IMG/VR virus record: IMGVR_UViG_3300032236_001180
Coordinates: 1 to 64,000 of that record
DNA: 64,000 nucleotides
Strand: one strand, 5' to 3'
From: a virus
Part shown: piece by piece, positions 1 to 64,000 of the stretch
Position numbering within the stretch: the first letter of the stretch is position 1
How the letters are laid out: the number at the start of each line of letters is the position of its first letter
Position numbers and translations under genes: made by a program
The notes under the pieces: model-generated
Told to the model about the DNA's origin: nothing
The model's database searches: none
What the model saw: only the letters and a program-made list of their open reading frames with translations

Positions 1-483
1 GCGTTTGGTGAACTCAAACTTATGGAAGGATCCGCTAAGATTATCTCTCTCATCGCAAGAGACGAAAATCAGCACCTTGTCATTACTCAAAACATCCTCA
101 ATAAGTGGCGTGAAGGAGATGATCCTGAAATGCAACAAATTGCTAACGAAGAAGAAGGATGGGTAAGAAATGCTTTTAAGATTTGCGTAAATGAAGAAAA
201 AAGATGGGCAAAGTATCTTTTTAGAGATGGTTCTATGATTGGTTTAAATGATAAACTACTTTGGAACTATGTTGAATGGATTGCTAATATTCGTATGAGA
301 GCAATTAAACTTAAACCAGAATATGATATTCCAGCAAAGAATAATCCACTTCCTTGGACTGATCATTGGTTGAATAGTAAATCCGTTCAAGTTGCTCCAC
401 AAGAAACAGAAATTTCTAGCTATGTAGTGGGTGGAATTAAACAAGATATGAAATCTAATGATTTTTCTGGATTTCAGTTGTGA
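1..483 (+). CDS. nrdB: Ribonucleotide reductase class Ia beta subunit, 3' part (runs in from window start)
   Basis: IARDENQH iron-ligand motif, GSMIGLN, C-terminal QVAPQETEISSY typical of NrdB; frame is open from base 1. Confidence 0.95.
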   Translation, partial: AFGELKLMEGSAKIISLIARDENQHLVITQNILNKWREGDDPEMQQIANEEEGWVRNAFKICVNEEKRWAKYLFRDGSMIGLNDKLLWNYVEWIANIRMRAIKLKPEYDIPAKNNPLPWTDHWLNSKSVQVAPQETEISSYVVGGIKQDMKSNDFSGFQL

Positions 484-487
484 TATA

Positions 488-515
488 AGAGGGGGTTTAT
501 CCCCTCTTTTTTTAT
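488..515 (+). terminator. Rho-independent terminator followed by late promoter TATAAATA (513-520)
   Basis: AAGAGGGGG-TTTA-TCCCCTCTT hairpin then T-run. Confidence 0.75.
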
Positions 516-539
516 AAATAACTAAAAAGTATTTGTAAA

Positions 540-2066
540 ATGAACTCACAGGATTTACAAAATTTACAAGAAGCATATATGGAAGTTTGTGAAGGCGCTG
601 CCGCAGAACATCCTGATATTGCTAATCAATCAGAGTTTCAAAAAAAAGCTGATGAAGTTCTAAAACAAAGACAACAAAGAAGAGCAAAAAAAGTATCACC
701 TGAACTTCCTTCTTTTGTGAAGAGATTAAAGAAAGAAGAATTTGAACTTGACGAAAGACATATGACTTCTGCGGAAAAAAGAAAGGAAGAAGCACTTGGA
801 AAGAAAACTGCTTCCGCAAAAACATCAATGATGAAGCAATATGGGTCAAAAAAAGGAGAACAAATTTATTATGCTTGGAAAAGAAAGCAAGCAATGAAAG
901 AAGAACTTTCAGTTGATGATGCGTATGATTATATAATTGAAACTTTAATTGATTTGGAATTCGCAGAAAATTATGAGAATGCGGAAAATATGTTTGAGAA
1001 TATGAGTGATGAATTTGTAGAAGTTATTCTTGAAGAATATATTGAAGAAAAGGCAAGAGGAACTAGACCAAAAAGAACAGTTCACGCATATGATGTTGAT
1101 GAGACTTTGGTTGGACACGGCAAGAAAGGAAAAACAAACGTGAAAGTTCACGTAAATGATTCATCTGGTAAAAGAGTTCAAAGTTTAAGCAACCAAGAGT
1201 TTAATACCCACAAACTTCCAAAAGGTCATTCTTATGATTTTAGTGAATTTAGAAGTGCCAAAAAGTTTGGAGAAACTTCAAGCGCAAACAAAAAAGTAAT
1301 TAAAGACGTTAAGAGAAAACAAGCAAGAGGTCAAAACGTTCATATCATTACTGCTCGTGCGAAGTTTGATAAACCATCAGAGTTTCAAGGTCATTTAAAG
1401 AAGCACGGTGTGGATGTTCCTCTGAATAAAATTCATTATACTGGTGGAATGAAGGGCAGTGATATTGGAAAGAAAAAAGTAGACGTAGCAAAAGGGGTTG
1501 CAAAGCAGAGTGGTGCCAAGAAAATTCATATGTATGATGATGCCGCAAAGGTTCATAAGGCATTTGAGGGAGAAAAGAAAAATCAACCAACTTCCACAAA
1601 AATTAAAACTCATTTAGCGAAACCAAATGCATCTGGCGAAACAAATCTTCGTTCCTATCAAGCAACAAAAGGTGGAAGAACTAGTGATAATCCATCATCA
1701 ACCATAAAGCAAACACAACGCAGAAGACAAAAAGCAAGAAAGAATATGGGCGAAGAAGTGTCTTCTTATCTAAATATAGAAGAAAGAAAAGTTAAAGGAG
1801 AAGTTATGTCTCATTCTTATCAAACAACCAAAGAAAATTTTGATCTTAAAGATAAACTCTTTATCAATTTCTCTGGAACTTCAAAAGCAAAAAATGAATT
1901 AAAAGAAGAAACTGAAATGACTCCATATGAACAATGGAAGACTTATATGAAAGAAAATAAGGTGGAAGAAATTCAAGAATCGGTTGAAATTGAGGAAGAC
2001 TTAAATGAAGATATTTCAACTATGAATTCATATCAAACTTGGAAATCTTATCTTGAATCAATTTGA
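540..2066 (+). CDS. Probable capsid-internal modular protein with a central HAD-superfamily phosphatase domain
   Basis: HAD motifs YDVDETL, HIITAR, K, MYDD; flanked by Glu-rich spacers; late promoter upstream. Confidence 0.6.
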   Translation: MNSQDLQNLQEAYMEVCEGAAAEHPDIANQSEFQKKADEVLKQRQQRRAKKVSPELPSFVKRLKKEEFELDERHMTSAEKRKEEALGKKTASAKTSMMKQYGSKKGEQIYYAWKRKQAMKEELSVDDAYDYIIETLIDLEFAENYENAENMFENMSDEFVEVILEEYIEEKARGTRPKRTVHAYDVDETLVGHGKKGKTNVKVHVNDSSGKRVQSLSNQEFNTHKLPKGHSYDFSEFRSAKKFGETSSANKKVIKDVKRKQARGQNVHIITARAKFDKPSEFQGHLKKHGVDVPLNKIHYTGGMKGSDIGKKKVDVAKGVAKQSGAKKIHMYDDAAKVHKAFEGEKKNQPTSTKIKTHLAKPNASGETNLRSYQATKGGRTSDNPSSTIKQTQRRRQKARKNMGEEVSSYLNIEERKVKGEVMSHSYQTTKENFDLKDKLFINFSGTSKAKNELKEETEMTPYEQWKTYMKENKVEEIQESVEIEEDLNEDISTMNSYQTWKSYLESI

Positions 2067-2073
2067 AATTATT

Positions 2074-2110
2074 AAGGTCTTTCTAGTCATAGAAAGACCT
2101 TTTTATTTTT
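2074..2110 (+). terminator. Rho-independent terminator
   Basis: 12-bp stem AAGGTCTTTCTA-GTCA-TAGAAAGACCTT then T-rich tract. Confidence 0.8.
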
Positions 2111-2160
2111 TGTAATAAATAAATACATAAATAATATAAGAAAAAGTATTTTTCAGTCAT

Positions 2161-2865
2161 ATGGAAACTTGGAACACTGTCAAAACTCTTAAAGATATTG
2201 CGGAAGCATATCAAAATATTTACGAAAAAAAAGAGTTTGATCCATCCAGGGACAAAGATGGAGATGGTGATAATGACTTTGCGGATAATATGATTGCGAG
2301 AATGGTTGCTTCTGGTATGTCCAGAGAAGAAGCAATCAAAAAAGTAAAGAATAAGGAATATAACAAAGAAGAATTTGCTTTGGATGAAGAAACTAAGGCA
2401 GAAAAAGAAGCAAGAATAGCAGCAAGACGAGCAAGAGTTAAAGAAATGGAAAAGGAAGGTGCAGTAATGACATCTTCCCGTAGAGCAAGTGAAGTAGCAA
2501 AACAAAGAAAGGAAGCAAAGAGAGCTGAGGCAGCTGAAAGAGCAGCATCGTCTGTCCTTAATCAAATGCGTGGAGCAACTGGAAGGGTCTCCGAAAGACC
2601 TATGGGATCAGAAGCACCCAAACCAAAGGAGAAGGCACCAGAAGCAACCAGAAGACTGAATCCGAACCTCAGAAGAGATAATCTTGGTTCTGCTGCTGAC
2701 CGAATTCTCAGATCAATGAAGAAAGAAGAAGTGGAAGCATATGAAACTTATGAGTTTGTGGCATCATATCTTCTTGAAAATAATTTTGCTAATACAATTG
2801 AAGATGCGAATGCTATCATCAACAATATGAGTGAAAGTTGGTTTGCTCAGATTGTCCAAGGATAA
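2161..2865 (+). CDS. Hypothetical protein sharing modules with 540..2066 (probable internal head protein)
   Basis: AEAYQNIYE start, DKDGDGDND loop, C-terminal YEFVASYLLENNFA...NMSESW module also present in the upstream gene. Confidence 0.6.
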   Translation: METWNTVKTLKDIAEAYQNIYEKKEFDPSRDKDGDGDNDFADNMIARMVASGMSREEAIKKVKNKEYNKEEFALDEETKAEKEARIAARRARVKEMEKEGAVMTSSRRASEVAKQRKEAKRAEAAERAASSVLNQMRGATGRVSERPMGSEAPKPKEKAPEATRRLNPNLRRDNLGSAADRILRSMKKEEVEAYETYEFVASYLLENNFANTIEDANAIINNMSESWFAQIVQG

Positions 2866-2887
2866 TACACTTCTATTATAATATACT

Positions 2888-2925
2888 AAGCACCTCTTGA
2901 CAGGTGCTTTTTTTATGATTATAAT
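2888..2925 (+). promoter_or_regulatory. Terminator hairpin overlapping a sigma70 promoter
   Basis: AAGCACCT/AGGTGCTT stem; TTGACA 2897-2902, 17-nt spacer, TATAAT 2920-2925. Confidence 0.8.
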
Positions 2926-2975
2926 CACTCTGTTGGGGTTGAAGATAAATAATACATTAATATCAATAAGAGATT

Positions 2976-3284
2976 ATGCTATCTACTCAAACTAGATTGA
3001 GACTGCAAGAAATTGCTGATAAAATAGAAAGAAAAGAAGAAGTTAGTTTAGAGGATATGATATGGGCAGAGAAATGGAGCAAAAACAATAGATCTGCTGC
3101 TGAAATTATAAGAAAAGCAAGAAGAATTTCAATTCAAGGTAAAGGTGAAAAAGGAAGTTTAGATGAATTCCTTCAAATGATGAATTTAGGTAATCCTGAT
3201 CCATCAGAACATAGAACACATTTTAGTGGTCCAGATGATATTGTGGATTTTTTCAGAAATGATGATAATATGAGAAGGGATTGA
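2976..3284 (+). CDS. Hypothetical phage protein
   Basis: 102-aa ORF, phage-like codon use, downstream of promoter. Confidence 0.7.
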   Translation: MLSTQTRLRLQEIADKIERKEEVSLEDMIWAEKWSKNNRSAAEIIRKARRISIQGKGEKGSLDEFLQMMNLGNPDPSEHRTHFSGPDDIVDFFRNDDNMRRD

Positions 3285-3285
3285 T

Positions 3286-3720
3286 ATGAGTTATGATAAT
3301 CCTTGGTTGTATCAAGGAAAAGTTTTTGAGACAGAAGATATTGGAGAATATTTTGGATTTGTTTATTTGATAGAATGTAAAGAAAATAATAGAAAATATC
3401 TAGGAAGAAAATACTTCTGGTCATTTAGAACACCAAAGGGAAAGAAAAGAAAAGTCAAACAAGAATCTGATTGGAAGAAATATTATGGTTCTTGTCCTGA
3501 ACTTAAAGAAGATATTGCGAAGTTGGGAAAAGATAAGTTTCAACGAAGTATTCTTTCTCTTCATAAAACATTAGGCAAAACTAATTATGAAGAAACAAGG
3601 CAATTATTTTTTAATAATGTACTGACAGAAGCACTAGAAGATGGATGCCCAAAATATTATAATTCAAACATACTTTCAAGATATTACCGAAAGGATTATT
3701 TCACATCAAATAATAAATAA
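3286..3720 (+). CDS. GIY-YIG superfamily endonuclease (T4 endonuclease II-like)
   Basis: GFVYLI...KYLGRK, YYGS, conserved E and YYN motifs. Confidence 0.75.
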   Translation: MSYDNPWLYQGKVFETEDIGEYFGFVYLIECKENNRKYLGRKYFWSFRTPKGKKRKVKQESDWKKYYGSCPELKEDIAKLGKDKFQRSILSLHKTLGKTNYEETRQLFFNNVLTEALEDGCPKYYNSNILSRYYRKDYFTSNNK

Positions 3721-3747
3721 GATAGGATTATAATATAGAGAATAAAA

Positions 3748-4590
3748 ATGACTTTTGATCTTAATAACTTTTTCAAGTATTATGATGAGCATAATGCAAA
3801 TCATGTTGCTGCCGTAGACATTCTTTCAAAGGCAATTCCAAGTCTGTTAACTCCAAGTTCAGAATGGGTAGTAACATATAGAGGAAAAGGTGCAATTGGT
3901 GGAGAAGCAGTTGAACTTTGTAAGTTCTTTCAATATTTTAGTGAAAAGAATACCAATCATACGAAAGCAGTTGATCAACTAGAAAAAGCAATTCCAGCAG
4001 AATTACTTTCAGATACTGCTGCATGGGTTGTAAAATACCGAGAAAAACCACCAGCACCAAAGGAACTGAATCTAAATGTTCCTTATTTTAATCAGGTAGA
4101 TAATTATCGTGATGCTTTTAGATCTTGTAATAGTTCTTCTTGTGCAATGTGCTTAGAGTTTATTAAACCAGGAACATTGCATGGAACTAAGGGAGACGAT
4201 GCTTATATTCAAAAAGTATTCGCAATTGGTGATACAACGGATCATTCAGTTCAAACCCGTGTTCTTGAAAGTTATGGGGTTCATTCTGAATTTGATTACT
4301 CTTTGGGTTTTGATGATCTTGATAAAAGTTTATCCGCTGGGAAACCTGTTGTTATTGGTATTCTACACAGGGGTTCTTTGTCTGCTCCTACTGGTGGGCA
4401 CATGGTTGTAATTAAAGGTAAGACTGCCAAAGGTGATTATTATGTGAATGACCCATTTGGTTCTCTGAATGATGCCTATACTGGACCAGTAGAAAATGGA
4501 AAGAATACTGTTTATACCAAAGAAGTTCTTCAATATCGTTGGTTGGATAATTGTAGAGATAACACTGGATGGGGGAGAATTTTCAAATGA
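3748..4590 (+). CDS. C39-like cysteine peptidase with a duplicated N-terminal ~50-aa repeat; possible cell-wall hydrolase
   Basis: LNVPYFNQ, RSCNSSSCAM, GGHMVVIKG, YVNDP papain-like motifs. Confidence 0.8.
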   Translation: MTFDLNNFFKYYDEHNANHVAAVDILSKAIPSLLTPSSEWVVTYRGKGAIGGEAVELCKFFQYFSEKNTNHTKAVDQLEKAIPAELLSDTAAWVVKYREKPPAPKELNLNVPYFNQVDNYRDAFRSCNSSSCAMCLEFIKPGTLHGTKGDDAYIQKVFAIGDTTDHSVQTRVLESYGVHSEFDYSLGFDDLDKSLSAGKPVVIGILHRGSLSAPTGGHMVVIKGKTAKGDYYVNDPFGSLNDAYTGPVENGKNTVYTKEVLQYRWLDNCRDNTGWGRIFK

Positions 4591-5012
4591 TTCCGATGCT
4601 GTTTACTTTGCTTACAGTTGTTTCATTTATTAAACCAGATCCAAAACTGACTCCAGGTGTAGTAGATCCTTCTGCAACCGTAGAAAAGATTTGCACACCT
4701 GGATACACTGCTAAGGTTCGTAATGTTCCAGCATCAGTTAAGAAAAAAGTCTTTGCCGAATATGATATTGATCCAACATCTGATAAGTTTGAGGTGGATC
4801 ACTTAATTTCACTTGAACTTGGTGGTAGTAATGACATTAAAAATCTTTGGCCTCAAAGTTATACAACTCAACCATTAAATGCTCATCACAAAGATGTTCT
4901 TGAAAATAAACTTCATAAGATGATTTGTTCCAAAAAAATTACAATCAAAGAAGCACAGAAAGCAATCTCAACGGATTGGGTCAAGGCTTATAATCAATAT
5001 ATCGGAAATTAA
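4587..5012 (+). CDS. HNH-family nuclease with N-terminal hydrophobic/signal segment
   Basis: FEVDHLISLELGGSNDIKNLWPQ...HHKD; ATGA overlap with the upstream stop. Confidence 0.75.
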   Translation: MIPMLFTLLTVVSFIKPDPKLTPGVVDPSATVEKICTPGYTAKVRNVPASVKKKVFAEYDIDPTSDKFEVDHLISLELGGSNDIKNLWPQSYTTQPLNAHHKDVLENKLHKMICSKKITIKEAQKAISTDWVKAYNQYIGN

Positions 5013-5013
5013 A

Positions 5014-5493
5014 ATGAAAACATTCAATCAGTTTTTGTCAGAATCATCTAGGCAACGAACTAGTATAGAAGAATTTGAGAAACTGGTTCATAAGTTTCTT
5101 CCTTTTGTCTTTAAAGAATTGAAGATGAAAAAAAGAGAACTTCCTCCAATGCATTTTAATCACAGTAAACATAATAATGGAACTGGACTTCATATTAAAG
5201 ATATACCTGGTGTAACGATTGTTCAGAGTTCTGAATTTGGACAGACTAAACATACATTCGGTCAGACAAGTCATAAAAATCGTATTGTGGTGGATATTGA
5301 AAATCGACATCCATTAGATGCACTTAGAACTCTTGGTCATGAAATTGTGCATTATCATCAACATATTACTGGTGTTTATGGAGATGGTGTTACTGGAAGT
5401 CCAACGGAAAATGAAGCAAATGCACGATCTGCCGTAATGATGAGAAACTTTGATGCTGCTTATCCAAAAGTTTTCAAAATGCCTCCATTATAA
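5014..5493 (+). CDS. Zincin-type metallopeptidase with a T4-like capsid-targeting N-terminus
   Basis: RTLGHEIVHYHQ (HExxH) plus downstream ENEANA; starts MKTFNQFLSE. Confidence 0.7.
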   Translation: MKTFNQFLSESSRQRTSIEEFEKLVHKFLPFVFKELKMKKRELPPMHFNHSKHNNGTGLHIKDIPGVTIVQSSEFGQTKHTFGQTSHKNRIVVDIENRHPLDALRTLGHEIVHYHQHITGVYGDGVTGSPTENEANARSAVMMRNFDAAYPKVFKMPPL

Positions 5494-5549
5494 TAGTTTA
5501 TTTTTTTATTGATTGTAAAATAAATAGTTATGTCCAAAAAGATATTTCT

Positions 5550-5930
5550 ATGAAACTAACTCTTGGGGAGAGATTGGCAGACATAGTTGCCGAAACTGTT
5601 GGTTCTTGGAAATTTATTGGAATTCAATGCGGTGTGATTGTGTTATGGGCAGCAATTAATATTTCTGGTATTAGCAAAGCAGATCCTTATCCTTTTTCTT
5701 TTTTAAATTTGATTTTAGGAACAGAAGCAGCATTAACTGGTCCTATTATTTTAATTGCCGGAAAAAGACAAGAACAAATTGATCGTAAAAGAGCAATTGA
5801 AAATTTACAGATTGATAAAATTAGTTATAATGATTTAAAAAATCTAGCAAAAAGAATTGAAGATCAATTTCACCATCTTGATGGAGATATGAGTGATATT
5901 ATGGAAGACCTTGAAGATATTGCTAAATAG
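5550..5930 (+). CDS. DUF1003-family membrane protein
   Basis: TLGERLAD..VGSWKFI, DPYPFSFLNL; two TM helices plus coiled coil. Confidence 0.85.
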   Translation: MKLTLGERLADIVAETVGSWKFIGIQCGVIVLWAAINISGISKADPYPFSFLNLILGTEAALTGPIILIAGKRQEQIDRKRAIENLQIDKISYNDLKNLAKRIEDQFHHLDGDMSDIMEDLEDIAK

Positions 5931-5954
5931 TATTAACCACTACACTAATTAAAA

Positions 5955-6377
5955 ATGAAACCCAAAAAAGTTTCTTCTGAGACTTTGACTTTGGGACAAA
6001 AGCTTGCTGATCGTGTATCCAATTTTATTGGATCTTGGATATTCATTGGTATTCAATCTTCTTTTTTAATATTCTGGATTATTGTAAATCTCACACTACC
6101 AAAAAAACCAGACCCATATCCATTTATTTTATTGAATCTTATGTTGTCTTTTAGTGCAGCATATAGTGCTCCACTAATTTTGATGAGTGCCAATCGTCAA
6201 TCTGAAATGGATCGCAAAAGAGCAATTGAAAATTTAGAATTGGATCATACCGATCACATCCATCTTATCAAATTAGCAAAACACATTGATGAGCATTTTG
6301 ATAATCTTCACGTAAAAATTGATAATATTGAAGACAATACTAAAAAAGAAAATAAACCAAATAAGTTTATTTTTTAA
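5955..6377 (+). CDS. DUF1003-family membrane protein (paralogue)
   Basis: TLGQKLAD..IGSWIFI, DPYPFILLNLMLS, APLILMSANRQ. Confidence 0.88.
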   Translation: MKPKKVSSETLTLGQKLADRVSNFIGSWIFIGIQSSFLIFWIIVNLTLPKKPDPYPFILLNLMLSFSAAYSAPLILMSANRQSEMDRKRAIENLELDHTDHIHLIKLAKHIDEHFDNLHVKIDNIEDNTKKENKPNKFIF

Positions 6378-6382
6378 TTCTT

Positions 6383-6409
6383 AAACCACCTCAAAAAGGT
6401 GGTTTTTTT
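6383..6409 (+). terminator. Rho-independent terminator
   Basis: AAACCACCT-CAAAA-AGGTGGTTT plus T-run; faces a convergent minus-strand operon. Confidence 0.75.
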
Positions 6410-6510
6410 ATTCTTTCATTTCCAGATATGCTAATCTTAAAATATAATAAATTGCCCAAATAGTTCCCACTAAACCTGAACCTAAAATAATAATTACTCC
6501 CCAAGGCAAT

Positions 6511-6711
6511 TCATTCATCCCAACCTCCTTCTTGTTTGTGTATCCATACTTTTAAATCTTTTACATATTTTCTTAATATTTGTGCTTGCTCTTCGTGCCA
6601 ATAATCTCCTGTTTCTAAATGAATACGGGTATGATTATCGATTGCTTTTAGTATTTGGTGAATGGGTTTATTCCAACACTCACGAACAGGAGTGTTCCAT
6701 TCTCGTGCCAT
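6511..6711 (-). CDS. Hypothetical phage protein
   Basis: 66-aa ORF in a short minus-strand operon. Confidence 0.65.
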   Translation of the reverse strand: MAREWNTPVRECWNKPIHQILKAIDNHTRIHLETGDYWHEEQAQILRKYVKDLKVWIHKQEGGWDE

Positions 6712-6717
6712 CGTATT

Positions 6718-7023
6718 TTACCTTTTAAGTAATGATTTAACTGCTCTTACTGGTCTTTCAAATGCTTGTCTAACTGCTGGTGTTGGTCCTGTCTTGACCA
6801 TTTCAGGACTGAATGCCTTATGTGGTCTCCAACCTTTAATACCAGTTGCCCCTGCTTTATATGCTTTGTCACTCCTGGTCAGTTGTTTTTTGTCATCGTC
6901 CATCAATTCCTTCCAAGATGCTTTGTTCTCATTGGGAACTCTTTCATTTCTTCCTTTATTCCACCAATCTTTTGCTTTTTTTGCTAGATTTGCTTCGGTA
7001 ATAAATTCATTATAAGTTTTCAT
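6718..7023 (-). CDS. Basic protein with a T4 internal-protein capsid-targeting N-terminus
   Basis: MKTYNEFITEA resembles the T4 IPII/IPIII targeting sequence MKTYQEFIAE. Confidence 0.7.
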   Translation of the reverse strand: MKTYNEFITEANLAKKAKDWWNKGRNERVPNENKASWKELMDDDKKQLTRSDKAYKAGATGIKGWRPHKAFSPEMVKTGPTPAVRQAFERPVRAVKSLLKR

Positions 7024-7121
7024 TTTTTCTTACCACCATTCTTTGCTTTTTTGGCAGTTGCATTACCTTGATTTTGCTTTGGTTGTTTGCCTTTTGACTT
7101 TTTGTTAGCAGATTTTGCCAT
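7020..7121 (-). CDS. 33-aa Lys-rich peptide (not in the ORF track)
   Basis: MAKSANKKSKGKQPKQNQGNATAKKAKNGGKKK*; ATGA overlap with next gene; minus-strand TATAAATA at 7143-7150. Confidence 0.6.
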   Translation of the reverse strand: MAKSANKKSKGKQPKQNQGNATAKKAKNGGKKK

Positions 7122-7128
7122 GATGGTA

Positions 7129-7157
7129 TTGACATCTTTATCTATTTATATTATGCT
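7129..7157. promoter_or_regulatory. Overlapping divergent promoters: sigma70 (+) and T4 late (-)
   Basis: TTGACA 7129-7134, 17 nt, TATGCT 7152-7157; TATTTATA 7143-7150 reads TATAAATA on the minus strand. Confidence 0.65.
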
Positions 7158-7183
7158 ATATAATGTGCATTCAATTGAATTTT

Positions 7184-7396
7184 ATGACTGAACAACAAGA
7201 ACATCTTTCAAACCTGATCAATCAACGTCAAACTCTTGCCCAAGAGATTGAGACTCTTCAAGGGCAATCAAATGCTAAAAGGGAACTTTTCCTTAAAGTT
7301 CAAGGCGTAATTGAATATTTGACTCAAATAGGGGTTACTTTGCCAGAAGAAGAAATCCAGACTACTGAAACTGAGGTGGTAAATCCAGAAGCTTGA
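7184..7396 (+). CDS. Small coiled-coil hypothetical protein
   Basis: Heptad pattern, acidic tail. Confidence 0.65.
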   Translation: MTEQQEHLSNLINQRQTLAQEIETLQGQSNAKRELFLKVQGVIEYLTQIGVTLPEEEIQTTETEVVNPEA

Positions 7397-7471
7397 CAAA
7401 TCCTAAATAATCACTTATTATGTGGAAACCCAAACACAATTGGGTTACATCATGAGATTTTGATGTGAAAC

Positions 7472-7541
7472 CTAGAGCCGTGGGCGATGCCTCCCGAGAG
7501 GGTTGGAACTTCTCCTTTGCCTATACGGATGTCGAATTCTA
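7472..7541 (+). ncRNA. Candidate structured cis-regulatory RNA in the rlpA leader
   Basis: Nested stems TAGAG/TTCTA, CCGTGGGCGA/TTGCCTATACGG and a CCC-GAGA-GGG GNRA hairpin; GC-rich island ending 8 nt before the ATG. Confidence 0.55.
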
Positions 7542-7549
7542 TTAAACTA

Positions 7550-7921
7550 ATGCTTTTAAACAAAACAATTCAAACCCTTTCGGTCGTTGCTTTGAGTCTT
7601 GGTGCTCTTGCCCCAATTCCTGCACAAGCAACGACCTGTTCTTATGCCTCACATTATGGAATTGGTGACGGTTACGATGGGCAAAGAACTGCTAATGGAG
7701 AACGGTTCAATGCCTATGGCAATTCTGCCGCACATCGTTATCTTCCATTTGGAACCAGACTTGTAGTCACCAACGAATCAAATGGAAAATCTGTGATTGT
7801 AAGAATTAACGATCGTGGTCCATATGTGAGCAGTAGAAGTCTTGATCTTTCTTATGGTGCTTTTTCATCAATTGCATCACCAAGAAGAGGAGAGATTAGG
7901 GTTTGTTATTATAGACTCTAA
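7550..7921 (+). CDS. rlpA: RlpA-like (DPBB) lytic transglycosylase/expansin-like protein with signal peptide
   Basis: TANGERFNAY..AAHRYLPFGTRLVVTN...RINDRGPY...LDLS. Confidence 0.9.
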   Translation: MLLNKTIQTLSVVALSLGALAPIPAQATTCSYASHYGIGDGYDGQRTANGERFNAYGNSAAHRYLPFGTRLVVTNESNGKSVIVRINDRGPYVSSRSLDLSYGAFSSIASPRRGEIRVCYYRL

Positions 7922-7932
7922 TTGATAAATAT

Positions 7933-7956
7933 GGGGAGTCCCAAACTCCCCTTTTT
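7933..7956 (+). terminator. Rho-independent terminator
   Basis: GGGGAGT-CCCAA-ACTCCCC-TTTTT. Confidence 0.75.
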
Positions 7957-8385
7957 ATGTTTAATTTTAATTTTGGAAATAAAAAACCAGACATCAAAAA
8001 ATATGCAATTGTGGGAATTATCTTAACTTCTATAATTGCGTCACTTTCACAATGCACTGGAATTCAAGAAACATCTTTATGGGATGTATTTGATGAAGTA
8101 CAACGTAAGTTTTTTCCTCAAACGATGCTGAATGATTTCATCATCAAAGATCCCGAAAAATTGGATCGCAGAGTCAAAAGAGATGTGGATCTGGCAATTG
8201 CTGATTATGAAAGGTTGACAGGTGATGATGAAAAAGTTAGAATGCCTAAACCACGATACTCAGAGAAACCACCAGACAGGTCTTATGCCCAATCACTTCT
8301 TGGAGGTGAAATGCGTATCTGTGCTCCTTGGAAAGATGATTGTCCATTATTAGATCAAATAAATGCGGATGTAACTCAGCGGTAG
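7957..8385 (+). CDS. Hypothetical membrane-anchored phage protein
   Basis: N-terminal hydrophobic helix; 3' end overlaps tRNA-Gly. Confidence 0.6.
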   Translation: MFNFNFGNKKPDIKKYAIVGIILTSIIASLSQCTGIQETSLWDVFDEVQRKFFPQTMLNDFIIKDPEKLDRRVKRDVDLAIADYERLTGDDEKVRMPKPRYSEKPPDRSYAQSLLGGEMRICAPWKDDCPLLDQINADVTQR

Positions 8386-8436
8386 AGTTCCTGCTTGCCA
8401 AGTAGATTGTCGTCGGTTCGAATCCGATCATCCGCT
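8365..8436 (+). tRNA. tRNA-Gly(GCC)
   Basis: Acceptor GCGGATG/CATCCGC, anticodon loop TTGCCAA, TTCGAAT T-loop, U73; CCA not encoded. Confidence 0.92.
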
Positions 8437-8492
8437 TTCTCAGAAATTCTGAGATATAAATAAACTTCGTAGTTGTAAAACTTAACAAATTT

Positions 8493-9986
8493 ATGAAATT
8501 TTTCAATCAACTGATGCTTGCACCTGTTGCACTTGGAATGATTGCTCCCTCTGTTGCGAATGCCGCAGATCTTAATATTGCAGGAGTCAATCAATATAGT
8601 TCCTCAGAGCAGGTCACAAGTATCAGTCAATTCTCCGATGTTCAACCTACGGATTGGGCATACGGAGCACTGAGCAATCTTGTGGAACGTTACGGTTGCG
8701 TTGCTGGTTATCCCAATGGCACCTTTGGTGGTGGTAGGGCAATGACTCGTTTTGAAGCAGCAGCACTTCTTAACTCCTGCTTGGATCGTGTTACTGAAGT
8801 CACCGATGAACTTCGTCGTCTGATGGCAGAATTCAAATCCGAACTTGCTGTTCTCAAAGGTCGTGTTAGTGGTCTTGAGGCAAAGGTGGGCAAACTTGAG
8901 GCAACTCAGTTCTCTACCACAACCAAACTGAAAGGTGAAACAAACTTCATTCTTGGTGGAGTTCCTGGTTATACCACAAATACTGGTACTGTTGCTGGTA
9001 GCACTGCGTTTAACTATGACCTTCGTCTGAATCTGGATACTTCTTTTACTGGTAAGGATTTGCTTCGCACTCGTCTGCGTTCTGGTAACTTCTCCAGTGC
9101 TCCTTTTGGTTCTTCTTCGTCACTGTTCAAACTTGACAAAGCAGAAACTTCTCAAGGTACTGGAACTTCCAGCAACATCTGGTTGGACCGTCTTTACTAC
9201 CAGTTCCCTGTTGGTAAGAGTGTAACTCTGACTGCTGGTCCTCTGCTTCGTAATACTGAGATGGCATGGGTTCCTTCTGTTTATAAGTCGGATGTCCTTG
9301 ACTTCTTCCAACTTGGTGGTGCTTCTGGTGTCTATAACAAGGCAACTGGTGCTGGTTTCGGTGCTCAGTATCGTCAACCTGGAACTCAAGGTTTCATTGC
9401 TGGTGTGAACTATGTTGCCGAAGATGGCAGCAATACTTCTACTGGTGAATTTGATGGCACTGGCAAACTGAATACTCTTGCTCAGATTGGTTATCGTGCT
9501 CCTCAGTGGGGTCTTGGATTCGGTTATCGTTATGGTACTCCTGGAACTCGTGTTCGTACCTTTAATGCTCTTGGTGGTGGTTCTGGTGCTCTTGCATACG
9601 GTCAAGTCTCCAATAGTTATGCATTCAATGGTTACTGGCAACCTAAGAAATCTGGTATTGTACCTTCCGTAAGTGTTGGTTATGGTGTGAATACCATCAA
9701 CGGTAATATTACTGCAAAAGGTGCTACTGATTCTAATTCTTGGTTCGCAGGTCTTCAATGGTCTGATGTATTTGCCAAAGGCAACTCTGCTGGTGTTGCT
9801 TATGGTCAACCAGGAAATGCACAAGGTTTGAGTGCAACCGCATCGATGCTTGAAGTATTCTACAAGTATCGTGTAAGTGATAACATCAGCATTACTCCTG
9901 CTGTGTTCTATGTTGGCAATAATCAGGCAACTCTGAATGCTGCATCTCAATGGGGTGGTGTGATTCAAACCACTTTCCGTTTCTGA
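8493..9986 (+). CDS. Cyanobacterial outer-membrane porin (Som/iron-uptake porin type: SLH domain plus OprB-like barrel)
   Basis: Signal peptide, FSDVQPTDWAY..L..LVERYGC..GYP SLH motif, FSTTTKLKG, C-terminal TTFRF. Confidence 0.93.
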   Translation: MKFFNQLMLAPVALGMIAPSVANAADLNIAGVNQYSSSEQVTSISQFSDVQPTDWAYGALSNLVERYGCVAGYPNGTFGGGRAMTRFEAAALLNSCLDRVTEVTDELRRLMAEFKSELAVLKGRVSGLEAKVGKLEATQFSTTTKLKGETNFILGGVPGYTTNTGTVAGSTAFNYDLRLNLDTSFTGKDLLRTRLRSGNFSSAPFGSSSSLFKLDKAETSQGTGTSSNIWLDRLYYQFPVGKSVTLTAGPLLRNTEMAWVPSVYKSDVLDFFQLGGASGVYNKATGAGFGAQYRQPGTQGFIAGVNYVAEDGSNTSTGEFDGTGKLNTLAQIGYRAPQWGLGFGYRYGTPGTRVRTFNALGGGSGALAYGQVSNSYAFNGYWQPKKSGIVPSVSVGYGVNTINGNITAKGATDSNSWFAGLQWSDVFAKGNSAGVAYGQPGNAQGLSATASMLEVFYKYRVSDNISITPAVFYVGNNQATLNAASQWGGVIQTTFRF

Positions 9987-10006
9987 TATACTCATAAGAT
10001 GAGTTG

Positions 10007-10036
10007 AACCACCCCTTTATGGGGTGGTTTTTATTA
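10007..10036 (+). terminator. Rho-independent terminator between porin and pstS
   Basis: AACCACCCC-TTTAT-GGGGTGGTT-TTT. Confidence 0.75.
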
Positions 10037-10057
10037 ACTGTAATTTATACCCTTTTT

Positions 10058-11026
10058 ATGAAACTCAAACAGTTTATTATTCCTGCTCTGATTGCTGCTC
10101 CTGTTGCCGCATTTGCAGGTCAAACATTAAATGGTGCGGGAGCAACTTTTCCGGCACCAATCTATCAACGTTGGTTCAATGATTATTCCAAGTCTTCTGG
10201 TAATCGTATTAACTATCAGTCTATTGGGAGTGGTGCTGGCATTCGTCAGTTTATTGCGGGAACTGTAGATTTTGGTGCTTCTGATGAACCAATCACGGCA
10301 AAGGATGCTGCCAAAGTGAAACGTGGTGTGGTTCAGATTCCTATGGTTGGTGGCACTATTGCTGTTGCCTATAACAAACCAGGATGTAATCTGAAACTGA
10401 CTCAGGCACAAGTTGTGGATGTGTTCAATGGTAAAATCAATGATTGGAAACAACTTAAATGTGCTTCTGGTCCCATTACTGTCGTTCATCGTTCCGATGG
10501 TTCTGGTACTACTTTTGCTTTCACGAACTCACTACGTTCATTCTCGTCAACTTGGACTACTGGTGTGGCTAAATCGGTAAATTGGCCGGTTGGTCTTGGT
10601 GCCAAAGGCAATGAAGGTGTTTCTGCTACTATCAAACAGAAGGCAGGAACTATCGGTTATGTGAGTTATACCTTTGTGAAGGAAGGTCATCTTCAAGCAG
10701 CAGCAATTCAGAATAAGGCAGGGAAGTTTGTTCTTCCAAATACTAATTCTGGTTCTGCCGCACTCAACCAGATTCAGGTTGATCCAGTAACTCTTGCTGG
10801 TGAAGATCCTAATCCTGCTGGTGCTCGTTCCTATCCTATCTCCACTCTTACTTGGATTCTTGCCTATAAGACTGGAAATGGTGCCAAGGAGGACTCTGTG
10901 AAGGGTGCTCTGAACTATATGCTCAGTGGCAAGGCACAGATGATTGCTGATGACCTTGGATATGTTCCTTTGAGTGGTTCAATTCTCAACAAGGCACGTA
11001 TTGCCGTCAATCGTATCGGAAACTGA
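10058..11026 (+). CDS. pstS: Phosphate ABC transporter substrate-binding protein
   Basis: GAGATFPAPIY, YQSIGSGAG, DFGASD, RSDGSGTT, GAKGNEGV, YPIST. Confidence 0.97.
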   Translation: MKLKQFIIPALIAAPVAAFAGQTLNGAGATFPAPIYQRWFNDYSKSSGNRINYQSIGSGAGIRQFIAGTVDFGASDEPITAKDAAKVKRGVVQIPMVGGTIAVAYNKPGCNLKLTQAQVVDVFNGKINDWKQLKCASGPITVVHRSDGSGTTFAFTNSLRSFSSTWTTGVAKSVNWPVGLGAKGNEGVSATIKQKAGTIGYVSYTFVKEGHLQAAAIQNKAGKFVLPNTNSGSAALNQIQVDPVTLAGEDPNPAGARSYPISTLTWILAYKTGNGAKEDSVKGALNYMLSGKAQMIADDLGYVPLSGSILNKARIAVNRIGN

Positions 11027-11053
11027 TACACTTTGCCTCTTCGGGGGCATTGC

Positions 11054-11125
11054 TGCGGAGTGGACAAGTGGTATGTCATCAGACTCATAATCTGAAAATC
11101 GTAGGTTCAATTCCTACCTCCGCCA
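11054..11125 (+). tRNA. tRNA-Met(CAT), initiator-like
   Basis: Cloverleaf with anticodon loop CTCATAA, U1xC72 mismatch, TTCAATT T-loop. Confidence 0.88.
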
Positions 11126-11150
11126 TTATAAATAAAAAGAAAAGTCTATA

Positions 11151-11585
11151 ATGGAAACTTTATTTAAATCTTTGAGTGATGCTCAGGCATCACTTTTTGT
11201 TTTATTTCAAAAGACGTGGATTTATCATTGGGATGTTGTTGGACCAGACTTTCAACAACTTCATACTCTTTTTGGTGGTCAATATGAGACTATGTTTGAA
11301 GAGATTGATACTCTCACAGAACATATGAGGTATTTGGGAATGAAACCAGTCAGCACTCTTACGAGAGCAGTTGAAGTATCTCAAATTTCCGAAGCAGATA
11401 GTTCAATTGGTGCTATGGAAATGGTTTCCCAACTACGTGATGATAATAAGAAAATCTGCGAACTCTTTACTAATATTTCAGAAGAAGCAGATGAACAAAA
11501 GCAATACGCAACATCAAATTTAGTTCAAAGTTTAATGGAAACCCACGGAAAATTCCATTGGATGTTAAGAAGTATTTTAGAATAA
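11151..11585 (+). CDS. dps: Dps/ferritin-like DNA-protection protein
   Basis: YHWDVVGPDFQQLHTLF, D...EH ferroxidase pattern, KFHWML; TATAAATA at 11127-11134. Confidence 0.9.
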   Translation: METLFKSLSDAQASLFVLFQKTWIYHWDVVGPDFQQLHTLFGGQYETMFEEIDTLTEHMRYLGMKPVSTLTRAVEVSQISEADSSIGAMEMVSQLRDDNKKICELFTNISEEADEQKQYATSNLVQSLMETHGKFHWMLRSILE

Positions 11586-11616
11586 AGACTTGAATTTTTT
11601 GAATAGGTATGGTAAG

Positions 11617-11871
11617 ATGTTAAAGGTTAGATGTAAAAGTTGTAATACTGTGTTGGAATCTCATCCGACACAGACTAGATGTTGTGGTTGTGATAATTTC
11701 ACAACTTTAAGAGGAGAAAATATCTCTGGGTTAGATTTAACACGAATAGAATTAATTTCAAATGTTCGTAGTGAATCTAATCCAACAACACTTCTTACAA
11801 AAGAAGATATTGCTTATCACGAAGCAAGACGAAACCGCAAAATTAGAAAAATGGAGTTTGAAATTAGATGA
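11617..11871 (+). CDS. Hypothetical Zn-ribbon protein
   Basis: CKSC...CCGC. Confidence 0.7.
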   Translation: MLKVRCKSCNTVLESHPTQTRCCGCDNFTTLRGENISGLDLTRIELISNVRSESNPTTLLTKEDIAYHEARRNRKIRKMEFEIR

Positions 11872-12026
11872 GTTGGGAATCCCCAAAACTTTCAAAGAGA
11901 GATATTGAACTGCTTACAGTCACTCTTGATGATTATATTTTTTATGCCAAAAACGATGGTGGTCCAGATACAGCAGAAGTTGAAAGATTTCTTCATAGAT
12001 TAGAAGATCATTTAAATAAGTTTTGA
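11868..12026 (+). CDS. Small hypothetical protein (52 aa)
   Basis: MSWESPKLSK...; ATGA overlap. Confidence 0.55.
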   Translation: MSWESPKLSKRDIELLTVTLDDYIFYAKNDGGPDTAEVERFLHRLEDHLNKF

Positions 12027-12084
12027 TTTCAACACAATTATAGATTATAACGTTTATAACTATTAGTATCAATAGGATACTAAA

Positions 12085-12234
12085 ATGGATCAACATACCT
12101 ATAATAACTGGATAAAGATAAAGGAAACTTTTGAAAAGTCCGGCAATACTAATAATATGTTTTATAGACGTGCTTGTGAAATTATAAGTTCAAAAAAAGA
12201 CCCATTAGCAAAATATCTTGGTGATGAAAAATGA
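12085..12234 (+). CDS. Small hypothetical protein (49 aa)
   Basis: MDQHTYNNWIKIK...; AGGA RBS. Confidence 0.6.
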   Translation: MDQHTYNNWIKIKETFEKSGNTNNMFYRRACEIISSKKDPLAKYLGDEK

Positions 12235-12374
12235 ATTATGATGATATTGAAAAATTGATTGATAAGAAAATTCAACAGCACGAATTTAGAATTGGTATTA
12301 TTAGTGGAATTTTAGGATCTTTATTTGTATTTGGAATTGTTCACGCAATTTGGTTAATCAAAGAAAGCATATGA
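12231..12374 (+). CDS. Small single-TM hypothetical protein (47 aa)
   Basis: ATGA overlap; IGIISGILGSLFVFGIV TM segment. Confidence 0.55.
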   Translation: MNYDDIEKLIDKKIQQHEFRIGIISGILGSLFVFGIVHAIWLIKESI

Positions 12375-12380
12375 TTGTCC

Positions 12381-12409
12381 TTGACAGACCAACAGATTTT
12401 TGGTAGGAT
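12381..12409 (+). promoter_or_regulatory. sigma70-type promoter
   Basis: TTGACA-17 nt-TAGGAT. Confidence 0.65.
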
Positions 12410-12434
12410 TAATCCACACAATTTAAATATGATT

Positions 12435-12617
12435 ATGGAAACTTTTACAATTGAAGAATTTCAAGAAGACTTTGATAATCTTTTAGAAAGAGTTGAGAAT
12501 GGTGAATCTTTTGTGATTAAAAGTGAATATGGAAATGCTGTGCTTATTCCATATGCTGAATACAAAGAAGTGGATGAACTTGTTGAATGTTTGTGTAATC
12601 ACGACGATGGTTGTTAA
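12435..12617 (+). CDS. Phd/YefM-like antitoxin-fold protein with no adjacent toxin
   Basis: FTIEEFQEDFDNLLERVENGESFVI...AVLIPYAEY matches the Phd/YefM N-terminal pattern. Confidence 0.65.
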   Translation: METFTIEEFQEDFDNLLERVENGESFVIKSEYGNAVLIPYAEYKEVDELVECLCNHDDGC

Positions 12618-12625
12618 TTCTTTCT

Positions 12626-12713
12626 GGTCGTCAGAACAGGTGTTCAGAGGAGTCTTATAAACTCTTTGCCCCAGATTAGGGCCTTTGGCAGGGTTCGATA
12701 CCCTGGGCGACTA
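12626..12713 (+). tRNA. Non-canonical tRNA with TAT anticodon (Ile-like) and long variable arm
   Basis: Acceptor GGTCGTC/GGCGACT-A; D-arm GAAC-AGGT-GTTC; anticodon arm GGAGT-CTTATAA-ACTCT; V-arm GCCC-CAGATTA-GGGC; T-arm CAGGG-TTCGATA-CCCTG. Confidence 0.8.
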
Positions 12714-12776
12714 TTACTAAATACAACGAGAGGGTTTATTGCTCTCTTTTTTAATGTAATATTGTAAAATTTTTTT

Positions 12777-13277
12777 ATGAAAATTGGTTTTAATTGTAGC
12801 TCATTTGATTTATTTCACGCTGGGCACGTTACTATGCTCAAAATGGAAAAAGAATTATGTGATTATTTGAAAGTCGGACTTCAAGTTGATCCGACCGTAG
12901 ATCGTCCTGGAATTAAAAATAAACCAGTACAATCTGCTTATGAACGTTATGTTCAACTTCAAGGATGCAAGTATGTTGATGAAATTCTTGTTTATGAAAC
13001 AGAAGAAGATCTTCTTAATTTAATTCAATCTCAAACAATTCATATAAGATTTTTGAGTGAAGAATACAAAGATAGAGATTTTACTGCAAAACAATATTGC
13101 ATTGATAATGGTATAGAATTATTCTTTCATTTAAGAAGGCACAAATATTCTTCAACTGAAATTAGAAATAGAGTTCATCATCTTGAAGAACAAAAAAGAT
13201 TGAAAAAAATAGAAGAAAATACAATAGAACAATATTCTCCAGAAATTTTAAAAAAATATTCTATTGAAGAGAATTAA
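12777..13277 (+). CDS. Cytidylyltransferase (TagD-like)
   Basis: FDLFHAGH (HxGH), YVDE, YSSTEIR. Confidence 0.88.
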   Translation: MKIGFNCSSFDLFHAGHVTMLKMEKELCDYLKVGLQVDPTVDRPGIKNKPVQSAYERYVQLQGCKYVDEILVYETEEDLLNLIQSQTIHIRFLSEEYKDRDFTAKQYCIDNGIELFFHLRRHKYSSTEIRNRVHHLEEQKRLKKIEENTIEQYSPEILKKYSIEEN

Positions 13278-13279
13278 TT

Positions 13280-14200
13280 ATGACAATTTTGGTAACTGGT
13301 GGATGTGGGTTTATTGGTAGTAATTTTATTCATCATTTGAAAAAGAAAACAAATGAAAAAATCATTTGTGTTGATAAAATGACTTATGCTGCTGATTATG
13401 GAAATATTTCAAATTTAGATGTGGAATTGTATCCACTTGATATTAATAATTCTGATTATATATTTAAAGAAAATAAAATTAAAACTATCTACCATTTTGC
13501 TGCGGAAAGTCACGTAGATAATTCAATTAAAAATTGCTCAGAATTTATCAATACTAATATTAATGGAACGGTTAATCTTTTGAATCTTTCTATGAAATAT
13601 GATATTGAGAAGTTTATTCATATTTCAACTGATGAAGTTTATGGATCAATTGAAAAAGGTAAATTTACAGAAACAACAACTTATAATCCAAGAAATCCTT
13701 ATTCTGCATCAAAAGCATCAAGTGATCATTTTGTAATGTCTTATCATAATACTTATGATCTTCCTGTTATTGTTACAAATTGTTCAAATAATTACGGACC
13801 AAGACAACACGAAGAAAAATTAATTCCAAAAACAATTAAAAATTTAATGATGGGGAATAAAGTTCCTATCTATGGTGATGGGCAACAAATTCGTGATTGG
13901 TTATATGTTCAAGATCATTGTGAGGCAATTTCAATTGTAGCAGAAAAAGGTCGTATTGGTGAAAGGTATAATATTGGTGGGGAATGTGAAATAAAAAATC
14001 TTGATTTGATAAAAAATATTCTTAATATTATGAAAAAAGATGAGGATATGATAGAATATGTAAAAGACCGTCCAGGACACGACCGTAGATATTCAACTGA
14101 TATTACTAAAATAAAAACTGAACTTGGTTGGTCTCCTAGATTTGATTTAGAAAAAGGATTGGAAAAAACGATTGAATGGTATGAATGTAATAGGAACTAA
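13280..14200 (+). CDS. rmlB: dTDP-glucose 4,6-dehydratase
   Basis: GGCGFIG, HFAAESHVD, STDEVYG, YSASK, CSNNYGP, DRPGHDRRY. Confidence 0.95.
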   Translation: MTILVTGGCGFIGSNFIHHLKKKTNEKIICVDKMTYAADYGNISNLDVELYPLDINNSDYIFKENKIKTIYHFAAESHVDNSIKNCSEFINTNINGTVNLLNLSMKYDIEKFIHISTDEVYGSIEKGKFTETTTYNPRNPYSASKASSDHFVMSYHNTYDLPVIVTNCSNNYGPRQHEEKLIPKTIKNLMMGNKVPIYGDGQQIRDWLYVQDHCEAISIVAEKGRIGERYNIGGECEIKNLDLIKNILNIMKKDEDMIEYVKDRPGHDRRYSTDITKIKTELGWSPRFDLEKGLEKTIEWYECNRN

Positions 14201-14720
14201 ACTTAAAGATGCCTACATTATCACGAATAAAAAGTTTGAAGACGATCGTGGATTCTTTATGGAGTCTTTTAATTTAAAAGAATTTGAAAAAATTGTCGGA
14301 GTGTATAATTTTGTTCAAGATAATCATTCTAAATCTTCCAAGGGAGTTTTGAGAGGACTTCATTATCAAATTGAACACGCACAAGGTAAACTTGTTCGTT
14401 GTATTTCTGGTGCAGTTTATGATGTAATTGTTGATTTGAGAAAATCATCTCCGTCATTTGGGGAATGGTTTGGGATTAAATTATGCGAAAATAATTTACA
14501 ACTATGGGTTCCGCCTGGATTTGCCCATGGATTTTATACCCTTACTGAAACTGCAGAAATTGTTTATAAAACCACTGATTATTATTATCCAGAATATGAT
14601 AGAACCTTACTTTGGAGTGATAATGATTTAATAATTGACTGGAAGGTAAAAGGTGAACCAATCTTATCCCAAAAAGATTTAAAAGGTAAAATTTTTGAGG
14701 AATGCGAAAAATATGATTAA
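14181..14720 (+). CDS. rmlC: dTDP-4-dehydrorhamnose 3,5-epimerase
   Basis: DDRGFFMES, QDNHSKS, LRGLHYQ, QGKLVR, GFAHGF. Confidence 0.95.
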   Translation: MNVIGTKLKDAYIITNKKFEDDRGFFMESFNLKEFEKIVGVYNFVQDNHSKSSKGVLRGLHYQIEHAQGKLVRCISGAVYDVIVDLRKSSPSFGEWFGIKLCENNLQLWVPPGFAHGFYTLTETAEIVYKTTDYYYPEYDRTLLWSDNDLIIDWKVKGEPILSQKDLKGKIFEECEKYD

Positions 14721-14780
14721 TATTTGCAATTTTACACCATTTAAAGTAGAATACATAGTAAAGACATTAATGATTGATTT

Positions 14781-15827
14781 ATGAGTCAATATAAAAAAAC
14801 TGCACTTGTCCTTGGTGCAGGTGGCTTTATTGGAAGTCATATGGTAAAAAGATTAAGAACCGAAGGATATTGGGTCACGGGAGTGGATGTTAAATACCCA
14901 GAATATTCCAAAAGTGAAGCAAATGAATTTATTCTCGGAAATTTAACAGATCAGATATTTACAGATAAAGTTGTAATGTTTAAAGGATATGCGAAAAATT
15001 TTTATAATTTCATCCCCTCAAAATACATAACAACATATGATGAAATATATCAATTTGCCGCTGATATGGGCGGTGCCGGATATATTTTTACCGGAGAACA
15101 CGATGCTGACGTGATGAATAATTCTTGTTCTATTAATTTGAATGTTCTTCGTTCTGTTAAAAATTTAAATGACAGTATTGGTGCGAATAAAACAAAAATA
15201 TTTTATTCATCATCAGCGTGTATGTATCCGGAATACAATCAATTAGATCCCAATAATCCTAACTGCCGTGAAGAATCCGCTTATCCTGCTAGTCCAGACT
15301 CTGAATATGGATGGGAAAAACTTTTTTCGGAACGTCTTTACTTTGCGTACAATAGGAATTATAATATACCTGTGCGCGTATGTCGTTACCATAACATCTT
15401 TGGCCCCGAGGGGACCTGGAAAGGCGGAAAAGAAAAGTCCCCAGCAGCAATTTGTCGTAAAGTAGCAGAAATTCCGGATCTTGGTGGATCTATTGAAGTC
15501 TGGGGTGATGGGCAACAAACTCGTAGTTTTCTTTATATTGATGAATGTATTGAAGCAACACGAAGATTGATGGAATCTGATTTTATGGGACCAGTTAATA
15601 TTGGTTCTGAGGAAATGGTAACAATCAATCAACTTGTAGATATTACTGCCAAAGTTTCTGGCAAAGCGGTGCAAAAAAGATATAAATTGGATGCTCCCCT
15701 TGGTGTCCGTGGTCGTAATTCTAATAATGATTTAATTCGTAAAGAATTAAATTGGGATTATACTATGTCTTTGGAAGAAGGTATTACAAAAACTTATAAA
15801 TGGATTGAGGAACAGTTAAATGGCTGA
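14781..15827 (+). CDS. NAD-dependent epimerase, GDP-mannose 3,5-epimerase-like
   Basis: GAGGFIG, AADMGGAGYI, SSACMYP, YGWEK, EKSPAAICRK, GVRGRNS. Confidence 0.88.
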   Translation: MSQYKKTALVLGAGGFIGSHMVKRLRTEGYWVTGVDVKYPEYSKSEANEFILGNLTDQIFTDKVVMFKGYAKNFYNFIPSKYITTYDEIYQFAADMGGAGYIFTGEHDADVMNNSCSINLNVLRSVKNLNDSIGANKTKIFYSSSACMYPEYNQLDPNNPNCREESAYPASPDSEYGWEKLFSERLYFAYNRNYNIPVRVCRYHNIFGPEGTWKGGKEKSPAAICRKVAEIPDLGGSIEVWGDGQQTRSFLYIDECIEATRRLMESDFMGPVNIGSEEMVTINQLVDITAKVSGKAVQKRYKLDAPLGVRGRNSNNDLIRKELNWDYTMSLEEGITKTYKWIEEQLNG

Positions 15828-16482
15828 AAATTTTTTTTGGTATAATAATTCAGGTCATTCACTTCAATGGTATTATGAACACATAAAAACCATAGATTCT
15901 AATAATGTTGATGAAATTCTTGGAGCAATTCCATCGGGGTGGAATATTCCACCAAAAAGTCATAATGAATTTGTAATTTGGTTGATGAATAGAATACAAC
16001 CAAATTTGACTGTAGAACTTGGCGTGGATTATGGATACTCTTCATTTTTGCTTGCATTAAATACTAAAAATAAAGTAATTGGTATTGATTGTTTTGATAT
16101 TTCAAAACACGGACCAAGACAAGATGATGATTATCAATTTGTCCTAGACATTAAAGAAAAATTAAAACTTGATAATTTGGAAATTGTCAAAGGGTATTTT
16201 GATGATATAGCAAAGACTTGGGATAAAGAAATCAATCTTCTTCATATTGATGGTCTTCACGATTATGATAATTGTAAAAATGACTGTGATACTTGGGCAC
16301 CATTTTTGGAAGAAAAAGGTGTAGTATTATTCCACGATACTGTTTCAAATCCAGATGGAGTTGGTCTTTTCTTTTCTCAACTTGAACTACCTAAAGTCAA
16401 TTTTACTAATTCTTGTGGGTTGGGGGTTGCTTCAAATGATGGAGAATTAATTGAAGAAATTAAAAAAGTTTTTAATCTATGA
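15820..16482 (+). CDS. Class I SAM-dependent methyltransferase
   Basis: VELGVDYGYS, LHIDGLHDY, LFHD. Confidence 0.85.
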   Translation: MAENFFWYNNSGHSLQWYYEHIKTIDSNNVDEILGAIPSGWNIPPKSHNEFVIWLMNRIQPNLTVELGVDYGYSSFLLALNTKNKVIGIDCFDISKHGPRQDDDYQFVLDIKEKLKLDNLEIVKGYFDDIAKTWDKEINLLHIDGLHDYDNCKNDCDTWAPFLEEKGVVLFHDTVSNPDGVGLFFSQLELPKVNFTNSCGLGVASNDGELIEEIKKVFNL

Positions 16483-17843
16483 TGAATGATATAAAATTAT
16501 GTGTATTTGATGTTGATGGTGTTTTGATTAATAGTAAAGTCTTACATTTCAACTCAACTGCAAAAGCACTTTTAGACTTTGGGTATAGATTTAATTTGAA
16601 AGAAGATGAGTCTTTTGGTACTATCCCTACAATTGAAAAACTTAAACTATTAGCAAACCAAGGAAAAATTAAAGATGAAGATATTCAAACTATTTGGAAC
16701 AATAAAGCAGAGTACCTAGAAGAACTTTTTGATAATAATATTTTAATTAATTTTAATATCAAAAAACTTTTTTCTTCTTTGAAAAATCAAGGTTACTATG
16801 TTGCTTTGGCGTCAAATGCACGATATAATTTTTTAAATAAAGTTGTAAAGAAATTGGATATTGAAAATGTTGTTGATTTAATTTTAAGTGCAGAAAATAT
16901 TCAACATAAACCTTCTCCTACAATTTATTTAAAAGCAATGTCTTATTTTGGGGCATCTCCATATGAGACAGTTGTGGTTGAAGATTCTGAAGTTGGAAAA
17001 CAGGCTGCATTTTATAGTGGAGCACATATTTATGATATTTCATCATATTCTGAATTAAATCTGGATTTTATTTCACATATTAAAACTATCACTAAACCAA
17101 AAATGCCTTATATTAATAAAAAATTAAATATTCTAATTCCAATGGCTGGAGAAGGATCTAGATTTCCAAGAGATATCTACAAAGTCCCTAAACCATTTAT
17201 TGACGTGAATGGAAAACCAATGATAAGAACAGTGGTTGAAAATTTAAATTGTCAATGTAATTTTATATTTTTGGCAAGAAAACAACATTTAGAAAATAGT
17301 AGTTTTCGTCATATCCTTGAAAATCTAACTGAAAGTTATGATATTGTTGAAGTTGATGGATTGACTGAAGGTGCTGCTTGTACAGCACTTCTTGCCGAAA
17401 AACTTATTAATAATCGGAATCCACTATTGATTGTGAATTCGGATAATGTAATTGAATGGGATAGTGTTTCTTCATTGAGTAATATTATTAATAGTGATAT
17501 TGATGGATCTGTATTTTGTTTTGAGGAACTTACTCAACATCCTAAATGGTCTTACGCAAAAGTTGGTGAAGATGGATTTATTAGTGAAGTGGCAGAAAAG
17601 AATCCAATTTCAATTTATGCAACAACTGGACATTATTATTGGAAACACGGAAAAGATTTTGTTTCTTCCGCACACAGTATGATAAGAAAAAATGTTCGCG
17701 TAAATAATGAGTTTTATGTTGCTCCAGTTTATAATGAAGCAATTCTTGAAGGCAAAAAATTTACTGTTGAATTGGTGGATAAAATGTGGGGATTGGGAGT
17801 TCCCGAAGATTTGAATTTTTATTTAGAAAATTACAAAAAATGA
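16479..17843 (+). CDS. HAD phosphatase fused to a sugar nucleotidyltransferase
   Basis: N-terminal FDVDGVL, KPSP, VVEDS; C-terminal IPMAGEGSRF, PKPFI, GLGVPED. Confidence 0.88.
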   Translation: MMNDIKLCVFDVDGVLINSKVLHFNSTAKALLDFGYRFNLKEDESFGTIPTIEKLKLLANQGKIKDEDIQTIWNNKAEYLEELFDNNILINFNIKKLFSSLKNQGYYVALASNARYNFLNKVVKKLDIENVVDLILSAENIQHKPSPTIYLKAMSYFGASPYETVVVEDSEVGKQAAFYSGAHIYDISSYSELNLDFISHIKTITKPKMPYINKKLNILIPMAGEGSRFPRDIYKVPKPFIDVNGKPMIRTVVENLNCQCNFIFLARKQHLENSSFRHILENLTESYDIVEVDGLTEGAACTALLAEKLINNRNPLLIVNSDNVIEWDSVSSLSNIINSDIDGSVFCFEELTQHPKWSYAKVGEDGFISEVAEKNPISIYATTGHYYWKHGKDFVSSAHSMIRKNVRVNNEFYVAPVYNEAILEGKKFTVELVDKMWGLGVPEDLNFYLENYKK

Positions 17844-18304
17844 AACTGATTGCACATCGTGGAAATATTGATGGACCTAATGTAACCGAAGAAAATAAAC
17901 CAGAATATATTGAAGAAGCAATTTTGCGAGGATTTGATGTAGAAATTGATATTCGTTATGATGTATTCGAAAATAATATATACCTTGGGCACGATGGACC
18001 ACAATATTTGATTGATTGGTATTGGTTGGGAAAGTATAGAGATAATTTGTGGATACATTGCAAAAATATTGAGGCACTTTTTCAATTTTCATACGCAACT
18101 AGTGGATTTAATTATTTCTGGCATCAAAATGATGATTATACTTTAACCAGTAGAAATTATATTTGGACTTATCCCGGAAAGTTCTATACACCAAAATCTG
18201 TAATTGTAATGCCAGAAACATATTTGTCCACGGATTTGAGTTCATTGATTGTTTATAATGCATATGGTATTTGTACTGACTATCCTAGTAAATTAAAAAA
18301 ATGA
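17840..18304 (+). CDS. Glycerophosphodiester phosphodiesterase-like protein
   Basis: IAHRG, EN, DVEIDI, LGHD, GICTDYP. Confidence 0.8.
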   Translation: MKLIAHRGNIDGPNVTEENKPEYIEEAILRGFDVEIDIRYDVFENNIYLGHDGPQYLIDWYWLGKYRDNLWIHCKNIEALFQFSYATSGFNYFWHQNDDYTLTSRNYIWTYPGKFYTPKSVIVMPETYLSTDLSSLIVYNAYGICTDYPSKLKK

Positions 18305-18984
18305 ATTCTGCATTTATTGAATTAAAAGAACATTACAATAATATTAATATTATTGATGTTGGTGCTGCTAGGGCAGCATTTTTATTTGAATTATCTAAAG
18401 TTTTTGAATTGAATAATGTATTTTCTATTGGAATAGATCCACTGAATCATGGTATATCAAATCAATATTCAAAATTTTTAAATGTGTGTGTTGATAATAT
18501 ACCAAGAAAAACAGAAGAAACTAAAACTTTCTATGTGAATTCAATAGACCAGGCAAGTTCTTTGTGTATAATTACTGCTGATAATCTTTCTTCCGAAAAG
18601 AAAAAAGGTAAGGTATATTATACTGATGATATCATTAAAAAACTCACAAATATTGTTGATGCTATTGATGTTAAGGTTTTAAACTTAAGTGATATAATTG
18701 ACCAAGAAATTGATGGCATTATTCATTTCATAAAGATTGATGCCGAAGGAAAAGATATGGATATTGTAAAATCTTTGGAACCAAATTTTTATAGAATTAA
18801 ATATATCTCCATAGAATGTACCAATGAAATACCTAGATTTGAAGGTGAGGTAAATAGAAAGGAGTTTATTGAATACTTTGAAAAAAATAATTTTAAAGTA
18901 TTTGATTTAATTGATTATGAATTTGAGAATAATAATGGTACTCAAATGAGTGATATTGTATTTGTAAATCAAAAAAAATTATGA
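18301..18984 (+). CDS. FkbM-family methyltransferase
   Basis: IDVGA, IKIDAEGKD, SDIVFV. Confidence 0.8.
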   Translation: MNSAFIELKEHYNNINIIDVGAARAAFLFELSKVFELNNVFSIGIDPLNHGISNQYSKFLNVCVDNIPRKTEETKTFYVNSIDQASSLCIITADNLSSEKKKGKVYYTDDIIKKLTNIVDAIDVKVLNLSDIIDQEIDGIIHFIKIDAEGKDMDIVKSLEPNFYRIKYISIECTNEIPRFEGEVNRKEFIEYFEKNNFKVFDLIDYEFENNNGTQMSDIVFVNQKKL

Positions 18985-19721
18985 AAATAGCACTATGTTT
19001 ATCGGGACAACCAAGAGTTGTTGATATTGGATTTCAAAAGTTAAGTCAATCTATATTACAACACAACGATGTTGATGTATTCATTCATACTTGGTTTGAA
19101 CCAGAAAACTTAAATATTAATTCTGTTATTCCAGGAAAAGAACTTCGTATAATTGAATCAAATACAATTGATAAACTAACAAATTATTATAATCCAAAAA
19201 AAATATTAGTAGAAAAACCAAAAACTTGGAAAAGAAAATATCATTTTCCAGATAAAGTTTTTACACACGCACTTACTTGGGCACTTGAAGTTAAAGGTGG
19301 AATTGAGATTGCAAAAGATGAAATTTGTAATACTACAAATAGTATGTACTATAGCATTATGATGTCCAATCTTTTGAAAGAACAATATTCAATTGAAAAT
19401 GGAATTGAATATGATTTGATAATTAGAAATAGACTCGATTATTCTCCGCACGTTATTTTGAAATTTGATGATTTAGTTATTGGTGACAATGTTGTTGCTT
19501 ATCAGAATTTAAATCAACCAGATGGTATGATTGCTGATTGGTTTGCTATGGGAACCACAAATGCAATGAATGTATATTGCGGACTGTATAATCATATTGG
19601 ACAGTTAATAAAACAATCTAATGAAATTGATGGGTATTGGTGTAATGAACTTTTATTGAAACATCACCTTCAAAATAATTCTATAATTACTCAACCTGTA
19701 GATTTCCAAGTACATTATTGA
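18981..19721 (+). CDS. Probable glycan-modifying/glycosyltransferase-like protein
   Basis: MKIALCLSGQPR, DVFIHTW, YDLIIRNRLD; gene context. Confidence 0.55.
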   Translation: MKIALCLSGQPRVVDIGFQKLSQSILQHNDVDVFIHTWFEPENLNINSVIPGKELRIIESNTIDKLTNYYNPKKILVEKPKTWKRKYHFPDKVFTHALTWALEVKGGIEIAKDEICNTTNSMYYSIMMSNLLKEQYSIENGIEYDLIIRNRLDYSPHVILKFDDLVIGDNVVAYQNLNQPDGMIADWFAMGTTNAMNVYCGLYNHIGQLIKQSNEIDGYWCNELLLKHHLQNNSIITQPVDFQVHY

Positions 19722-19722
19722 T

Positions 19723-20640
19723 ATGAAAAATATTATTTTGTGGGGTCCTCTGTATGGTGAGAACACTCATTCTTACATTTATTGGGGTTTGAAAAGGGCA
19801 TTTGAATATCTTGGATGTTCTGTTTATTGGTTTAGTGATAATTCTTATCCTCAAGATTTTGATTATAAAAATTCCGTCTTTATTGTAGATAATCAAGGAC
19901 TTACAGATAGAAATTGTCCAGTTTTGGAAAGTGGAATTTATTTTTCTTATGATACGTTTAAAAATAATAAGTATTTAAATAGAGTTAAATCTCTTATTAA
20001 CTTTAGAGTTGCAGAATATAAGCAACAATTTATTCAAAATGAAAGATATTATGAAATAGAAAAGGGTGTAATGTTTGATACTCAAACAGAAGAAAATTAT
20101 AATGTAGTTCATTTTGCTTGGGCAACCAATCTTCTTCCTAATGAAATTGATTTAAATAATGCATCAAAAGAAAGATTGAATGAATATAATTTTGTAGGGA
20201 CAATTCATTGTCCTAGAGTCGGTGCTCCGCCATTACATCAGGATTTTATTGAAATAGTAAAAAGAAATAATATTCAATTTAATCATTATGATCCACAGAA
20301 AGTTTTTACTTCAGAAGATGATAATATTAGATATATGCAAAATTCTTTCTTTGTTCCAGATTTTAGACCACAAGAACAGAAAGATAATTTATATGTTCCC
20401 TGCCGTGTTTTGAAAGCAATTAGTTATGGGTGTCTTTCTGTTTCCGATGCACCATACTTGAAGGATTTTATTGATAATTCTTTGTTGGTATCTGAAGATG
20501 CTGAAGAAATATTTGACTTAGGAATGAAAAACCAGTATAATAAAGAACTGATATTGCATCAAATGGAAATAGTAAAAAGAGATCATACTTATGTCAATAG
20601 ATGTAAAGGTCTTTTGAAAATTATAGAAAAGATTGGGTAG
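19723..20640 (+). CDS. Probable GT-B glycosyltransferase
   Basis: FVGT, YVPCRVLKAISYG, HTYVNR C-terminal motif. Confidence 0.6.
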   Translation: MKNIILWGPLYGENTHSYIYWGLKRAFEYLGCSVYWFSDNSYPQDFDYKNSVFIVDNQGLTDRNCPVLESGIYFSYDTFKNNKYLNRVKSLINFRVAEYKQQFIQNERYYEIEKGVMFDTQTEENYNVVHFAWATNLLPNEIDLNNASKERLNEYNFVGTIHCPRVGAPPLHQDFIEIVKRNNIQFNHYDPQKVFTSEDDNIRYMQNSFFVPDFRPQEQKDNLYVPCRVLKAISYGCLSVSDAPYLKDFIDNSLLVSEDAEEIFDLGMKNQYNKELILHQMEIVKRDHTYVNRCKGLLKIIEKIG

Positions 20641-20646
20641 AAACTT

Positions 20647-22146
20647 ATGGCTGAAACATTAGAAGAGCATCTTAATTCCACAAAAACAGAATGGGAAAAT
20701 AATGACTATTTTAAAAAAGTCATAAATTTTCTTAAAGATAAAGATATAAAAACAACATTAGATGTTGGTGGTTGTACAGGTGAAGTTACAAATATTTTAA
20801 TTCAAAATATTCCTTCTCTCGATAATGCAATTATAATTGAACCAGTTTCTGATAATTATAACTTTATTTTGAATAATGTTAAATCAGAAAAGGCAAATGT
20901 TGAAGTTATCAATAAAGCACTATTTTATGGACAAGAATTCATCAGCTTGGGATTAAATCAATTTAATGTTGGTGGTTATAGTGCAAAATGGGGAAATTAT
21001 TTTAGCAATATACCTACTATTACAATTGAAAATATTTTGGAGAAATATGCAATTGATTTTATTAAAATGGATATTGAGGGATCTGAACGAAATGTAATTT
21101 CAAGTTCAGAAAAACTTCGTAATATTAAATATCTTGAAATTGAATTTCACGATGAACTCTTTCATCCAGACATATGGAAACCTTTTGTTGAAAAATATTT
21201 ACCAAATCATCAAGTTCAATTTGATAATACCCATCTTATGGATGAGGGAAGTTGCTGTTCAAATGCTTTTTTTTGTGAGAAAAAAATGAAAAAAATAACT
21301 ATTCTTGGATCTAGTGGTCAGATCGGCGCGTATCTCACAGAATATCTACGTGAGAAAGGTCATGTGATTGAAGAGTTTGATATAGTGAATGGATCTTCAC
21401 AAGATTTGACTGTGATTCCCAATCAATATCTTGAAATAAAAATTAGAGAGTCTGATTTTGTATTTTTTCTTGCATTTGATGTTGGTGGTTCTCGTTATCT
21501 GAAAAAGTATCAACATACTTTTGATTTTATTAATAATAATACTAGATTGATGACAAATGTTTTTGGATTATTGGAAAAATATAAAAAACCATTTGTATTT
21601 GCTTCCTCCCAAATGAGTAATATGAGCTATTCTCCATATGGTGTCCTTAAAAATGTTGGAGAACTTTATACTAAATCTCTTGGAGGTTTAATTGTAAAAT
21701 TTTGGAATGTTTATGGTATTGAAAAGGATCACGAAAAAGCACACGCAATCACTGACTTTATTCGTAAAGGATTTGAAACTGGCGTAATTGATATGCTCAC
21801 AGATGGGCAAGAAGAACGTGATTTTCTTTATGCGGAAGATTGTTGTGAAGCACTAGAAACTATAATGAATAATTATAAAGAGTTTCGTTCTGATGATGAT
21901 CTCCATATTACAAGTTTTAGATATACCAAGATTATTGATATTGCTGAAATAATTAAAGGGCAATTTAATTTGATTGGTAAATATGATATTAAAATTTTAC
22001 CATCCAAAGAAACAGATAATATACAATTAAATAAAAAAAATCAGGCAAATACCTTCATTACAAAATGGTGGTTGCCCAAAACAACAATAGACCAAGGAAT
22101 TTCAAAAGTTTTTAAAGATATGGAGAAAAATTATGTTAGCGTGTAA
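20647..22146 (+). CDS. FkbM methyltransferase fused in frame to an NAD-dependent epimerase/dehydratase
   Basis: LDVGG, IKMDIEGSE; second domain starts MKKITILGSSGQIG at 21286, with YGVLK. Confidence 0.75.
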   Translation: MAETLEEHLNSTKTEWENNDYFKKVINFLKDKDIKTTLDVGGCTGEVTNILIQNIPSLDNAIIIEPVSDNYNFILNNVKSEKANVEVINKALFYGQEFISLGLNQFNVGGYSAKWGNYFSNIPTITIENILEKYAIDFIKMDIEGSERNVISSSEKLRNIKYLEIEFHDELFHPDIWKPFVEKYLPNHQVQFDNTHLMDEGSCCSNAFFCEKKMKKITILGSSGQIGAYLTEYLREKGHVIEEFDIVNGSSQDLTVIPNQYLEIKIRESDFVFFLAFDVGGSRYLKKYQHTFDFINNNTRLMTNVFGLLEKYKKPFVFASSQMSNMSYSPYGVLKNVGELYTKSLGGLIVKFWNVYGIEKDHEKAHAITDFIRKGFETGVIDMLTDGQEERDFLYAEDCCEALETIMNNYKEFRSDDDLHITSFRYTKIIDIAEIIKGQFNLIGKYDIKILPSKETDNIQLNKKNQANTFITKWWLPKTTIDQGISKVFKDMEKNYVSV

Positions 22147-22975
22147 TCAACTTGGGAATAATGGAAGACTTGGAAATCAAATGTTCCAGTATGCTGCACT
22201 AAAAGGAATCGCATATCGTAGAGGGTTTGATTATTGTATTCCGCCATTTAATCAACAAGGAATTGATAATTATGGACTTGGCGATGCTTTTGATATTAAA
22301 TGTTTTACTGGTATAGCAAATCTTCCATCAGTCGGGGAACCTCATTTTCATTATAGTGAAGAATTTCACAATACTTGTCCAGATGATGTTACACTTGTTG
22401 GGTATTTTCAAACTGAAAAATATTTCAAAGATATTGAAGATCAAATTCGTAAAGATTTTATTTTTAAAGATGAATGGTTAGAACCCTGTAAGGGGTTTCT
22501 TCAAGAGTTTGGAGGGCAAGAGATCGCTTTTCTTCACGTTCGTCGTGGAGATCCAAATCTAGTGGATCGTAGGGGATTTAAATGGGCATATGTGAATTGT
22601 TCTGATCAACATCCTGTTCAACCTTTGGAATATTATGAGGAAGCAATCAAGAGATTGCCCAAAGATATGCCGATACTTGTTTTCTCTGATTCAATTGAAT
22701 GGTGTAAAGAACAAGAATTTTTTCAACCAGATAGATTTTTATTTTCAGAACCAGAAGACAAATATTCAGATGGCGCTTTGGTTCCTTATGTGGATTTGTG
22801 CTTGATGTCTTTGTGTGATCATGCTATAATTGCTAATAGCAGTATGAGTTGGTGGGGTGCTTGGTTGATGAAAAATCCAAATAAAAAAGTAATTGCTCCA
22901 AAAATGTGGTTTGGAACAGCATATTCCCAACACAATACAAAAGACATTTATTGTCATAATTGGGAGATTATTTGA
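22133..22975 (+). CDS. GT11 alpha-1,2-fucosyltransferase-like protein
   Basis: GRLGNQMFQYA, GYFQ, HVRRGD, IIANSSMSWWGA. Confidence 0.92.
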   Translation: MLACNQLGNNGRLGNQMFQYAALKGIAYRRGFDYCIPPFNQQGIDNYGLGDAFDIKCFTGIANLPSVGEPHFHYSEEFHNTCPDDVTLVGYFQTEKYFKDIEDQIRKDFIFKDEWLEPCKGFLQEFGGQEIAFLHVRRGDPNLVDRRGFKWAYVNCSDQHPVQPLEYYEEAIKRLPKDMPILVFSDSIEWCKEQEFFQPDRFLFSEPEDKYSDGALVPYVDLCLMSLCDHAIIANSSMSWWGAWLMKNPNKKVIAPKMWFGTAYSQHNTKDIYCHNWEII

Positions 22976-23799
22976 TGATTTATATTTCTGGATCTAATGG
23001 ATTGATTGGAACAGGATTAAAACAAAATATTCAAAACTATATTCCGATCTCTTATAGAAATCAATGTCCAGAAATAGATTTTTTACCAAATTCCATATTG
23101 ATTCATTTGTCTTCATCAACTACTCCAAGAAATAATTTTGACGAATTAGAATCTTCATTTAATAGTGATGTTCTAATTCCTTTTAAAATGTTTCAAAATT
23201 ATTTAAAAGTAAATCCAAATGGAAGAATTATTTTTCTTTCCACTGCTGGAGATTTGCATAGTTCTAAATTTGATATTTGGTCTAATGAAAAATCGGAACC
23301 TATTCCAAAGTCAATTTATGGAACACATAAATTACTTTTAGAACATTACACAAGGTTACTTCATAGTCAATATGATTTCACGAGTATAATTTTAAGAACT
23401 ACAAATGTTTATGGCGGAAAGATTGACCCAAAAAGAGTTAATGGATTGATTGATAAATTGATTTGTAATAATAAAATTGTGATAACATCAAATATTAAAA
23501 CAACAGTTAATTTTATTCACATTAGCGATCTGATTAATTTAATTTTACAAGCATTAGATGTGGATCTTGAAGGATTTAATTTATTTTTAGTTGGTGGCGA
23601 AGAATCTATTTCCATTCAAGATTTGATTAAAAAAATATCAATATACATTTCTCCAAATATTGTATTTGAAAATGAAAATTCAATTCCTTCATACATAAAC
23701 ATAGACACCTCAAAGGTGCAAAAATATTTCAATTGGAAATGTAAATATTCAATTGATAGTGGTATAATCAAACAAGTAAAATCTTTGAATTCTTTATGA
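22975..23799 (+). CDS. NAD-dependent epimerase/dehydratase
   Basis: ISGSNGLIG, YGTHK, LRTTNVYG. Confidence 0.82.
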   Translation: MIYISGSNGLIGTGLKQNIQNYIPISYRNQCPEIDFLPNSILIHLSSSTTPRNNFDELESSFNSDVLIPFKMFQNYLKVNPNGRIIFLSTAGDLHSSKFDIWSNEKSEPIPKSIYGTHKLLLEHYTRLLHSQYDFTSIILRTTNVYGGKIDPKRVNGLIDKLICNNKIVITSNIKTTVNFIHISDLINLILQALDVDLEGFNLFLVGGEESISIQDLIKKISIYISPNIVFENENSIPSYINIDTSKVQKYFNWKCKYSIDSGIIKQVKSLNSL

Positions 23800-24515
23800 A
23801 AATTGCTATTTCATTTTTCGGGACAGGAAATTATTTAAATTTTCTTCCAAATTGGTATGTGTCGATTCACAATAATTTTATTCCTGGTGTAGAAAAAAAG
23901 TTTATTGTATTTACAGATGGGGAAGGTGATTTTCCCGAAGATGTCACTAAAATAGAAATAGAACATTTTGGGTGGCCTGATGTTTTCTATAAGACATTTG
24001 AAACAATCTTAAAAGCAAAGGAAATTATTTCTGAATGTGATTGGTTTGTTTCTATTGATGCAGATATGATCGTTAACGGTAAAGTATCTATTGAAGAATT
24101 TATTGACGAATCCAAAGATTATATTGGAGTTCATCATCCGTGTGCTTATTTGAAACTTCAACCACACGATAAATATCCAGGATCTTTTGATATAAATCCA
24201 TTATCAAATGCTTGCATTACTGAGGATATGGACACTTCTGTTTATTATCAAGGATGTTTGTGGGGTGGAAAGGTTCCTCAAATTCTTCAAATGATGGAAC
24301 TCTTAGATGAATGGACAAAGGAAGATATTAAAAAAAATTCCATTCCTGTTTGGTATGAAGAATCTTATTTTAATAAATTTTTTATTGTAAACAAAGAAAG
24401 AGTGCATACGCTTCCTCCATCATTTGCTTATCCAGAAGACTATAAACAATATTGTGATTTTGAAGAAAAAATCATACACGTATCTAAAAATAATCAACAA
24501 TATCATAATCAATGA
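23796..24515 (+). CDS. GT6-family (ABO/alpha-1,3-Gal-transferase-like) glycosyltransferase
   Basis: GTGNY, VFTD, GWP, IDAD, HP, YYQGCLWGG, WYEESYFNK. Confidence 0.85.
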   Translation: MKIAISFFGTGNYLNFLPNWYVSIHNNFIPGVEKKFIVFTDGEGDFPEDVTKIEIEHFGWPDVFYKTFETILKAKEIISECDWFVSIDADMIVNGKVSIEEFIDESKDYIGVHHPCAYLKLQPHDKYPGSFDINPLSNACITEDMDTSVYYQGCLWGGKVPQILQMMELLDEWTKEDIKKNSIPVWYEESYFNKFFIVNKERVHTLPPSFAYPEDYKQYCDFEEKIIHVSKNNQQYHNQ

Positions 24516-25294
24516 CTATGACTAAAAAATTATCAGTTTATTATCATATTTGGAGTCCTGGTGGAACGGATCTTTGGAAATTGATGGTAGATGAACAACT
24601 TAAAAGAATTTATCGTAATGGACTTGTAGATAATGCTTCAATCTATTGCGCTATCAATGGACCACAAGCAAACCGAATTGCTGAGTATGTTTCTATCTAT
24701 GATTGGTTGAATGTTCTTGATGTTTCAATTGATGAGAGCGAGTATGAAGGATTTACTTTAAAAAAAGCATATGAAGAAGCACATTTTAATCCAGATTTGA
24801 AAGCAGTTGCCTATCTTCACACAAAAGGTATAAGTCATATGTGTGGAGTTCGTGATCACTATTCTGATCGTAAATTCAGAGCAGTGAATAGTTGGAGGCA
24901 TCAAATGGAATGGGGTATTCTTGATCGGTGGAAAGAAGCAGTGGAGAAACTTGACGAATATCAAGTTTCTGGTGTAAACTATTGTTTAGATCCTTGGCCT
25001 CATATGAGCGGAAACTTTTGGTGGGCACGAGCAGATTATCTTAAAACTTTAATTCATCCCACAAGAGATAGATTTCCAAACGATAATAGAGATTTTGGAC
25101 CAATTCAAAGAATGAATTTTGAGAAATGGATTGGACTGAATAATCCAAAATGTTTTAGTTTTTATGATGCCCCATTTAGTTATGATTTTAAAGGATTAAC
25201 CCCAGACGTACAACCAACCCCACCCGGAGAACCCCATTGGTTCTGGTTATACCGAGACGATATTGAACCCTATTATAGAAAGGAAGGTAATTGA
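24512..25294 (+). CDS. Hypothetical glycan-cluster protein (probable glycosyltransferase)
   Basis: YEGFTL, YLHTKG, HMSGNFWWA motifs; gene context. Confidence 0.55.
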   Translation: MTMTKKLSVYYHIWSPGGTDLWKLMVDEQLKRIYRNGLVDNASIYCAINGPQANRIAEYVSIYDWLNVLDVSIDESEYEGFTLKKAYEEAHFNPDLKAVAYLHTKGISHMCGVRDHYSDRKFRAVNSWRHQMEWGILDRWKEAVEKLDEYQVSGVNYCLDPWPHMSGNFWWARADYLKTLIHPTRDRFPNDNRDFGPIQRMNFEKWIGLNNPKCFSFYDAPFSYDFKGLTPDVQPTPPGEPHWFWLYRDDIEPYYRKEGN

Positions 25295-25295
25295 T

Positions 25296-26018
25296 ATGAC
25301 TTTTGGGTGCTTTCATACAGTGTATGAAAATAAAAGAGCAACAGAGTTTATTTTACAAGAGTTTAGAAAATTTTATCCAGATGCTCCTTATACTTTAATT
25401 TGTGACGGTGGAGTAGATTATTCTGACCTAGCAAAAAAATATAACTGCAAATATGTTCATTCTTATATGCGTATTGGTAGAAGAAATTGGGGAGATCCTT
25501 CTGGCATTTATGGATTCACAAAAGATGAAAGTCTTCATTGGATTCATCATTTTCGTGAAGCGGCACTTCACGTTAGAGAAAATGGTGGAACTCATATGAT
25601 TATGATGGAAGATGATGTTCTCACGCAAGGAGAAGTTAAAATCGATCCTTCTTGGGAATGCGCTGGATTTGATGTTCCTGGAAATAAAATTGAAACAAGT
25701 CTTTTGGATTATATTAAAGACAAATATGGCGCAAAACCAAATGTAGATTGGTATGGTGCCGGCGGTGGAAGTATCTATAATATTGACACCTTTTTAGACA
25801 ATTATCATAAAATTTATGATTTTATTGATTTTGAATTTGATTATATTTTAGAAAATCTAGATTATAGATTTGGTTGGTTGGATCTTTATATGCAAATTGC
25901 TTATTTTATTTGTGGTAAAGATTATACGATTAATACTAATTTGACTGAAACTTGGAAAACGCCAGATTTTAGGAATTCAAATTATTCACTTGTTCACGCA
26001 TACAAAGAACTTTATTGA
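25296..26018 (+). CDS. Probable GT-A glycosyltransferase
   Basis: ICDGG, MMEDDV; gene context. Confidence 0.55.
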   Translation: MTFGCFHTVYENKRATEFILQEFRKFYPDAPYTLICDGGVDYSDLAKKYNCKYVHSYMRIGRRNWGDPSGIYGFTKDESLHWIHHFREAALHVRENGGTHMIMMEDDVLTQGEVKIDPSWECAGFDVPGNKIETSLLDYIKDKYGAKPNVDWYGAGGGSIYNIDTFLDNYHKIYDFIDFEFDYILENLDYRFGWLDLYMQIAYFICGKDYTINTNLTETWKTPDFRNSNYSLVHAYKELY

Positions 26019-26019
26019 T

Positions 26020-26985
26020 ATGAATGTTGCTCTAATTGGTCCTGGGATTATGCCCATTCCTCCCGATGGATGGGGTGCAGTTGAAAGTTTAATTTGGGAT
26101 TATGCTCTTGAACTTGATAAGTTAGGGCATACTGGCACAATCATTAATACCCCAAATTGGAATGAGATTTTAAATTATTTGAAGCAAGATAAGTATGATT
26201 TTGCTCATCTCCATTATGATGTCTTTCACGAAATTTTAGATCTTATTCCAGACATTCCTAAAATTGCTTTGAGTAGTCATTATCCATATATTGACCAACC
26301 TTATATGCATCGTAGAGATGGATATGATAAAACTTTTGATTTTATTATTAAAAATAAAAAATATTATATCTTTTGTATCTCTAAAAAAGATTATCAAACT
26401 TTCAAAAATGCTGGTGCTGATGAAAGCAAATTGCTTCTTTCTGAAAATGGTGCAAATCACGAAACCTTTACTTATTCCAAAGAACCAATAAAAGCAAATC
26501 GTTCATTGTACCTAGGGCAGATTTATCATCGTAAAAAGCAATGGTTATATCAATCTATTGATTGTATTGATTTTGTCGGAAAAGATAGTAAATCTACTCC
26601 CTTTGATGCGTCTATCAATTATCTTGGAGAATGGACAGATGAATATAAGAAGCAACATTTGACTGATTATGGGAATCTTGTTCTTCTTTCTGATGGAGAA
26701 AATGGGACACCATTAGTCGTAAAAGAAGCACTGATTAATGGTCTTGGTGTTGTGATCTCTAAATATGCAGCACACGATGTAGATACTTCTCTTCCTTTTA
26801 TTAGTTTAATTGATGATGATAAACTGGAAGATATTGATTATGTAAAGAATAAAATTGAAGAAAATCGTCAAGCATCTTTACCTATTCGTGATGAAATTCG
26901 TGACTATGCTATGGAAAATTTTTCTTGGGAAAAACTAGTAAAACTTTATATTCAAAATATTGAAAAGATGGAGACCATTCAATGA
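26020..26985 (+). CDS. GT4-like glycosyltransferase
   Basis: PPDGWGAVE, LLSDGENGTPLVVKEAL, FSWE. Confidence 0.85.
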   Translation: MNVALIGPGIMPIPPDGWGAVESLIWDYALELDKLGHTGTIINTPNWNEILNYLKQDKYDFAHLHYDVFHEILDLIPDIPKIALSSHYPYIDQPYMHRRDGYDKTFDFIIKNKKYYIFCISKKDYQTFKNAGADESKLLLSENGANHETFTYSKEPIKANRSLYLGQIYHRKKQWLYQSIDCIDFVGKDSKSTPFDASINYLGEWTDEYKKQHLTDYGNLVLLSDGENGTPLVVKEALINGLGVVISKYAAHDVDTSLPFISLIDDDKLEDIDYVKNKIEENRQASLPIRDEIRDYAMENFSWEKLVKLYIQNIEKMETIQ

Positions 26986-27935
26986 AAATTTGCATTATTG
27001 GTCCTGGATTTTCTCAAATTCCGCCAGTTGGTTGGGGTGCTGTTGAAATTGTAATTTGGGATACTGCAAATACGTTGAAAGAATTGGGGCATCAAGTAGA
27101 TATTATCAATACTACTGATCCCCAACAAATTCTTTCAACAATTAATAAAATTAATCCAGATTTTGTTCATATTCATTATGATGATTATATTTTCTTATAC
27201 CCATATATTCAATTTCCAAAAGCAATTACAACGCATTATGGATATCTAGAAAGACCAGAAATGTATGGTGCTTATTCATATAAAGCAAATGGATTTGCAA
27301 ATATCAAACCAAATGTTTTTGCTTTGTCTGATGGCATTAAAAATATCTATCAAAATCAAATGAGAATTCCGGAGCAGAACTTATATACTGTTCCAAATGG
27401 TGTGATTAATGAAAATTTTAGATTTACCGATACGCCAGAATTTTCAAATAGATCAATTTACTTAGCAAAGGTAGATTATAGAAAGAGACAATGTTTATTT
27501 CAATCAATACCTTCAATTTATTATGCTGGAAATATTGTGGATGAAAGATTTGATGTAAATAAAAATTATCTTGGAGAATGGTCAAAGGAAGATTTGTATA
27601 ATAATTTAACTGATTATGCGAATCTTATTTTACTCTCTGATGGCGAAGCACATCCGCTTGTTTGTATGGAAGCACTCTCTGCCGGATTGGGTCTTGTGAT
27701 TTCTGAATGGGCAACTGCTAATTTGAATTTAAATAAAGATTTCATTACTGTTATTCCTGAAAGTAAAATTATAGACTTGGAATATGTGTCTTCAAAAATT
27801 GAAGAAAATAGAATAATATCTTTACAAAAAAGAAATGAAATAGTAGAATATTCAAAAGAATTTGCTTGGAAAAAGCAAATTGAAAACTATTATATTCCTG
27901 CCGCAAAACAAGTCATACAAAAATCTAATGGATAA
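26982..27935 (+). CDS. GT4-like glycosyltransferase (paralogue of upstream gene)
   Basis: PPVGWGAVE, LLSDGEAHPLVCMEAL. Confidence 0.85.
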   Translation: MKICIIGPGFSQIPPVGWGAVEIVIWDTANTLKELGHQVDIINTTDPQQILSTINKINPDFVHIHYDDYIFLYPYIQFPKAITTHYGYLERPEMYGAYSYKANGFANIKPNVFALSDGIKNIYQNQMRIPEQNLYTVPNGVINENFRFTDTPEFSNRSIYLAKVDYRKRQCLFQSIPSIYYAGNIVDERFDVNKNYLGEWSKEDLYNNLTDYANLILLSDGEAHPLVCMEALSAGLGLVISEWATANLNLNKDFITVIPESKIIDLEYVSSKIEENRIISLQKRNEIVEYSKEFAWKKQIENYYIPAAKQVIQKSNG

Positions 27936-28725
27936 AAATAAATCTACTTACAAACTTCAAGGAATTGGTCCAATTTATTATATTAATCTTGATGGACAAC
28001 CAGAAAGAAATCAATATGTGGAAGATCAATTTAAGTATTGGGAAATTGAAAATTATACTCGTATTTCTGCTTATGATGGTCGTAATGATGATTTGAGTGA
28101 TATTATATCTGGGCGTTATCCGGATAATATGACTTCTGGTGAGATTGGGTGTGTTACCTCCCATCTTAAAGCAATCAAGCATTGGTACGAAACAACAGAC
28201 AGTCCATATGCAATTATTATGGAAGATGATGTTGATTTGCAACTTGTAAAGAATTGGGATTTTTCTTGGAAAGATTTTTATTCATTAATTCCTTATGATT
28301 GGGATGTAGTGCAACTTGCTATTATTTGTACCGGACCTTTACACATTAAACTTCATAAGAGATTTGTAAATGACTTTTCTACTGCTGCTTATATGATTAA
28401 TCGGCATCACGCAGAAAAACTTTTAAAATTTCATATTCGTGGTAATAAGTATAAACTTGATAATGGATGTAGACCAAGAGCAGTCGCAGATGACTTAGTT
28501 TATAATTCCGGAAATACTTATAGTATTCCTTTACTTCTTTATAAAATTCAACTTGGATCTTCTATTCATCCAGAACACGTTGATATTTTTCACAAATCAA
28601 GTCACGATGGTCTCTTAGAATTTTGGCAGCAGAAAGGAGCAGGATTGAATATTAGAGAACTAATGGATTATGACCCGTATCTTGGTAGAATCACTGAAAA
28701 TGTTCCAGAACAAAGTAACACTTGA
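27928..28725 (+). CDS. GT25-family glycosyltransferase
   Basis: YYINLD...ER, RISAYDG, GEIGC..SH, IMEDD. Confidence 0.88.
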   Translation: MDKNKSTYKLQGIGPIYYINLDGQPERNQYVEDQFKYWEIENYTRISAYDGRNDDLSDIISGRYPDNMTSGEIGCVTSHLKAIKHWYETTDSPYAIIMEDDVDLQLVKNWDFSWKDFYSLIPYDWDVVQLAIICTGPLHIKLHKRFVNDFSTAAYMINRHHAEKLLKFHIRGNKYKLDNGCRPRAVADDLVYNSGNTYSIPLLLYKIQLGSSIHPEHVDIFHKSSHDGLLEFWQQKGAGLNIRELMDYDPYLGRITENVPEQSNT

Positions 28726-28750
28726 CAAATCTTAATGATTGCTATATAAT
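28722..28750 (+). promoter_or_regulatory. sigma70 promoter for hli genes
   Basis: TTGACA-17 nt-TATAAT (perfect consensus). Confidence 0.85.
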
Positions 28751-28777
28751 ATTGTTGTAGAACTTTACAAAACTTAA

Positions 28778-28987
28778 ATGACTGTTACAACTAACGAACG
28801 TGGCCAACAAAACTTGTTTGCTAAGGAGACTAAAATGTATATTTCCCAAACAGATGCAGAACGTTATGCTCTTGAAACTCATGCTGAACGTGCTGAAAAA
28901 CTAAACGGACGATTTGCGATGTTAGGATTTGTCGCTGCGATTGTATCTTATGCAATCACTGGACACCTCTTCTTTGGTGTAATCTGA
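28778..28987 (+). CDS. hli: High-light-inducible protein
   Basis: AEKLNGRFAMLGF chlorophyll-binding motif. Confidence 0.93.
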   Translation: MTVTTNERGQQNLFAKETKMYISQTDAERYALETHAERAEKLNGRFAMLGFVAAIVSYAITGHLFFGVI

Positions 28988-29073
28988 TGAGTGAAGTAAT
29001 TTTTACTGTTACTAGTATTGCTTTCTTTGTGCTTCTGGCACATTCTATCAATCAACTTTCTGAAACTTACTAA
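28987..29073 (+). CDS. 28-aa hydrophobic peptide between the hli genes
   Basis: MSEVIFTVTSIAFFVLLAHSINQLSETY*; TGATG coupling. Confidence 0.5.
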   Translation: MSEVIFTVTSIAFFVLLAHSINQLSETY

Positions 29074-29084
29074 GGAGAAAAACA

Positions 29085-29192
29085 ATGAACGAACGCGCAG
29101 AACGAATTAATGGTTGGTTTGCTATGATTGGAATTGTTGCTGCTATTGGTGCTTATGCACTTACTGGGCAAATCATTCCAGGAGTGTGGTGA
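29085..29192 (+). CDS. hli: High-light-inducible protein (35 aa; not in the ORF track)
   Basis: MNERAERINGWFAMIG...TGQIIPGVW; AGGAG RBS. Confidence 0.92.
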   Translation: MNERAERINGWFAMIGIVAAIGAYALTGQIIPGVW

Positions 29193-29221
29193 AACACTAA
29201 CGTTAATAAGTAATCATACTT

Positions 29222-29253
29222 ATCCTCACTCTAAATACGGGTGAGGATTTTTT
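29222..29253 (+). terminator. Rho-independent terminator after hli genes
   Basis: ATCCTCAC...GTGAGGAT-TTTTT. Confidence 0.7.
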
Positions 29254-29341
29254 ATTTGTATGTTCTATCATATTCTCGAAACTTATTTTGTAATTTCTTT
29301 TGTCGTCTTAATACTAAGAGCAGCATTCCACCGATGACCCC

Positions 29342-29376
29342 TTGACAGGATTCTGGGTCCGTGCTATGATAAATAA
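29342..29376 (+). promoter_or_regulatory. psbA promoter (sigma70) with overlapping late-type ATAAATA
   Basis: TTGACA-17 nt-TATGAT. Confidence 0.8.
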
Positions 29377-29409
29377 ATGTTAAGAAATCAACACATTTCT
29401 TAATCTTCT

Positions 29410-29512
29410 GTAACCGAGATCACCAGAAGTAAAGCATCTCTCATATCCGTACTGGAGGGTGGTACGGAAATAACTGTATCATTCAGTTCCCCCTGAATTC
29501 TTATTTACCCTT
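29410..29512 (+). ncRNA. PhotoRC-II-like structured RNA in the psbA 5' UTR
   Basis: GAGAT/ATCTC and TCCGTACT-GGAGGGT-GGTACGGA stems directly upstream of a cyanophage psbA. Confidence 0.7.
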
Positions 29513-29522
29513 TAACGAAAAA

Positions 29523-30170
29523 ATGACTGCTACAATTGCTACACGCCGTTCAGGCGACAATCTCTGGGAACAGTTTTGTTCTTGGATTACTTCTACCGAC
29601 AACCGTCTTTATGTTGGTTGGTTCGGTGTTCTGATGATTCCTTGCCTGCTTGCGGCAACTACTTGTTTCATCATCGCATTCATCGGTGCTCCCCCTGTGG
29701 ACATTGATGGAATCCGTGAACCAGTTGCTGGTTCTCTAATGTGGGGAAATAACATCATCTCTGGTGCCGTTGTTCCTTCTTCTAATGCCATTGGACTTCA
29801 CTTCTATCCTATCTGGGAAGCAGCAAGTCTTGATGAATGGTTGTATAACGGTGGTCCTTACCAACTTGTTATATTCCACTTCCTCATTGGTGTCTTCTGC
29901 TATATGGGTCGTGAATGGGAACTCTCCTATCGTCTAGGTATGCGTCCTTGGATTATGGTTGCTTACTCTGCACCTGTTGCTGCTGCTACTGCCGTATTCC
30001 TTGTATATCCTTTTGGTCAAGGAAGTTTCAGTGATGGTATGCCTCTTGGTATTTCTGGAACTTTCAACTATATGCTTGTGTTCCAGGCAGAACATAACAT
30101 TCTGATGCACCCATTCCATATGCTTGGTGTTGCTGGTGTCTTTGGTGGAAGTCTTTTTTCCGCAATGCAT
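29523..30170 (+). CDS. psbA: Photosystem II D1, exon 1 (216 codons)
   Basis: NRLYVGWFG...[21 protein letters not shown]. Confidence 0.97.
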
Positions 30171-31063
30171 AGGGAACTGTGCCCTTGCTGAGTAATCAGT
30201 AAGTGAAAATCGGGTGAACTGCTGGAACCCTAAGTTACTAAAATGTTACTTGACTTATATAAATAACTCTGGTAACATAAACTTTATGACTAACCAGTAC
30301 TTATCTTTTATTGAGGAATGTAAATCAAAAACATATCCTCCCAATACTTATCTTGAAGAACACCATATTGTTCCAAAACACGATGGTGGTTCAGATAATT
30401 CAGAAAATCTCATTTCATTATCTTTTGACGACCACATACTCGCACATAAAATAAGATACGATGTATACGGTCAAGTTTATGACTTAGCAGCATATAACTT
30501 GATGTGTGGTTTTGATGGTGAAGGTTGGAGACTTCTTAGAGTTGAAGGTGCTTATAAAACACACGAAGCACTGAGATTATCCAAGAAAAACTTTTGGAGT
30601 TCTGATTATCAAAAAGAAATGTCTGCTCGTTCTGTAAAGTCTGAGTATGCTATGAAAATGAGAAGTGTTGGTGGTAAAATTGGTGGTAAGAATAGAAACA
30701 AAAATGTTGCTATTACTTCTACTGATAAGTATATTTTCTCTCACAATAAAGTAGAAACAATTTGTATTATAAATTGTGAAACTGGTGGAGAAGTTTTAGA
30801 AGAACTGCAAAAAATAGTTCCCAATCAAAACTTCAAAAGAGTTACACCTCTTCTAAAAGGTGAAAGAGAAAATGCTTATGGTTGGTCTTGTAAAAAAGTT
30901 TAGTAATACGGCAATCAGCATCCAAGTCCTAGATACATCTAGGAAAGGTTCAGAGACTACCTGAGGGGTTTAGTCCCCTTAATAACAGGTTTAAGTGCCC
31001 GACAACCTAATACAAATAGGTTGATGATATAGTCCACTCCTTATGAAAATAAGGTACAATAGG
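30171..31063 (+). mobile_element. Group I intron (893 nt) in psbA
   Basis: Exon ends in U with P1 GCAU/GUGC; AGGGAAC pairs with exon-2 GTTCCCT (P10); core elements TGCTGGAA, AATCAGCA, TCAGAGACTAC, GATATAGTCC; terminal G; splicing restores AMH-GSLVT and a 360-aa D1. Confidence 0.95.
30286..30903 (+). CDS. Intron-encoded HNH homing endonuclease
   Basis: EEHHIVPKHDGGSDNSENLISL...HILAH; own late promoter TATAAATA 30258-30265. Confidence 0.9.
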   Translation: MTNQYLSFIEECKSKTYPPNTYLEEHHIVPKHDGGSDNSENLISLSFDDHILAHKIRYDVYGQVYDLAAYNLMCGFDGEGWRLLRVEGAYKTHEALRLSKKNFWSSDYQKEMSARSVKSEYAMKMRSVGGKIGGKNRNKNVAITSTDKYIFSHNKVETICIINCETGGEVLEELQKIVPNQNFKRVTPLLKGERENAYGWSCKKV

Positions 31064-31498
31064 GGTTCCCTCGTAACCTCTTCACTGGTTCGTGAAACCA
31101 CTGAGAATGAATCGCAGAATTATGGTTACAAGTTTGGTCAAGAAGAAGAGACTTATAACATCGTTGCTGCTCACGGTTATTTCGGTCGTCTTATCTTCCA
31201 ATATGCGTCATTTAATAACTCCCGTTCGTTGCACTTCTTCCTTGCTGCTTGGCCGGTTGTAGGCATCTGGTTTGCTGCTCTTGGTGTAAGCACTATGGCA
31301 TTCAACTTGAACGGATTTAATTTCAATCAGTCCCTGCTTGATAGTCAGAACCGAGTAATTCCTACTTGGGCAGACATTTTGAACAAAGCTGGTCTCGGTT
31401 TTGAGGTCATGCATGAACGTAATGCTCACAATTTCCCTCTTGACCTTGCTAGTGCAGAAGCAACACCAGTTGCTCTTACTGCCCCAGCAATCGGTTGA
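31064..31498 (+). CDS. psbA: Photosystem II D1, exon 2
   Basis: [17 protein letters not shown]...[13 protein letters not shown]...TAPAIG. Confidence 0.97.
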
Positions 31499-31520
31499 TA
31501 TAAAACTGAAAAATAAATAG

Positions 31521-31547
31521 AGGAGTCCCATAAAGACTCCTTTTTTT
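31521..31547 (+). terminator. psbA terminator
   Basis: AGGAGTC-CCATAAA-GACTCCT-TTTTTT. Confidence 0.8.
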
Positions 31548-31617
31548 ATGAACTTCCTTCACATTCTTCTATTCTTTGAACTCTTCGCAGTATTCCTATT
31601 CATAATGTCTTTACTAT

Positions 31618-31655
31618 GAGACCCTCTTGCAGGGTCTCTTTTTTTGTGCTATGAT
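31618..31655 (+). promoter_or_regulatory. Terminator hairpin overlapping a sigma70 promoter
   Basis: GAGACCCT/AGGGTCTC stem; TTGCAG-17 nt-TATGAT with extended -10 TG. Confidence 0.7.
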
Positions 31656-31674
31656 ATGGGAAACACGCAGACTT

Positions 31675-32361
31675 ATGAAGGAACTACACAAAGGCAAAGT
31701 AAAAACCGTCTTTCAGGCAGAAAAACCAGATGAGGTTTTAATTCGTTTTGAAGATAAGGTCACCTGTGGAAACGGAAAAAAAGAAACTCTGATTCCTGGA
31801 AAAGGTGAAATCAACTGTGAGATTTCGGAGATTCTATTTAAGAAACTACACAGTGCAGGAATCCGAACGCATTATATTGATAGACCAGCACCAAATATAA
31901 TGCGTTGTAAGAAGGTAGAGATTATTCCCCTTGAAGTTGTCGTTAGAAATATCGCAACTGGTTCTATTGTAAGAGAAACAACCATCAAAGAAGGAACCAG
32001 ATTTCAGCACGAATTGGTTGAGTTCTATTTGAAAGATGATAGTAAGAATGACCCACTTCTTACACCAGATCGTATGAATATGATGGGTTATGATAATGTA
32101 CTATTTCACGGCAGAGCATTTCAAATCAATACGGTATTGAAAGAAGTATTCAATAGTATCGATATTGAATTAGTTGATTTTAAGTTGGAGTTTGGTTTGC
32201 ATAATCGCAGTATCATACTTGCAGACGAAATCAGTCCTGATGGATGTAGACTTTGGAAGAAAGGAAGTATGGAAAGTATGGATAAGGATTTGTATCGTAA
32301 GAATACTGGAAATATCCTAGAAGCATATCAAGAGATACTTACAAAACTCAAAGCACTATGA
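31675..32361 (+). CDS. purC: SAICAR synthetase
   Basis: GKVKTVF, IPLEVVVRN.A.GS, KDD..NDPL, LVDFKLEFG, LADEISPD.CRLW, DKD. Confidence 0.95.
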   Translation: MKELHKGKVKTVFQAEKPDEVLIRFEDKVTCGNGKKETLIPGKGEINCEISEILFKKLHSAGIRTHYIDRPAPNIMRCKKVEIIPLEVVVRNIATGSIVRETTIKEGTRFQHELVEFYLKDDSKNDPLLTPDRMNMMGYDNVLFHGRAFQINTVLKEVFNSIDIELVDFKLEFGLHNRSIILADEISPDGCRLWKKGSMESMDKDLYRKNTGNILEAYQEILTKLKAL

Positions 32362-32489
32362 TTTCGTCAGAGACTCCATACAAACTCGCAGAAATTATCC
32401 GAGATACGTGGTATAATCTTTATACACCAACCAAGTACAATCAAATTCATAAAAAACTTAAATTGAAAGAGAAACCAAAAAATGAATGA
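32358..32489 (+). CDS. Small hypothetical protein (43 aa)
   Basis: MISSETPYKLAEIIRDTW...; ATGA overlap. Confidence 0.5.
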   Translation: MISSETPYKLAEIIRDTWYNLYTPTKYNQIHKKLKLKEKPKNE

Positions 32490-32754
32490 ATATTGGTCCG
32501 TAATTGAAAGTAAAACAGGAAGAGTAATCTGCCACTGTTCGGATATTAATGATGCTTTTATGATGGTTGAGTTTTCTCCACAAACTAGAACTTACAGTAG
32601 AAATAGATTTATTATGGATCAGGTGATTGATGTGACTTCTACGACTGACAAACAACTTCCAGGTCAAATTGGATTACCTGCTGTGAAAGTGAATGTGTTA
32701 GAGAATCATAAGATTCGTCTTCCAGAAGGTCAACAAAAACCTTTTAAACCTTAA
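32482..32754 (+). CDS. Hypothetical phage protein
   Basis: 90-aa ORF in operon. Confidence 0.65.
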   Translation: MNEYWSVIESKTGRVICHCSDINDAFMMVEFSPQTRTYSRNRFIMDQVIDVTSTTDKQLPGQIGLPAVKVNVLENHKIRLPEGQQKPFKP

Positions 32755-32780
32755 ATAGATAAGGAGTAAAGAAAATCAAA

Positions 32781-33485
32781 ATGACTTACGACACAGTATT
32801 CATTTCCGATGTTCATTTGGGCACCGATAGATGTAATACGCAGAAGTTTCTAAAATTTCTAAAAGAACTTAATACCAAAAAACTTGTAATGGTTGGTGAT
32901 ATTCTAGACATTCATTGTATGGAAAAGTATCATACAAGATGGAAGAAAGAACATACAGAATGTATTCACGCAATTTTGAACTTGTGCAAAAAAGGCACAG
33001 AAGTAATTTATATTCTTGGTAATCACGAAGGAATGTTGAGAAGATATTGTAATTTTGAGCACAAGAATCTTCTGATTTGTGATGAATATATTCATAAAGA
33101 TTCTAAGGGAAATGAGTTTTTATGTGTTCACGGAGATAAGTATTCTGAATATTCTTCTGGTTCTTGGAAACAACTTATCTTCAATTGGGGATATGAGTTT
33201 GTCACACCTTTGAGTATTTGGTTAAATAGATTTTTTAGATTTTCTTTGGTTCATTACTTAAAAAATACTGTAAGAGGTAAAGAATATCTAAATCGTTATG
33301 AAACTGATATTACGGTTTTCTGTGCCCAAAGAAGTGAAAACTATGCTGGAATTATTTGTGGACATATTCATCACGCAAATATTCGTCAGTTTGGTAAAAT
33401 AACTTATATGTGCTGTGGAGACTGGTGTGATTCCTGTTCTGCGATTGTGGAGAAGAATGGAGTTTATTGTTTAGAAAAATATTGA
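32781..33485 (+). CDS. Calcineurin-like metallophosphoesterase (LpxH/LpxH2-like)
   Basis: SDVHLG, GDILD, GNHE, HGD, GHIH, GDW. Confidence 0.9.
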   Translation: MTYDTVFISDVHLGTDRCNTQKFLKFLKELNTKKLVMVGDILDIHCMEKYHTRWKKEHTECIHAILNLCKKGTEVIYILGNHEGMLRRYCNFEHKNLLICDEYIHKDSKGNEFLCVHGDKYSEYSSGSWKQLIFNWGYEFVTPLSIWLNRFFRFSLVHYLKNTVRGKEYLNRYETDITVFCAQRSENYAGIICGHIHHANIRQFGKITYMCCGDWCDSCSAIVEKNGVYCLEKY

Positions 33486-33486
33486 G

Positions 33487-33726
33487 ATGGATTTCATTAA
33501 TTATCTTCATTGTGTTTCTAATTGTAAATTTAAAACACTTAGAGCAGGTCAGCAATTTGTAATGGAGTTATTTCCAATCAGACCTGACCTTTATTATAAA
33601 GTCACTGGAAGTTCCTTGGATCCATTTTATGATGATAATAGACTGGCAGAATGTTTGATATTTCTAATGGATAATTGGGAACCAATTGATTATAGTTATT
33701 TCAATCAAACACCAACGACTTATTAG
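33487..33726 (+). CDS. Hypothetical phage protein
   Basis: LRAGQ...RPDL...DPFYDD. Confidence 0.6.
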   Translation: MDFINYLHCVSNCKFKTLRAGQQFVMELFPIRPDLYYKVTGSSLDPFYDDNRLAECLIFLMDNWEPIDYSYFNQTPTTY

Positions 33727-33732
33727 AGGAAA

Positions 33733-33906
33733 ATGTATACACCTGAGGGTTACTTATCAGATCCCCCAGATGCAAGATGTCCATATTGCGGGGAATCTCA
33801 AAAAATTTGTTCTTATATAGATAGTCTCAATAGATCCTGGGGAAGAGATGCCTGCAAAAAGAAACATCATAGAAAACATTACACACTTTATGAAACGAGA
33901 TTCTGA
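33733..33906 (+). CDS. Small Cys-rich hypothetical protein (57 aa)
   Basis: CPYC...C...C; GAGGA RBS. Confidence 0.5.
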   Translation: MYTPEGYLSDPPDARCPYCGESQKICSYIDSLNRSWGRDACKKKHHRKHYTLYETRF

Positions 33907-33980
33907 CATCACTTATAAGGATGAGTTTCATTACATATACATAACATTAAAAGAAACAGTTAAAATAGTAGCACAAAGAT

Positions 33981-34661
33981 ATGGCAGTTCATTACAATAA
34001 TAGAATAGTCACAGATGGATTGGTATTAGCACTAGATGCTGGAAATACCAAGAGTTATCCTGGAAGTGGATCTACTTGGACTGATTTGAGTGGTAATAGT
34101 AATAATTTAACTTTAACTAATTCTCCAACTTGGAATAGTTCCGGATATTTTTCTACTGGGGCAACTGGATATTTTACTGGTTCTGGAAGTGCATCAATAC
34201 CCACGGGAAATTCTACTTATACTATGATTTGTTGGGCAAGAGTGACTGGATCTTGGGCAATTGGTAGAGGTATTATGTCAATTGGTGGATATGGAACAAA
34301 TAATCAATCAAATGCACTAAGAACGGGAGATACTGGTTCAGTTGGAAATTTTAAAAATTATTGGTGGAATAATGATTTAGATTCTACCAATAATAATGCA
34401 GGATTATCAGTAGGAACTTGGTTTATGGTAACGGCACAATTTGATGGGACAACTAGAAGATTATGGGCAAATACTACTAATGTTGCCAGTGATACTCCAA
34501 CTTCACATAATGTTCTTACAACTACCGTTCAAGTTGGAATGACATATTCAGGAGAATATTTTCAAGGAGATATTTCTAATGCTTCAATATACAATAGAGC
34601 ACTCTCCGCAACAGAAATCTCACAAAACTTTAATGCCCTTCGTGGTCGTTATGGAATATAA
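33981..34661 (+). CDS. LamG/concanavalin A-like lectin-domain virion protein 1
   Basis: GLVLALDAGN..SYPGSG.TWTDLSG...IYNRALS..EI.QNFNA.RGRYGI. Confidence 0.85.
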   Translation: MAVHYNNRIVTDGLVLALDAGNTKSYPGSGSTWTDLSGNSNNLTLTNSPTWNSSGYFSTGATGYFTGSGSASIPTGNSTYTMICWARVTGSWAIGRGIMSIGGYGTNNQSNALRTGDTGSVGNFKNYWWNNDLDSTNNNAGLSVGTWFMVTAQFDGTTRRLWANTTNVASDTPTSHNVLTTTVQVGMTYSGEYFQGDISNASIYNRALSATEISQNFNALRGRYGI

Positions 34662-34792
34662 ATATCTAAAAAACAATAATGTTAGCACATAGTCCGTCCA
34701 TAGTCACACAAAATTTAATTTTTTGTGTAGATGCTGGAAATACCAAGAGTTATCCTGGAAGTGGATCTACTTGGACTGATTTGAGTGGTAAT
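34033..34792 (+). repeat. 65-bp identical direct repeat (34033-34097 and 34728-34792)
   Basis: TAGATGCTGGAAATACCAAGAG...GATTTGAGTGGTAAT in LamG genes 1 and 2. Confidence 0.9.
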
Positions 34793-35395
34793 GGTAATAC
34801 GGGAACACTCACAAATGGACCTACTTATAGTAGTGCAAATGGTGGGTCTTTTGTTTTTAATGGAAGTACTCAATATTCATCTTCCAGTGCTTTATCTGGA
34901 TCATTTGCTTTATTTACAGTTATTATTTGGTTTTATCCAACATCAATTGCCAATTACCAAAATCCTATTGATTGTAATTATGGTGCTTATTCATCAGGAA
35001 ATATTGGTCCAAGATTAGAAATCAATAGTTCTGGGAATTTGGCATGGAATTATTCTAATGATACAGCAGTTAATGGTAATTTTTATTCCCACAATGTTGT
35101 ATCCAGTGGATTGTCTGCAAATACTTGGTATTGTGCTGGTATAACTTATGATGGATCTACATCTACAACATATTTGAATGGCAGTTCTACTGGATTGAGT
35201 AGAACTGCTTATGGAACTCCTACTGGATTTGTTGGTGTTATGAATAATGTTACAATTGGAAAAGGTTTTAGTTTAGGTGGAGCAGAAAAAATTTTTGCAG
35301 GAAGAGTTGCAAATGTTCAAATATACAACAGAGCACTCACAGCAGCAGAAGTCGCACAAAACTTTAATGCACTCAGGGGGAGGTACGGAATCTAA
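34679..35395 (+). CDS. LamG/concanavalin A-like lectin-domain virion protein 2
   Basis: Same terminal motifs as gene 1. Confidence 0.85.
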   Translation: MLAHSPSIVTQNLIFCVDAGNTKSYPGSGSTWTDLSGNGNTGTLTNGPTYSSANGGSFVFNGSTQYSSSSALSGSFALFTVIIWFYPTSIANYQNPIDCNYGAYSSGNIGPRLEINSSGNLAWNYSNDTAVNGNFYSHNVVSSGLSANTWYCAGITYDGSTSTTYLNGSSTGLSRTAYGTPTGFVGVMNNVTIGKGFSLGGAEKIFAGRVANVQIYNRALTAAEVAQNFNALRGRYGI

Positions 35396-36606
35396 TGGGA
35401 GTCTTTGCAGGTCCAGAAGTACCAGAAAGTGGATTAGTTCTAGCAATTGATGCTGGAAATACTAAGAGTTATGATAAGTATGAAAATTTATATACTTCTA
35501 GTGAAGTTTTTAGTGGATATTGGAGTACTGATGGAGTTACCGCATTAACTACAAATCAAGGAACATCTCCTAATAATGATAATACTGCCAATAAGATGGT
35601 GGGACCATACATTTATCGTTATTTTACATCTAGTGGAAGTCCTGTTGCAAGTGGAACTACTGTAACTGCATCTGTTTTTGTTAAAAATAATGGTGCTAAT
35701 ACATTTAATTTTGTTATCTATTGTTTATCTGCTAGTGCTTTTTCTTCTTCGGTCAATTTAACAACGGGAACAATATCTGGTACTGGAGCAAGTATTCAAG
35801 CATATCCAAATGGATGGTATAGAGTAAGTTTAACTTCTACTATTAATTCTGCAAGTTGTTATCTTGCAATAGAAGGATTGGGTGGAAGTGGATCATCACA
35901 ATCACTTTATATTTGGGGTGCTCAAGTAGAAAGATCGAGTACAGTTAGTGATTATTATTCAACAACAGCAAGTACAAAAACTAGAGGAACCACTTGTACT
36001 GATTTAAGTGGATATGTAAATACCGGAACATTTACAAATACTCCTACTTATGATAGTGGAAATGGAAGTTCTTTTGTTTTTAACGGAACAAGTAGTTATA
36101 TTTCAGTATCAAACTCAACATCAGTAAATCCTGGAACTGGTTCATTCAGTATTGTTGCCTGGGTAAATTCAGATCCAAGTAATGGTGGTGATGGTTGGGA
36201 TTTATGGGTTGCAAAACGTGCTCCTGCTAATGGATCTAATGGATATTATCTGGGAGTTAATAATCCTGCTGGTGCTAAATTTATGTTAGGTAATGATGCC
36301 AATGCCAGAACAGATACTGGATATTTGACTTATACTTATAATACTTGGGCAATGTTCACTGCAATTTTAGATAGAACTGCAAATACTCAAACCATCATTA
36401 AAAATAATAATACAGAATCTTCTTCGGTAACTCCTAGTGGTGGCAATTATTCAAATACAGGAGCACTAAGTATTGGTGGAGATATTGGAATCGGTGCCTA
36501 TTATGTAAATGGCAAAATTGCAAATGTTCAGATGTATAACCGAGCACTTTCAACATCAGAAGTTTCTCAAATATTTAATGCATCCAGAGGAAGATTTGGA
36601 ATCTAA
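35395..36606 (+). CDS. LamG-like protein 3 with an inserted beta-sandwich domain
   Basis: Same terminal motifs, with ~180-aa insert containing NGWYRVS and IWGAQVE. Confidence 0.8.
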   Translation: MGVFAGPEVPESGLVLAIDAGNTKSYDKYENLYTSSEVFSGYWSTDGVTALTTNQGTSPNNDNTANKMVGPYIYRYFTSSGSPVASGTTVTASVFVKNNGANTFNFVIYCLSASAFSSSVNLTTGTISGTGASIQAYPNGWYRVSLTSTINSASCYLAIEGLGGSGSSQSLYIWGAQVERSSTVSDYYSTTASTKTRGTTCTDLSGYVNTGTFTNTPTYDSGNGSSFVFNGTSSYISVSNSTSVNPGTGSFSIVAWVNSDPSNGGDGWDLWVAKRAPANGSNGYYLGVNNPAGAKFMLGNDANARTDTGYLTYTYNTWAMFTAILDRTANTQTIIKNNNTESSSVTPSGGNYSNTGALSIGGDIGIGAYYVNGKIANVQMYNRALSTSEVSQIFNASRGRFGI

Positions 36607-36629
36607 ATACTCATAAGTCGCAAGCACTT

Positions 36630-37001
36630 ATGGTTCCCTTACATTCGCCTAAGGACTATTTGTTTAATCTTCATACATCATCTAAAAGTGAAGCAAAACG
36701 ATTATGGAGACAGAATATAAAAGATGCCTGGAATCACAAATGTGCTTATTGCGAATCCGAAGAAAACATCACACTAGATCACGTTATACCTCAATGTAAG
36801 GGTGGTCTAGATATCAAAACAAATGTAGTTGCCTGTTGTCATTCTTGTAATCAATCCAAAGGTCATATTCCTTGGGAAGAATGGTATTATAATCAGTGCT
36901 TTTTTTCTATTGAGAATTATGAAAAGATTGAAGAATGGATGAAACCAGAAGCACCTATTAATATTTTTGCTTATAAACCAAGAAAAAATATCAACTACTA
37001 A
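36630..37001 (+). CDS. HNH endonuclease (McrA-like Zn-finger type)
   Basis: CAYC, TLDHVIP..GG, NVVACCHSCNQSKG. Confidence 0.9.
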   Translation: MVPLHSPKDYLFNLHTSSKSEAKRLWRQNIKDAWNHKCAYCESEENITLDHVIPQCKGGLDIKTNVVACCHSCNQSKGHIPWEEWYYNQCFFSIENYEKIEEWMKPEAPINIFAYKPRKNINY

Positions 37002-37024
37002 ATAACAAGTATGAAAAACACGAA

Positions 37025-37375
37025 ATGCAAATAGAAACATTGGGAGTGCATTATATTTTGGATTTATGTTCTTGTAATGTAACTCTATTGAATGATACTA
37101 CTCACATTATGAGTTCGCTAAAAGAAGCGATATCAAAATCAAATGCTACATTACTTGAAGAACTTAAATACGAATTTACTCCCCAAGGAGTAACAGCAAT
37201 TTGTTTATTGTCAGAAAGTCATATCTCGATTCATACTTGGCCAGAAAAACAATATGCGGCAGTAGATATTTTCACTTGTGGCGATCATACGCAACCAGCA
37301 AAAGCTTGCGAATATATGATAGATGCGCTACAATCTAAGAAGCCAAATATGACTATTGTAAGTAGAGGCATATGA
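37025..37375 (+). CDS. speD: S-adenosylmethionine decarboxylase proenzyme
   Basis: FTPQGVT, LSESHISIHTWPE, DIFTCG. Confidence 0.95.
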   Translation: MQIETLGVHYILDLCSCNVTLLNDTTHIMSSLKEAISKSNATLLEELKYEFTPQGVTAICLLSESHISIHTWPEKQYAAVDIFTCGDHTQPAKACEYMIDALQSKKPNMTIVSRGI

Positions 37376-37463
37376 TTTCTGGCAGTATTAGCCCCCTAGA
37401 ATTTCTAGGGGGAACTATAATTTCTTTTTTAATTCTTTTTTTACCATTATTTTTAGTATTACT

Positions 37464-37712
37464 ATGAGTTTTACAGTTTATTCCAAGCACGGATGCCCAT
37501 ATTGCGATAAAGTTAAAACAGTTTTAAGTCACGTTTCTGCTACAAGAGGAATACCAGTTGTTTATTACGACTTGGGTACTAATTTTACCAGAGAAGAATT
37601 TTATGCTGAATTTGGAGAGGGATCTACTTTTCCCCAAGTCATTTATGAAAATGCTCACTTGGGTGGATGCTCCGATACAGTTAAATTCTTACAAGAACAA
37701 AATATGCTTTGA
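37464..37712 (+). CDS. nrdC: Glutaredoxin
   Basis: CPYC, TFPQV, GGC.D. Confidence 0.9.
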   Translation: MSFTVYSKHGCPYCDKVKTVLSHVSATRGIPVVYYDLGTNFTREEFYAEFGEGSTFPQVIYENAHLGGCSDTVKFLQEQNML

Positions 37713-37897
37713 TGGATTCTATAAATAAGTTTGAAAGACACGGTATAAATCGTGGCGTTGAATTAATGCTTCGTCGGAGGGGAAAACGCATTCCAGAAGA
37801 ACTTAAAGAAAGAAAGTTTATTTTTGGTAGAGTTTTTTCCTTTCTGAAAAGGGAAATACGATTTAATTTTGAACTTTCTATAATTAAAAAAACGTAA
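37709..37897 (+). CDS. Hypothetical phage protein
   Basis: INRGVELMLR; operon packing. Confidence 0.6.
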   Translation: MMDSINKFERHGINRGVELMLRRRGKRIPEELKERKFIFGRVFSFLKREIRFNFELSIIKKT

Positions 37898-37914
37898 ATT
37901 TCCGGAGTAATAAA

Positions 37915-38187
37915 ATGACCGCACCAGAACTCACACTTTTTTGTTTAGTTAGTTTTTTATTTTTATGCGTCGGTGTAGTTGGTGGTTGGGGATTAAAGTC
38001 TTATCTAGATAATATGCTTCCTTCTAGAATGGGAGTTCTCCATCAAGAATTCTTTGATGAAAACGGTAATGTGATTGCCGATGAAGTAGTTTCTCTTCGC
38101 TTGGAATCTGGATTTATTGAAGATTTTCAAGAAGAATACGGAAGTCTTTTTGATGAAGAAGACGAAGACGACGATGATGAAGATTGA
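37915..38187 (+). CDS. Single-TM hypothetical protein with acidic tail
   Basis: TM helix, HQEFFDENGN. Confidence 0.7.
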   Translation: MTAPELTLFCLVSFLFLCVGVVGGWGLKSYLDNMLPSRMGVLHQEFFDENGNVIADEVVSLRLESGFIEDFQEEYGSLFDEEDEDDDDED

Positions 38188-38231
38188 TAGATAGATAGTA
38201 TTATAAATTATTATTGATTTTTTAAACAAAT

Positions 38232-38813
38232 ATGACTGTAACATCTGCAACGAAAAAGGTAACAACTTCAAGAGTAAAAGAAGTGAGTTTGGATCTTCCT
38301 CCAAATCCACTTGTATTTGAAGTTTTGAATCTTGTATCTAAACAAAAGACAAATGCAAAGAAAGTAGAAGTTCTTAAAAAATATGAAGATCCTTCTTTGA
38401 AAGCAATTTTCATTTGGAACTTTGATGAAAGTATCATTTCACTTCTACCCGAAGGTGAAGTTCCTTTCTTTGGTGATAATGTATTAAAAACATCTACAAT
38501 TACCGAAAGAATTGGTGATGCTGTATCTACAATGAAAGGTGGAAGTTCAAATTCTCTTGGAACAATTGATGAAAAGCATTCTACGATTCGTAGAGAATAT
38601 AAGAAATTTTATAATTTCATTAAGGGCGGAAATGATAGTTTGAATAGTATTCGTAGAGAAACTATTTTCATTAATCTTCTTGAAGGTGTTCATCCATTAG
38701 AAGCAGAAATTCTTTGCTTATGTAAGGACAAAAAACTTCAAACAAAATATAAAATCACAAAAGAAATTGTATCTGAGGCATATCCAGATATTCAATGGGG
38801 CGGAAGATCCTAA
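38232..38813 (+). CDS. Conserved-looking T4-like cyanophage hypothetical protein
   Basis: LPEGEVP, RRETIFINLLEGVHPLEAE. Confidence 0.8.
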   Translation: MTVTSATKKVTTSRVKEVSLDLPPNPLVFEVLNLVSKQKTNAKKVEVLKKYEDPSLKAIFIWNFDESIISLLPEGEVPFFGDNVLKTSTITERIGDAVSTMKGGSSNSLGTIDEKHSTIRREYKKFYNFIKGGNDSLNSIRRETIFINLLEGVHPLEAEILCLCKDKKLQTKYKITKEIVSEAYPDIQWGGRS

Positions 38814-38830
38814 TTATAACTAAAAATATT

Positions 38831-39082
38831 ATGAAAATCATTCATCAAAAATGTGAAAAATCTTTATCCAACAATAAAAGTCTTCCAATTAATTCTTACT
38901 TAGTGGGATACATTCTTGAAGATGTTAAATCCTATGATATTGTCCAAGCTTCTTCTCAAATAGAAGTATTTGATTATTATCACGATTTATCTAAAAATGT
39001 AATTTCAATTGAATGGACAAGTGGCAAAGTAAATCCAAAACTTTATGGATATACAAAACCAGAGGGAAAAAAGAAAAGATAA
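38831..39082 (+). CDS. Hypothetical phage protein
   Basis: ORF in operon. Confidence 0.65.
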   Translation: MKIIHQKCEKSLSNNKSLPINSYLVGYILEDVKSYDIVQASSQIEVFDYYHDLSKNVISIEWTSGKVNPKLYGYTKPEGKKKR

Positions 39083-39085
39083 GTT

Positions 39086-39123
39086 AAGGGGGAATTGACG
39101 GTTCCTCCTTTTTTGTGTATAAT
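39086..39123 (+). promoter_or_regulatory. Terminator hairpin overlapping a sigma70 promoter
   Basis: AAGGGGGAAT/GTTCCTCCTT stem; TTGACG-17 nt-TATAAT. Confidence 0.75.
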
Positions 39124-39145
39124 GGTAAATGTTAAATTCTAAAAT

Positions 39146-39292
39146 ATGAATAAAGAAAAAGTAAAACTTATTATTCGGAATATGGAATTACTTGTCGAAT
39201 CATTAAAAAATGAAATTTTAGATAAAGGGGAACCACAAAAATGTTCCCCAGACACAGATGATTACGATGAAGTTTTTGAGGATTTTGATTAA
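39146..39292 (+). CDS. Small hypothetical protein (48 aa)
   Basis: MNKEKVKLIIRNMELLVESLK...DDYDEVF. Confidence 0.6.
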   Translation: MNKEKVKLIIRNMELLVESLKNEILDKGEPQKCSPDTDDYDEVFEDFD

Positions 39293-39453
39293 TGAGAGCA
39301 AAAGAATTAGTTAAGTTGATGGATAGATTAATTAAACAGGATCATTTGTATTCTCCTGAAAAATTAAAAGAAATGAAATCACAAGTTAGAATATTAAAAG
39401 AAGAAATTGCAAGAATAGAAGCACAAACATCAAAAGGATTTGGAAAGAAATGA
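39292..39453 (+). CDS. Small hypothetical protein (53 aa)
   Basis: MRAKELVKL...SKGFG; coupled to thyX. Confidence 0.6.
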   Translation: MRAKELVKLMDRLIKQDHLYSPEKLKEMKSQVRILKEEIARIEAQTSKGFGKK

Positions 39454-40139
39454 AACCAACTGTTAAACTTGTCTCAGCAACGCCAGATGCAGAAAAGCAC
39501 ATTGCTTATTGTGCTCGTGTATCAAATCCAAAAAATCAAGAGAATTCTAATTTTGAAGGACTTCTTAAATACTGCATTAAGAATCAACATTGGAGCATCT
39601 TTGAGCACGCATTTTTGACTGTTGAGATTAATACATCACTTGCAATTGCTACACAAATTCTTCGTCATAGAAGTTTTACTTTTCAGCAATTTAGTCAAAG
39701 ATATGCAGATAGCACAGAACTTCAACTAGAACTTCCAGTTCCTGATCTCAGAAGACAAGACACAAAGAATAGGCAGAACTCCACAGACGATCTTGGGGAT
39801 TATGTAAAACTTGGTCTTCAAGAAGAAATTCGTAAGCATTTTGATTATTCTTTGAAACTTTATAATAAGATGCTTGAAAAAGGTGTTGCGAAAGAATGTG
39901 CCCGTTTCGTGCTTCCACAGGCGACACAGACCCGTCTCTATATGTCCGGCAGTCTTCGTAGTTGGATGCACTACATCGACCTTAGAAGTGCTCACGGGAC
40001 CCAGAAAGAGCATATGGAGGTTGCCGAAGCAATCAGGTGCATCTTTACTTGCCAGTTCCCTACCATCTCTTCTGCTCTTGGATGGACCAGAGAAAACTGC
40101 CCAGAATGTGAAGATGCTCCCTCTATTACAATAGAATAA
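39450..40139 (+). CDS. thyX: Flavin-dependent thymidylate synthase
   Basis: HWSIFEH, QILRHRSFTFQQFSQRY, ECARFVLP, TQKEH. Confidence 0.95.
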   Translation: MKPTVKLVSATPDAEKHIAYCARVSNPKNQENSNFEGLLKYCIKNQHWSIFEHAFLTVEINTSLAIATQILRHRSFTFQQFSQRYADSTELQLELPVPDLRRQDTKNRQNSTDDLGDYVKLGLQEEIRKHFDYSLKLYNKMLEKGVAKECARFVLPQATQTRLYMSGSLRSWMHYIDLRSAHGTQKEHMEVAEAIRCIFTCQFPTISSALGWTRENCPECEDAPSITIE

Positions 40140-40164
40140 ATATTTTTGTAAATAATTATAAATT

Positions 40165-40404
40165 ATGCCAACTTATTATAAAATTCATAAAGAAACAAAA
40201 GAGACTCAAAATTTCTTTATGTCAATTAGCGAGCACGATGAATGGACAAAAAATAATCCAGACTGGGAAACCGATTGGTCCAAAGGATGTCCTTCTACTG
40301 TAAGTCAAGTTGGAGATTTCCAGATGAAGACTGATGGTGGTTGGAATGAAGTTTTACATAAAGTAAGTAAAGTTCCCGGCAGCAATGTTCGTCCTCATAA
40401 GTAA
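40165..40404 (+). CDS. Hypothetical phage protein
   Basis: MPTY...NPDW...GWNEVL.KV..PGS. Confidence 0.7.
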   Translation: MPTYYKIHKETKETQNFFMSISEHDEWTKNNPDWETDWSKGCPSTVSQVGDFQMKTDGGWNEVLHKVSKVPGSNVRPHK

Positions 40405-40423
40405 ATCTTAAACTAAAAATACA

Positions 40424-41191
40424 ATGGCACGTAGAAGAAGAAGTTCCCAAGAGAATCAAAATCTTGGTGTTGGTAGCAGTATGACTTCTAGGCAAATGAA
40501 AAGAAAGAAGCCAATTAATCTAGCTTCTCTAATTGACATTGAACCACTTACTGAAAATCAAAAGAAATTATTTGAACATTACAGTGAAGGTAAAAATATC
40601 TTTGCACACGGAGTTCCTGGATCGGGGAAAACATTTTCGCTTTTGTATAAAGCACTTCAAGATGTATTGGATGAAACTTCGCCATATGAAAAGATCTATA
40701 TTGTTCGTTCATTAGTTCAAACAAGAGAGATTGGTTTTATGCCTGGTGGTGAAGATGATAAAAAATCATTATTTGAAATTCCATATAAAAATATGGTAAA
40801 ATATATGTTTCAAATGCCATCCGATGCTGACTTTGAAATGCTTTATGGTAATCTAAAAGCACAAAATACTATTTCATTTTGGTGTACTTCTTTTATTCGT
40901 GGAATAACACTTGATAATTGTATAATTATTGTAGATGAAGCACAAAACTGTAATGCTCACGAATGTTTTTCTGTAATCTCAAGAGTCGGTGAGAATACAA
41001 AAATTATGTTCGCTGGTGATGTAGAACAAAGTGATTTGATTAAAACTTCGGAAAGAAATGGAATCATAGATTTCATTAAAATTATTGATATTATGCCCTC
41101 ATTCGAAAGAATTGAATTTGATGTTGATGATATTGTAAGATCATCATTAGTTAAAGAATTTGTAGTTGCTAAAAAATCTTTGGGAATGTAA
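40424..41191 (+). CDS. phoH: PhoH-like ATPase
   Basis: GVPGSGKT, IGFMPG, FIRGITL, DEAQN, GDVEQSD, DIVRS. Confidence 0.95.
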   Translation: MARRRRSSQENQNLGVGSSMTSRQMKRKKPINLASLIDIEPLTENQKKLFEHYSEGKNIFAHGVPGSGKTFSLLYKALQDVLDETSPYEKIYIVRSLVQTREIGFMPGGEDDKKSLFEIPYKNMVKYMFQMPSDADFEMLYGNLKAQNTISFWCTSFIRGITLDNCIIIVDEAQNCNAHECFSVISRVGENTKIMFAGDVEQSDLIKTSERNGIIDFIKIIDIMPSFERIEFDVDDIVRSSLVKEFVVAKKSLGM

Positions 41192-41937
41192 TGACTAATC
41201 CTTGTATTGAAAAATATTTTGAACTCTATCCAGAAAAAAAAGTAGAGAAACCAACTGCCCGCTTTGAGCACGTTGAACTCAATTTATCTCCTTTGGATAG
41301 AGAAACCATTGATGGAGTACGATATTATTCTATTCCAAATGGAAATGGGAAACCAACAAAAATGGTTTCCATTACTTCTGTAACTAGTCACTTCAATCGT
41401 CAAATCTTTATTGATTGGAGAAGAAAAGTAGGTGATGTAAAAGCAGATGCAGTTACAAAAGCAGCAACTACAAGAGGAACAAACTTACATAGTTTAGTTG
41501 AGAATTATATTACCAATCAAGAACTTCCTGAAGTTCCAGAACCTGCTCCTACATTATTTAAAACAATTGAACCAGCACTTCAAAGAATGAATAAAATATA
41601 CGGAGTAGAAACTGCTCTGTATAGCACTGTATTGGGTGTTGCTGGTACTTGCGATACTATCGCAGAGTTTGATGAAGAACTTGCAATTATTGACTATAAG
41701 ACTTCTGCTAAACCAAAGCCTCGGGAATGGATTGAGAATTATTTTGTTCAGGCAATGTTTTATGGTATGGCTCTTTTTGAAAGAACTGGACTTCAAGTAA
41801 AGAAACTTGTTATTATTATGGCTTGTGAAAATGGAGAACTTGTTGTTTATGAAGAAAGAGATTTAGCGAAATATATGAAATTAGTTATTAAGTATATCAA
41901 AAAATTCACTAATGATAAGCTGCAAGAATACGCTTGA
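41191..41937 (+). CDS. PD-(D/E)xK exonuclease (Cas4/RecB-like)
   Basis: SITSV, RGTNLH, AGTCD, IIDYKTS, YFVQ..FY. Confidence 0.88.
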   Translation: MTNPCIEKYFELYPEKKVEKPTARFEHVELNLSPLDRETIDGVRYYSIPNGNGKPTKMVSITSVTSHFNRQIFIDWRRKVGDVKADAVTKAATTRGTNLHSLVENYITNQELPEVPEPAPTLFKTIEPALQRMNKIYGVETALYSTVLGVAGTCDTIAEFDEELAIIDYKTSAKPKPREWIENYFVQAMFYGMALFERTGLQVKKLVIIMACENGELVVYEERDLAKYMKLVIKYIKKFTNDKLQEYA

Positions 41938-41962
41938 CAGATTGATTAATTTATCTTATAAT
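41934..41962 (+). promoter_or_regulatory. sigma70 promoter
   Basis: TTGACA-17 nt-TATAAT. Confidence 0.8.
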
Positions 41963-41969
41963 AAATATT

Positions 41970-42284
41970 ATGTTATGGTGTCCTATGCCTAATCCATTAG
42001 AAAGTTTTTTAAATCTAAATCTACCCAGTATGAATGACGAAATAAAAGAAGAGTTAAGCAATAAGTTCTTATGTCCTCAAAAATTTGCTCAAGATATTGA
42101 GCAAATTGTAAAAATCTCAAAAGTCAATTATATTGATGCGATTGTAACTTATTGCGAACAGAATAATATTGAAATTGAGACAGTTTCAAAATTAGTTTCA
42201 AAACCACTTAAAGAAAAATTAAAATGTGATGCTATTCATTTGAATTTTCTCAAAAAGACCACCAAGGCACGTTTGCCTATATGA
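41970..42284 (+). CDS. 33: Late-promoter transcription coactivator gp33 (start may be further downstream)
   Basis: KFAQDIE, YIDAIV.YC, LKEKLK.DA..LNFL; synteny with gene 59. Confidence 0.88.
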   Translation: MLWCPMPNPLESFLNLNLPSMNDEIKEELSNKFLCPQKFAQDIEQIVKISKVNYIDAIVTYCEQNNIEIETVSKLVSKPLKEKLKCDAIHLNFLKKTTKARLPI

Positions 42285-42874
42285 GTCCATTTGAAGTTTA
42301 TTCAAATTTTTTAGCATTCAAAAATCACTTCACTAAGAAAAATTACGATTACTTTAAATATTGTGGAAAGACTAGAGCATCTCTAGATAGTTTTCATAAA
42401 AGAAAGGATCGTTATTTTTTTGAAAAAATGTCACGTCAAAAAAATGATGAGCAAATAAAATCTTTTTTTGTTGCTAATTTTGCCGAATGTAATGATCCAG
42501 AAAGACTATGGATCGGTGATATTATTCGCAATGGTGAAGATACATACTCAAATTGGTTAAAAAAATCTCAAAGTTTAACTTATTTGTTTAAAACTGAATG
42601 TGAAGTTTTTATATCAAAAGAAAATTTTGAAAACTTATTTGATTGTAAAAATGGCAATCATCCTGAACTACTTAAAAAGTATCTACAAAAAGCACTTACA
42701 TTAGAAACCTTAGTTATTTTGAATATGATTTTAGATTATGCAAAAGATTTTGATAAAAAAATGAATGATCCTGTGTGGGAAATGATGAGTTTAAAAATTC
42801 AGAAGTACCAATGTTTCATAAATATTGATGTAGCAGGATATAAGAAAATCCTCAAGGAGATTGTTTATGAGTAA
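42281..42874 (+). CDS. 59: Helicase loader gp59
   Basis: KNHFT..YDYFKY.GK, F.KRKDRYFFEK. Confidence 0.9.
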   Translation: MSPFEVYSNFLAFKNHFTKKNYDYFKYCGKTRASLDSFHKRKDRYFFEKMSRQKNDEQIKSFFVANFAECNDPERLWIGDIIRNGEDTYSNWLKKSQSLTYLFKTECEVFISKENFENLFDCKNGNHPELLKKYLQKALTLETLVILNMILDYAKDFDKKMNDPVWEMMSLKIQKYQCFINIDVAGYKKILKEIVYE

Positions 42875-43199
42875 TTTTTTTGACTCCGAATTAGTCAGAG
42901 AATCTTTGATAGAACTAGACCAATTGCAAGAAAAACTTTTCAATCAATTGTTTGAACTTCCTTATTCCACAAAAGAAAAAAAGAAGGAACATTTGAATAC
43001 AATGAGAGAATTTTTAGAAAAACAAAAATTGTTTATTTTTAGAATGTCTCTTTCTGATGATCCAGAAGCAATGCAATTAAAAGAAAAAATCACACAATCC
43101 GCTCAACTTTTTGGATTTAATCCAGAAAAAGGATTAAGTGTTTTCTTTGGGCAATTAGAAAATACTATCAATAAACTCGAAGAATCACTTGACGACTGA
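42867..43199 (+). CDS. DUF1825-like protein
   Basis: FFDSELVR, R.SLSDDPEA. Confidence 0.75.
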   Translation: MSNFFDSELVRESLIELDQLQEKLFNQLFELPYSTKEKKKEHLNTMREFLEKQKLFIFRMSLSDDPEAMQLKEKITQSAQLFGFNPEKGLSVFFGQLENTINKLEESLDD

Positions 43200-43217
43200 C
43201 TTTATATCTGCTACACT
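43189..43217 (+). promoter_or_regulatory. sigma70 promoter for gene 32
   Basis: TTGACG-17 nt-TACACT. Confidence 0.7.
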
Positions 43218-43259
43218 TAAAAAGTACAATCCAAAACATCCAATTTATCCAAAAATCCT

Positions 43260-44165
43260 ATGTCATTCGCTAATCTTAAAAAACAATCCAAACTTGGTTC
43301 TTTAACCGAAAAACTAGTCAAAGAAGTTGAAAAACTGAATAGTGCTGGTTCTTCTGAAGATGATCGTTATTGGAAATTGACCACAGATAAGAGCCAAAAT
43401 GGTTATGCGGTTATTCGCTTTCTCCCTGCTCCCGATGGAGAAGATATTCCATTTGTGAAAATTTATTCCCACGCATTCCAAGGTTCTGGTGGATGGTTGA
43501 TTGATAATTGTGTTACTACACTTGGTCAACAATGTCCTATCTGCGAGCACAACTCTGGTCTCTGGAATTCAGGAATTGACGCAAACAAAGAAATTGCTCG
43601 TAAGCAGAAAAGAAAACTGACTTACATCAGCAATATCTATGTCGTAAAAGATCCTTCTAATCCCGAAAATGAAGGTAAAGTTTTCCTTTATAAGTATGGT
43701 AAAAAAATCTTTGATAAGATTTCTGCTGCTATGAAACCAGAGTTTGAAGATGAAACTCCAATTGATCCATTTGATTTCTGGCAAGGTGCTAACTTCAAAT
43801 TGAAGGCAAAGAACGTTGCTGGTTATCGTAATTATGATTCTAGTGAGTTTGCTGCTCCTGGTGCTCTTCTAGATAATGATGATGAACTAGAAGCAATCTG
43901 GAAGCAAGAGTTTTCTCTCGCTGAACTTGTTGCTAACGATCAGTTCAAGTCTTATGACGATTTGAAGAAGCGTCTTTCTTCTGTTCTTGGGACTAAAGGT
44001 GCTCGCACCCAAGATCCAGAAACAGTATCTGAGGAAGATGAGTATGAGGTAGAGCGTTCAACGAAGAGTACTTCTTCTTTTAGTTCTTCGTCTAGTTCTA
44101 GTTCTGATGATGATGAAGACGAGGATGAAGCATTGTCATACTTCTCTAAGCTCGCTAACTCCTGA
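43260..44165 (+). CDS. 32: Single-stranded DNA-binding protein gp32
   Basis: DDRYWK, AVIRFLP, CPICE, YGKKIFDKI, GANFKLK, acidic tail. Confidence 0.97.
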   Translation: MSFANLKKQSKLGSLTEKLVKEVEKLNSAGSSEDDRYWKLTTDKSQNGYAVIRFLPAPDGEDIPFVKIYSHAFQGSGGWLIDNCVTTLGQQCPICEHNSGLWNSGIDANKEIARKQKRKLTYISNIYVVKDPSNPENEGKVFLYKYGKKIFDKISAAMKPEFEDETPIDPFDFWQGANFKLKAKNVAGYRNYDSSEFAAPGALLDNDDELEAIWKQEFSLAELVANDQFKSYDDLKKRLSSVLGTKGARTQDPETVSEEDEYEVERSTKSTSSFSSSSSSSSDDDEDEDEALSYFSKLANS

Positions 44166-44192
44166 TTTCAAAATCAACTTTTAATTACCTTT

Positions 44193-44224
44193 ATCCCCGG
44201 AAAAAATTTCCGGGGATTTTTTTG
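44193..44224. terminator. Terminator between convergent genes 32 and 53
   Basis: ATCCCCGGAAA-AAA-TTTCCGGGGAT plus T-run. Confidence 0.85.
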
Positions 44225-44236
44225 TCCGTAGGGTTT

Positions 44237-44896
44237 TTATACGCCAGTTAGATTTGGATTATAAGATTGCTTAGTAGTTTGATTGACATATTGTGAAGAT
44301 TGATCATATTTCATTATATTTCTCATATCTGTAATAACTACTGATAGATATGCTGGTTTTAATACTCTTATCTTTCTTTTTTCTTCATTGATGTTAGTTT
44401 CATACTCATAATTTGTTACTTGTTTCACGGGTGAAATTGTGAATACTGTATTGTCAAATTTAGTATAAGTAACTGTAAAATCAGAATCTACTTGAAGTCC
44501 AGATGGAACTACAAGGCGATCATATTCATCTTTTACTTCGGTAGTCTCATAATGATGAATATCCGATAGTGCTTCTTCTGATCCATACTTATCTAACATA
44601 TAATTGTATAGATCATTATTACTCAAAGGCCACTGTTCTCTTACATTTGTGATATTATTAGTAATTAAAATAACCCAATCAAGTTCTGGATCATTATAAA
44701 GTTTAGAAGCAACTACTTCCGGTCTTTGGTTGTCTTCTATTTGATAATAATTAAAAGCAGTAATAATATTAATTATATCTGTCCTTAACTTTGCTCTTTT
44801 GAAAAGATTTTTGACAGTAATATATTCTTCGTTTGAGCTTACATCAGGCAAACGAGAAATATATGATATATTTGGAAGTTCCTTGAAGTATGCCAT
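44237..44896 (-). CDS. 53: Baseplate wedge protein gp53
   Basis: YF..LP.I.Y, RPE.VA..LY..PELDWVIL..N, WPL, HHYET. Confidence 0.9.
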   Translation of the reverse strand: MAYFKELPNISYISRLPDVSSNEEYITVKNLFKRAKLRTDIINIITAFNYYQIEDNQRPEVVASKLYNDPELDWVILITNNITNVREQWPLSNNDLYNYMLDKYGSEEALSDIHHYETTEVKDEYDRLVVPSGLQVDSDFTVTYTKFDNTVFTISPVKQVTNYEYETNINEEKRKIRVLKPAYLSVVITDMRNIMKYDQSSQYVNQTTKQSYNPNLTGV

Positions 44897-44897
44897 T

Positions 44898-46400
44898 TTA
44901 GTATCCTACCTCATCATCTGAAATTGGGTAAAGATCGCCAAGAGGGTTTTTATTTGCATTTCTTCCGTCTTCAATATTACTTTGATAATCAGTATCATAA
45001 ATTGGCTCAAGTTCTTTGAATGACATATTCATAATCACAGATACTGGTTGTCCTTCATCATATGCCGCCCAATTTCCATCGGCAGCATAATTCATAGCAA
45101 ATCCAGTTAAAGCACAAGTTTTAATACGATTTACACCTTTGATTGGGTTTCCTCCGGAAGTCTTATACTGTAACTGAAAAACATTTGGTGTTCCTAAAAA
45201 ATATGATGCTGCTCCTGCCAATCCATATGTAGCGTTTCCTGATGTACTATTTTGTTTTTTTGCTGCCATTCCTTGCTTGAAGAATCTTATAATTTTATTG
45301 ACCTCATTTGCTTCTTCTTTACTTCTTGGGCTCAATCTATATTGAAATGTAAATTCTCTCAATGTGGGAGAATTAAATAAAAGTTCAAGATTACTATTTG
45401 GAACAACTCCAAATCCTCTTGCTAAAATACTTTCTGGTGATACTGAAAATCCAGCCGTTGATAAAATTTTAGATGCTCCGGCAGTTTTTAATAGTGCCTG
45501 TGCCCCTTGCGAATTTGAAGCTGCGCTCAATAATTTAGATAACATTGCTCCTTGAACGCCTAGTGATGCTCCTTGATTTGCTCCTGTTCCAACTAACGCC
45601 GATATAAGAGCTGCTGTTCCACCAGCAGCTGCATAACTTCCAAGATTGCCTAATATTTCGGCAGTAGCAGCAGCAGAAAGATTGTTCATATTATCATCAC
45701 CCCAAGAAACATTGTTAGAATCAGTCACATTATTTGGCATAGGTAATTTAACAATTCCTAAAAAATCTGCTAATGCAGAAGTTTTTTGTAATCCAGATGT
45801 TATTATTTCTTTTGCTCCCGCAGTTCCGCCAAATAATTGGTCAGATTTTGGTGGTTTGTAATGATATTGTCCTATCTGCAAGTAATCTTGTGTGTTGTTA
45901 TATAAAGCATCTTTTGGATATTGTAAGTTTATTTTTTTTAAATTGGTATCTACATATCCAAAATTTAAATTCTTTTTCAAATCATCTATATTAAAATCAA
46001 ATAAACCACCACCTCCTCCTGATGGTGCAGCCGGAGGTCCTCCCGCAGGTCCTTGTGCTCCTATTTCAACTGCAAGATTTTTTTGCATTGCATATTGAAT
46101 ATTTTGTGTAGTAAATGCATCATATCCAGAAAACATTACTGCCGAAAGACTTTTCGCATAATCATTTAAACTATTAGCTGTTATTCCTTTTTCAGTATCA
46201 ACATATTTTACTTGACCAGTATTAACATCAATTGTATATTTTAATCTTTTTATGATAGGGTCTTTACTATTTGCATCTACTGGTTTTCCGGCACTATATG
46301 TTAAAGGATCGCCAATAAGTTTACTAACATTTATAATTGTTCCTTTAACATTAATTGTACTATTTCCTGATGTGAAATTTATATTAGGATTTTGAGCCAT
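44898..46400 (-). CDS. 48: Baseplate tail-tube cap gp48
   Basis: LPMP, NLELLF..PTLREF.F, PRS..EA, CALT, F.ELEPIY. Confidence 0.88.
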   Translation of the reverse strand: MAQNPNINFTSGNSTINVKGTIINVSKLIGDPLTYSAGKPVDANSKDPIIKRLKYTIDVNTGQVKYVDTEKGITANSLNDYAKSLSAVMFSGYDAFTTQNIQYAMQKNLAVEIGAQGPAGGPPAAPSGGGGGLFDFNIDDLKKNLNFGYVDTNLKKINLQYPKDALYNNTQDYLQIGQYHYKPPKSDQLFGGTAGAKEIITSGLQKTSALADFLGIVKLPMPNNVTDSNNVSWGDDNMNNLSAAATAEILGNLGSYAAAGGTAALISALVGTGANQGASLGVQGAMLSKLLSAASNSQGAQALLKTAGASKILSTAGFSVSPESILARGFGVVPNSNLELLFNSPTLREFTFQYRLSPRSKEEANEVNKIIRFFKQGMAAKKQNSTSGNATYGLAGAASYFLGTPNVFQLQYKTSGGNPIKGVNRIKTCALTGFAMNYAADGNWAAYDEGQPVSVIMNMSFKELEPIYDTDYQSNIEDGRNANKNPLGDLYPISDDEVGY

Positions 46401-46916
46401 TTACGGTGCCGATAAGTTATCTGGATAATCCCAAACTTTGGATTTGAATACTGGTTGTCCTCTTCTATCTACAAATCTTTCGGTGGGAAGCAAAGAAACT
46501 TCTCTCCATTCACTTTCAGGTACTTTGAAAAAATGACTAGATACGCCAGAAAAAAGGTAATTATGTAAAGTTTTTCTTGGTGCATTCACGTTTCCTGATT
46601 TATTTATGTAAGAAGCCGCAACTCCTCCACGATATTGTGGATTCAAATAATGTAAATTGGAACCAAAGAATATTCCAGAATTCATATCAATATCTATAAT
46701 ATAAGTAAGTGGTTGCATATCCCAGAATTTATATTTTTGTGGATACTTTGCCGAATACATAAAAAATACTAAATCTCCTGGCGAAATAAAATTGGTATCA
46801 ATCTCACTAGAATCCTTATCTTGATACTTTGCTAGCTCATCCATCAATCTATTCGTATACCAGATGGTGGACCAGCGTTTAGTTCCCGCCTCTTTAAGTA
46901 TTTTTTCTGCGATCAT
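46401..46916 (-). CDS. 2: DNA end-protector gp2-like protein
   Basis: PGDLVFFMY.AK, D..PL, G.NLHYL, EW....LLP.E.F. Confidence 0.8.
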   Translation of the reverse strand: MIAEKILKEAGTKRWSTIWYTNRLMDELAKYQDKDSSEIDTNFISPGDLVFFMYSAKYPQKYKFWDMQPLTYIIDIDMNSGIFFGSNLHYLNPQYRGGVAASYINKSGNVNAPRKTLHNYLFSGVSSHFFKVPESEWREVSLLPTERFVDRRGQPVFKSKVWDYPDNLSAP

Positions 46917-47686
46917 ATCTTTACTCTATTTTTAATATCTATCCCTCTTTTTCTTTGGTATACTGTTAATGGTCCAGGGGTAGTTATATGACCTGTTATG
47001 GTACATTTCCATTTTTGGGAATTTGTAGTTACTTTTGGGTTATTTTTATTATTGCTATCTATTAATCCTAAATTTTTTAGAATAAAATATCTACTAGTAT
47101 TATTTTTTTGTGCTGCTTCTTCTATTGATCTATATTCAATTCCCAGATAAGTAATTTTGTTACCTTTAAAAATTTTTCCTTTCATAAATTCACTATGCTT
47201 TTTGTGTTTTTCTTTATCGGTTCTATTTCTTTCCGCCATTTTCTTTAAATTTTCGGCATAGTAAGACATTGGTCTTGGATTATTTTTTAATTTTTCTTTC
47301 CAAGTATTTGATTGTTTTTGTTTTACTTCTTCTGGAAGTTTTTTTCCTTTTAAACTTATTTTATTTGCTGCACCTATTTTTGCTCTAACTTCTGGTCTTT
47401 TTGTTGGACTATCATTGCCACACATTTTAGGGGGACTATCACCCCCATTAGTTCTATTAAGAAGAATACCAGTTCCTAAATCCTTTCTACCGAACACAGC
47501 AATCATATAGACCTCGTGTCTAAATGCTTCTTCTTCGGTTAAGTTATTTTTAAGTATTAGTATTCTTGATTTATCTTTTGGTGGTTTAATATCTGTCTTA
47601 CGTCTTCTATATGCCCTATTACCTTTACCTTTTCCTATGTAATAGGGTGTTTTATCTTCTCTTAAATACGCATAAGTATAAAACAT
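46913..47686 (-). CDS. Free-standing GIY-YIG homing endonuclease
   Basis: FYTYAYLR..TPYYIGKG, G.L.N.T.GG, NUMOD-like basic C-terminal repeats. Confidence 0.88.
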   Translation of the reverse strand: MFYTYAYLREDKTPYYIGKGKGNRAYRRRKTDIKPPKDKSRILILKNNLTEEEAFRHEVYMIAVFGRKDLGTGILLNRTNGGDSPPKMCGNDSPTKRPEVRAKIGAANKISLKGKKLPEEVKQKQSNTWKEKLKNNPRPMSYYAENLKKMAERNRTDKEKHKKHSEFMKGKIFKGNKITYLGIEYRSIEEAAQKNNTSRYFILKNLGLIDSNNKNNPKVTTNSQKWKCTITGHITTPGPLTVYQRKRGIDIKNRVKI

Positions 47687-47708
47687 ATCTTTTCTTGCCG
47701 AACTAATA

Positions 47709-48173
47709 TTATTTATGCCCGAATAATTCTTTTTCTGTAAGTATCTTAAATTCATATTTTCTATCAGCACACCATTCTTTTGCTGCTGTCCATTTTGCTT
47801 GATTGATTGCCCACATTTTGACCGAATATGCCCAAGATTTTGTTCTTCTAGCTGGATTTGTTTGTGGTTCCTTTAAGTCCTTTGCTGGTTTAATTTCTAC
47901 GACCATATTTCTTGTTTTTCCATCTTTATCTTTATATTTAATAAAAAAGTCTGGAAAGTATCTATGTGTTTTTCCGTCCAAAGGAGAACGATATGGAATC
48001 CAAAATTCTTCACTTTTCCAACTATTCACACTTTCAGTTAAATCACAATATTGCATAAACTTTAACTCATAAGAAGAACGATATACAATATTAGATACAT
48101 CTCCACCATACTTTTGTGGATTATGTGGGCGATATTTTCCTTGATTGTATTTACTATCTTCGTTACGTGACAT
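47709..48173 (-). CDS. 4: Head-completion nuclease gp4
   Basis: KY.GD..IVYRSSYE, W.SEE, RYFPDF, EIKP, NQAKW. Confidence 0.93.
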   Translation of the reverse strand: MSRNEDSKYNQGKYRPHNPQKYGGDVSNIVYRSSYELKFMQYCDLTESVNSWKSEEFWIPYRSPLDGKTHRYFPDFFIKYKDKDGKTRNMVVEIKPAKDLKEPQTNPARRTKSWAYSVKMWAINQAKWTAAKEWCADRKYEFKILTEKELFGHK

Positions 48174-48204
48174 ACATAGTATAGAATCGTATACGCTTAT
48201 TTAG

Positions 48205-48984
48205 ATGGCTAGAGCAAATACATATAGAGTAGATCCTCTTTATGTAAAGATGACTACCCCGAGAGATATGGGGGGATCTTCTTTGCCTTCAGTTCAAGAG
48301 ATGTTTGGTAATGTATCTCTTACAAGTCAATTTAAAGTTAATATGTTTTTGGGTGGATCAAATGGGGCACAGGATGGAAATTTATTAGAATATTTAAACA
48401 AATGCGGAATAACGAATAATACATCAAAAACATTTACTTATGATTTTATGTGTGCGGAAGCAGTTCTTCCCGGAGCAACTTTTGATATGGGAGAAGAATA
48501 TGGAAGTCGTCAGGGCATAATTGAAAGATTTCCAAATCGTAGAATATTTTCAGATTTCAATTTAACTTTTTATGTTGATAGTGAATATAATATTATTCGT
48601 TTATTTGAAGAATGGATGAATTTTATAAATCCAATTTACACGAAGGATGGAGAACAAGCACCAAATCCTCGTGGTCAAGTTGGGTATGAACAAAGTGAAA
48701 ATTATTATAGATTTAAATACCCTGACCAATACAAAAGAATAATTTCAATTACTAAATTTGAAAGAGACTTTTTAGTAAATCCAAATAATCCAAAGAGTCC
48801 AACTGAAACACAAAATCTTTTAACATATCAATTTATTGATGCCTTTCCAACTAATATTACTGCACTTCCTTTATCCTACGAAGGAAGCACAATAACTAAA
48901 ACTACGATTAATTTTAGTTACACTAGATATACTACAATAAAACATAAAGGAACACAGATAAATCCATACTCAACTACTGCCTAA
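48205..48984 (+). CDS. Tail-tube-like baseplate protein (gp54/gp19 fold)
   Basis: C.EAVLPG, LTFYVD, FEEWM, AFP.NI, F.Y.RY. Confidence 0.7.
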   Translation: MARANTYRVDPLYVKMTTPRDMGGSSLPSVQEMFGNVSLTSQFKVNMFLGGSNGAQDGNLLEYLNKCGITNNTSKTFTYDFMCAEAVLPGATFDMGEEYGSRQGIIERFPNRRIFSDFNLTFYVDSEYNIIRLFEEWMNFINPIYTKDGEQAPNPRGQVGYEQSENYYRFKYPDQYKRIISITKFERDFLVNPNNPKSPTETQNLLTYQFIDAFPTNITALPLSYEGSTITKTTINFSYTRYTTIKHKGTQINPYSTTA

Positions 48985-49015
48985 TAAATAATTAGAACTG
49001 AACTTAATCATTCAA

Positions 49016-49741
49016 ATGCCTTTACCAAAAATTGCTACACCACAATATTCTCTTGATTTGCCATCATCGGGAAAAACTATCAAATATCGTCCATTTTTAG
49101 TCAAAGAAGAAAAGATACTTATTCTTGCTCTTGAAAGCGAAGACGTAAAACAAATCACATCGGCAATCAAACAAGTTTTAAAAGATTGTATTTTAACAAA
49201 AGGAATTAAGGTAGAAGAACTTCCAACTTTTGATATTGAGTATATTTTTCTAAACGTTCGTGGAAAATCAGTTGGTGAAGCAATTGAACTGATTGTAACT
49301 TGCAGTGATGATGGAACTACCGAAGTTCCAGTTAAGATTTATATTGATGAAATTGAGGTTCAAAAAGATCCAGAGCACTCCACTGATATCAATTTGGGTG
49401 ATGGATTGGTATTGAGAATGAAGTATCCATCTTTGAATGAATTTATCAAAAACAACTTTGATTTTAGTTCAAATGACGTTTCTTCTATTGAAAAATCATT
49501 TGATATTGTTTCTTCTTGTATTGATATGGTCTTTAATGCCGACGAATCTTGGGCGGCAGCAGATTGTACTAAAAAGGAACTGAATGATTGGATTGAAACT
49601 TTGACTTCGCAGCAGTTCCAAGAAGTAGAAAAGTTCTTTAATACGATGCCCAAACTCGCACACACTTTTAAAGTGACTAATCCAAATACAAAAAAAGAAA
49701 ATGAAGTTACTTTGGAGGGACTGACAAGTTTTTTCGGTTGA
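49016..49741 (+). CDS. 26: Baseplate hub protein gp26
   Basis: MPLPKI..P, YRPFLVKEEK, DIEYIFL..R.KSVGE, LEGL.SFF. Confidence 0.92.
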   Translation: MPLPKIATPQYSLDLPSSGKTIKYRPFLVKEEKILILALESEDVKQITSAIKQVLKDCILTKGIKVEELPTFDIEYIFLNVRGKSVGEAIELIVTCSDDGTTEVPVKIYIDEIEVQKDPEHSTDINLGDGLVLRMKYPSLNEFIKNNFDFSSNDVSSIEKSFDIVSSCIDMVFNADESWAAADCTKKELNDWIETLTSQQFQEVEKFFNTMPKLAHTFKVTNPNTKKENEVTLEGLTSFFG

Positions 49742-49743
49742 TA

Positions 49744-49920
49744 ATGGCTCATATGGATCTTGAGTCATATTTTAAAATTAACTTCTCGTTGATGCAGCAT
49801 CATAAATATTCTTTGACTGAAATAGAAAATCTCATACCTTGGGAACGGGATATTTACCTAGCGTTATTAAATCAGTTTATAGAAGAAGAAAATTTAAAGG
49901 CACAACAAAGTAATGGTTAA
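49744..49920 (+). CDS. 51: Baseplate hub assembly protein gp51
   Basis: NF.LMQHHKYSL.EIEN.IPWERDIY. Confidence 0.88.
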   Translation: MAHMDLESYFKINFSLMQHHKYSLTEIENLIPWERDIYLALLNQFIEEENLKAQQSNG

Positions 49921-51775
49921 ATCCCCACTTAGTCCAGAAAAAATCATAGGAAATAGCAATCCAAAATCTTCCTTTGGGTTACTTTCTGGTAAGAACTTTT
50001 TGGGGTCTTCGGTTATTTCCAAATCTTCAAATAAAATTGTAGGATTTAATAGGGCAAAGGTATCTGCGAATAAAGGAGAAGTACAAAAAATAGTAAGTAA
50101 TTTAACTACAAATAATATTACTAATAGTTATAGTAATATTATAAAAAATGTTTTTGGAACTTTGCAAGCAAAACAAAATAAAGAAGAAGAAAATAAAGAA
50201 AAAAGATTTGGAATATTTGGTTTTTTTGATAGCATTAAAGATGCTTTTAATTTAATTCGTTTTGTTGGTTCAAGAAAAAATTTAGATAAAATTAAAGATA
50301 GTTTAGAAAATTTAAAAATTACTTTTTCTGAAACATTTGATACAGCAAAAATTCTTCGCAAAATTATTAAAAAAATATTTGAACAACTTTCGGGTTTATC
50401 CGGTGATGGGGGTGGAGGAAAAGGATTGTGGGGATTAATTGCGGCTGCAATCGCAAGTATAATTCGTAAATTATTTCGTGGAGTAGTCAAAACATTTTCT
50501 GATATTTTTGAAAGAATATCAAAAAATGAAAATACTATGCGAAATATTATTGATAAAGTATCGCAACCACCAACTATAGAGACGCCAGCATCACCATCAA
50601 TAGGAACTGCTGTCACAACAGCGGGGGAAGTAGCAGCAGGAGCTGGGTTGGCGGCATTTCCGGCAGCAGTAGGAACTGAAATCAAAGCATTACCAGAAGC
50701 AACAAAAGCATTACCAGAAGCAACAAAAGCATTACCAGCCGCAAAGGGAATTGGTAATGCTTTTTCAAGAATGCCAAAAATGGGTAAATTTGGACTTATT
50801 ACTGCGGGGTTGAGTTTGGCAACTCTTGGTGGATCGGCAATGATGAATAAAAGCGGTCTTTCCCAACCTGGAGATAAAGACGTTCAACCCGGAGATACTG
50901 TACCGGAAGTTCCTGGAAATGTTTTGGATAGATTCAATTCTATTTTAGATAGATTTGATAAAATACTTGATGGATTAAAAGGTGGTGGAAAAAATCCCAC
51001 TTCTACATCAAAAGGTGGGGGAAGCACATCATCTGCTGCTGGTGGTGGTAGTCCTATTGGTAGTAATCCTAGTGGTGGTGTTCCTGATGGAAAATTATTA
51101 GATCAAGCTAGTTCTGCTGTTAAAGATCCAAATGTTAAAGCATTTTTAGATACGATTGCAAATGTAGAATCTGGTGGATCATATAATGTAATTGTAGGCG
51201 GCAAAAAGTTTTCAGATTTATCTAAACATCCGGAAAGTTTTAATGCATCTGCCGGATCTGATGCTGCTGGGAGATATCAATTTATAAGCACAACATATAA
51301 TAGTATTGCTAAAAAATTAGGATTGAAAGACTTTAGTAAAGAAAGTCAAGATCTTGCAGCAGTTGAAGATTTGAGACAAAAGGGTGTATTAGATATGATA
51401 AAAACTGGAAAACCAGATCAAATACAAAAAGCTATTGATATACTTAAAACAAATGAATGGACTGGTTTACAAAGTTATAGTGGAGATCAGGGAGTAAAAT
51501 ATTTTTTAAAGAGAAAGGGGGGTTTGGCATCAACAGCACCATCACAAGAACAATTAAGATTGCCACCAGGTCAACAATCACCACAAGGAAAATCTTCACT
51601 TGTAGTATTACCTGCGGCACAACAACAAGCAACACCATCTGGTGGTGGAGGTCAAATAACTGCGCCACCATCACCAAAACAAAATGGACCAACTGCTCCA
51701 TTTTATCCATCATCAAACTATGATAATTTCTTAACATTATATTCAAGAATGGTTTATAACATTGTAGACGGATAA
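49913..51775 (+). CDS. Tail/baseplate-hub protein with a lambda-lysozyme-like domain
   Basis: AFLDTIANVESGGSYN...HP...AAGRYQF...DFS..SQD (about 51126-51480). Confidence 0.75.
   Translation: MVKSPLSPEKIIGNSNPKSSFGLLSGKNFLGSSVISKSSNKIVGFNRAKVSANKGEVQKIVSNLTTNNITNSYSNIIKNVFGTLQAKQNKEEENKEKRFGIFGFFDSIKDAFNLIRFVGSRKNLDKIKDSLENLKITFSETFDTAKILRKIIKKIFEQLSGLSGDGGGGKGLWGLIAAAIASIIRKLFRGVVKTFSDIFERISKNENTMRNIIDKVSQPPTIETPASPSIGTAVTTAGEVAAGAGLAAFPAAVGTEIKALPEATKALPEATKALPAAKGIGNAFSRMPKMGKFGLITAGLSLATLGGSAMMNKSGLSQPGDKDVQPGDTVPEVPGNVLDRFNSILDRFDKILDGLKGGGKNPTSTSKGGGSTSSAAGGGSPIGSNPSGGVPDGKLLDQASSAVKDPNVKAFLDTIANVESGGSYNVIVGGKKFSDLSKHPESFNASAGSDAAGRYQFISTTYNSIAKKLGLKDFSKESQDLAAVEDLRQKGVLDMIKTGKPDQIQKAIDILKTNEWTGLQSYSGDQGVKYFLKRKGGLASTAPSQEQLRLPPGQQSPQGKSSLVVLPAAQQQATPSGGGGQITAPPSPKQNGPTAPFYPSSNYDNFLTLYSRMVYNIVDG
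50684..50738 (+). repeat. 21-bp tandem repeat (~2.6 copies, KALPEAT)
   Basis: AAAGCATTACCAGAAGCAACA repeated in frame. Confidence 0.9.
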
Positions 51776-53952
51776 TGAAAAGTTTTTTGTCCTCTCCTAT
51801 TGCTACTTCCGTAAGCAATATTGCTTCTGTAAATATTCATAAGCATAGTAGTTTTAAGACCAAAAAGGATTATAGTGATTTTATTAGTTGGTTGGATACA
51901 AGCAATAACGATATCAAAAAAATAAAACTACCAAGTAAAAAGAAACTTAAAGATTTAGAAGATCTTGATTTTTCCTCTATGCTTGGTGGTGGAAATCCAC
52001 TTGCCGCATTATTGGGTGAAATTCTTGGTGGTTTAGCTGCTTCATTGGGCATTCCTTCCTTTAATGCTTTACCAACTTTTGGAAAAACAACAATAACTCC
52101 ATCAACAACTCCAAAAGCACCTGTAGAAATAGGCACAGGTGTTGGTGGAATTCCGCCAATATCAAAAGTCAATCCAAAGGATCTTACAATAAAAAAAGTA
52201 AATGTAAAAGTCGTAAATGGGACGAAACTTCTTCCACCAAAACCAAATCTTTTACCAGAATCAAAAATAAAAGGTTTATTACCTTCTAGTGAATCTAAAG
52301 CACAAATAAAACTTTTGCCAGAAAAACCAAAAATATCTCAACCAGGAAAAGGTGTTGGTTCTTCGCATCCTGATATTGCAGGTCAAGAAGATTTTGGAAA
52401 AAGAGCAGATAAAATATTAGAAGAAAGGAGAGCGGCAAGATCAGCAAAAGATGCCACAAAAGTAGCAACAAAAAATATTGGAAAAGAAGCAGAAAAAAAA
52501 GCTGCCAAATTTGCTGGAAAAAATGCTTTTGGTAGGTTTCTTAAAATAGCTGCGCCAGGAGCAGGATCTGTATTTGGTGCTATGGATGCAAAAGATAGGG
52601 CAGAAAAAGGAGATAAAATTGGTTCTTGGATTTCTGGTGCTTCTTCTGCTTTGAGTGGATTTGCTGCTGCGGCTCAAATACCTGCTGCCGCTGGACTTGC
52701 AATTCCTGGTCTTGGATGGGCAGAAACTGCCGCAACAGAACTTGTTGCTGGTAGTGCGGAAATATTATCACTTGGTTTGGATGCTGTGAATTTAGTGAGA
52801 GATCTTACTGGAAATAGTGATGTAAAGAAAAAAGAAGAAACTTCTAAAAATAAAATAGATATAAGACTAAAAGAACAAGAAAAGAAACAAAGAGAAGCAG
52901 CATCTACAAGTAAGGTAACTTTTGTGAGTATTACCGATAAATTTGATAAAGTTGTAAGTAAGTTTGGAAAAATTGCTGGTGGTATGGGATATGGCACCCG
53001 ATCTGGACAAGAAGATAAAATGACGCCAGAAGAAAAAGAAAAAGCAGCACACGAAGCACCAGAAGAAACTCCAACACCATCCACATCATTAAAGGGATCG
53101 CCAGGACACGAATTTGAACCCAAAATGAAACAATATATTACTGGTGATCCAAGTGATAGAGATTATATGGCCGATCACGGAACTGAAACTAACTATCACG
53201 ACCATCTTGCATTCAAAGATAGAGATACGGCAGTAAAAGCTTTTAATTTTTTCAAATCTAAAGGAATTAAAGTAACCGAATTTAAAGGATATACGCCAGT
53301 TGGGGACCACAAAGGGCCAGATCATTATTCTGGTTTAGCATTTGATATTCCTGGATATCAATGGGGAGGACACGGAAAAATTGGACCAACTGAATATCAA
53401 GGATCTGCAAAAGTTAGATCCGGATTGAATGAATTTTTTAATATTAAACCATCAGGAAAAAATGATGGTTCAATCGGAGATATGCCAAGTACAAATCAAC
53501 AATCAATTGAAGATTATGCGAAACAAACTATGGGAAAAGGTGCGGACAGAATACTAAAAGATCCTAAATTAAAAGCACAACTTTTGGGAGAAAAAAATCA
53601 GTTCAAAAATGCAATGGCAACAACACCAGTTACTGATCCAGAAGTCAAACAACTACAAAAAAATTATAATGTTTATGTTAAAGGTCTTAGGGAAAGAAGA
53701 CAATCCCAAATAGCACCAGGACAAACACCACAAGTTCCGGAAGCAATTGCAACTCCATTACAAGAGCAGACAGGCACAACAATGATTATACAACAACCAT
53801 CATCAGCACCAGCAGGACAATCATCTATGGTTCCAATTCCTATCCCAATGGGAGGTGATGGCGGTGGAGTTGCTGTGGCATCAATTCCGGAAGGACAGAT
53901 ATTAAATAGTCTATGGAAGACTATGCTTCTTACTAATCTCTCTTCAGCATAA
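51775..53952 (+). CDS. Tail-associated protein (tape-measure-like) with a putative Zn-peptidase domain
   Basis: Gly/Ala-rich hydrophobic segment; YHDHLAF and DHYSGLAFD motifs. Confidence 0.6.
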   Translation: MKSFLSSPIATSVSNIASVNIHKHSSFKTKKDYSDFISWLDTSNNDIKKIKLPSKKKLKDLEDLDFSSMLGGGNPLAALLGEILGGLAASLGIPSFNALPTFGKTTITPSTTPKAPVEIGTGVGGIPPISKVNPKDLTIKKVNVKVVNGTKLLPPKPNLLPESKIKGLLPSSESKAQIKLLPEKPKISQPGKGVGSSHPDIAGQEDFGKRADKILEERRAARSAKDATKVATKNIGKEAEKKAAKFAGKNAFGRFLKIAAPGAGSVFGAMDAKDRAEKGDKIGSWISGASSALSGFAAAAQIPAAAGLAIPGLGWAETAATELVAGSAEILSLGLDAVNLVRDLTGNSDVKKKEETSKNKIDIRLKEQEKKQREAASTSKVTFVSITDKFDKVVSKFGKIAGGMGYGTRSGQEDKMTPEEKEKAAHEAPEETPTPSTSLKGSPGHEFEPKMKQYITGDPSDRDYMADHGTETNYHDHLAFKDRDTAVKAFNFFKSKGIKVTEFKGYTPVGDHKGPDHYSGLAFDIPGYQWGGHGKIGPTEYQGSAKVRSGLNEFFNIKPSGKNDGSIGDMPSTNQQSIEDYAKQTMGKGADRILKDPKLKAQLLGEKNQFKNAMATTPVTDPEVKQLQKNYNVYVKGLRERRQSQIAPGQTPQVPEAIATPLQEQTGTTMIIQQPSSAPAGQSSMVPIPIPMGGDGGGVAVASIPEGQILNSLWKTMLLTNLSSA

Positions 53953-55268
53953 TGACAAACGCAGTATCAGGTTTAAGATATCAATATGTAACGATTGCAT
54001 CATTAGATGGTTCTAAGAAAATTGACTTAACAAATTCAATTCTTGAAATGAATTATTATGAAGATATTTTATCACCTTGCATAACAATGACAATTGTTTT
54101 AGACAATGTTAATTCAATTTTCAATGGTCTTCCTATTCGTGGCGGCGAAAGTGTTGCTATGGAAATTGAAACTGCATCTAAAAATTTTAAGTTAGATGGA
54201 ACACGAGCAATGTTTGTATATAAAGTGAGCGGATTAAGTGCGGAGAAAAAAAGCGAAAGTTTTACTTTACATCTTGTTTCCAAAGAAGGACTACAAAATG
54301 AAGCAGTTAGATGTCAAAAAAAATATGAAAAATCAACAATAGATCATCACATAAAAGATATTTTAAAAAATACTTTACGGACAGATAAAATAGGAACAAT
54401 AGAACCTTCATCAAATTCATATACTTTTATTGGAAATAACAAAAAACCATTTCACATTTTGACTTGGTTGGGACCAAAAGCAGTTTCGCAAATTACAAAA
54501 GTATCTAATGTTTCTGGAAATGGACAGAGTGGACAAGCAAAAGGAACTTCTGGATTTTTATTTTATGAAAATTATGATGGATTTAATTTCCGTAGTATTG
54601 ATAGTTTGGTATCAAATACACAATTGGGAACTGGAAATAAAAAAGCAAAATATACCTATATTTGGCCTCAAGGTATAATTGAACACAATAATCCAAATAA
54701 TAACTTTAAGATGATAAATTATAATTATGAAAAAAATATTGATTTGATGAAGTCCCTGAGAGTTGGAATGTATGTAAATAAAACTTATTTTTATGACGTT
54801 TATAATCAGGAAGTTAATATTTACAAATATTCTTTGAAAAGTGAAATTAAAAATGCGACACAATTGGGTGGGGCCGAAAGTATTGCTGTTTCGGATCAAT
54901 TTGGTGATTCTATTTCTAGAATTTTAACAAGAACATCCGATCACGGATATTTGGATAAAAGTGGAAAGTTTGAAGAGTCAGGAAGAGATAGTGCAGATAT
55001 TGCTAAATCTTCATCAAGATATAATTTATTATTCACCCAAGCAGTGAACATAAATATACCTATGAATTTAAATCTTAAAGTTGGAGATATAATTGAAGCA
55101 ATCTTCCCAAGAATGGAAGCAGCAAATAGCGGAGAAGCAGATCCAGAACAAAGTGGAAATTATTTAATTAAAGAACTTTGTCATCACTTTGATCCTCGTG
55201 GTGGTCATATGCTTACGAGTGCAAAATTAATTCGTGATAGCTATGGTCTCTATGGTCCAAACCAATAA
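53952..55268 (+). CDS. Baseplate hub/tail protein (gp27-like)
   Basis: YYEDI.SP, LPIRGGE, FLFYE..DGF.F.SID, SG.YLI..LCH.F, L.RDS. Confidence 0.75.
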   Translation: MTNAVSGLRYQYVTIASLDGSKKIDLTNSILEMNYYEDILSPCITMTIVLDNVNSIFNGLPIRGGESVAMEIETASKNFKLDGTRAMFVYKVSGLSAEKKSESFTLHLVSKEGLQNEAVRCQKKYEKSTIDHHIKDILKNTLRTDKIGTIEPSSNSYTFIGNNKKPFHILTWLGPKAVSQITKVSNVSGNGQSGQAKGTSGFLFYENYDGFNFRSIDSLVSNTQLGTGNKKAKYTYIWPQGIIEHNNPNNNFKMINYNYEKNIDLMKSLRVGMYVNKTYFYDVYNQEVNIYKYSLKSEIKNATQLGGAESIAVSDQFGDSISRILTRTSDHGYLDKSGKFEESGRDSADIAKSSSRYNLLFTQAVNINIPMNLNLKVGDIIEAIFPRMEAANSGEADPEQSGNYLIKELCHHFDPRGGHMLTSAKLIRDSYGLYGPNQ

Positions 55269-55276
55269 ATACTAAA

Positions 55277-55486
55277 ATGGAACTACAAGAACTTATTATC
55301 AAAATATGTGAAGAATTGGAAACTTCCTCACTTAACGTACAAAGAAAAAGATATCTTCAAGGATACCTAGAAGAACTTTTTGCTTATAAAAGAAATCATC
55401 CAACAGAAATAGAAGTTCCAAATTCATTACAATTATTTTGTAATTTAAATCCAGAAGCACCTGAATGTAGAAAATACGAATTATGA
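55277..55486 (+). CDS. cp12: CP12 Calvin-cycle regulator
   Basis: C-terminal LQLFCNLNPEAPECRKYE matches the CP12 C-x8-C motif. Confidence 0.85.
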   Translation: MELQELIIKICEELETSSLNVQRKRYLQGYLEELFAYKRNHPTEIEVPNSLQLFCNLNPEAPECRKYEL

Positions 55487-57699
55487 TTGAAGAAAGTTTA
55501 TTGAAATCCGGAATTCTTGGCAAGGATGGATTTGTTTGGTGGATTGGCAGAGTTGCTGATGCAAAAGTTTGGAAAGATGTAAATTTAGAAAATTCTTTTA
55601 ATGGAGATCCAGGATTTAGATGTAAAGTAAGAATTATTGGGTATCATCCATTTGACAATACCATTAAAGAAGAAGATTTGCCCTGGGCAGTTTGCTTGAT
55701 GGATGCAACTGGCGGAAATGGTATGAGTGGTCAAAGTAAGACCTTACAGCTAGAAGGTGGAGAAACTTGTGTTGGTTTCTTTATGGATGGTGAAGATGGT
55801 CAACAGCCAGTAATTATTGGATTGCTTCATCGTCACGCAAATGTAAAATCAAGTATAGATCAAAAAACAATTGATGCAGAGCAAAGTTCTCAATTTAAAA
55901 ATCCACCTCTTTATATTCATAATAATGCACCTGCGACAAATCTTTCAAAAGTAAATACTGATCCAATTTCGCCAGCAACAGCATCTACGGGAATTGGTGC
56001 AACAATAGACCAAAAGATTCCATCTGCTTATATTCCTGGTGCAGTATGTTTAGCACAATGGCAGGTAGAAAAAAAAGGGACAAACATTTCTAGAATACCA
56101 AGCAATTGTGGAAATGATTTAATTGGTAGAATTACGGGAATATTACAAGATTTTATTGCAGGAATTAGTATTTTAGAAAATTCTTTTAATCAATTTGTTG
56201 ATCCAGTTTTAAATAAAATTGTAGATGTAGCATCAAAAGTCAAAAATATTGCAAGTCAAATTGGTGGAATTGTAAAATTAATTATCAATAATATAAGAAG
56301 TGGAATATTTAAGTGTATTGCGAGTTTATTTAAGAAGTTCCTAGCACTTTTGCATAAAACAGATCCAACATCCCCAGTTACATCACAAGTTACGAAGAAA
56401 GCAACAAAAACAATTTTAGATAAATTGTTTTGTATTTTTGAAAATTTAATTGATGAGATTATTGATTTTATTGTAAAAATGCTTACAAATATGATTGGAA
56501 ATATTATCAATCCTAGTCTTTGTGCGGTAGAGCAATTTACTTCGGGCATTCTTGCTAAATTGATGAATATGATTGAACAAGCAATACAACCAATTTTATC
56601 TGGAATTAGTTGGCTAACTGGTGGGATTGGAAGTATTACTGGTATTTTGAGTCAAGCAAGTACAATTGCTACACAAATTTACAACTTTATTGGTGATTGT
56701 GGTGGATTAAAATGCACTCAACCAAGTGAATGGGTTTCTTCTATGGCGGTTGCACTACAAAAATCAAGTGATAATTGGGATAAACAACTTAAAAATATTG
56801 ATATTCTTGGTGGAATAAGTAAGGATTTAACAAAAATTTCCAACGCTATTGGTGGTGATACTAAAATAGGGGGTTCCGTAAATGGTTCGCAATTGACTGG
56901 AATATTACAAACTGCAAATGCTTTGGGTGGTGGTTTAAACTCAATTGAAGGCGCAATTGCTACTTTGGGTCTATTTGGTAATACGAATAATGCTTTTGGT
57001 CCTTGTGATCAATCTACTTTAAATCCACAAACGCAATATGATTTGGGTCCAGTGCCATTGGGATATAGATACGAATATTGCATTCCACCAATTGCAGAAG
57101 TATATGGAAGTGGCATTGGTGCAAATCTCGTTCCTATTGTTGTAAATGGTTCAATCTTCTCAATAGAAGTTATTAATGGTGGTACTGGTTACACATCTCC
57201 ACTTCCAATCGCAATTGTAGATAATACTGGATATGGATCTGGCGCACAAGCACAAGCAATTGTAGAAAATGGTGTGATTACAGGAGCAGTTGTAATTTAT
57301 AGTGGTTCTGGTTATTGTGGTGGAAATTATAATAATATTGGAATTGGAACAACTCAACAATCCACAATTGGGGTTTCAACTTCGTTGGTTGGTGTTGTGA
57401 CTTCAATTTATATTGCAAATCCTGGATTGGGTTATACGTCAGGTGATACTATTAGTATTGGAACTACATCAATCACACCATTAATAACGCCAAATGGTTC
57501 AATTATTCAAGTTAATGTTCCAACAAATTATAATCAAACATTTGGAAGCATTCCTACAATTACAATAAATACATCAACAGGTATTGGTGCAAAAGTCATT
57601 CCAGTAATGAAGTTTACGCCACAAGGAACAACTGTAAATGAAAATTTAAAGATAGATGCAAAACAAAGTCAAGTCATTAATGTGGTGGATTGTATATGA
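55483..57699 (+). CDS. 5: Baseplate hub gp5-like protein (N-terminal OB fold)
   Basis: FVWWIG.V, RCKVRIIGYH, LPWA, GFFMDGE..QQPVI.G. Confidence 0.85.
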   Translation: MIEESLLKSGILGKDGFVWWIGRVADAKVWKDVNLENSFNGDPGFRCKVRIIGYHPFDNTIKEEDLPWAVCLMDATGGNGMSGQSKTLQLEGGETCVGFFMDGEDGQQPVIIGLLHRHANVKSSIDQKTIDAEQSSQFKNPPLYIHNNAPATNLSKVNTDPISPATASTGIGATIDQKIPSAYIPGAVCLAQWQVEKKGTNISRIPSNCGNDLIGRITGILQDFIAGISILENSFNQFVDPVLNKIVDVASKVKNIASQIGGIVKLIINNIRSGIFKCIASLFKKFLALLHKTDPTSPVTSQVTKKATKTILDKLFCIFENLIDEIIDFIVKMLTNMIGNIINPSLCAVEQFTSGILAKLMNMIEQAIQPILSGISWLTGGIGSITGILSQASTIATQIYNFIGDCGGLKCTQPSEWVSSMAVALQKSSDNWDKQLKNIDILGGISKDLTKISNAIGGDTKIGGSVNGSQLTGILQTANALGGGLNSIEGAIATLGLFGNTNNAFGPCDQSTLNPQTQYDLGPVPLGYRYEYCIPPIAEVYGSGIGANLVPIVVNGSIFSIEVINGGTGYTSPLPIAIVDNTGYGSGAQAQAIVENGVITGAVVIYSGSGYCGGNYNNIGIGTTQQSTIGVSTSLVGVVTSIYIANPGLGYTSGDTISIGTTSITPLITPNGSIIQVNVPTNYNQTFGSIPTITINTSTGIGAKVIPVMKFTPQGTTVNENLKIDAKQSQVINVVDCI

Positions 57700-58286
57700 G
57701 TAATTTCACAAAAGAACAATTAGAAGAACTTAAAGATTATTTTCGTCAATATCTTGGCGGAGTAGAAATTACTGCAAACACAAAAAGTGTTGGTCACGAA
57801 AAACTTGAATATGGTATTCATACACCAACCGGGCAAGGTATTCAAATTTATGAAAAAGGACATATAAAATTAGTTGCTAACACCTCAATTGAGTTGACAT
57901 CTGCGGTTGATGCAGATGAAAAATCTGGACATTTTTATATTAAAAATTTAAATGGTACTATTCACATAGAAGCACCTAATGGTGATCTAGTTTTAGAAGG
58001 AAAAAACGTTCAAATTAATGCGACTGATGCAAAAGGTGCAGTAACAATTAAATCTCCACATATTATTGAAACCAATGCCCCGCAGAATACTGTTAAAGGT
58101 TCAAATGTAAATCTTACAGCAGATCAAAGTTTATATTGTTTGGCAAGTTATACAACAGTTCACGGTGAAAATAGTGCCGCAATAGTAGAAGGTCACGAAG
58201 CAATTTTAAATGGTAGTTTGATTTCAAGAATTATAAACGGCATTGAAGAAGTCAAAAAATTCTTCAAGTCTACTTGTGGAGGATAA
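57696..58286 (+). CDS. gp5 C-terminal-like beta-helix spike protein
   Basis: Repeating beta pattern (NGTIHIEAPNGDLVLEGKNVQINA). Confidence 0.6.
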   Translation: MSNFTKEQLEELKDYFRQYLGGVEITANTKSVGHEKLEYGIHTPTGQGIQIYEKGHIKLVANTSIELTSAVDADEKSGHFYIKNLNGTIHIEAPNGDLVLEGKNVQINATDAKGAVTIKSPHIIETNAPQNTVKGSNVNLTADQSLYCLASYTTVHGENSAAIVEGHEAILNGSLISRIINGIEEVKKFFKSTCGG

Positions 58287-58288
58287 TA

Positions 58289-59104
58289 ATGGCTCAAATA
58301 CCTTTAATGCAAGCATCAAAAGTCGTAATTGGAGATTTTGATACTTCTGTATCATCTCTTGGTGAAATATTAGGTCTAAAATCTGGAACACTTGTAAATT
58401 GTGGTGTTTCATATTTTGGGGCATCATTTCCAACTGGAATTGATTTAGGAACAGTTACAATCGGACCTCCGGTTGCAATTCCTGGTGTTGGATCTATTCC
58501 AAATTCACTAAATGTTCTTGGAATTACCAATAATGTTGGAGAAACAAATCATATAGGAGATACAAATACTTTTGGTATCTCTAAAAAACTTGGACTTTCT
58601 TTAAAATTAGCATCAGATATATCTGCTGGTCTTAAAGTCAATGAAGGATTTCATATCACCACTGACAATAAAACCATTACTGGCAATTTGAATGTTACTG
58701 ACCTTATTTGGTGTGATTCCATTTATTCAAATTTTGGTAATTTTGCCAATGTTGCTGCACCATTTAAGCAATTCAATATTCCGCATCCAAATAAAAAAAA
58801 TTATAGATTAGTACACGCTTGTTTGGAAGGACCAGAAATTGGTGTATATTATCGCGGAAGACTCGAAAGGGAAAATACAATTAAACTTCCGGAATATTGG
58901 AATGGATTAGTTCATCCAGGAAGTATTACAGTTAATCTCACTCCACATAAAGTGTACCAAGAACTTTTTGTGAAAAGTATGGATATTTCTAAGATTATTG
59001 TTATGAATAATTCTGGTGGTCCAATTGATTGTAGTTATACTGTCTATGCAGAAAGACTTGATGTTGATAAATTAATTGTAGAACAGAAAGAGGTTGAGAA
59101 ATAA
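58289..59104 (+). CDS. Virion structural protein
   Basis: F.I.HP...LVHACLEGPE.GVYYRG...LPEYW C-terminal domain. Confidence 0.65.
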   Translation: MAQIPLMQASKVVIGDFDTSVSSLGEILGLKSGTLVNCGVSYFGASFPTGIDLGTVTIGPPVAIPGVGSIPNSLNVLGITNNVGETNHIGDTNTFGISKKLGLSLKLASDISAGLKVNEGFHITTDNKTITGNLNVTDLIWCDSIYSNFGNFANVAAPFKQFNIPHPNKKNYRLVHACLEGPEIGVYYRGRLERENTIKLPEYWNGLVHPGSITVNLTPHKVYQELFVKSMDISKIIVMNNSGGPIDCSYTVYAERLDVDKLIVEQKEVEK

Positions 59105-60144
59105 TGTCCAAACAAAATATTATCAATGAATATAATTCAAAAATAGTATCATTAAATAAACAAATTGCTTCTATTGAAGAATTAAAACTTCCATTGCAAG
59201 CATCTATTGATGAACTCAAATCACCAACCGCACAAGTAGATGAGCAGATAGCACAATTAACTGTGGATTTGAATAATCAAATATATAATCTTTCTATTAT
59301 TTCAAATGCAGCATTTGCTTGTGGATGTGGAACAACAGCCGTAGTTATTGTTCCTGTTGCTCCTCCTGGAACTGGAACTACATCGGTAACTGTTGTTGCT
59401 GGTAATACTTATTATTATGAAAATGCAAAGGCACATCGCATTAATGCCGAAAATCTCAATTATTATGGAACAGCACCGAATAAGCCTTTAGAAGGAACCG
59501 ATGGTTCCACATCATTTAATAGTGGATACGCAAATAATACTGTGATTGTTGGATCATCTTCAAATTCTATTTTAGAATTAATTGTAAACAATCCAGGTTC
59601 TGGTTTCATTTCTTCTACTTATTATAGCCAACCATTAGTTGGTGGTACTGGAAATTCAGCAAAAGCAGATATTACTATTTCTCCTACTGGTAATGTAACA
59701 GATATAATTGTAAATAATGGTGGTACTGGATATTCTGTGAATGATGTTCTTACTGTTGCAGCATTTCCGGGTGCTTCATTTACAGTTACAGATATAGGAT
59801 CTCCAATTTTAGGAATTGGCATAGATACTTATATTGTAGCAAGTTCTGGAATTGGAAGTGTTTTTATACCAACTATACTTTCTTCTGGCATAAGTAGATG
59901 TACTACATCTTGTGTAGATTATAATTCTCAAGTGAATGTAGTTTTGTCTAATATTGCAGCAATAAGAACTTACAGGGACACTTTATTGTCTGGTGTAAAT
60001 TCAATGAAAGTTGAAATGACGAAGTTATATAAACAAAGATATGGATATATTTTTGGTGAAGGTACAATCAATGACAGAAAAACCCAGATTAATAATATCA
60101 TAAATGTTTTAAATAATTCAACATACAATCAATACTTCTCATGA
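59104..60144 (+). CDS. Virion structural protein
   Basis: Coiled-coil ends, NPGSGF/NGGTGY repeats. Confidence 0.65.
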   Translation: MSKQNIINEYNSKIVSLNKQIASIEELKLPLQASIDELKSPTAQVDEQIAQLTVDLNNQIYNLSIISNAAFACGCGTTAVVIVPVAPPGTGTTSVTVVAGNTYYYENAKAHRINAENLNYYGTAPNKPLEGTDGSTSFNSGYANNTVIVGSSSNSILELIVNNPGSGFISSTYYSQPLVGGTGNSAKADITISPTGNVTDIIVNNGGTGYSVNDVLTVAAFPGASFTVTDIGSPILGIGIDTYIVASSGIGSVFIPTILSSGISRCTTSCVDYNSQVNVVLSNIAAIRTYRDTLLSGVNSMKVEMTKLYKQRYGYIFGEGTINDRKTQINNIINVLNNSTYNQYFS

Positions 60145-63100
60145 GTACTCTTCTTCTCAATAGTATAACTGGATTAACAACTAGTACTGAATTAACTGGC
60201 GTTAAACTAGATTTATATTTAAGAGAATATCCAAATTTAACTAAAGTTGGAATTGCAACAACTGCGACTTCCAATTATTTTGTGATGTTGAATGAGACTA
60301 ATATAGAATTAAGGCAGCCATATGTAAGTAATAATTTAGTTTTTAATCCATATTTGACAAGACTTGGAATAGGAACAAATGACCCCCAAGCTACTCTTGA
60401 TGTAAATGGAAGTATAAAGTATAGTGGTCCGTTCACAAATAGTGGAATTGCAACTTTTTCTGGACCAGTTTATTTTACAAGTGATGTGTCATTTGATCGT
60501 TTTGATGTAAATATTGCAACGGTACTTAAAAGATTTAATATTGGTGTTGGTGGAACAATTTTAATTGGAATTGCTTCAACTGATCCAAGTGTCGTTGGAA
60601 GTGCCTCTACTTATTATGGAAATGTTGGTATAGGATCCACAATTCCGCAGCAAAAATTAGATATTGGCGGAAGTTTAAAAATAAGTAAAGATATTTACGA
60701 TTCTTTAAATGCCCCAGGTTCTGTTGGATCATTTTTAACCAAAGATGCACAGGGAATTAAATGGACCCCAGTTCAGCCATCAATTACTCAAGGTATTTTT
60801 GTTTATAATGATGAAATATTAGTTGGGGTTCAATCATTTAGGGGTTTGAACTTCAAAACTGGTCGTAGTTCTGGAGTTGGAACAGATCCAATACAAGCAT
60901 ATGTGGGTGCAGCAAATACCACTATTGCTGATGTGTATGTTTCTAGTTATTGGGATTATACGAATGGGACAAATAGTATTTACAGAATGTCTAATGTTGG
61001 TATTAATATAAACAATCCAACAGTAGCATTGGATATAGATGGGAGTGCTTCTATTACTCAAACTATGAGTGCCGCTTATGGAGAAATATCACAAACTTTA
61101 AACGCTCACGGTGCAGTTACATTTTATTCTACATTAGACACAAAAGGAATTACGACACTTGAAGATAAATTAAATGTTACCGGAGATACTACATTATATT
61201 CAACACTTAAAGTTGGTGCTGGTGGGACAGTCATTACCACAACAGGTATTGGTTCTGTTGGTATTGGAACTATAAATCCATCAAGAGATATTGATTTAGC
61301 AAAAGATATTAGAATTCGTGAAGCAATATTTGATTCTAATAATAATGTTGGGTATGTTACAAACTTTTACCAAAATCCAAGAGCAGTATTGACTACTGTT
61401 GGTATTGGAAGTACCGGACAAATCATAGGGGGAAGATTCTTTGATGCTGCAAATATGATTCGTTTGAATCTTGATTTTATTGCAAATGAGGCAATCGGAT
61501 TTCTTACGAGTACAGATTATAAAAATCCAGCATTTGTTGTTCCTGGCGTTGGTGGAGTTTCAACTTGTAGAAATGATATTAAGCAAATTTTAAAGGCAAT
61601 CACTCTTGATATTACTAAAGGTGGAAATTCACAGTCTGTAGGTGCTGGTTTATCGTATTATAATGGACCATCACTTATTCATATTGCTGGAAATGATATA
61701 AATGGTTATTCAATTAAAGATGCTACGATTGTCGCAATTACAACGGCAGCTCAACTTTCCAAGTATATTATCAACAATGCTTTATTGCCAAACTCATATC
61801 AAAGTGGCATAAGCAGTATTCGTCAAATTCGTGATTTGACTTTACAGGAAGATAATGGAAGTAATGTTAGTCCAACGGGATGTTCTAATGTAGTTTCGGC
61901 AATTTATACTTGTGCCGGAATTGTAACTACAATTATTGGTGGAGGTCCAACATCTGCGCCAAATATTACTTATCCTGACGGCAAAGTAATTTGGGCACCA
62001 GCAGGAGCAGATTCTAGAAACTCAATTTGGGTTACGAAATATGGAAATGATGATAATACTGGAAAAACTGAAGGTGATGCAAAACTAACAATTGCTGCCG
62101 CAGCAGCAATTGCAAAATCTGGCGATACTGTTGTTGTTCGTCCTGGTGTTTATTATGAAAATAATCCAATTGGTTTAAGAACTGATGTTGCGATTAGCGG
62201 TCAAGATTTAAGACTTGTTACTGTGGTTCCTCAAAATTTAGGAAAAGATGTCTTTCACGTAAGAAGAGGATGTTTGATTGAAAACTTAAATTTTTCTTGT
62301 GATACTGGACAATCTAATTTAGGCGGTGGAGCTGTTGCATTTCCACCAACTGATGTATCTAAAATAGCAGTATCTGGTTATATTGCCCCCGGACCAGCAA
62401 CCGAAGGACCATCAGGAAGATGGAGATCTCCGTATATAAGAAATTGCACCAATTTTATGCCAAAAAGTATTGGCATGAGAATTGATGGAAAGGATGCAAC
62501 TGCTTCTACGATTGGAGCAGATCTTAAGTGTATGGTTTGTGATTCATTTACACAATATAATGAAGCGGGTATTGGGGTTTCTGTTACGAATAATGGATAT
62601 GCCCAATTGGTTTCTATTTTTACAATCAACTGTGATATTGCAATTTATGCAACAAGTGGTGGACAGTGCGATTTAACTAACTCAAACTCTTCGTTTGGAA
62701 ACTATGGATTAGTTGCTGATGGTCTTGGTGCTTTAGAATTTACAGCAAATGTTGGTGTGGAATTCACTGGTGGTGGGGATACCATTGTCCTTAATAATGT
62801 GCAGGACACTTCTTTAAATTATCGTATTCCATATGATGGCCAAGCACTTTGGTTCCAAATTCCAGTAAATGGAACTTATATTACAAGTCCTATGCAACAA
62901 TTAGGTAGTGTAACTGTACTTAATGGTGGTAGTGGTTATAGTGCAGCATCTCCACCAAGCATAACTCTTGTTGATATTGGAAATAGCAATAGCCTATTGC
63001 CATTAGGACCAGAAGGAATTATTGCAGAAGTATCCCCAACTATAAATGATTCTGGTGCAATCACAGCAATTGATGTGGTTAATAGTGGAAGAAATTATCT

Positions 63101-63569
63101 TCCCACTCAAACGATGAGAATTGCGATTAATGGAGTGGTTCAAAGTACAAGCAATTATGTTGCAAATATGTCTCCAATATATTACACAGTAAATTCTGCA
63201 ACAGCAACTAATACTGGAATTTCAACAGTAGTATTCAATGAATTCGTTCCATTTAATATTGGAATTGGAACAACAGTTAGAATGTATAGAATTAGTCGTA
63301 TTCTTACTAGTGGTCATTCATTTGAATATATTGGTACTGGAACAGATATAAATACAGCAACACCCCAAAAGGGTGGTGTTCCAATTACAGAAAATGAAGT
63401 TGTTGCTCGTAATGGTGCCCAAATACCATATACAAGCACCAATCAAAAAGGAAATTTTGAAATTGGAAAGGGGATCATTATAGATCAAACTACCAATACA
63501 ATTCGTGGTAGAGATTTTAGTAGAGCGATACAAGCAGAAGTTACACCTTTAATTCTTGCATTGAGATAA
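60141..63569 (+). CDS. Tail fibre/spike-like protein: VGIGT fibre repeats, helical phycobiliprotein-like domain, pectin-lyase-like beta-helix
   Basis: Repeated GIGT..P...LD motifs; GNDDNTG...TIAAA...GDTVVVRPGVY.E beta-helix start; helical domain at 61434-61940. Confidence 0.75.
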   Translation: MSTLLLNSITGLTTSTELTGVKLDLYLREYPNLTKVGIATTATSNYFVMLNETNIELRQPYVSNNLVFNPYLTRLGIGTNDPQATLDVNGSIKYSGPFTNSGIATFSGPVYFTSDVSFDRFDVNIATVLKRFNIGVGGTILIGIASTDPSVVGSASTYYGNVGIGSTIPQQKLDIGGSLKISKDIYDSLNAPGSVGSFLTKDAQGIKWTPVQPSITQGIFVYNDEILVGVQSFRGLNFKTGRSSGVGTDPIQAYVGAANTTIADVYVSSYWDYTNGTNSIYRMSNVGININNPTVALDIDGSASITQTMSAAYGEISQTLNAHGAVTFYSTLDTKGITTLEDKLNVTGDTTLYSTLKVGAGGTVITTTGIGSVGIGTINPSRDIDLAKDIRIREAIFDSNNNVGYVTNFYQNPRAVLTTVGIGSTGQIIGGRFFDAANMIRLNLDFIANEAIGFLTSTDYKNPAFVVPGVGGVSTCRNDIKQILKAITLDITKGGNSQSVGAGLSYYNGPSLIHIAGNDINGYSIKDATIVAITTAAQLSKYIINNALLPNSYQSGISSIRQIRDLTLQEDNGSNVSPTGCSNVVSAIYTCAGIVTTIIGGGPTSAPNITYPDGKVIWAPAGADSRNSIWVTKYGNDDNTGKTEGDAKLTIAAAAAIAKSGDTVVVRPGVYYENNPIGLRTDVAISGQDLRLVTVVPQNLGKDVFHVRRGCLIENLNFSCDTGQSNLGGGAVAFPPTDVSKIAVSGYIAPGPATEGPSGRWRSPYIRNCTNFMPKSIGMRIDGKDATASTIGADLKCMVCDSFTQYNEAGIGVSVTNNGYAQLVSIFTINCDIAIYATSGGQCDLTNSNSSFGNYGLVADGLGALEFTANVGVEFTGGGDTIVLNNVQDTSLNYRIPYDGQALWFQIPVNGTYITSPMQQLGSVTVLNGGSGYSAASPPSITLVDIGNSNSLLPLGPEGIIAEVSPTINDSGAITAIDVVNSGRNYLPTQTMRIAINGVVQSTSNYVANMSPIYYTVNSATATNTGISTVVFNEFVPFNIGIGTTVRMYRISRILTSGHSFEYIGTGTDINTATPQKGGVPITENEVVARNGAQIPYTSTNQKGNFEIGKGIIIDQTTNTIRGRDFSRAIQAEVTPLILALR

Positions 63570-63572
63570 GAA

Positions 63573-64000
63573 ATGGCAGTTGCACCACTTAATAAGTTCC
63601 TCACATTTGCAGTTCCAGTTGCGCCAGGAGAACAAGTAGTATATACAACTCCTGTGGGAGTATCGGCAATTTTACTTTATGCTCAGGCATCAAATGTTGC
63701 TGGAATTACAACTTATCCATCATTGACATTTACACATCGCAGAACAACAATTAAAACTGGAAATGTAAGAAACAATAGAGTCATTAAAGGTGGAAAAATA
63801 TTTCCAAATGATAGTTTAATTATTATTGATGGTAGATTGGTATTAGAAAGAACGGCTTTAATTTCAGATTCAATTGTAATTTCTGGAACTCAATCTGGTA
63901 TTGTTTCAGTTACTGGTTGTAAGTATGATAACACAACAGGCATAACAACAGTTACTACAATTAGTCCCCATAACTTTTCTGTTGGGGACGAAATTACAAT
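63573..64000 (+). CDS. Virion structural protein, 5' part (runs off window)
   Basis: MAVAPLNKFLTFAVPVAPGEQVVYTTPVG...; open to the window end. Confidence 0.7.
   Translation, partial: MAVAPLNKFLTFAVPVAPGEQVVYTTPVGVSAILLYAQASNVAGITTYPSLTFTHRRTTIKTGNVRNNRVIKGGKIFPNDSLIIIDGRLVLERTALISDSIVISGTQSGIVSVTGCKYDNTTGITTVTTISPHNFSVGDEIT

Follow-up and report, generated by a model that had tools for sequence, protein, structure and literature searches.

A long-armed tRNA with the anticodon UAU in a phage genome, a probable decoder of AUA codons

The question raised by this locus is whether an unannotated 88-nt cloverleaf, carrying the anticodon UAU together with a long extra arm, is a working phage tRNA, and which amino acid it would deliver. 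The gene lies in a window of 64,000 nt, the whole stretch of DNA that was analysed, which spans positions 1 to 64,000 of the IMG/VR virus record IMGVR_UViG_3300032236_001180. A first-pass annotation had offered three readings: an AUA decoder independent of TilS, a mischarged tRNA that recodes AUA, and a nuclease-resistant or decoy tRNA. The first of these has proved the best supported, given a UAU present in 56/56 unique sequences, a canonical anticodon loop, A73, the occurrence of relatives in tRNA arrays, and a genomic slot shared with class-I tRNAs. The reading favoured here, with a probability of about 0.7, is a functional phage tRNA that would read AUA and be charged with isoleucine by the host IleRS.

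All features listed in the earlier description of the cloverleaf are present on the plus strand (Table 1). To these can be added an anticodon stem that may extend to 7 bp rather than 5. The arm described as a variable arm is placed differently from that of Leu, Ser, and Tyr tRNAs: it starts directly after the anticodon stem (0 nt between them), and the 6-nt linker that separates it from the T arm is about as long as a class-I variable loop. The body is of class-I size; its D arm is minimal, its anticodon stem is lengthened, and the 15-nt hairpin follows that stem without a gap. The GG of the D loop presumably pairs with the T loop, and the extra arm looks like the anticodon arm of a tRNA-Ile(GAU). 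The minimum free energy fold of the window tRNA is this same cloverleaf (-33.1 kcal/mol, z = -2.58); 2 of 200 shuffled sequences fold as well, so folding energy alone is modest evidence.

Table 1. Positions, in window coordinates, of the long-armed tRNA, its parts, and the flanking features.
Feature	Position	Strand	Basis or remark
Promoter-like TTGACA-17-TAGGAT (TG-extended), upstream of the ORF-tRNA unit	12381..12409	+	consensus match only
Phd/YefM-like small ORF	12435..12617	+	stop codon 8 nt before the tRNA; PF02604, phrog_375, linkage
Long-armed (five-arm) tRNA, anticodon UAU, 88 nt, no encoded CCA	12626..12713	+	sequence, fold, family covariation, ARAGORN tRNA-Ile(tat) on relatives
Acceptor stem, 7 bp, including G1-U72 and U6-G67	12626-12632 with 12706-12712	+	sequence
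A12633, single nucleotide between acceptor and D arm	12633	+	sequence
Reduced D arm: 4-bp stem GAAC/GUUC, 4-nt loop AGGU	12634..12645	+	sequence and family alignment
Anticodon arm: 7-bp stem, loop CUUAUAA	12647..12667	+	sequence, fold, covariation
Anticodon stem strands	12647-12653 with 12661-12667	+	sequence
Anticodon loop CUUAUAA	12654-12660	+	anticodon UAU at 12656-12658
Extra arm: 4-bp stem GCCC/GGGC, 7-nt loop CAGAUUA with central GAU	12668..12682	+	sequence, covariation
Linker CUUUGG, six unpaired nt, extra arm to T arm	12683..12688	+	sequence, family alignment
T arm CAGGG-UUCGAUA-CCCUG: 5-bp stem, loop UUCGAUA	12689..12705	+	sequence, covariation
Discriminator A73	12713	+	sequence
Terminator-like hairpin and T-run, 15 nt past the tRNA 3' end	12728..12748	+	2 found vs 0.6 expected

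Covariation in homologues is the decisive evidence for a real tRNA structure. Among 53 distinct long-armed sequences (type A), 99.4% of 1431 stem cells are paired, compared with 39-45% in slid-frame controls, and 19 of the 27 pairs have changed on both sides, a value reached by 0/500 shuffles. Homologues with compensatory changes, whose absence would have marked a decaying pseudogene in the first-pass annotation, are abundant. The acceptor stem (helix 1) and T stem (helix 5) are 100% paired across the 53 sequences, with double changes in 4/5 T-stem pairs; the D stem (helix 2) is likewise 100% paired, and three of its four pairs are doubly changed. The three basal pairs of the anticodon stem (helix 3: G-U, A-U, G-U) are near-invariant. 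The window copy has no broken pairs, and compensatory changes in the anticodon stem are all that sets it apart from its closest relatives (L028, L032, and L041). The long-armed gene is under strong structural selection.

Conservation outside the helices follows the same plan. Invariant positions of the family alignment include G14 and G15 (the D-loop GG), T69, T70, and C71 (the T-loop UUC), and the linker columns C58, T60, and G62; T59 and T61 are found in at least 90% of sequences, and a T-loop variant, AUCGUAA, occurs in 3/61 unique sequences. When the anticodon is left free in the search, it is UAU in all 56 unique sequences, each within a canonical YUUAUAN loop of 7 nt, with U33 and a purine at position 37. 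When the extra-arm loop is left free, it is C(A/C)GAUUA in 59/61; the pair closing it is always C-G (60/60), as is the third pair away from it in 57/60, and the other pairs of the arm covary. A73 is present in 124/125 copies and G1-U72 in 112/125. CCA is encoded in only 22/125 copies; the resulting dependence on a CCA-adding enzyme of the host is a point against the decoder reading. The pair C4-G69, put forward earlier as fitting IleRS, is not a family feature (of 53 sequences, 32 have A-U, 19 C-G, and 2 G-C) and has been dropped as an isoleucine determinant.

Genes of this kind are overlooked by tRNAscan-type models, by Rfam, and often by ARAGORN. In the window, ARAGORN, a check proposed at the outset, calls only a tRNA-Gly(gcc) at 8365-8436 and a tRNA-Met(cat) at 11054-11125, and not the long-armed copy. 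The same program labels relatives of the window tRNA as tRNA-Ile(tat), and some of these sit in phage arrays of 32-36 tRNA genes that also carry tRNA-Ile(gat). An Rfam search of positions 12500-12850 gives no tRNA or tRNA-Sec match even at E<=10, and the long-armed copies in four related loci (L002, L003, L004, and L007) are not reported at the curated gathering threshold of the tRNA model (RF00005, 29 bits). Class-I tRNA(UAU) genes from the same genomic slot score 52-67 bits with that model. Because standard tools miss the gene, this probable AUA decoder, which occurs on hundreds of viral contigs, is under-counted in tRNA inventories of freshwater cyanophages and in analyses of codon adaptation.

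The usual order of genes in the slot is a Phd/YefM-like ORF, tRNA(UAU), and tRNA(CAU). The ORF of the window scores 26.6 bits against PF02604 (E 5e-6), under the 29.8 cut-off and covering only the N-terminal profile positions 1-47 of 74, and it matches the phrog_375 “Phd-like antitoxin” at 7.6e-11. It is an atypical member, without the C-terminal IRIHTDHEEG motif of the family and with zero ATA codons, and no toxin gene adjoins it in the window. Promoter-like sites number 11, with 8.7 expected, so the one upstream of this ORF is weak evidence. Among 152 loci fetched by the tRNA, a Phd-like ORF lies directly upstream in 94; many of the 58 copies in which it is absent as a neighbour sit in plain tRNA arrays. 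Reciprocally, of 79 evaluable loci fetched by the Phd-like protein alone, 37 have a class-I tRNA(tat) downstream, 30 the long-armed form, 9 no tRNA, and 3 another tRNA first (i.e., a tRNA(UAU) of either form in 67/79).

On the tree of Phd-like proteins, the class-I and long-armed forms are intermixed (17 changes needed vs 18.5 with shuffled labels), and well-supported branches force at least 7 changes of form. Between one long-armed locus (L264) and one class-I locus (L280), identity is 93.5% as far as the start of the tRNA, where only its first bases still match, and past the gene the two are homologous again. The intermixing on the tree and the break of homology at the tRNA 5' end mark the two forms as interchangeable cassettes. 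The long-armed form replaces, and is positionally equal to, the class-I tRNA-Ile(UAU) of related phages. That one slot has seen its two architectures exchanged repeatedly suggests selection that depends on the host (e.g., by the type of IleRS or by tRNA-targeting defences), which the four cultured phage-host pairs make testable.

The meaning of the ATA codon itself was addressed with aligned proteins. ATA makes up 521 of the 36,596 codons of this 34% G+C phage (14 per 1000). Aligned ATA codons (n=557) correspond to Ile in 50.4% of cases (ATT/ATC 42.7 and ATA 7.7), Val in 18.3%, and Leu in 9.0%; the values for ATT are Ile 52.1%, Val 21.1%, and Leu 8.9%, whereas Leu codons align to Leu in 58-70%, a comparison that concerns the evolutionary meaning of ATA and not the amino acid on this tRNA. 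ATA evolves as isoleucine in this phage. Since ATA substitutes like ATT/ATC and unlike Leu codons, recoding is disfavoured.

An AUA-decoding function would draw these observations together. With UAU encoded in the gene, AUA could be read without lysidine synthesis by TilS; no phage-encoded TilS (PF01171) turned up in the 124.6-kb record, whose completeness is 59% by CheckV. The host IleRS would most likely charge the long-armed tRNA with isoleucine, and the phage would gain AUA-reading capacity suited to its low G+C content. The gene may then be regarded as a structural variant of the class-I cyanophage tRNA-Ile(UAU), exchanged with it by many cassette swaps in one slot. Expression, processing, isoleucine charging, and the role of the extra arm are inferred; the sequencing runs listed for this stretch are DNA metagenomes, with no RNA run among them. 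A point against decoding is that U34 of the UAU anticodon, if unmodified, could also read AUG.

The most serious competitor, though an unlikely one, is a non-translational tRNA mimic, that is, a decoy, a sponge, or a partner of the Phd/YefM-like protein, whose extra GAU arm would be bait for a host factor recognising tRNA-Ile (e.g., an anticodon nuclease or the toxin of a toxin-antitoxin system). The tight linkage to the “antitoxin” ORF (94/152 loci by tRNA and 67/79 by protein) and an extra-arm loop as invariant as expected of a protein-binding site are in its favour. Allo-tRNA(UAU) genes, most of them suggested to be non-translational, also occur near toxin-antitoxin systems (Mukai et al. 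2017, PMC5389517), and copies in Nostoc sit among HNH, AbiEii-like, and HTH genes. The linkage is nevertheless incomplete: the Phd-like neighbour is absent in 58/152 loci, many of them plain tRNA arrays, and the window ORF aligns with no more than the N-terminal portion of the Pfam profile and has no adjacent toxin gene. The anticodon loop retains all decoding features, with UAU without exception, and an ordinary class-I tRNA-Ile(UAU) scoring 52-67 bits occupies the same slot, so decoding is the simplest function the two forms could share.

A mischarging recoder, in which the long arm would make the tRNA a substrate of LeuRS, SerRS, or TyrRS and AUA would be partly read as another amino acid, is decidedly improbable. 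It would account for the combination of a long extra arm with A73 and has a precedent in the nematode nev-tRNA-Ile(UAU), which is charged with leucine (PMC3333845, PMC4300185). The recoding proposed earlier is disfavoured, however, by the Ile profile of ATA, which aligns like ATT (Leu 9.0% vs 8.9%), and by a body that, without the hairpin, measures 76-80 nt and is nearest to class-I tRNAs. The placement of the arm (0 nt before, 6 nt after) is unlike that of class-II tRNAs, and the gene swaps with a class-I tRNA-Ile(UAU). Decay to a pseudogene, or a chance cloverleaf, is effectively refuted. The gene is unannotated, its window copy is missed by ARAGORN and Rfam, and some copies are truncated, one to its 3' half (in S-CRM01) and one to a 5' half that is joined to a tRNA(CAU), yet covariation is pervasive, the pairs of the window copy are intact, the family is found on more than 120 viral contigs, and close relatives differ by compensatory changes.

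Within the AUA-decoder reading, the function of the extra arm can be addressed only tentatively. The pair C29-G41 is a determinant for E. coli IleRS (PMC9976931), and E. coli IleRS charges a UAU tRNA-Ile poorly (PMC3575796). C29-G41 is present in the anticodon stem of 26/27 class-I phage tRNA(UAU) genes vs 6/60 long-armed ones (the 29-41 pair of the window is A-U), and in 57/60 long-armed genes a C-G pair sits at the corresponding place in the extra arm. It is conceivable, if doubtful, that the extra arm presents IleRS with a tRNA-Ile(GAU)-like anticodon arm (G34 A35 U36 A38 and a C29-G41-type pair), which would offset a UAU anticodon poorly accepted by a non-adapted IleRS. Several observations count against such a handle. 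C29-G41 is an E. coli and not a cyanobacterial determinant, and it occurs in only 17/26 phage tRNA-Ile(GAU) genes of the fetched loci; in the GAU loop, A or C stands where U33 would be and U where t6A37 would be; and an arm that branches off the core here would not necessarily extend to the anticodon-binding domain of IleRS. Class-I forms serve the same slot without the extra arm, so the arm is not strictly required for charging.

A broader proposal, slightly more speculative still, gives the tRNA two anticodon-type arms, with UAU serving the ribosome and the inserted arm serving IleRS identity, the C29-G41-type pair having moved from the true anticodon stem into the insertion; the Phd/YefM-like ORF would act as an AUA-gated leader. 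Ile codons are 58% ATA in the Phd-like ORFs of the family vs 21% in neighbouring genes, and other A-ending codons show no comparable excess, although the Fisher p for this excess is inflated because the ORFs are homologous. A promoter inside the IRIH motif is unlikely to be the whole cause of the ATA codons, which still account for 198/410 Ile codons (48%) outside the motif. If translation of the ATA-rich ORF depends on the tRNA downstream of it, the two could form a switch that provides feedback or timing, comparable to the bldA/TTA system of Streptomyces. In the window, the ORF has lost the ATA codons of the family.

The family is almost entirely phage-borne. Among 50,697 phage records, at the sensitivity of blastn, the only isolates with the long-armed form are the Synechococcus phages S-CBWM1, S-SKS1, S-SRM01, and S-CRM01. 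A pattern scan of 185,579 species genomes returned 34 matches, of which three are real: a pair of identical copies from Nostoc, whose surroundings resemble a mobile element, and one in a MAG, within a tRNA array like those of phages. The other 31 are chance matches in which acceptor and T-stem pairing fails. Comparison of the tRNA, stripped of its hairpin, with every other tRNA of five phage arrays pointed to no clear parent; Thr, Lys, Met, Trp, and Leu tRNAs matched best, at 62-75% identity, and tRNA-Ile(gat) was not the top match. The de-armed tRNA, class-I-sized, is closest to class-I tRNAs and not to the Leu, Ser, or Tyr tRNAs of the same arrays.

Several known tRNA types share parts of this architecture. 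Class-II tRNAs carry their arm late in the variable region, together with Leu, Ser, or Tyr anticodons and a matching D-arm architecture; membership in this class is rejected on the position of the arm, the UAU anticodon, the 4-nt D loop, and the class-I-like body that remains without the arm. The tRNA-Sec is similar in its tetraloop D arm, longer anticodon stem, and long extra arm. It has a 13-bp acceptor/T branch and the anticodon UCA, unlike the long-armed tRNA with its 7/5 branch, UAU, and no Rfam tRNA-Sec match. The nev-tRNAs are class-II, Leu-like molecules charged with leucine in vitro (PMC3333845, PMC4300185); nev-tRNA-Ile(UAU) also joins UAU to a long extra arm, but the phage tRNA differs in its class-I-like body, its placement of the arm, and an ATA codon that evolves as Ile.

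There is also a resemblance in shape to the allo-tRNAs of Acidobacteria, Clostridia, and Proteobacteria, whose acceptor/T stems are split 8/4 or 9/3 and whose position 73 is mostly G or U, a Ser-like identity feature (PMC5389517). Allo-tRNA(UAU) shares the long extra arm, D-arm tetraloop, longer anticodon stem, and favoured UAU, as well as possible five-stem junctions and neighbours of toxin-antitoxin type. The long-armed tRNA differs in its 7/5 stems, A73, invariant extra-arm loop, and cyanophage-like contigs. An 8/4 fold is rejected, as its eighth acceptor pair would set the A of column 8 against the C or G that 51/53 sequences have in column 81. A 7/5 long-armed phage tRNA(UAU) appears undescribed in the literature searched, though the “irregular 7/5” tRNAs of PMC5389517 may overlap with it. 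Six allo-tRNA(UAU) species, superficially like the phage tRNA and likewise near toxin-antitoxin genes, were inactive as suppressors in E. coli (Mukai et al., PMC5389517), which counts against the decoder reading. Should the phage tRNA prove functional, a five-arm junction that combines a minimal D arm with an anticodon stem of 7 bp, in a 7/5 frame, is within what the translation machinery tolerates.

The nearest relatives in position are the class-I cyanophage tRNA-Ile(UAU) genes, one of which follows the “Phd-like antitoxin” gene of S-SM2 (NC_015279) in the same slot and is annotated as tRNA-Ile. These tRNAs of 72-76 nt share the CUUAUAA loop, A73, and often G1-U72; they have a normal D arm and a 5-nt variable loop and are found by the Rfam tRNA model. 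The long-armed form departs from them in its 4-nt D loop, the lone nucleotide between its acceptor and D stems, its 7-bp anticodon stem, and the 15-nt hairpin. In Mycoplasma mobile, a TilS-independent class-I tRNA-Ile2(UAU) is accompanied by adaptation of IleRS (Arg865) and of the ribosome (PMC3575796); there, too, AUA is read by a genomically encoded UAU and not by lysidine-modified CAU. In contrast to that system, the tRNA described here is phage-borne and has a remodelled body, and it presumably meets host enzymes without such adaptation. Should the extra arm serve as an identity handle, it would offer a new route to lysidine-free AUA reading with charging by IleRS and a natural precedent for orthogonal tRNAs that carry identity elements on an added arm.

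The window is a fragment of a cyanomyophage, and the whole source record from which it derives comprises 124,555 bp at 34% G+C and is rated 59% complete. The long-armed (five-arm, type-A) tRNA(UAU), which carries an inserted 15-nt hairpin, is confirmed as a real tRNA gene under selection, carried by phages and unusual in its architecture. Every structural feature listed for it by the first-pass annotation is present in the sequence (see table). The five-arm cloverleaf is the minimum-free-energy fold of the window copy (-33.1 kcal/mol, z = -2.58; 2 of 200 shuffles fold equally well), and its anticodon stem can be extended to 7 bp. ARAGORN, proposed in that annotation as a check, does not call the gene; its calls in the window are tRNA-Gly(gcc) and tRNA-Met(cat), nothing else. 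Rfam likewise gives no tRNA or tRNA-Sec match to the window copy, even at E<=10.

Features of the window and elements of its long-armed tRNA(UAU)
Feature	Position	Strand	Details
Host-like gene block	7487-11026	+	just upstream of tRNA(UAU); includes an RlpA-like ORF (assigned by eye)
Porin-like protein	8493-9986		497 aa, SLH-type N-terminus (by eye)
PstS-like phosphate-binding protein	10004-11026		by eye
tRNA(CAU)	11054-11125	+	Met by ARAGORN; U1-C72 mismatch, G4-C69/G5-C68 (by eye)
Phd/YefM-like ORF	12435-12617	+	stop 8 nt before tRNA(UAU)
Long-armed tRNA(UAU)	12626-12713	+	
Acceptor stem		+	7 bp, including G1-U72 and U6-G67
Acceptor-to-D-stem spacer		+	one nucleotide, A
D arm		+	stem 4 bp, loop AGGU
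Anticodon loop	12656-12658 (UAU)	+	CUUAUAA
Extra arm	12668-12682	+	GCCC-CAGAUUA-GGGC, then six unpaired bases, CUUUGG
T arm, discriminator		+	normal T arm; A73
PhotoRC-II RNA	29391-29481		Rfam gathering match
Group I intron	30844-31055		Rfam gathering match; may lie inside psbA

The element is present, unannotated, in the Synechococcus phages S-CBWM1, S-SKS1, S-SRM01, and S-CRM01 (blastn), and a pattern combining the anticodon loop, extra-arm loop, and T loop matches at least 120 viral contigs. Among the 125 matches listed, comprising the pattern matches, the window, and the isolates, the 7-bp acceptor stem is perfect in 123 (of the two exceptions, a contig end cuts one and the second is a chance match), the length is 88 nt in 111, G1-U72 is present in 112, and A73 in 124; only 22 encode CCA. 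In an alignment of 53 distinct sequences, 99.4% of stem cells are paired and 19 of 27 pairs have changed on both sides, a level reached by 0 of 500 shuffles, while slid controls are 39-45% paired. The closest relatives of the window copy in this alignment differ from it solely by compensatory changes, all in the anticodon stem. Because the full pattern fixes the loops being judged, each half was also scanned alone: the 5' half recovers the extra-arm loop C(A/C)GAUUA in 59 of 61 unique sequences (the other two have the loop CAGAUCA and a fusion to tRNA(CAU)), and the 3' half recovers the anticodon UAU in 56 of 56. Of 34 places matched by the pattern in 185,579 species genomes, three are real: two identical Nostoc copies, and one in a MAG with a phage-like array of 14 tRNAs. 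Phages therefore carry essentially the whole family.

Several relatives are named tRNA-Ile(tat) by ARAGORN, at 88-95 nt, and some sit alongside tRNA-Ile(gat) in arrays of 32-36 tRNA genes. A minority of members (loci L004, L007, L021, L063, and L112) have a normal-looking D arm. The T-loop variant AUCGUAA (versus UUCGAAU), found in 3 of 61 unique members and in the S-CRM01 3' half, exchanges bases 54 and 58 such that the reverse-Hoogsteen pair would be kept. This orphan 3' half (extra arm, T arm, and acceptor 3' strand) adjoins the full copy in S-CRM01 (L004, about 1508-1555); together with the orphan 5' half joined directly to tRNA(CAU) in one viral contig, it looks like a trace of recombination at the tRNA(UAU) locus. 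The type-A Nostoc copies (assemblies L153, at 3064-3151, and L142), the only ones in cellular genomes apart from that MAG array, neighbor HNH endonuclease, ParB-HTH, poly-gamma-glutamate hydrolase, HTH_17 (excisionase-type), and AbiEii-like AAA genes, a setting that looks like a prophage or defence island. Over-long tRNAs of other kinds also occur in phage arrays, namely tRNA-Asn(gtt) at 86-89 nt and tRNA-Cys(gca) at 82-86 nt (sites at S-CBWM1, L001, 582-670; L021, 2127-2208; L081, 1741-1826), and the addition of extra arms to tRNAs that are normally class I may be a wider phenomenon in phages. Near the tRNA module, related viral contigs carry a wcaG RNA (L226, 2286-2386; Rfam, 97 bits) and an abiF RNA (L007, 3634-3670; Rfam, 54 bits).

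The small ORF preceding the tRNA in the window scores 26.6 bits against PF02604, slightly below the cut-off, and matches phrog_375, "Phd-like antitoxin", at 7.6e-11. Of the 152 long-armed tRNA loci with a scorable upstream ORF, 94 have a homologous Phd-like ORF immediately before the tRNA. When loci are retrieved through the Phd-like protein alone (the best 80 of 494 relatives, 79 evaluable), this ORF is followed in 37 by a class-I tRNA with anticodon UAU, an ordinary-shaped form of 72-76 nt, in 30 by the long-armed form, and in nine by no tRNA; tRNA(CAU) comes first in two and tRNA-Leu in one. In the marine isolate S-SM2, too, a class-I tRNA(UAU), annotated as tRNA-Ile, follows the Phd-like gene, and tRNA(CAU) comes after it. 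The Rfam tRNA model scores the class-I genes of the slot at 52-67 bits and reports none of the long-armed genes. On a Phd-like protein tree of 55 rows and few columns, the label "long" or "class I" requires 17 changes (well-supported branches force at least seven), against an average of 18.5 for shuffled labels; the two forms are therefore fully intermixed. Loci L264 (long) and L280 (class I) share 93.5% DNA identity up to the first tRNA bases, diverge across the tRNA, and are similar again beyond it; L213 and L215 show the same pattern of divergence. The long-armed gene is thus a cassette, comparable to an allele, that on repeated occasions took the place of a normal tRNA-Ile(UAU) or gave way to one.

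In some contigs (L020, L082, and L086), a different small ORF with the motif "...IAYTYKPD.VYVF.C...G(K/T)LI.." stands before the long-armed tRNA in place of the Phd-like gene. The usual next gene after tRNA(UAU) is tRNA(CAU), which in other loci has C4-G69/C5-G68 (TilS-type, Ile2-like); candidate identities for the window tRNA(CAU) are Met, initiator-like, or Ile2.

ATA accounts for 521 of 36,596 codons (14.2 per 1000) in 113 ORFs of the phage record. In 210 tblastn alignments of phage ORFs with the fetched viral loci (40-97% identity), ATA codons (n=557) face ATT/ATC in 42.7%, ATA in 7.7%, Val in 18.3%, and Leu in 9.0% of cases; the corresponding values for ATT are 48.1%, 4.0%, 21.1%, and 8.9%, and Leu codons face Leu in 58-70%. 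ATA aligns like ATT and unlike Leu codons and therefore stands for isoleucine in these phages, contrary to the earlier suggestion that the tRNA recodes AUA. The long-armed tRNA(UAU) is weighed here as a putative AUA decoder charged with isoleucine, a reading given a probability of about 0.7. Charging with another amino acid, as in the Leu-like nematode nev-tRNA-Ile(UAU), reported to be charged with Leu (PMC3333845 and PMC4300185), is quite unlikely; any Leu- or Ser-inserting tRNA(UAU) would be a mistranslator here rather than a recoder. A non-translational mimic tied to the Phd-like protein would suit the adjacency of the two genes, and the same slot also holds class-I tRNA-Ile(UAU); this role is improbable, if less so than mischarging. 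Decay to a pseudogene, which the first-pass annotation linked to a lack of homologues with compensatory changes, is scarcely credible given the paired changes in the alignment.

ATA supplies 350 of 605 Ile codons (58%) in 107 distinct Phd-like ORFs versus 2109 of 9926 (21%) in the remaining ORFs of these loci, although the Phd-like sequences are related and such statistics overstate their independence. No other A-ending codon is enriched in this comparison (TTA 15% versus 30%, GTA 28% versus 30%, ACA 33% versus 35%, AGA 44% versus 56%). Both Ile positions of the motif IRIHTDHEEG, conserved at the C-terminus, are mostly encoded by ATA (77 of 91 and 75 of 104 cases; 72-85%). The ATA share is 50% before class-I tRNAs and 52% before long-armed tRNAs, and lower (34%) in seven ORFs without tRNA(UAU) directly after. 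This excess suggests a coupling between ORF translation and the capacity to decode AUA; a role as AUA-gated leader or autoregulator is possible for the ORF. The window ORF is an exception, with a different C-terminus, the motif lost, and ATT as its only Ile codon. Examples of Phd-like ORFs upstream of tRNA(UAU) occur in L209, L215, L232, and S-SKS1 (L002, 1320-1493).

Without the 15-nt hairpin, the long-armed tRNAs measure 76-80 nt with CCA, and they come closest to class-I tRNAs, not to Leu, Ser, or Tyr tRNAs. The hairpin begins directly at the end of the anticodon stem, and the 5-6-nt linker after it is as long as a class-I variable loop; the long arms of Leu, Ser, and Tyr tRNAs are placed differently. 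In the extra-arm loop, GAU, which is the anticodon of the major tRNA-Ile, occupies the anticodon position, and A the A38 position. The pair C29-G41, listed among E. coli IleRS determinants in a review (PMC9976931), occurs in the anticodon stem of 26 of 27 class-I phage tRNA(UAU) genes but only 6 of 60 long-armed genes, and 57 of these 60 have C-G in the extra arm at the third pair, which is equivalent. The closing pair of the arm is C-G in 60 of 60, its G being fixed by the search pattern, and the two remaining pairs covary freely. UAU tRNA-Ile is charged poorly by E. coli IleRS, and M. mobile required an IleRS change (PMC3575796). This makes attractive a role for the extra arm as an identity handle by which IleRS would accept a UAU-anticodon tRNA, though this remains tentative and rather doubtful: class-I forms manage without the arm, C29-G41 is found in only 17 of 26 phage tRNA-Ile(GAU) genes, and the extra-arm loop has A/C at the U33 position and U at position 37.

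No published description of the long-armed family was found in the literature searched. Closest in shape are the allo-tRNAs (Mukai et al., PMC5389517), which favor UAU, are encoded close to toxin-antitoxin genes, may adopt five-stem junctions, and were inactive in E. coli; their acceptor/T split is 8/4 or 9/3 and their discriminator G73 or U73, against 7/5 and A73 in the long-armed family. In mechanism, the nearest parallel is the TilS-independent tRNA-Ile2(UAU) of M. mobile; in function, it is the class-I cyanophage tRNA-Ile(UAU) that stands closest.
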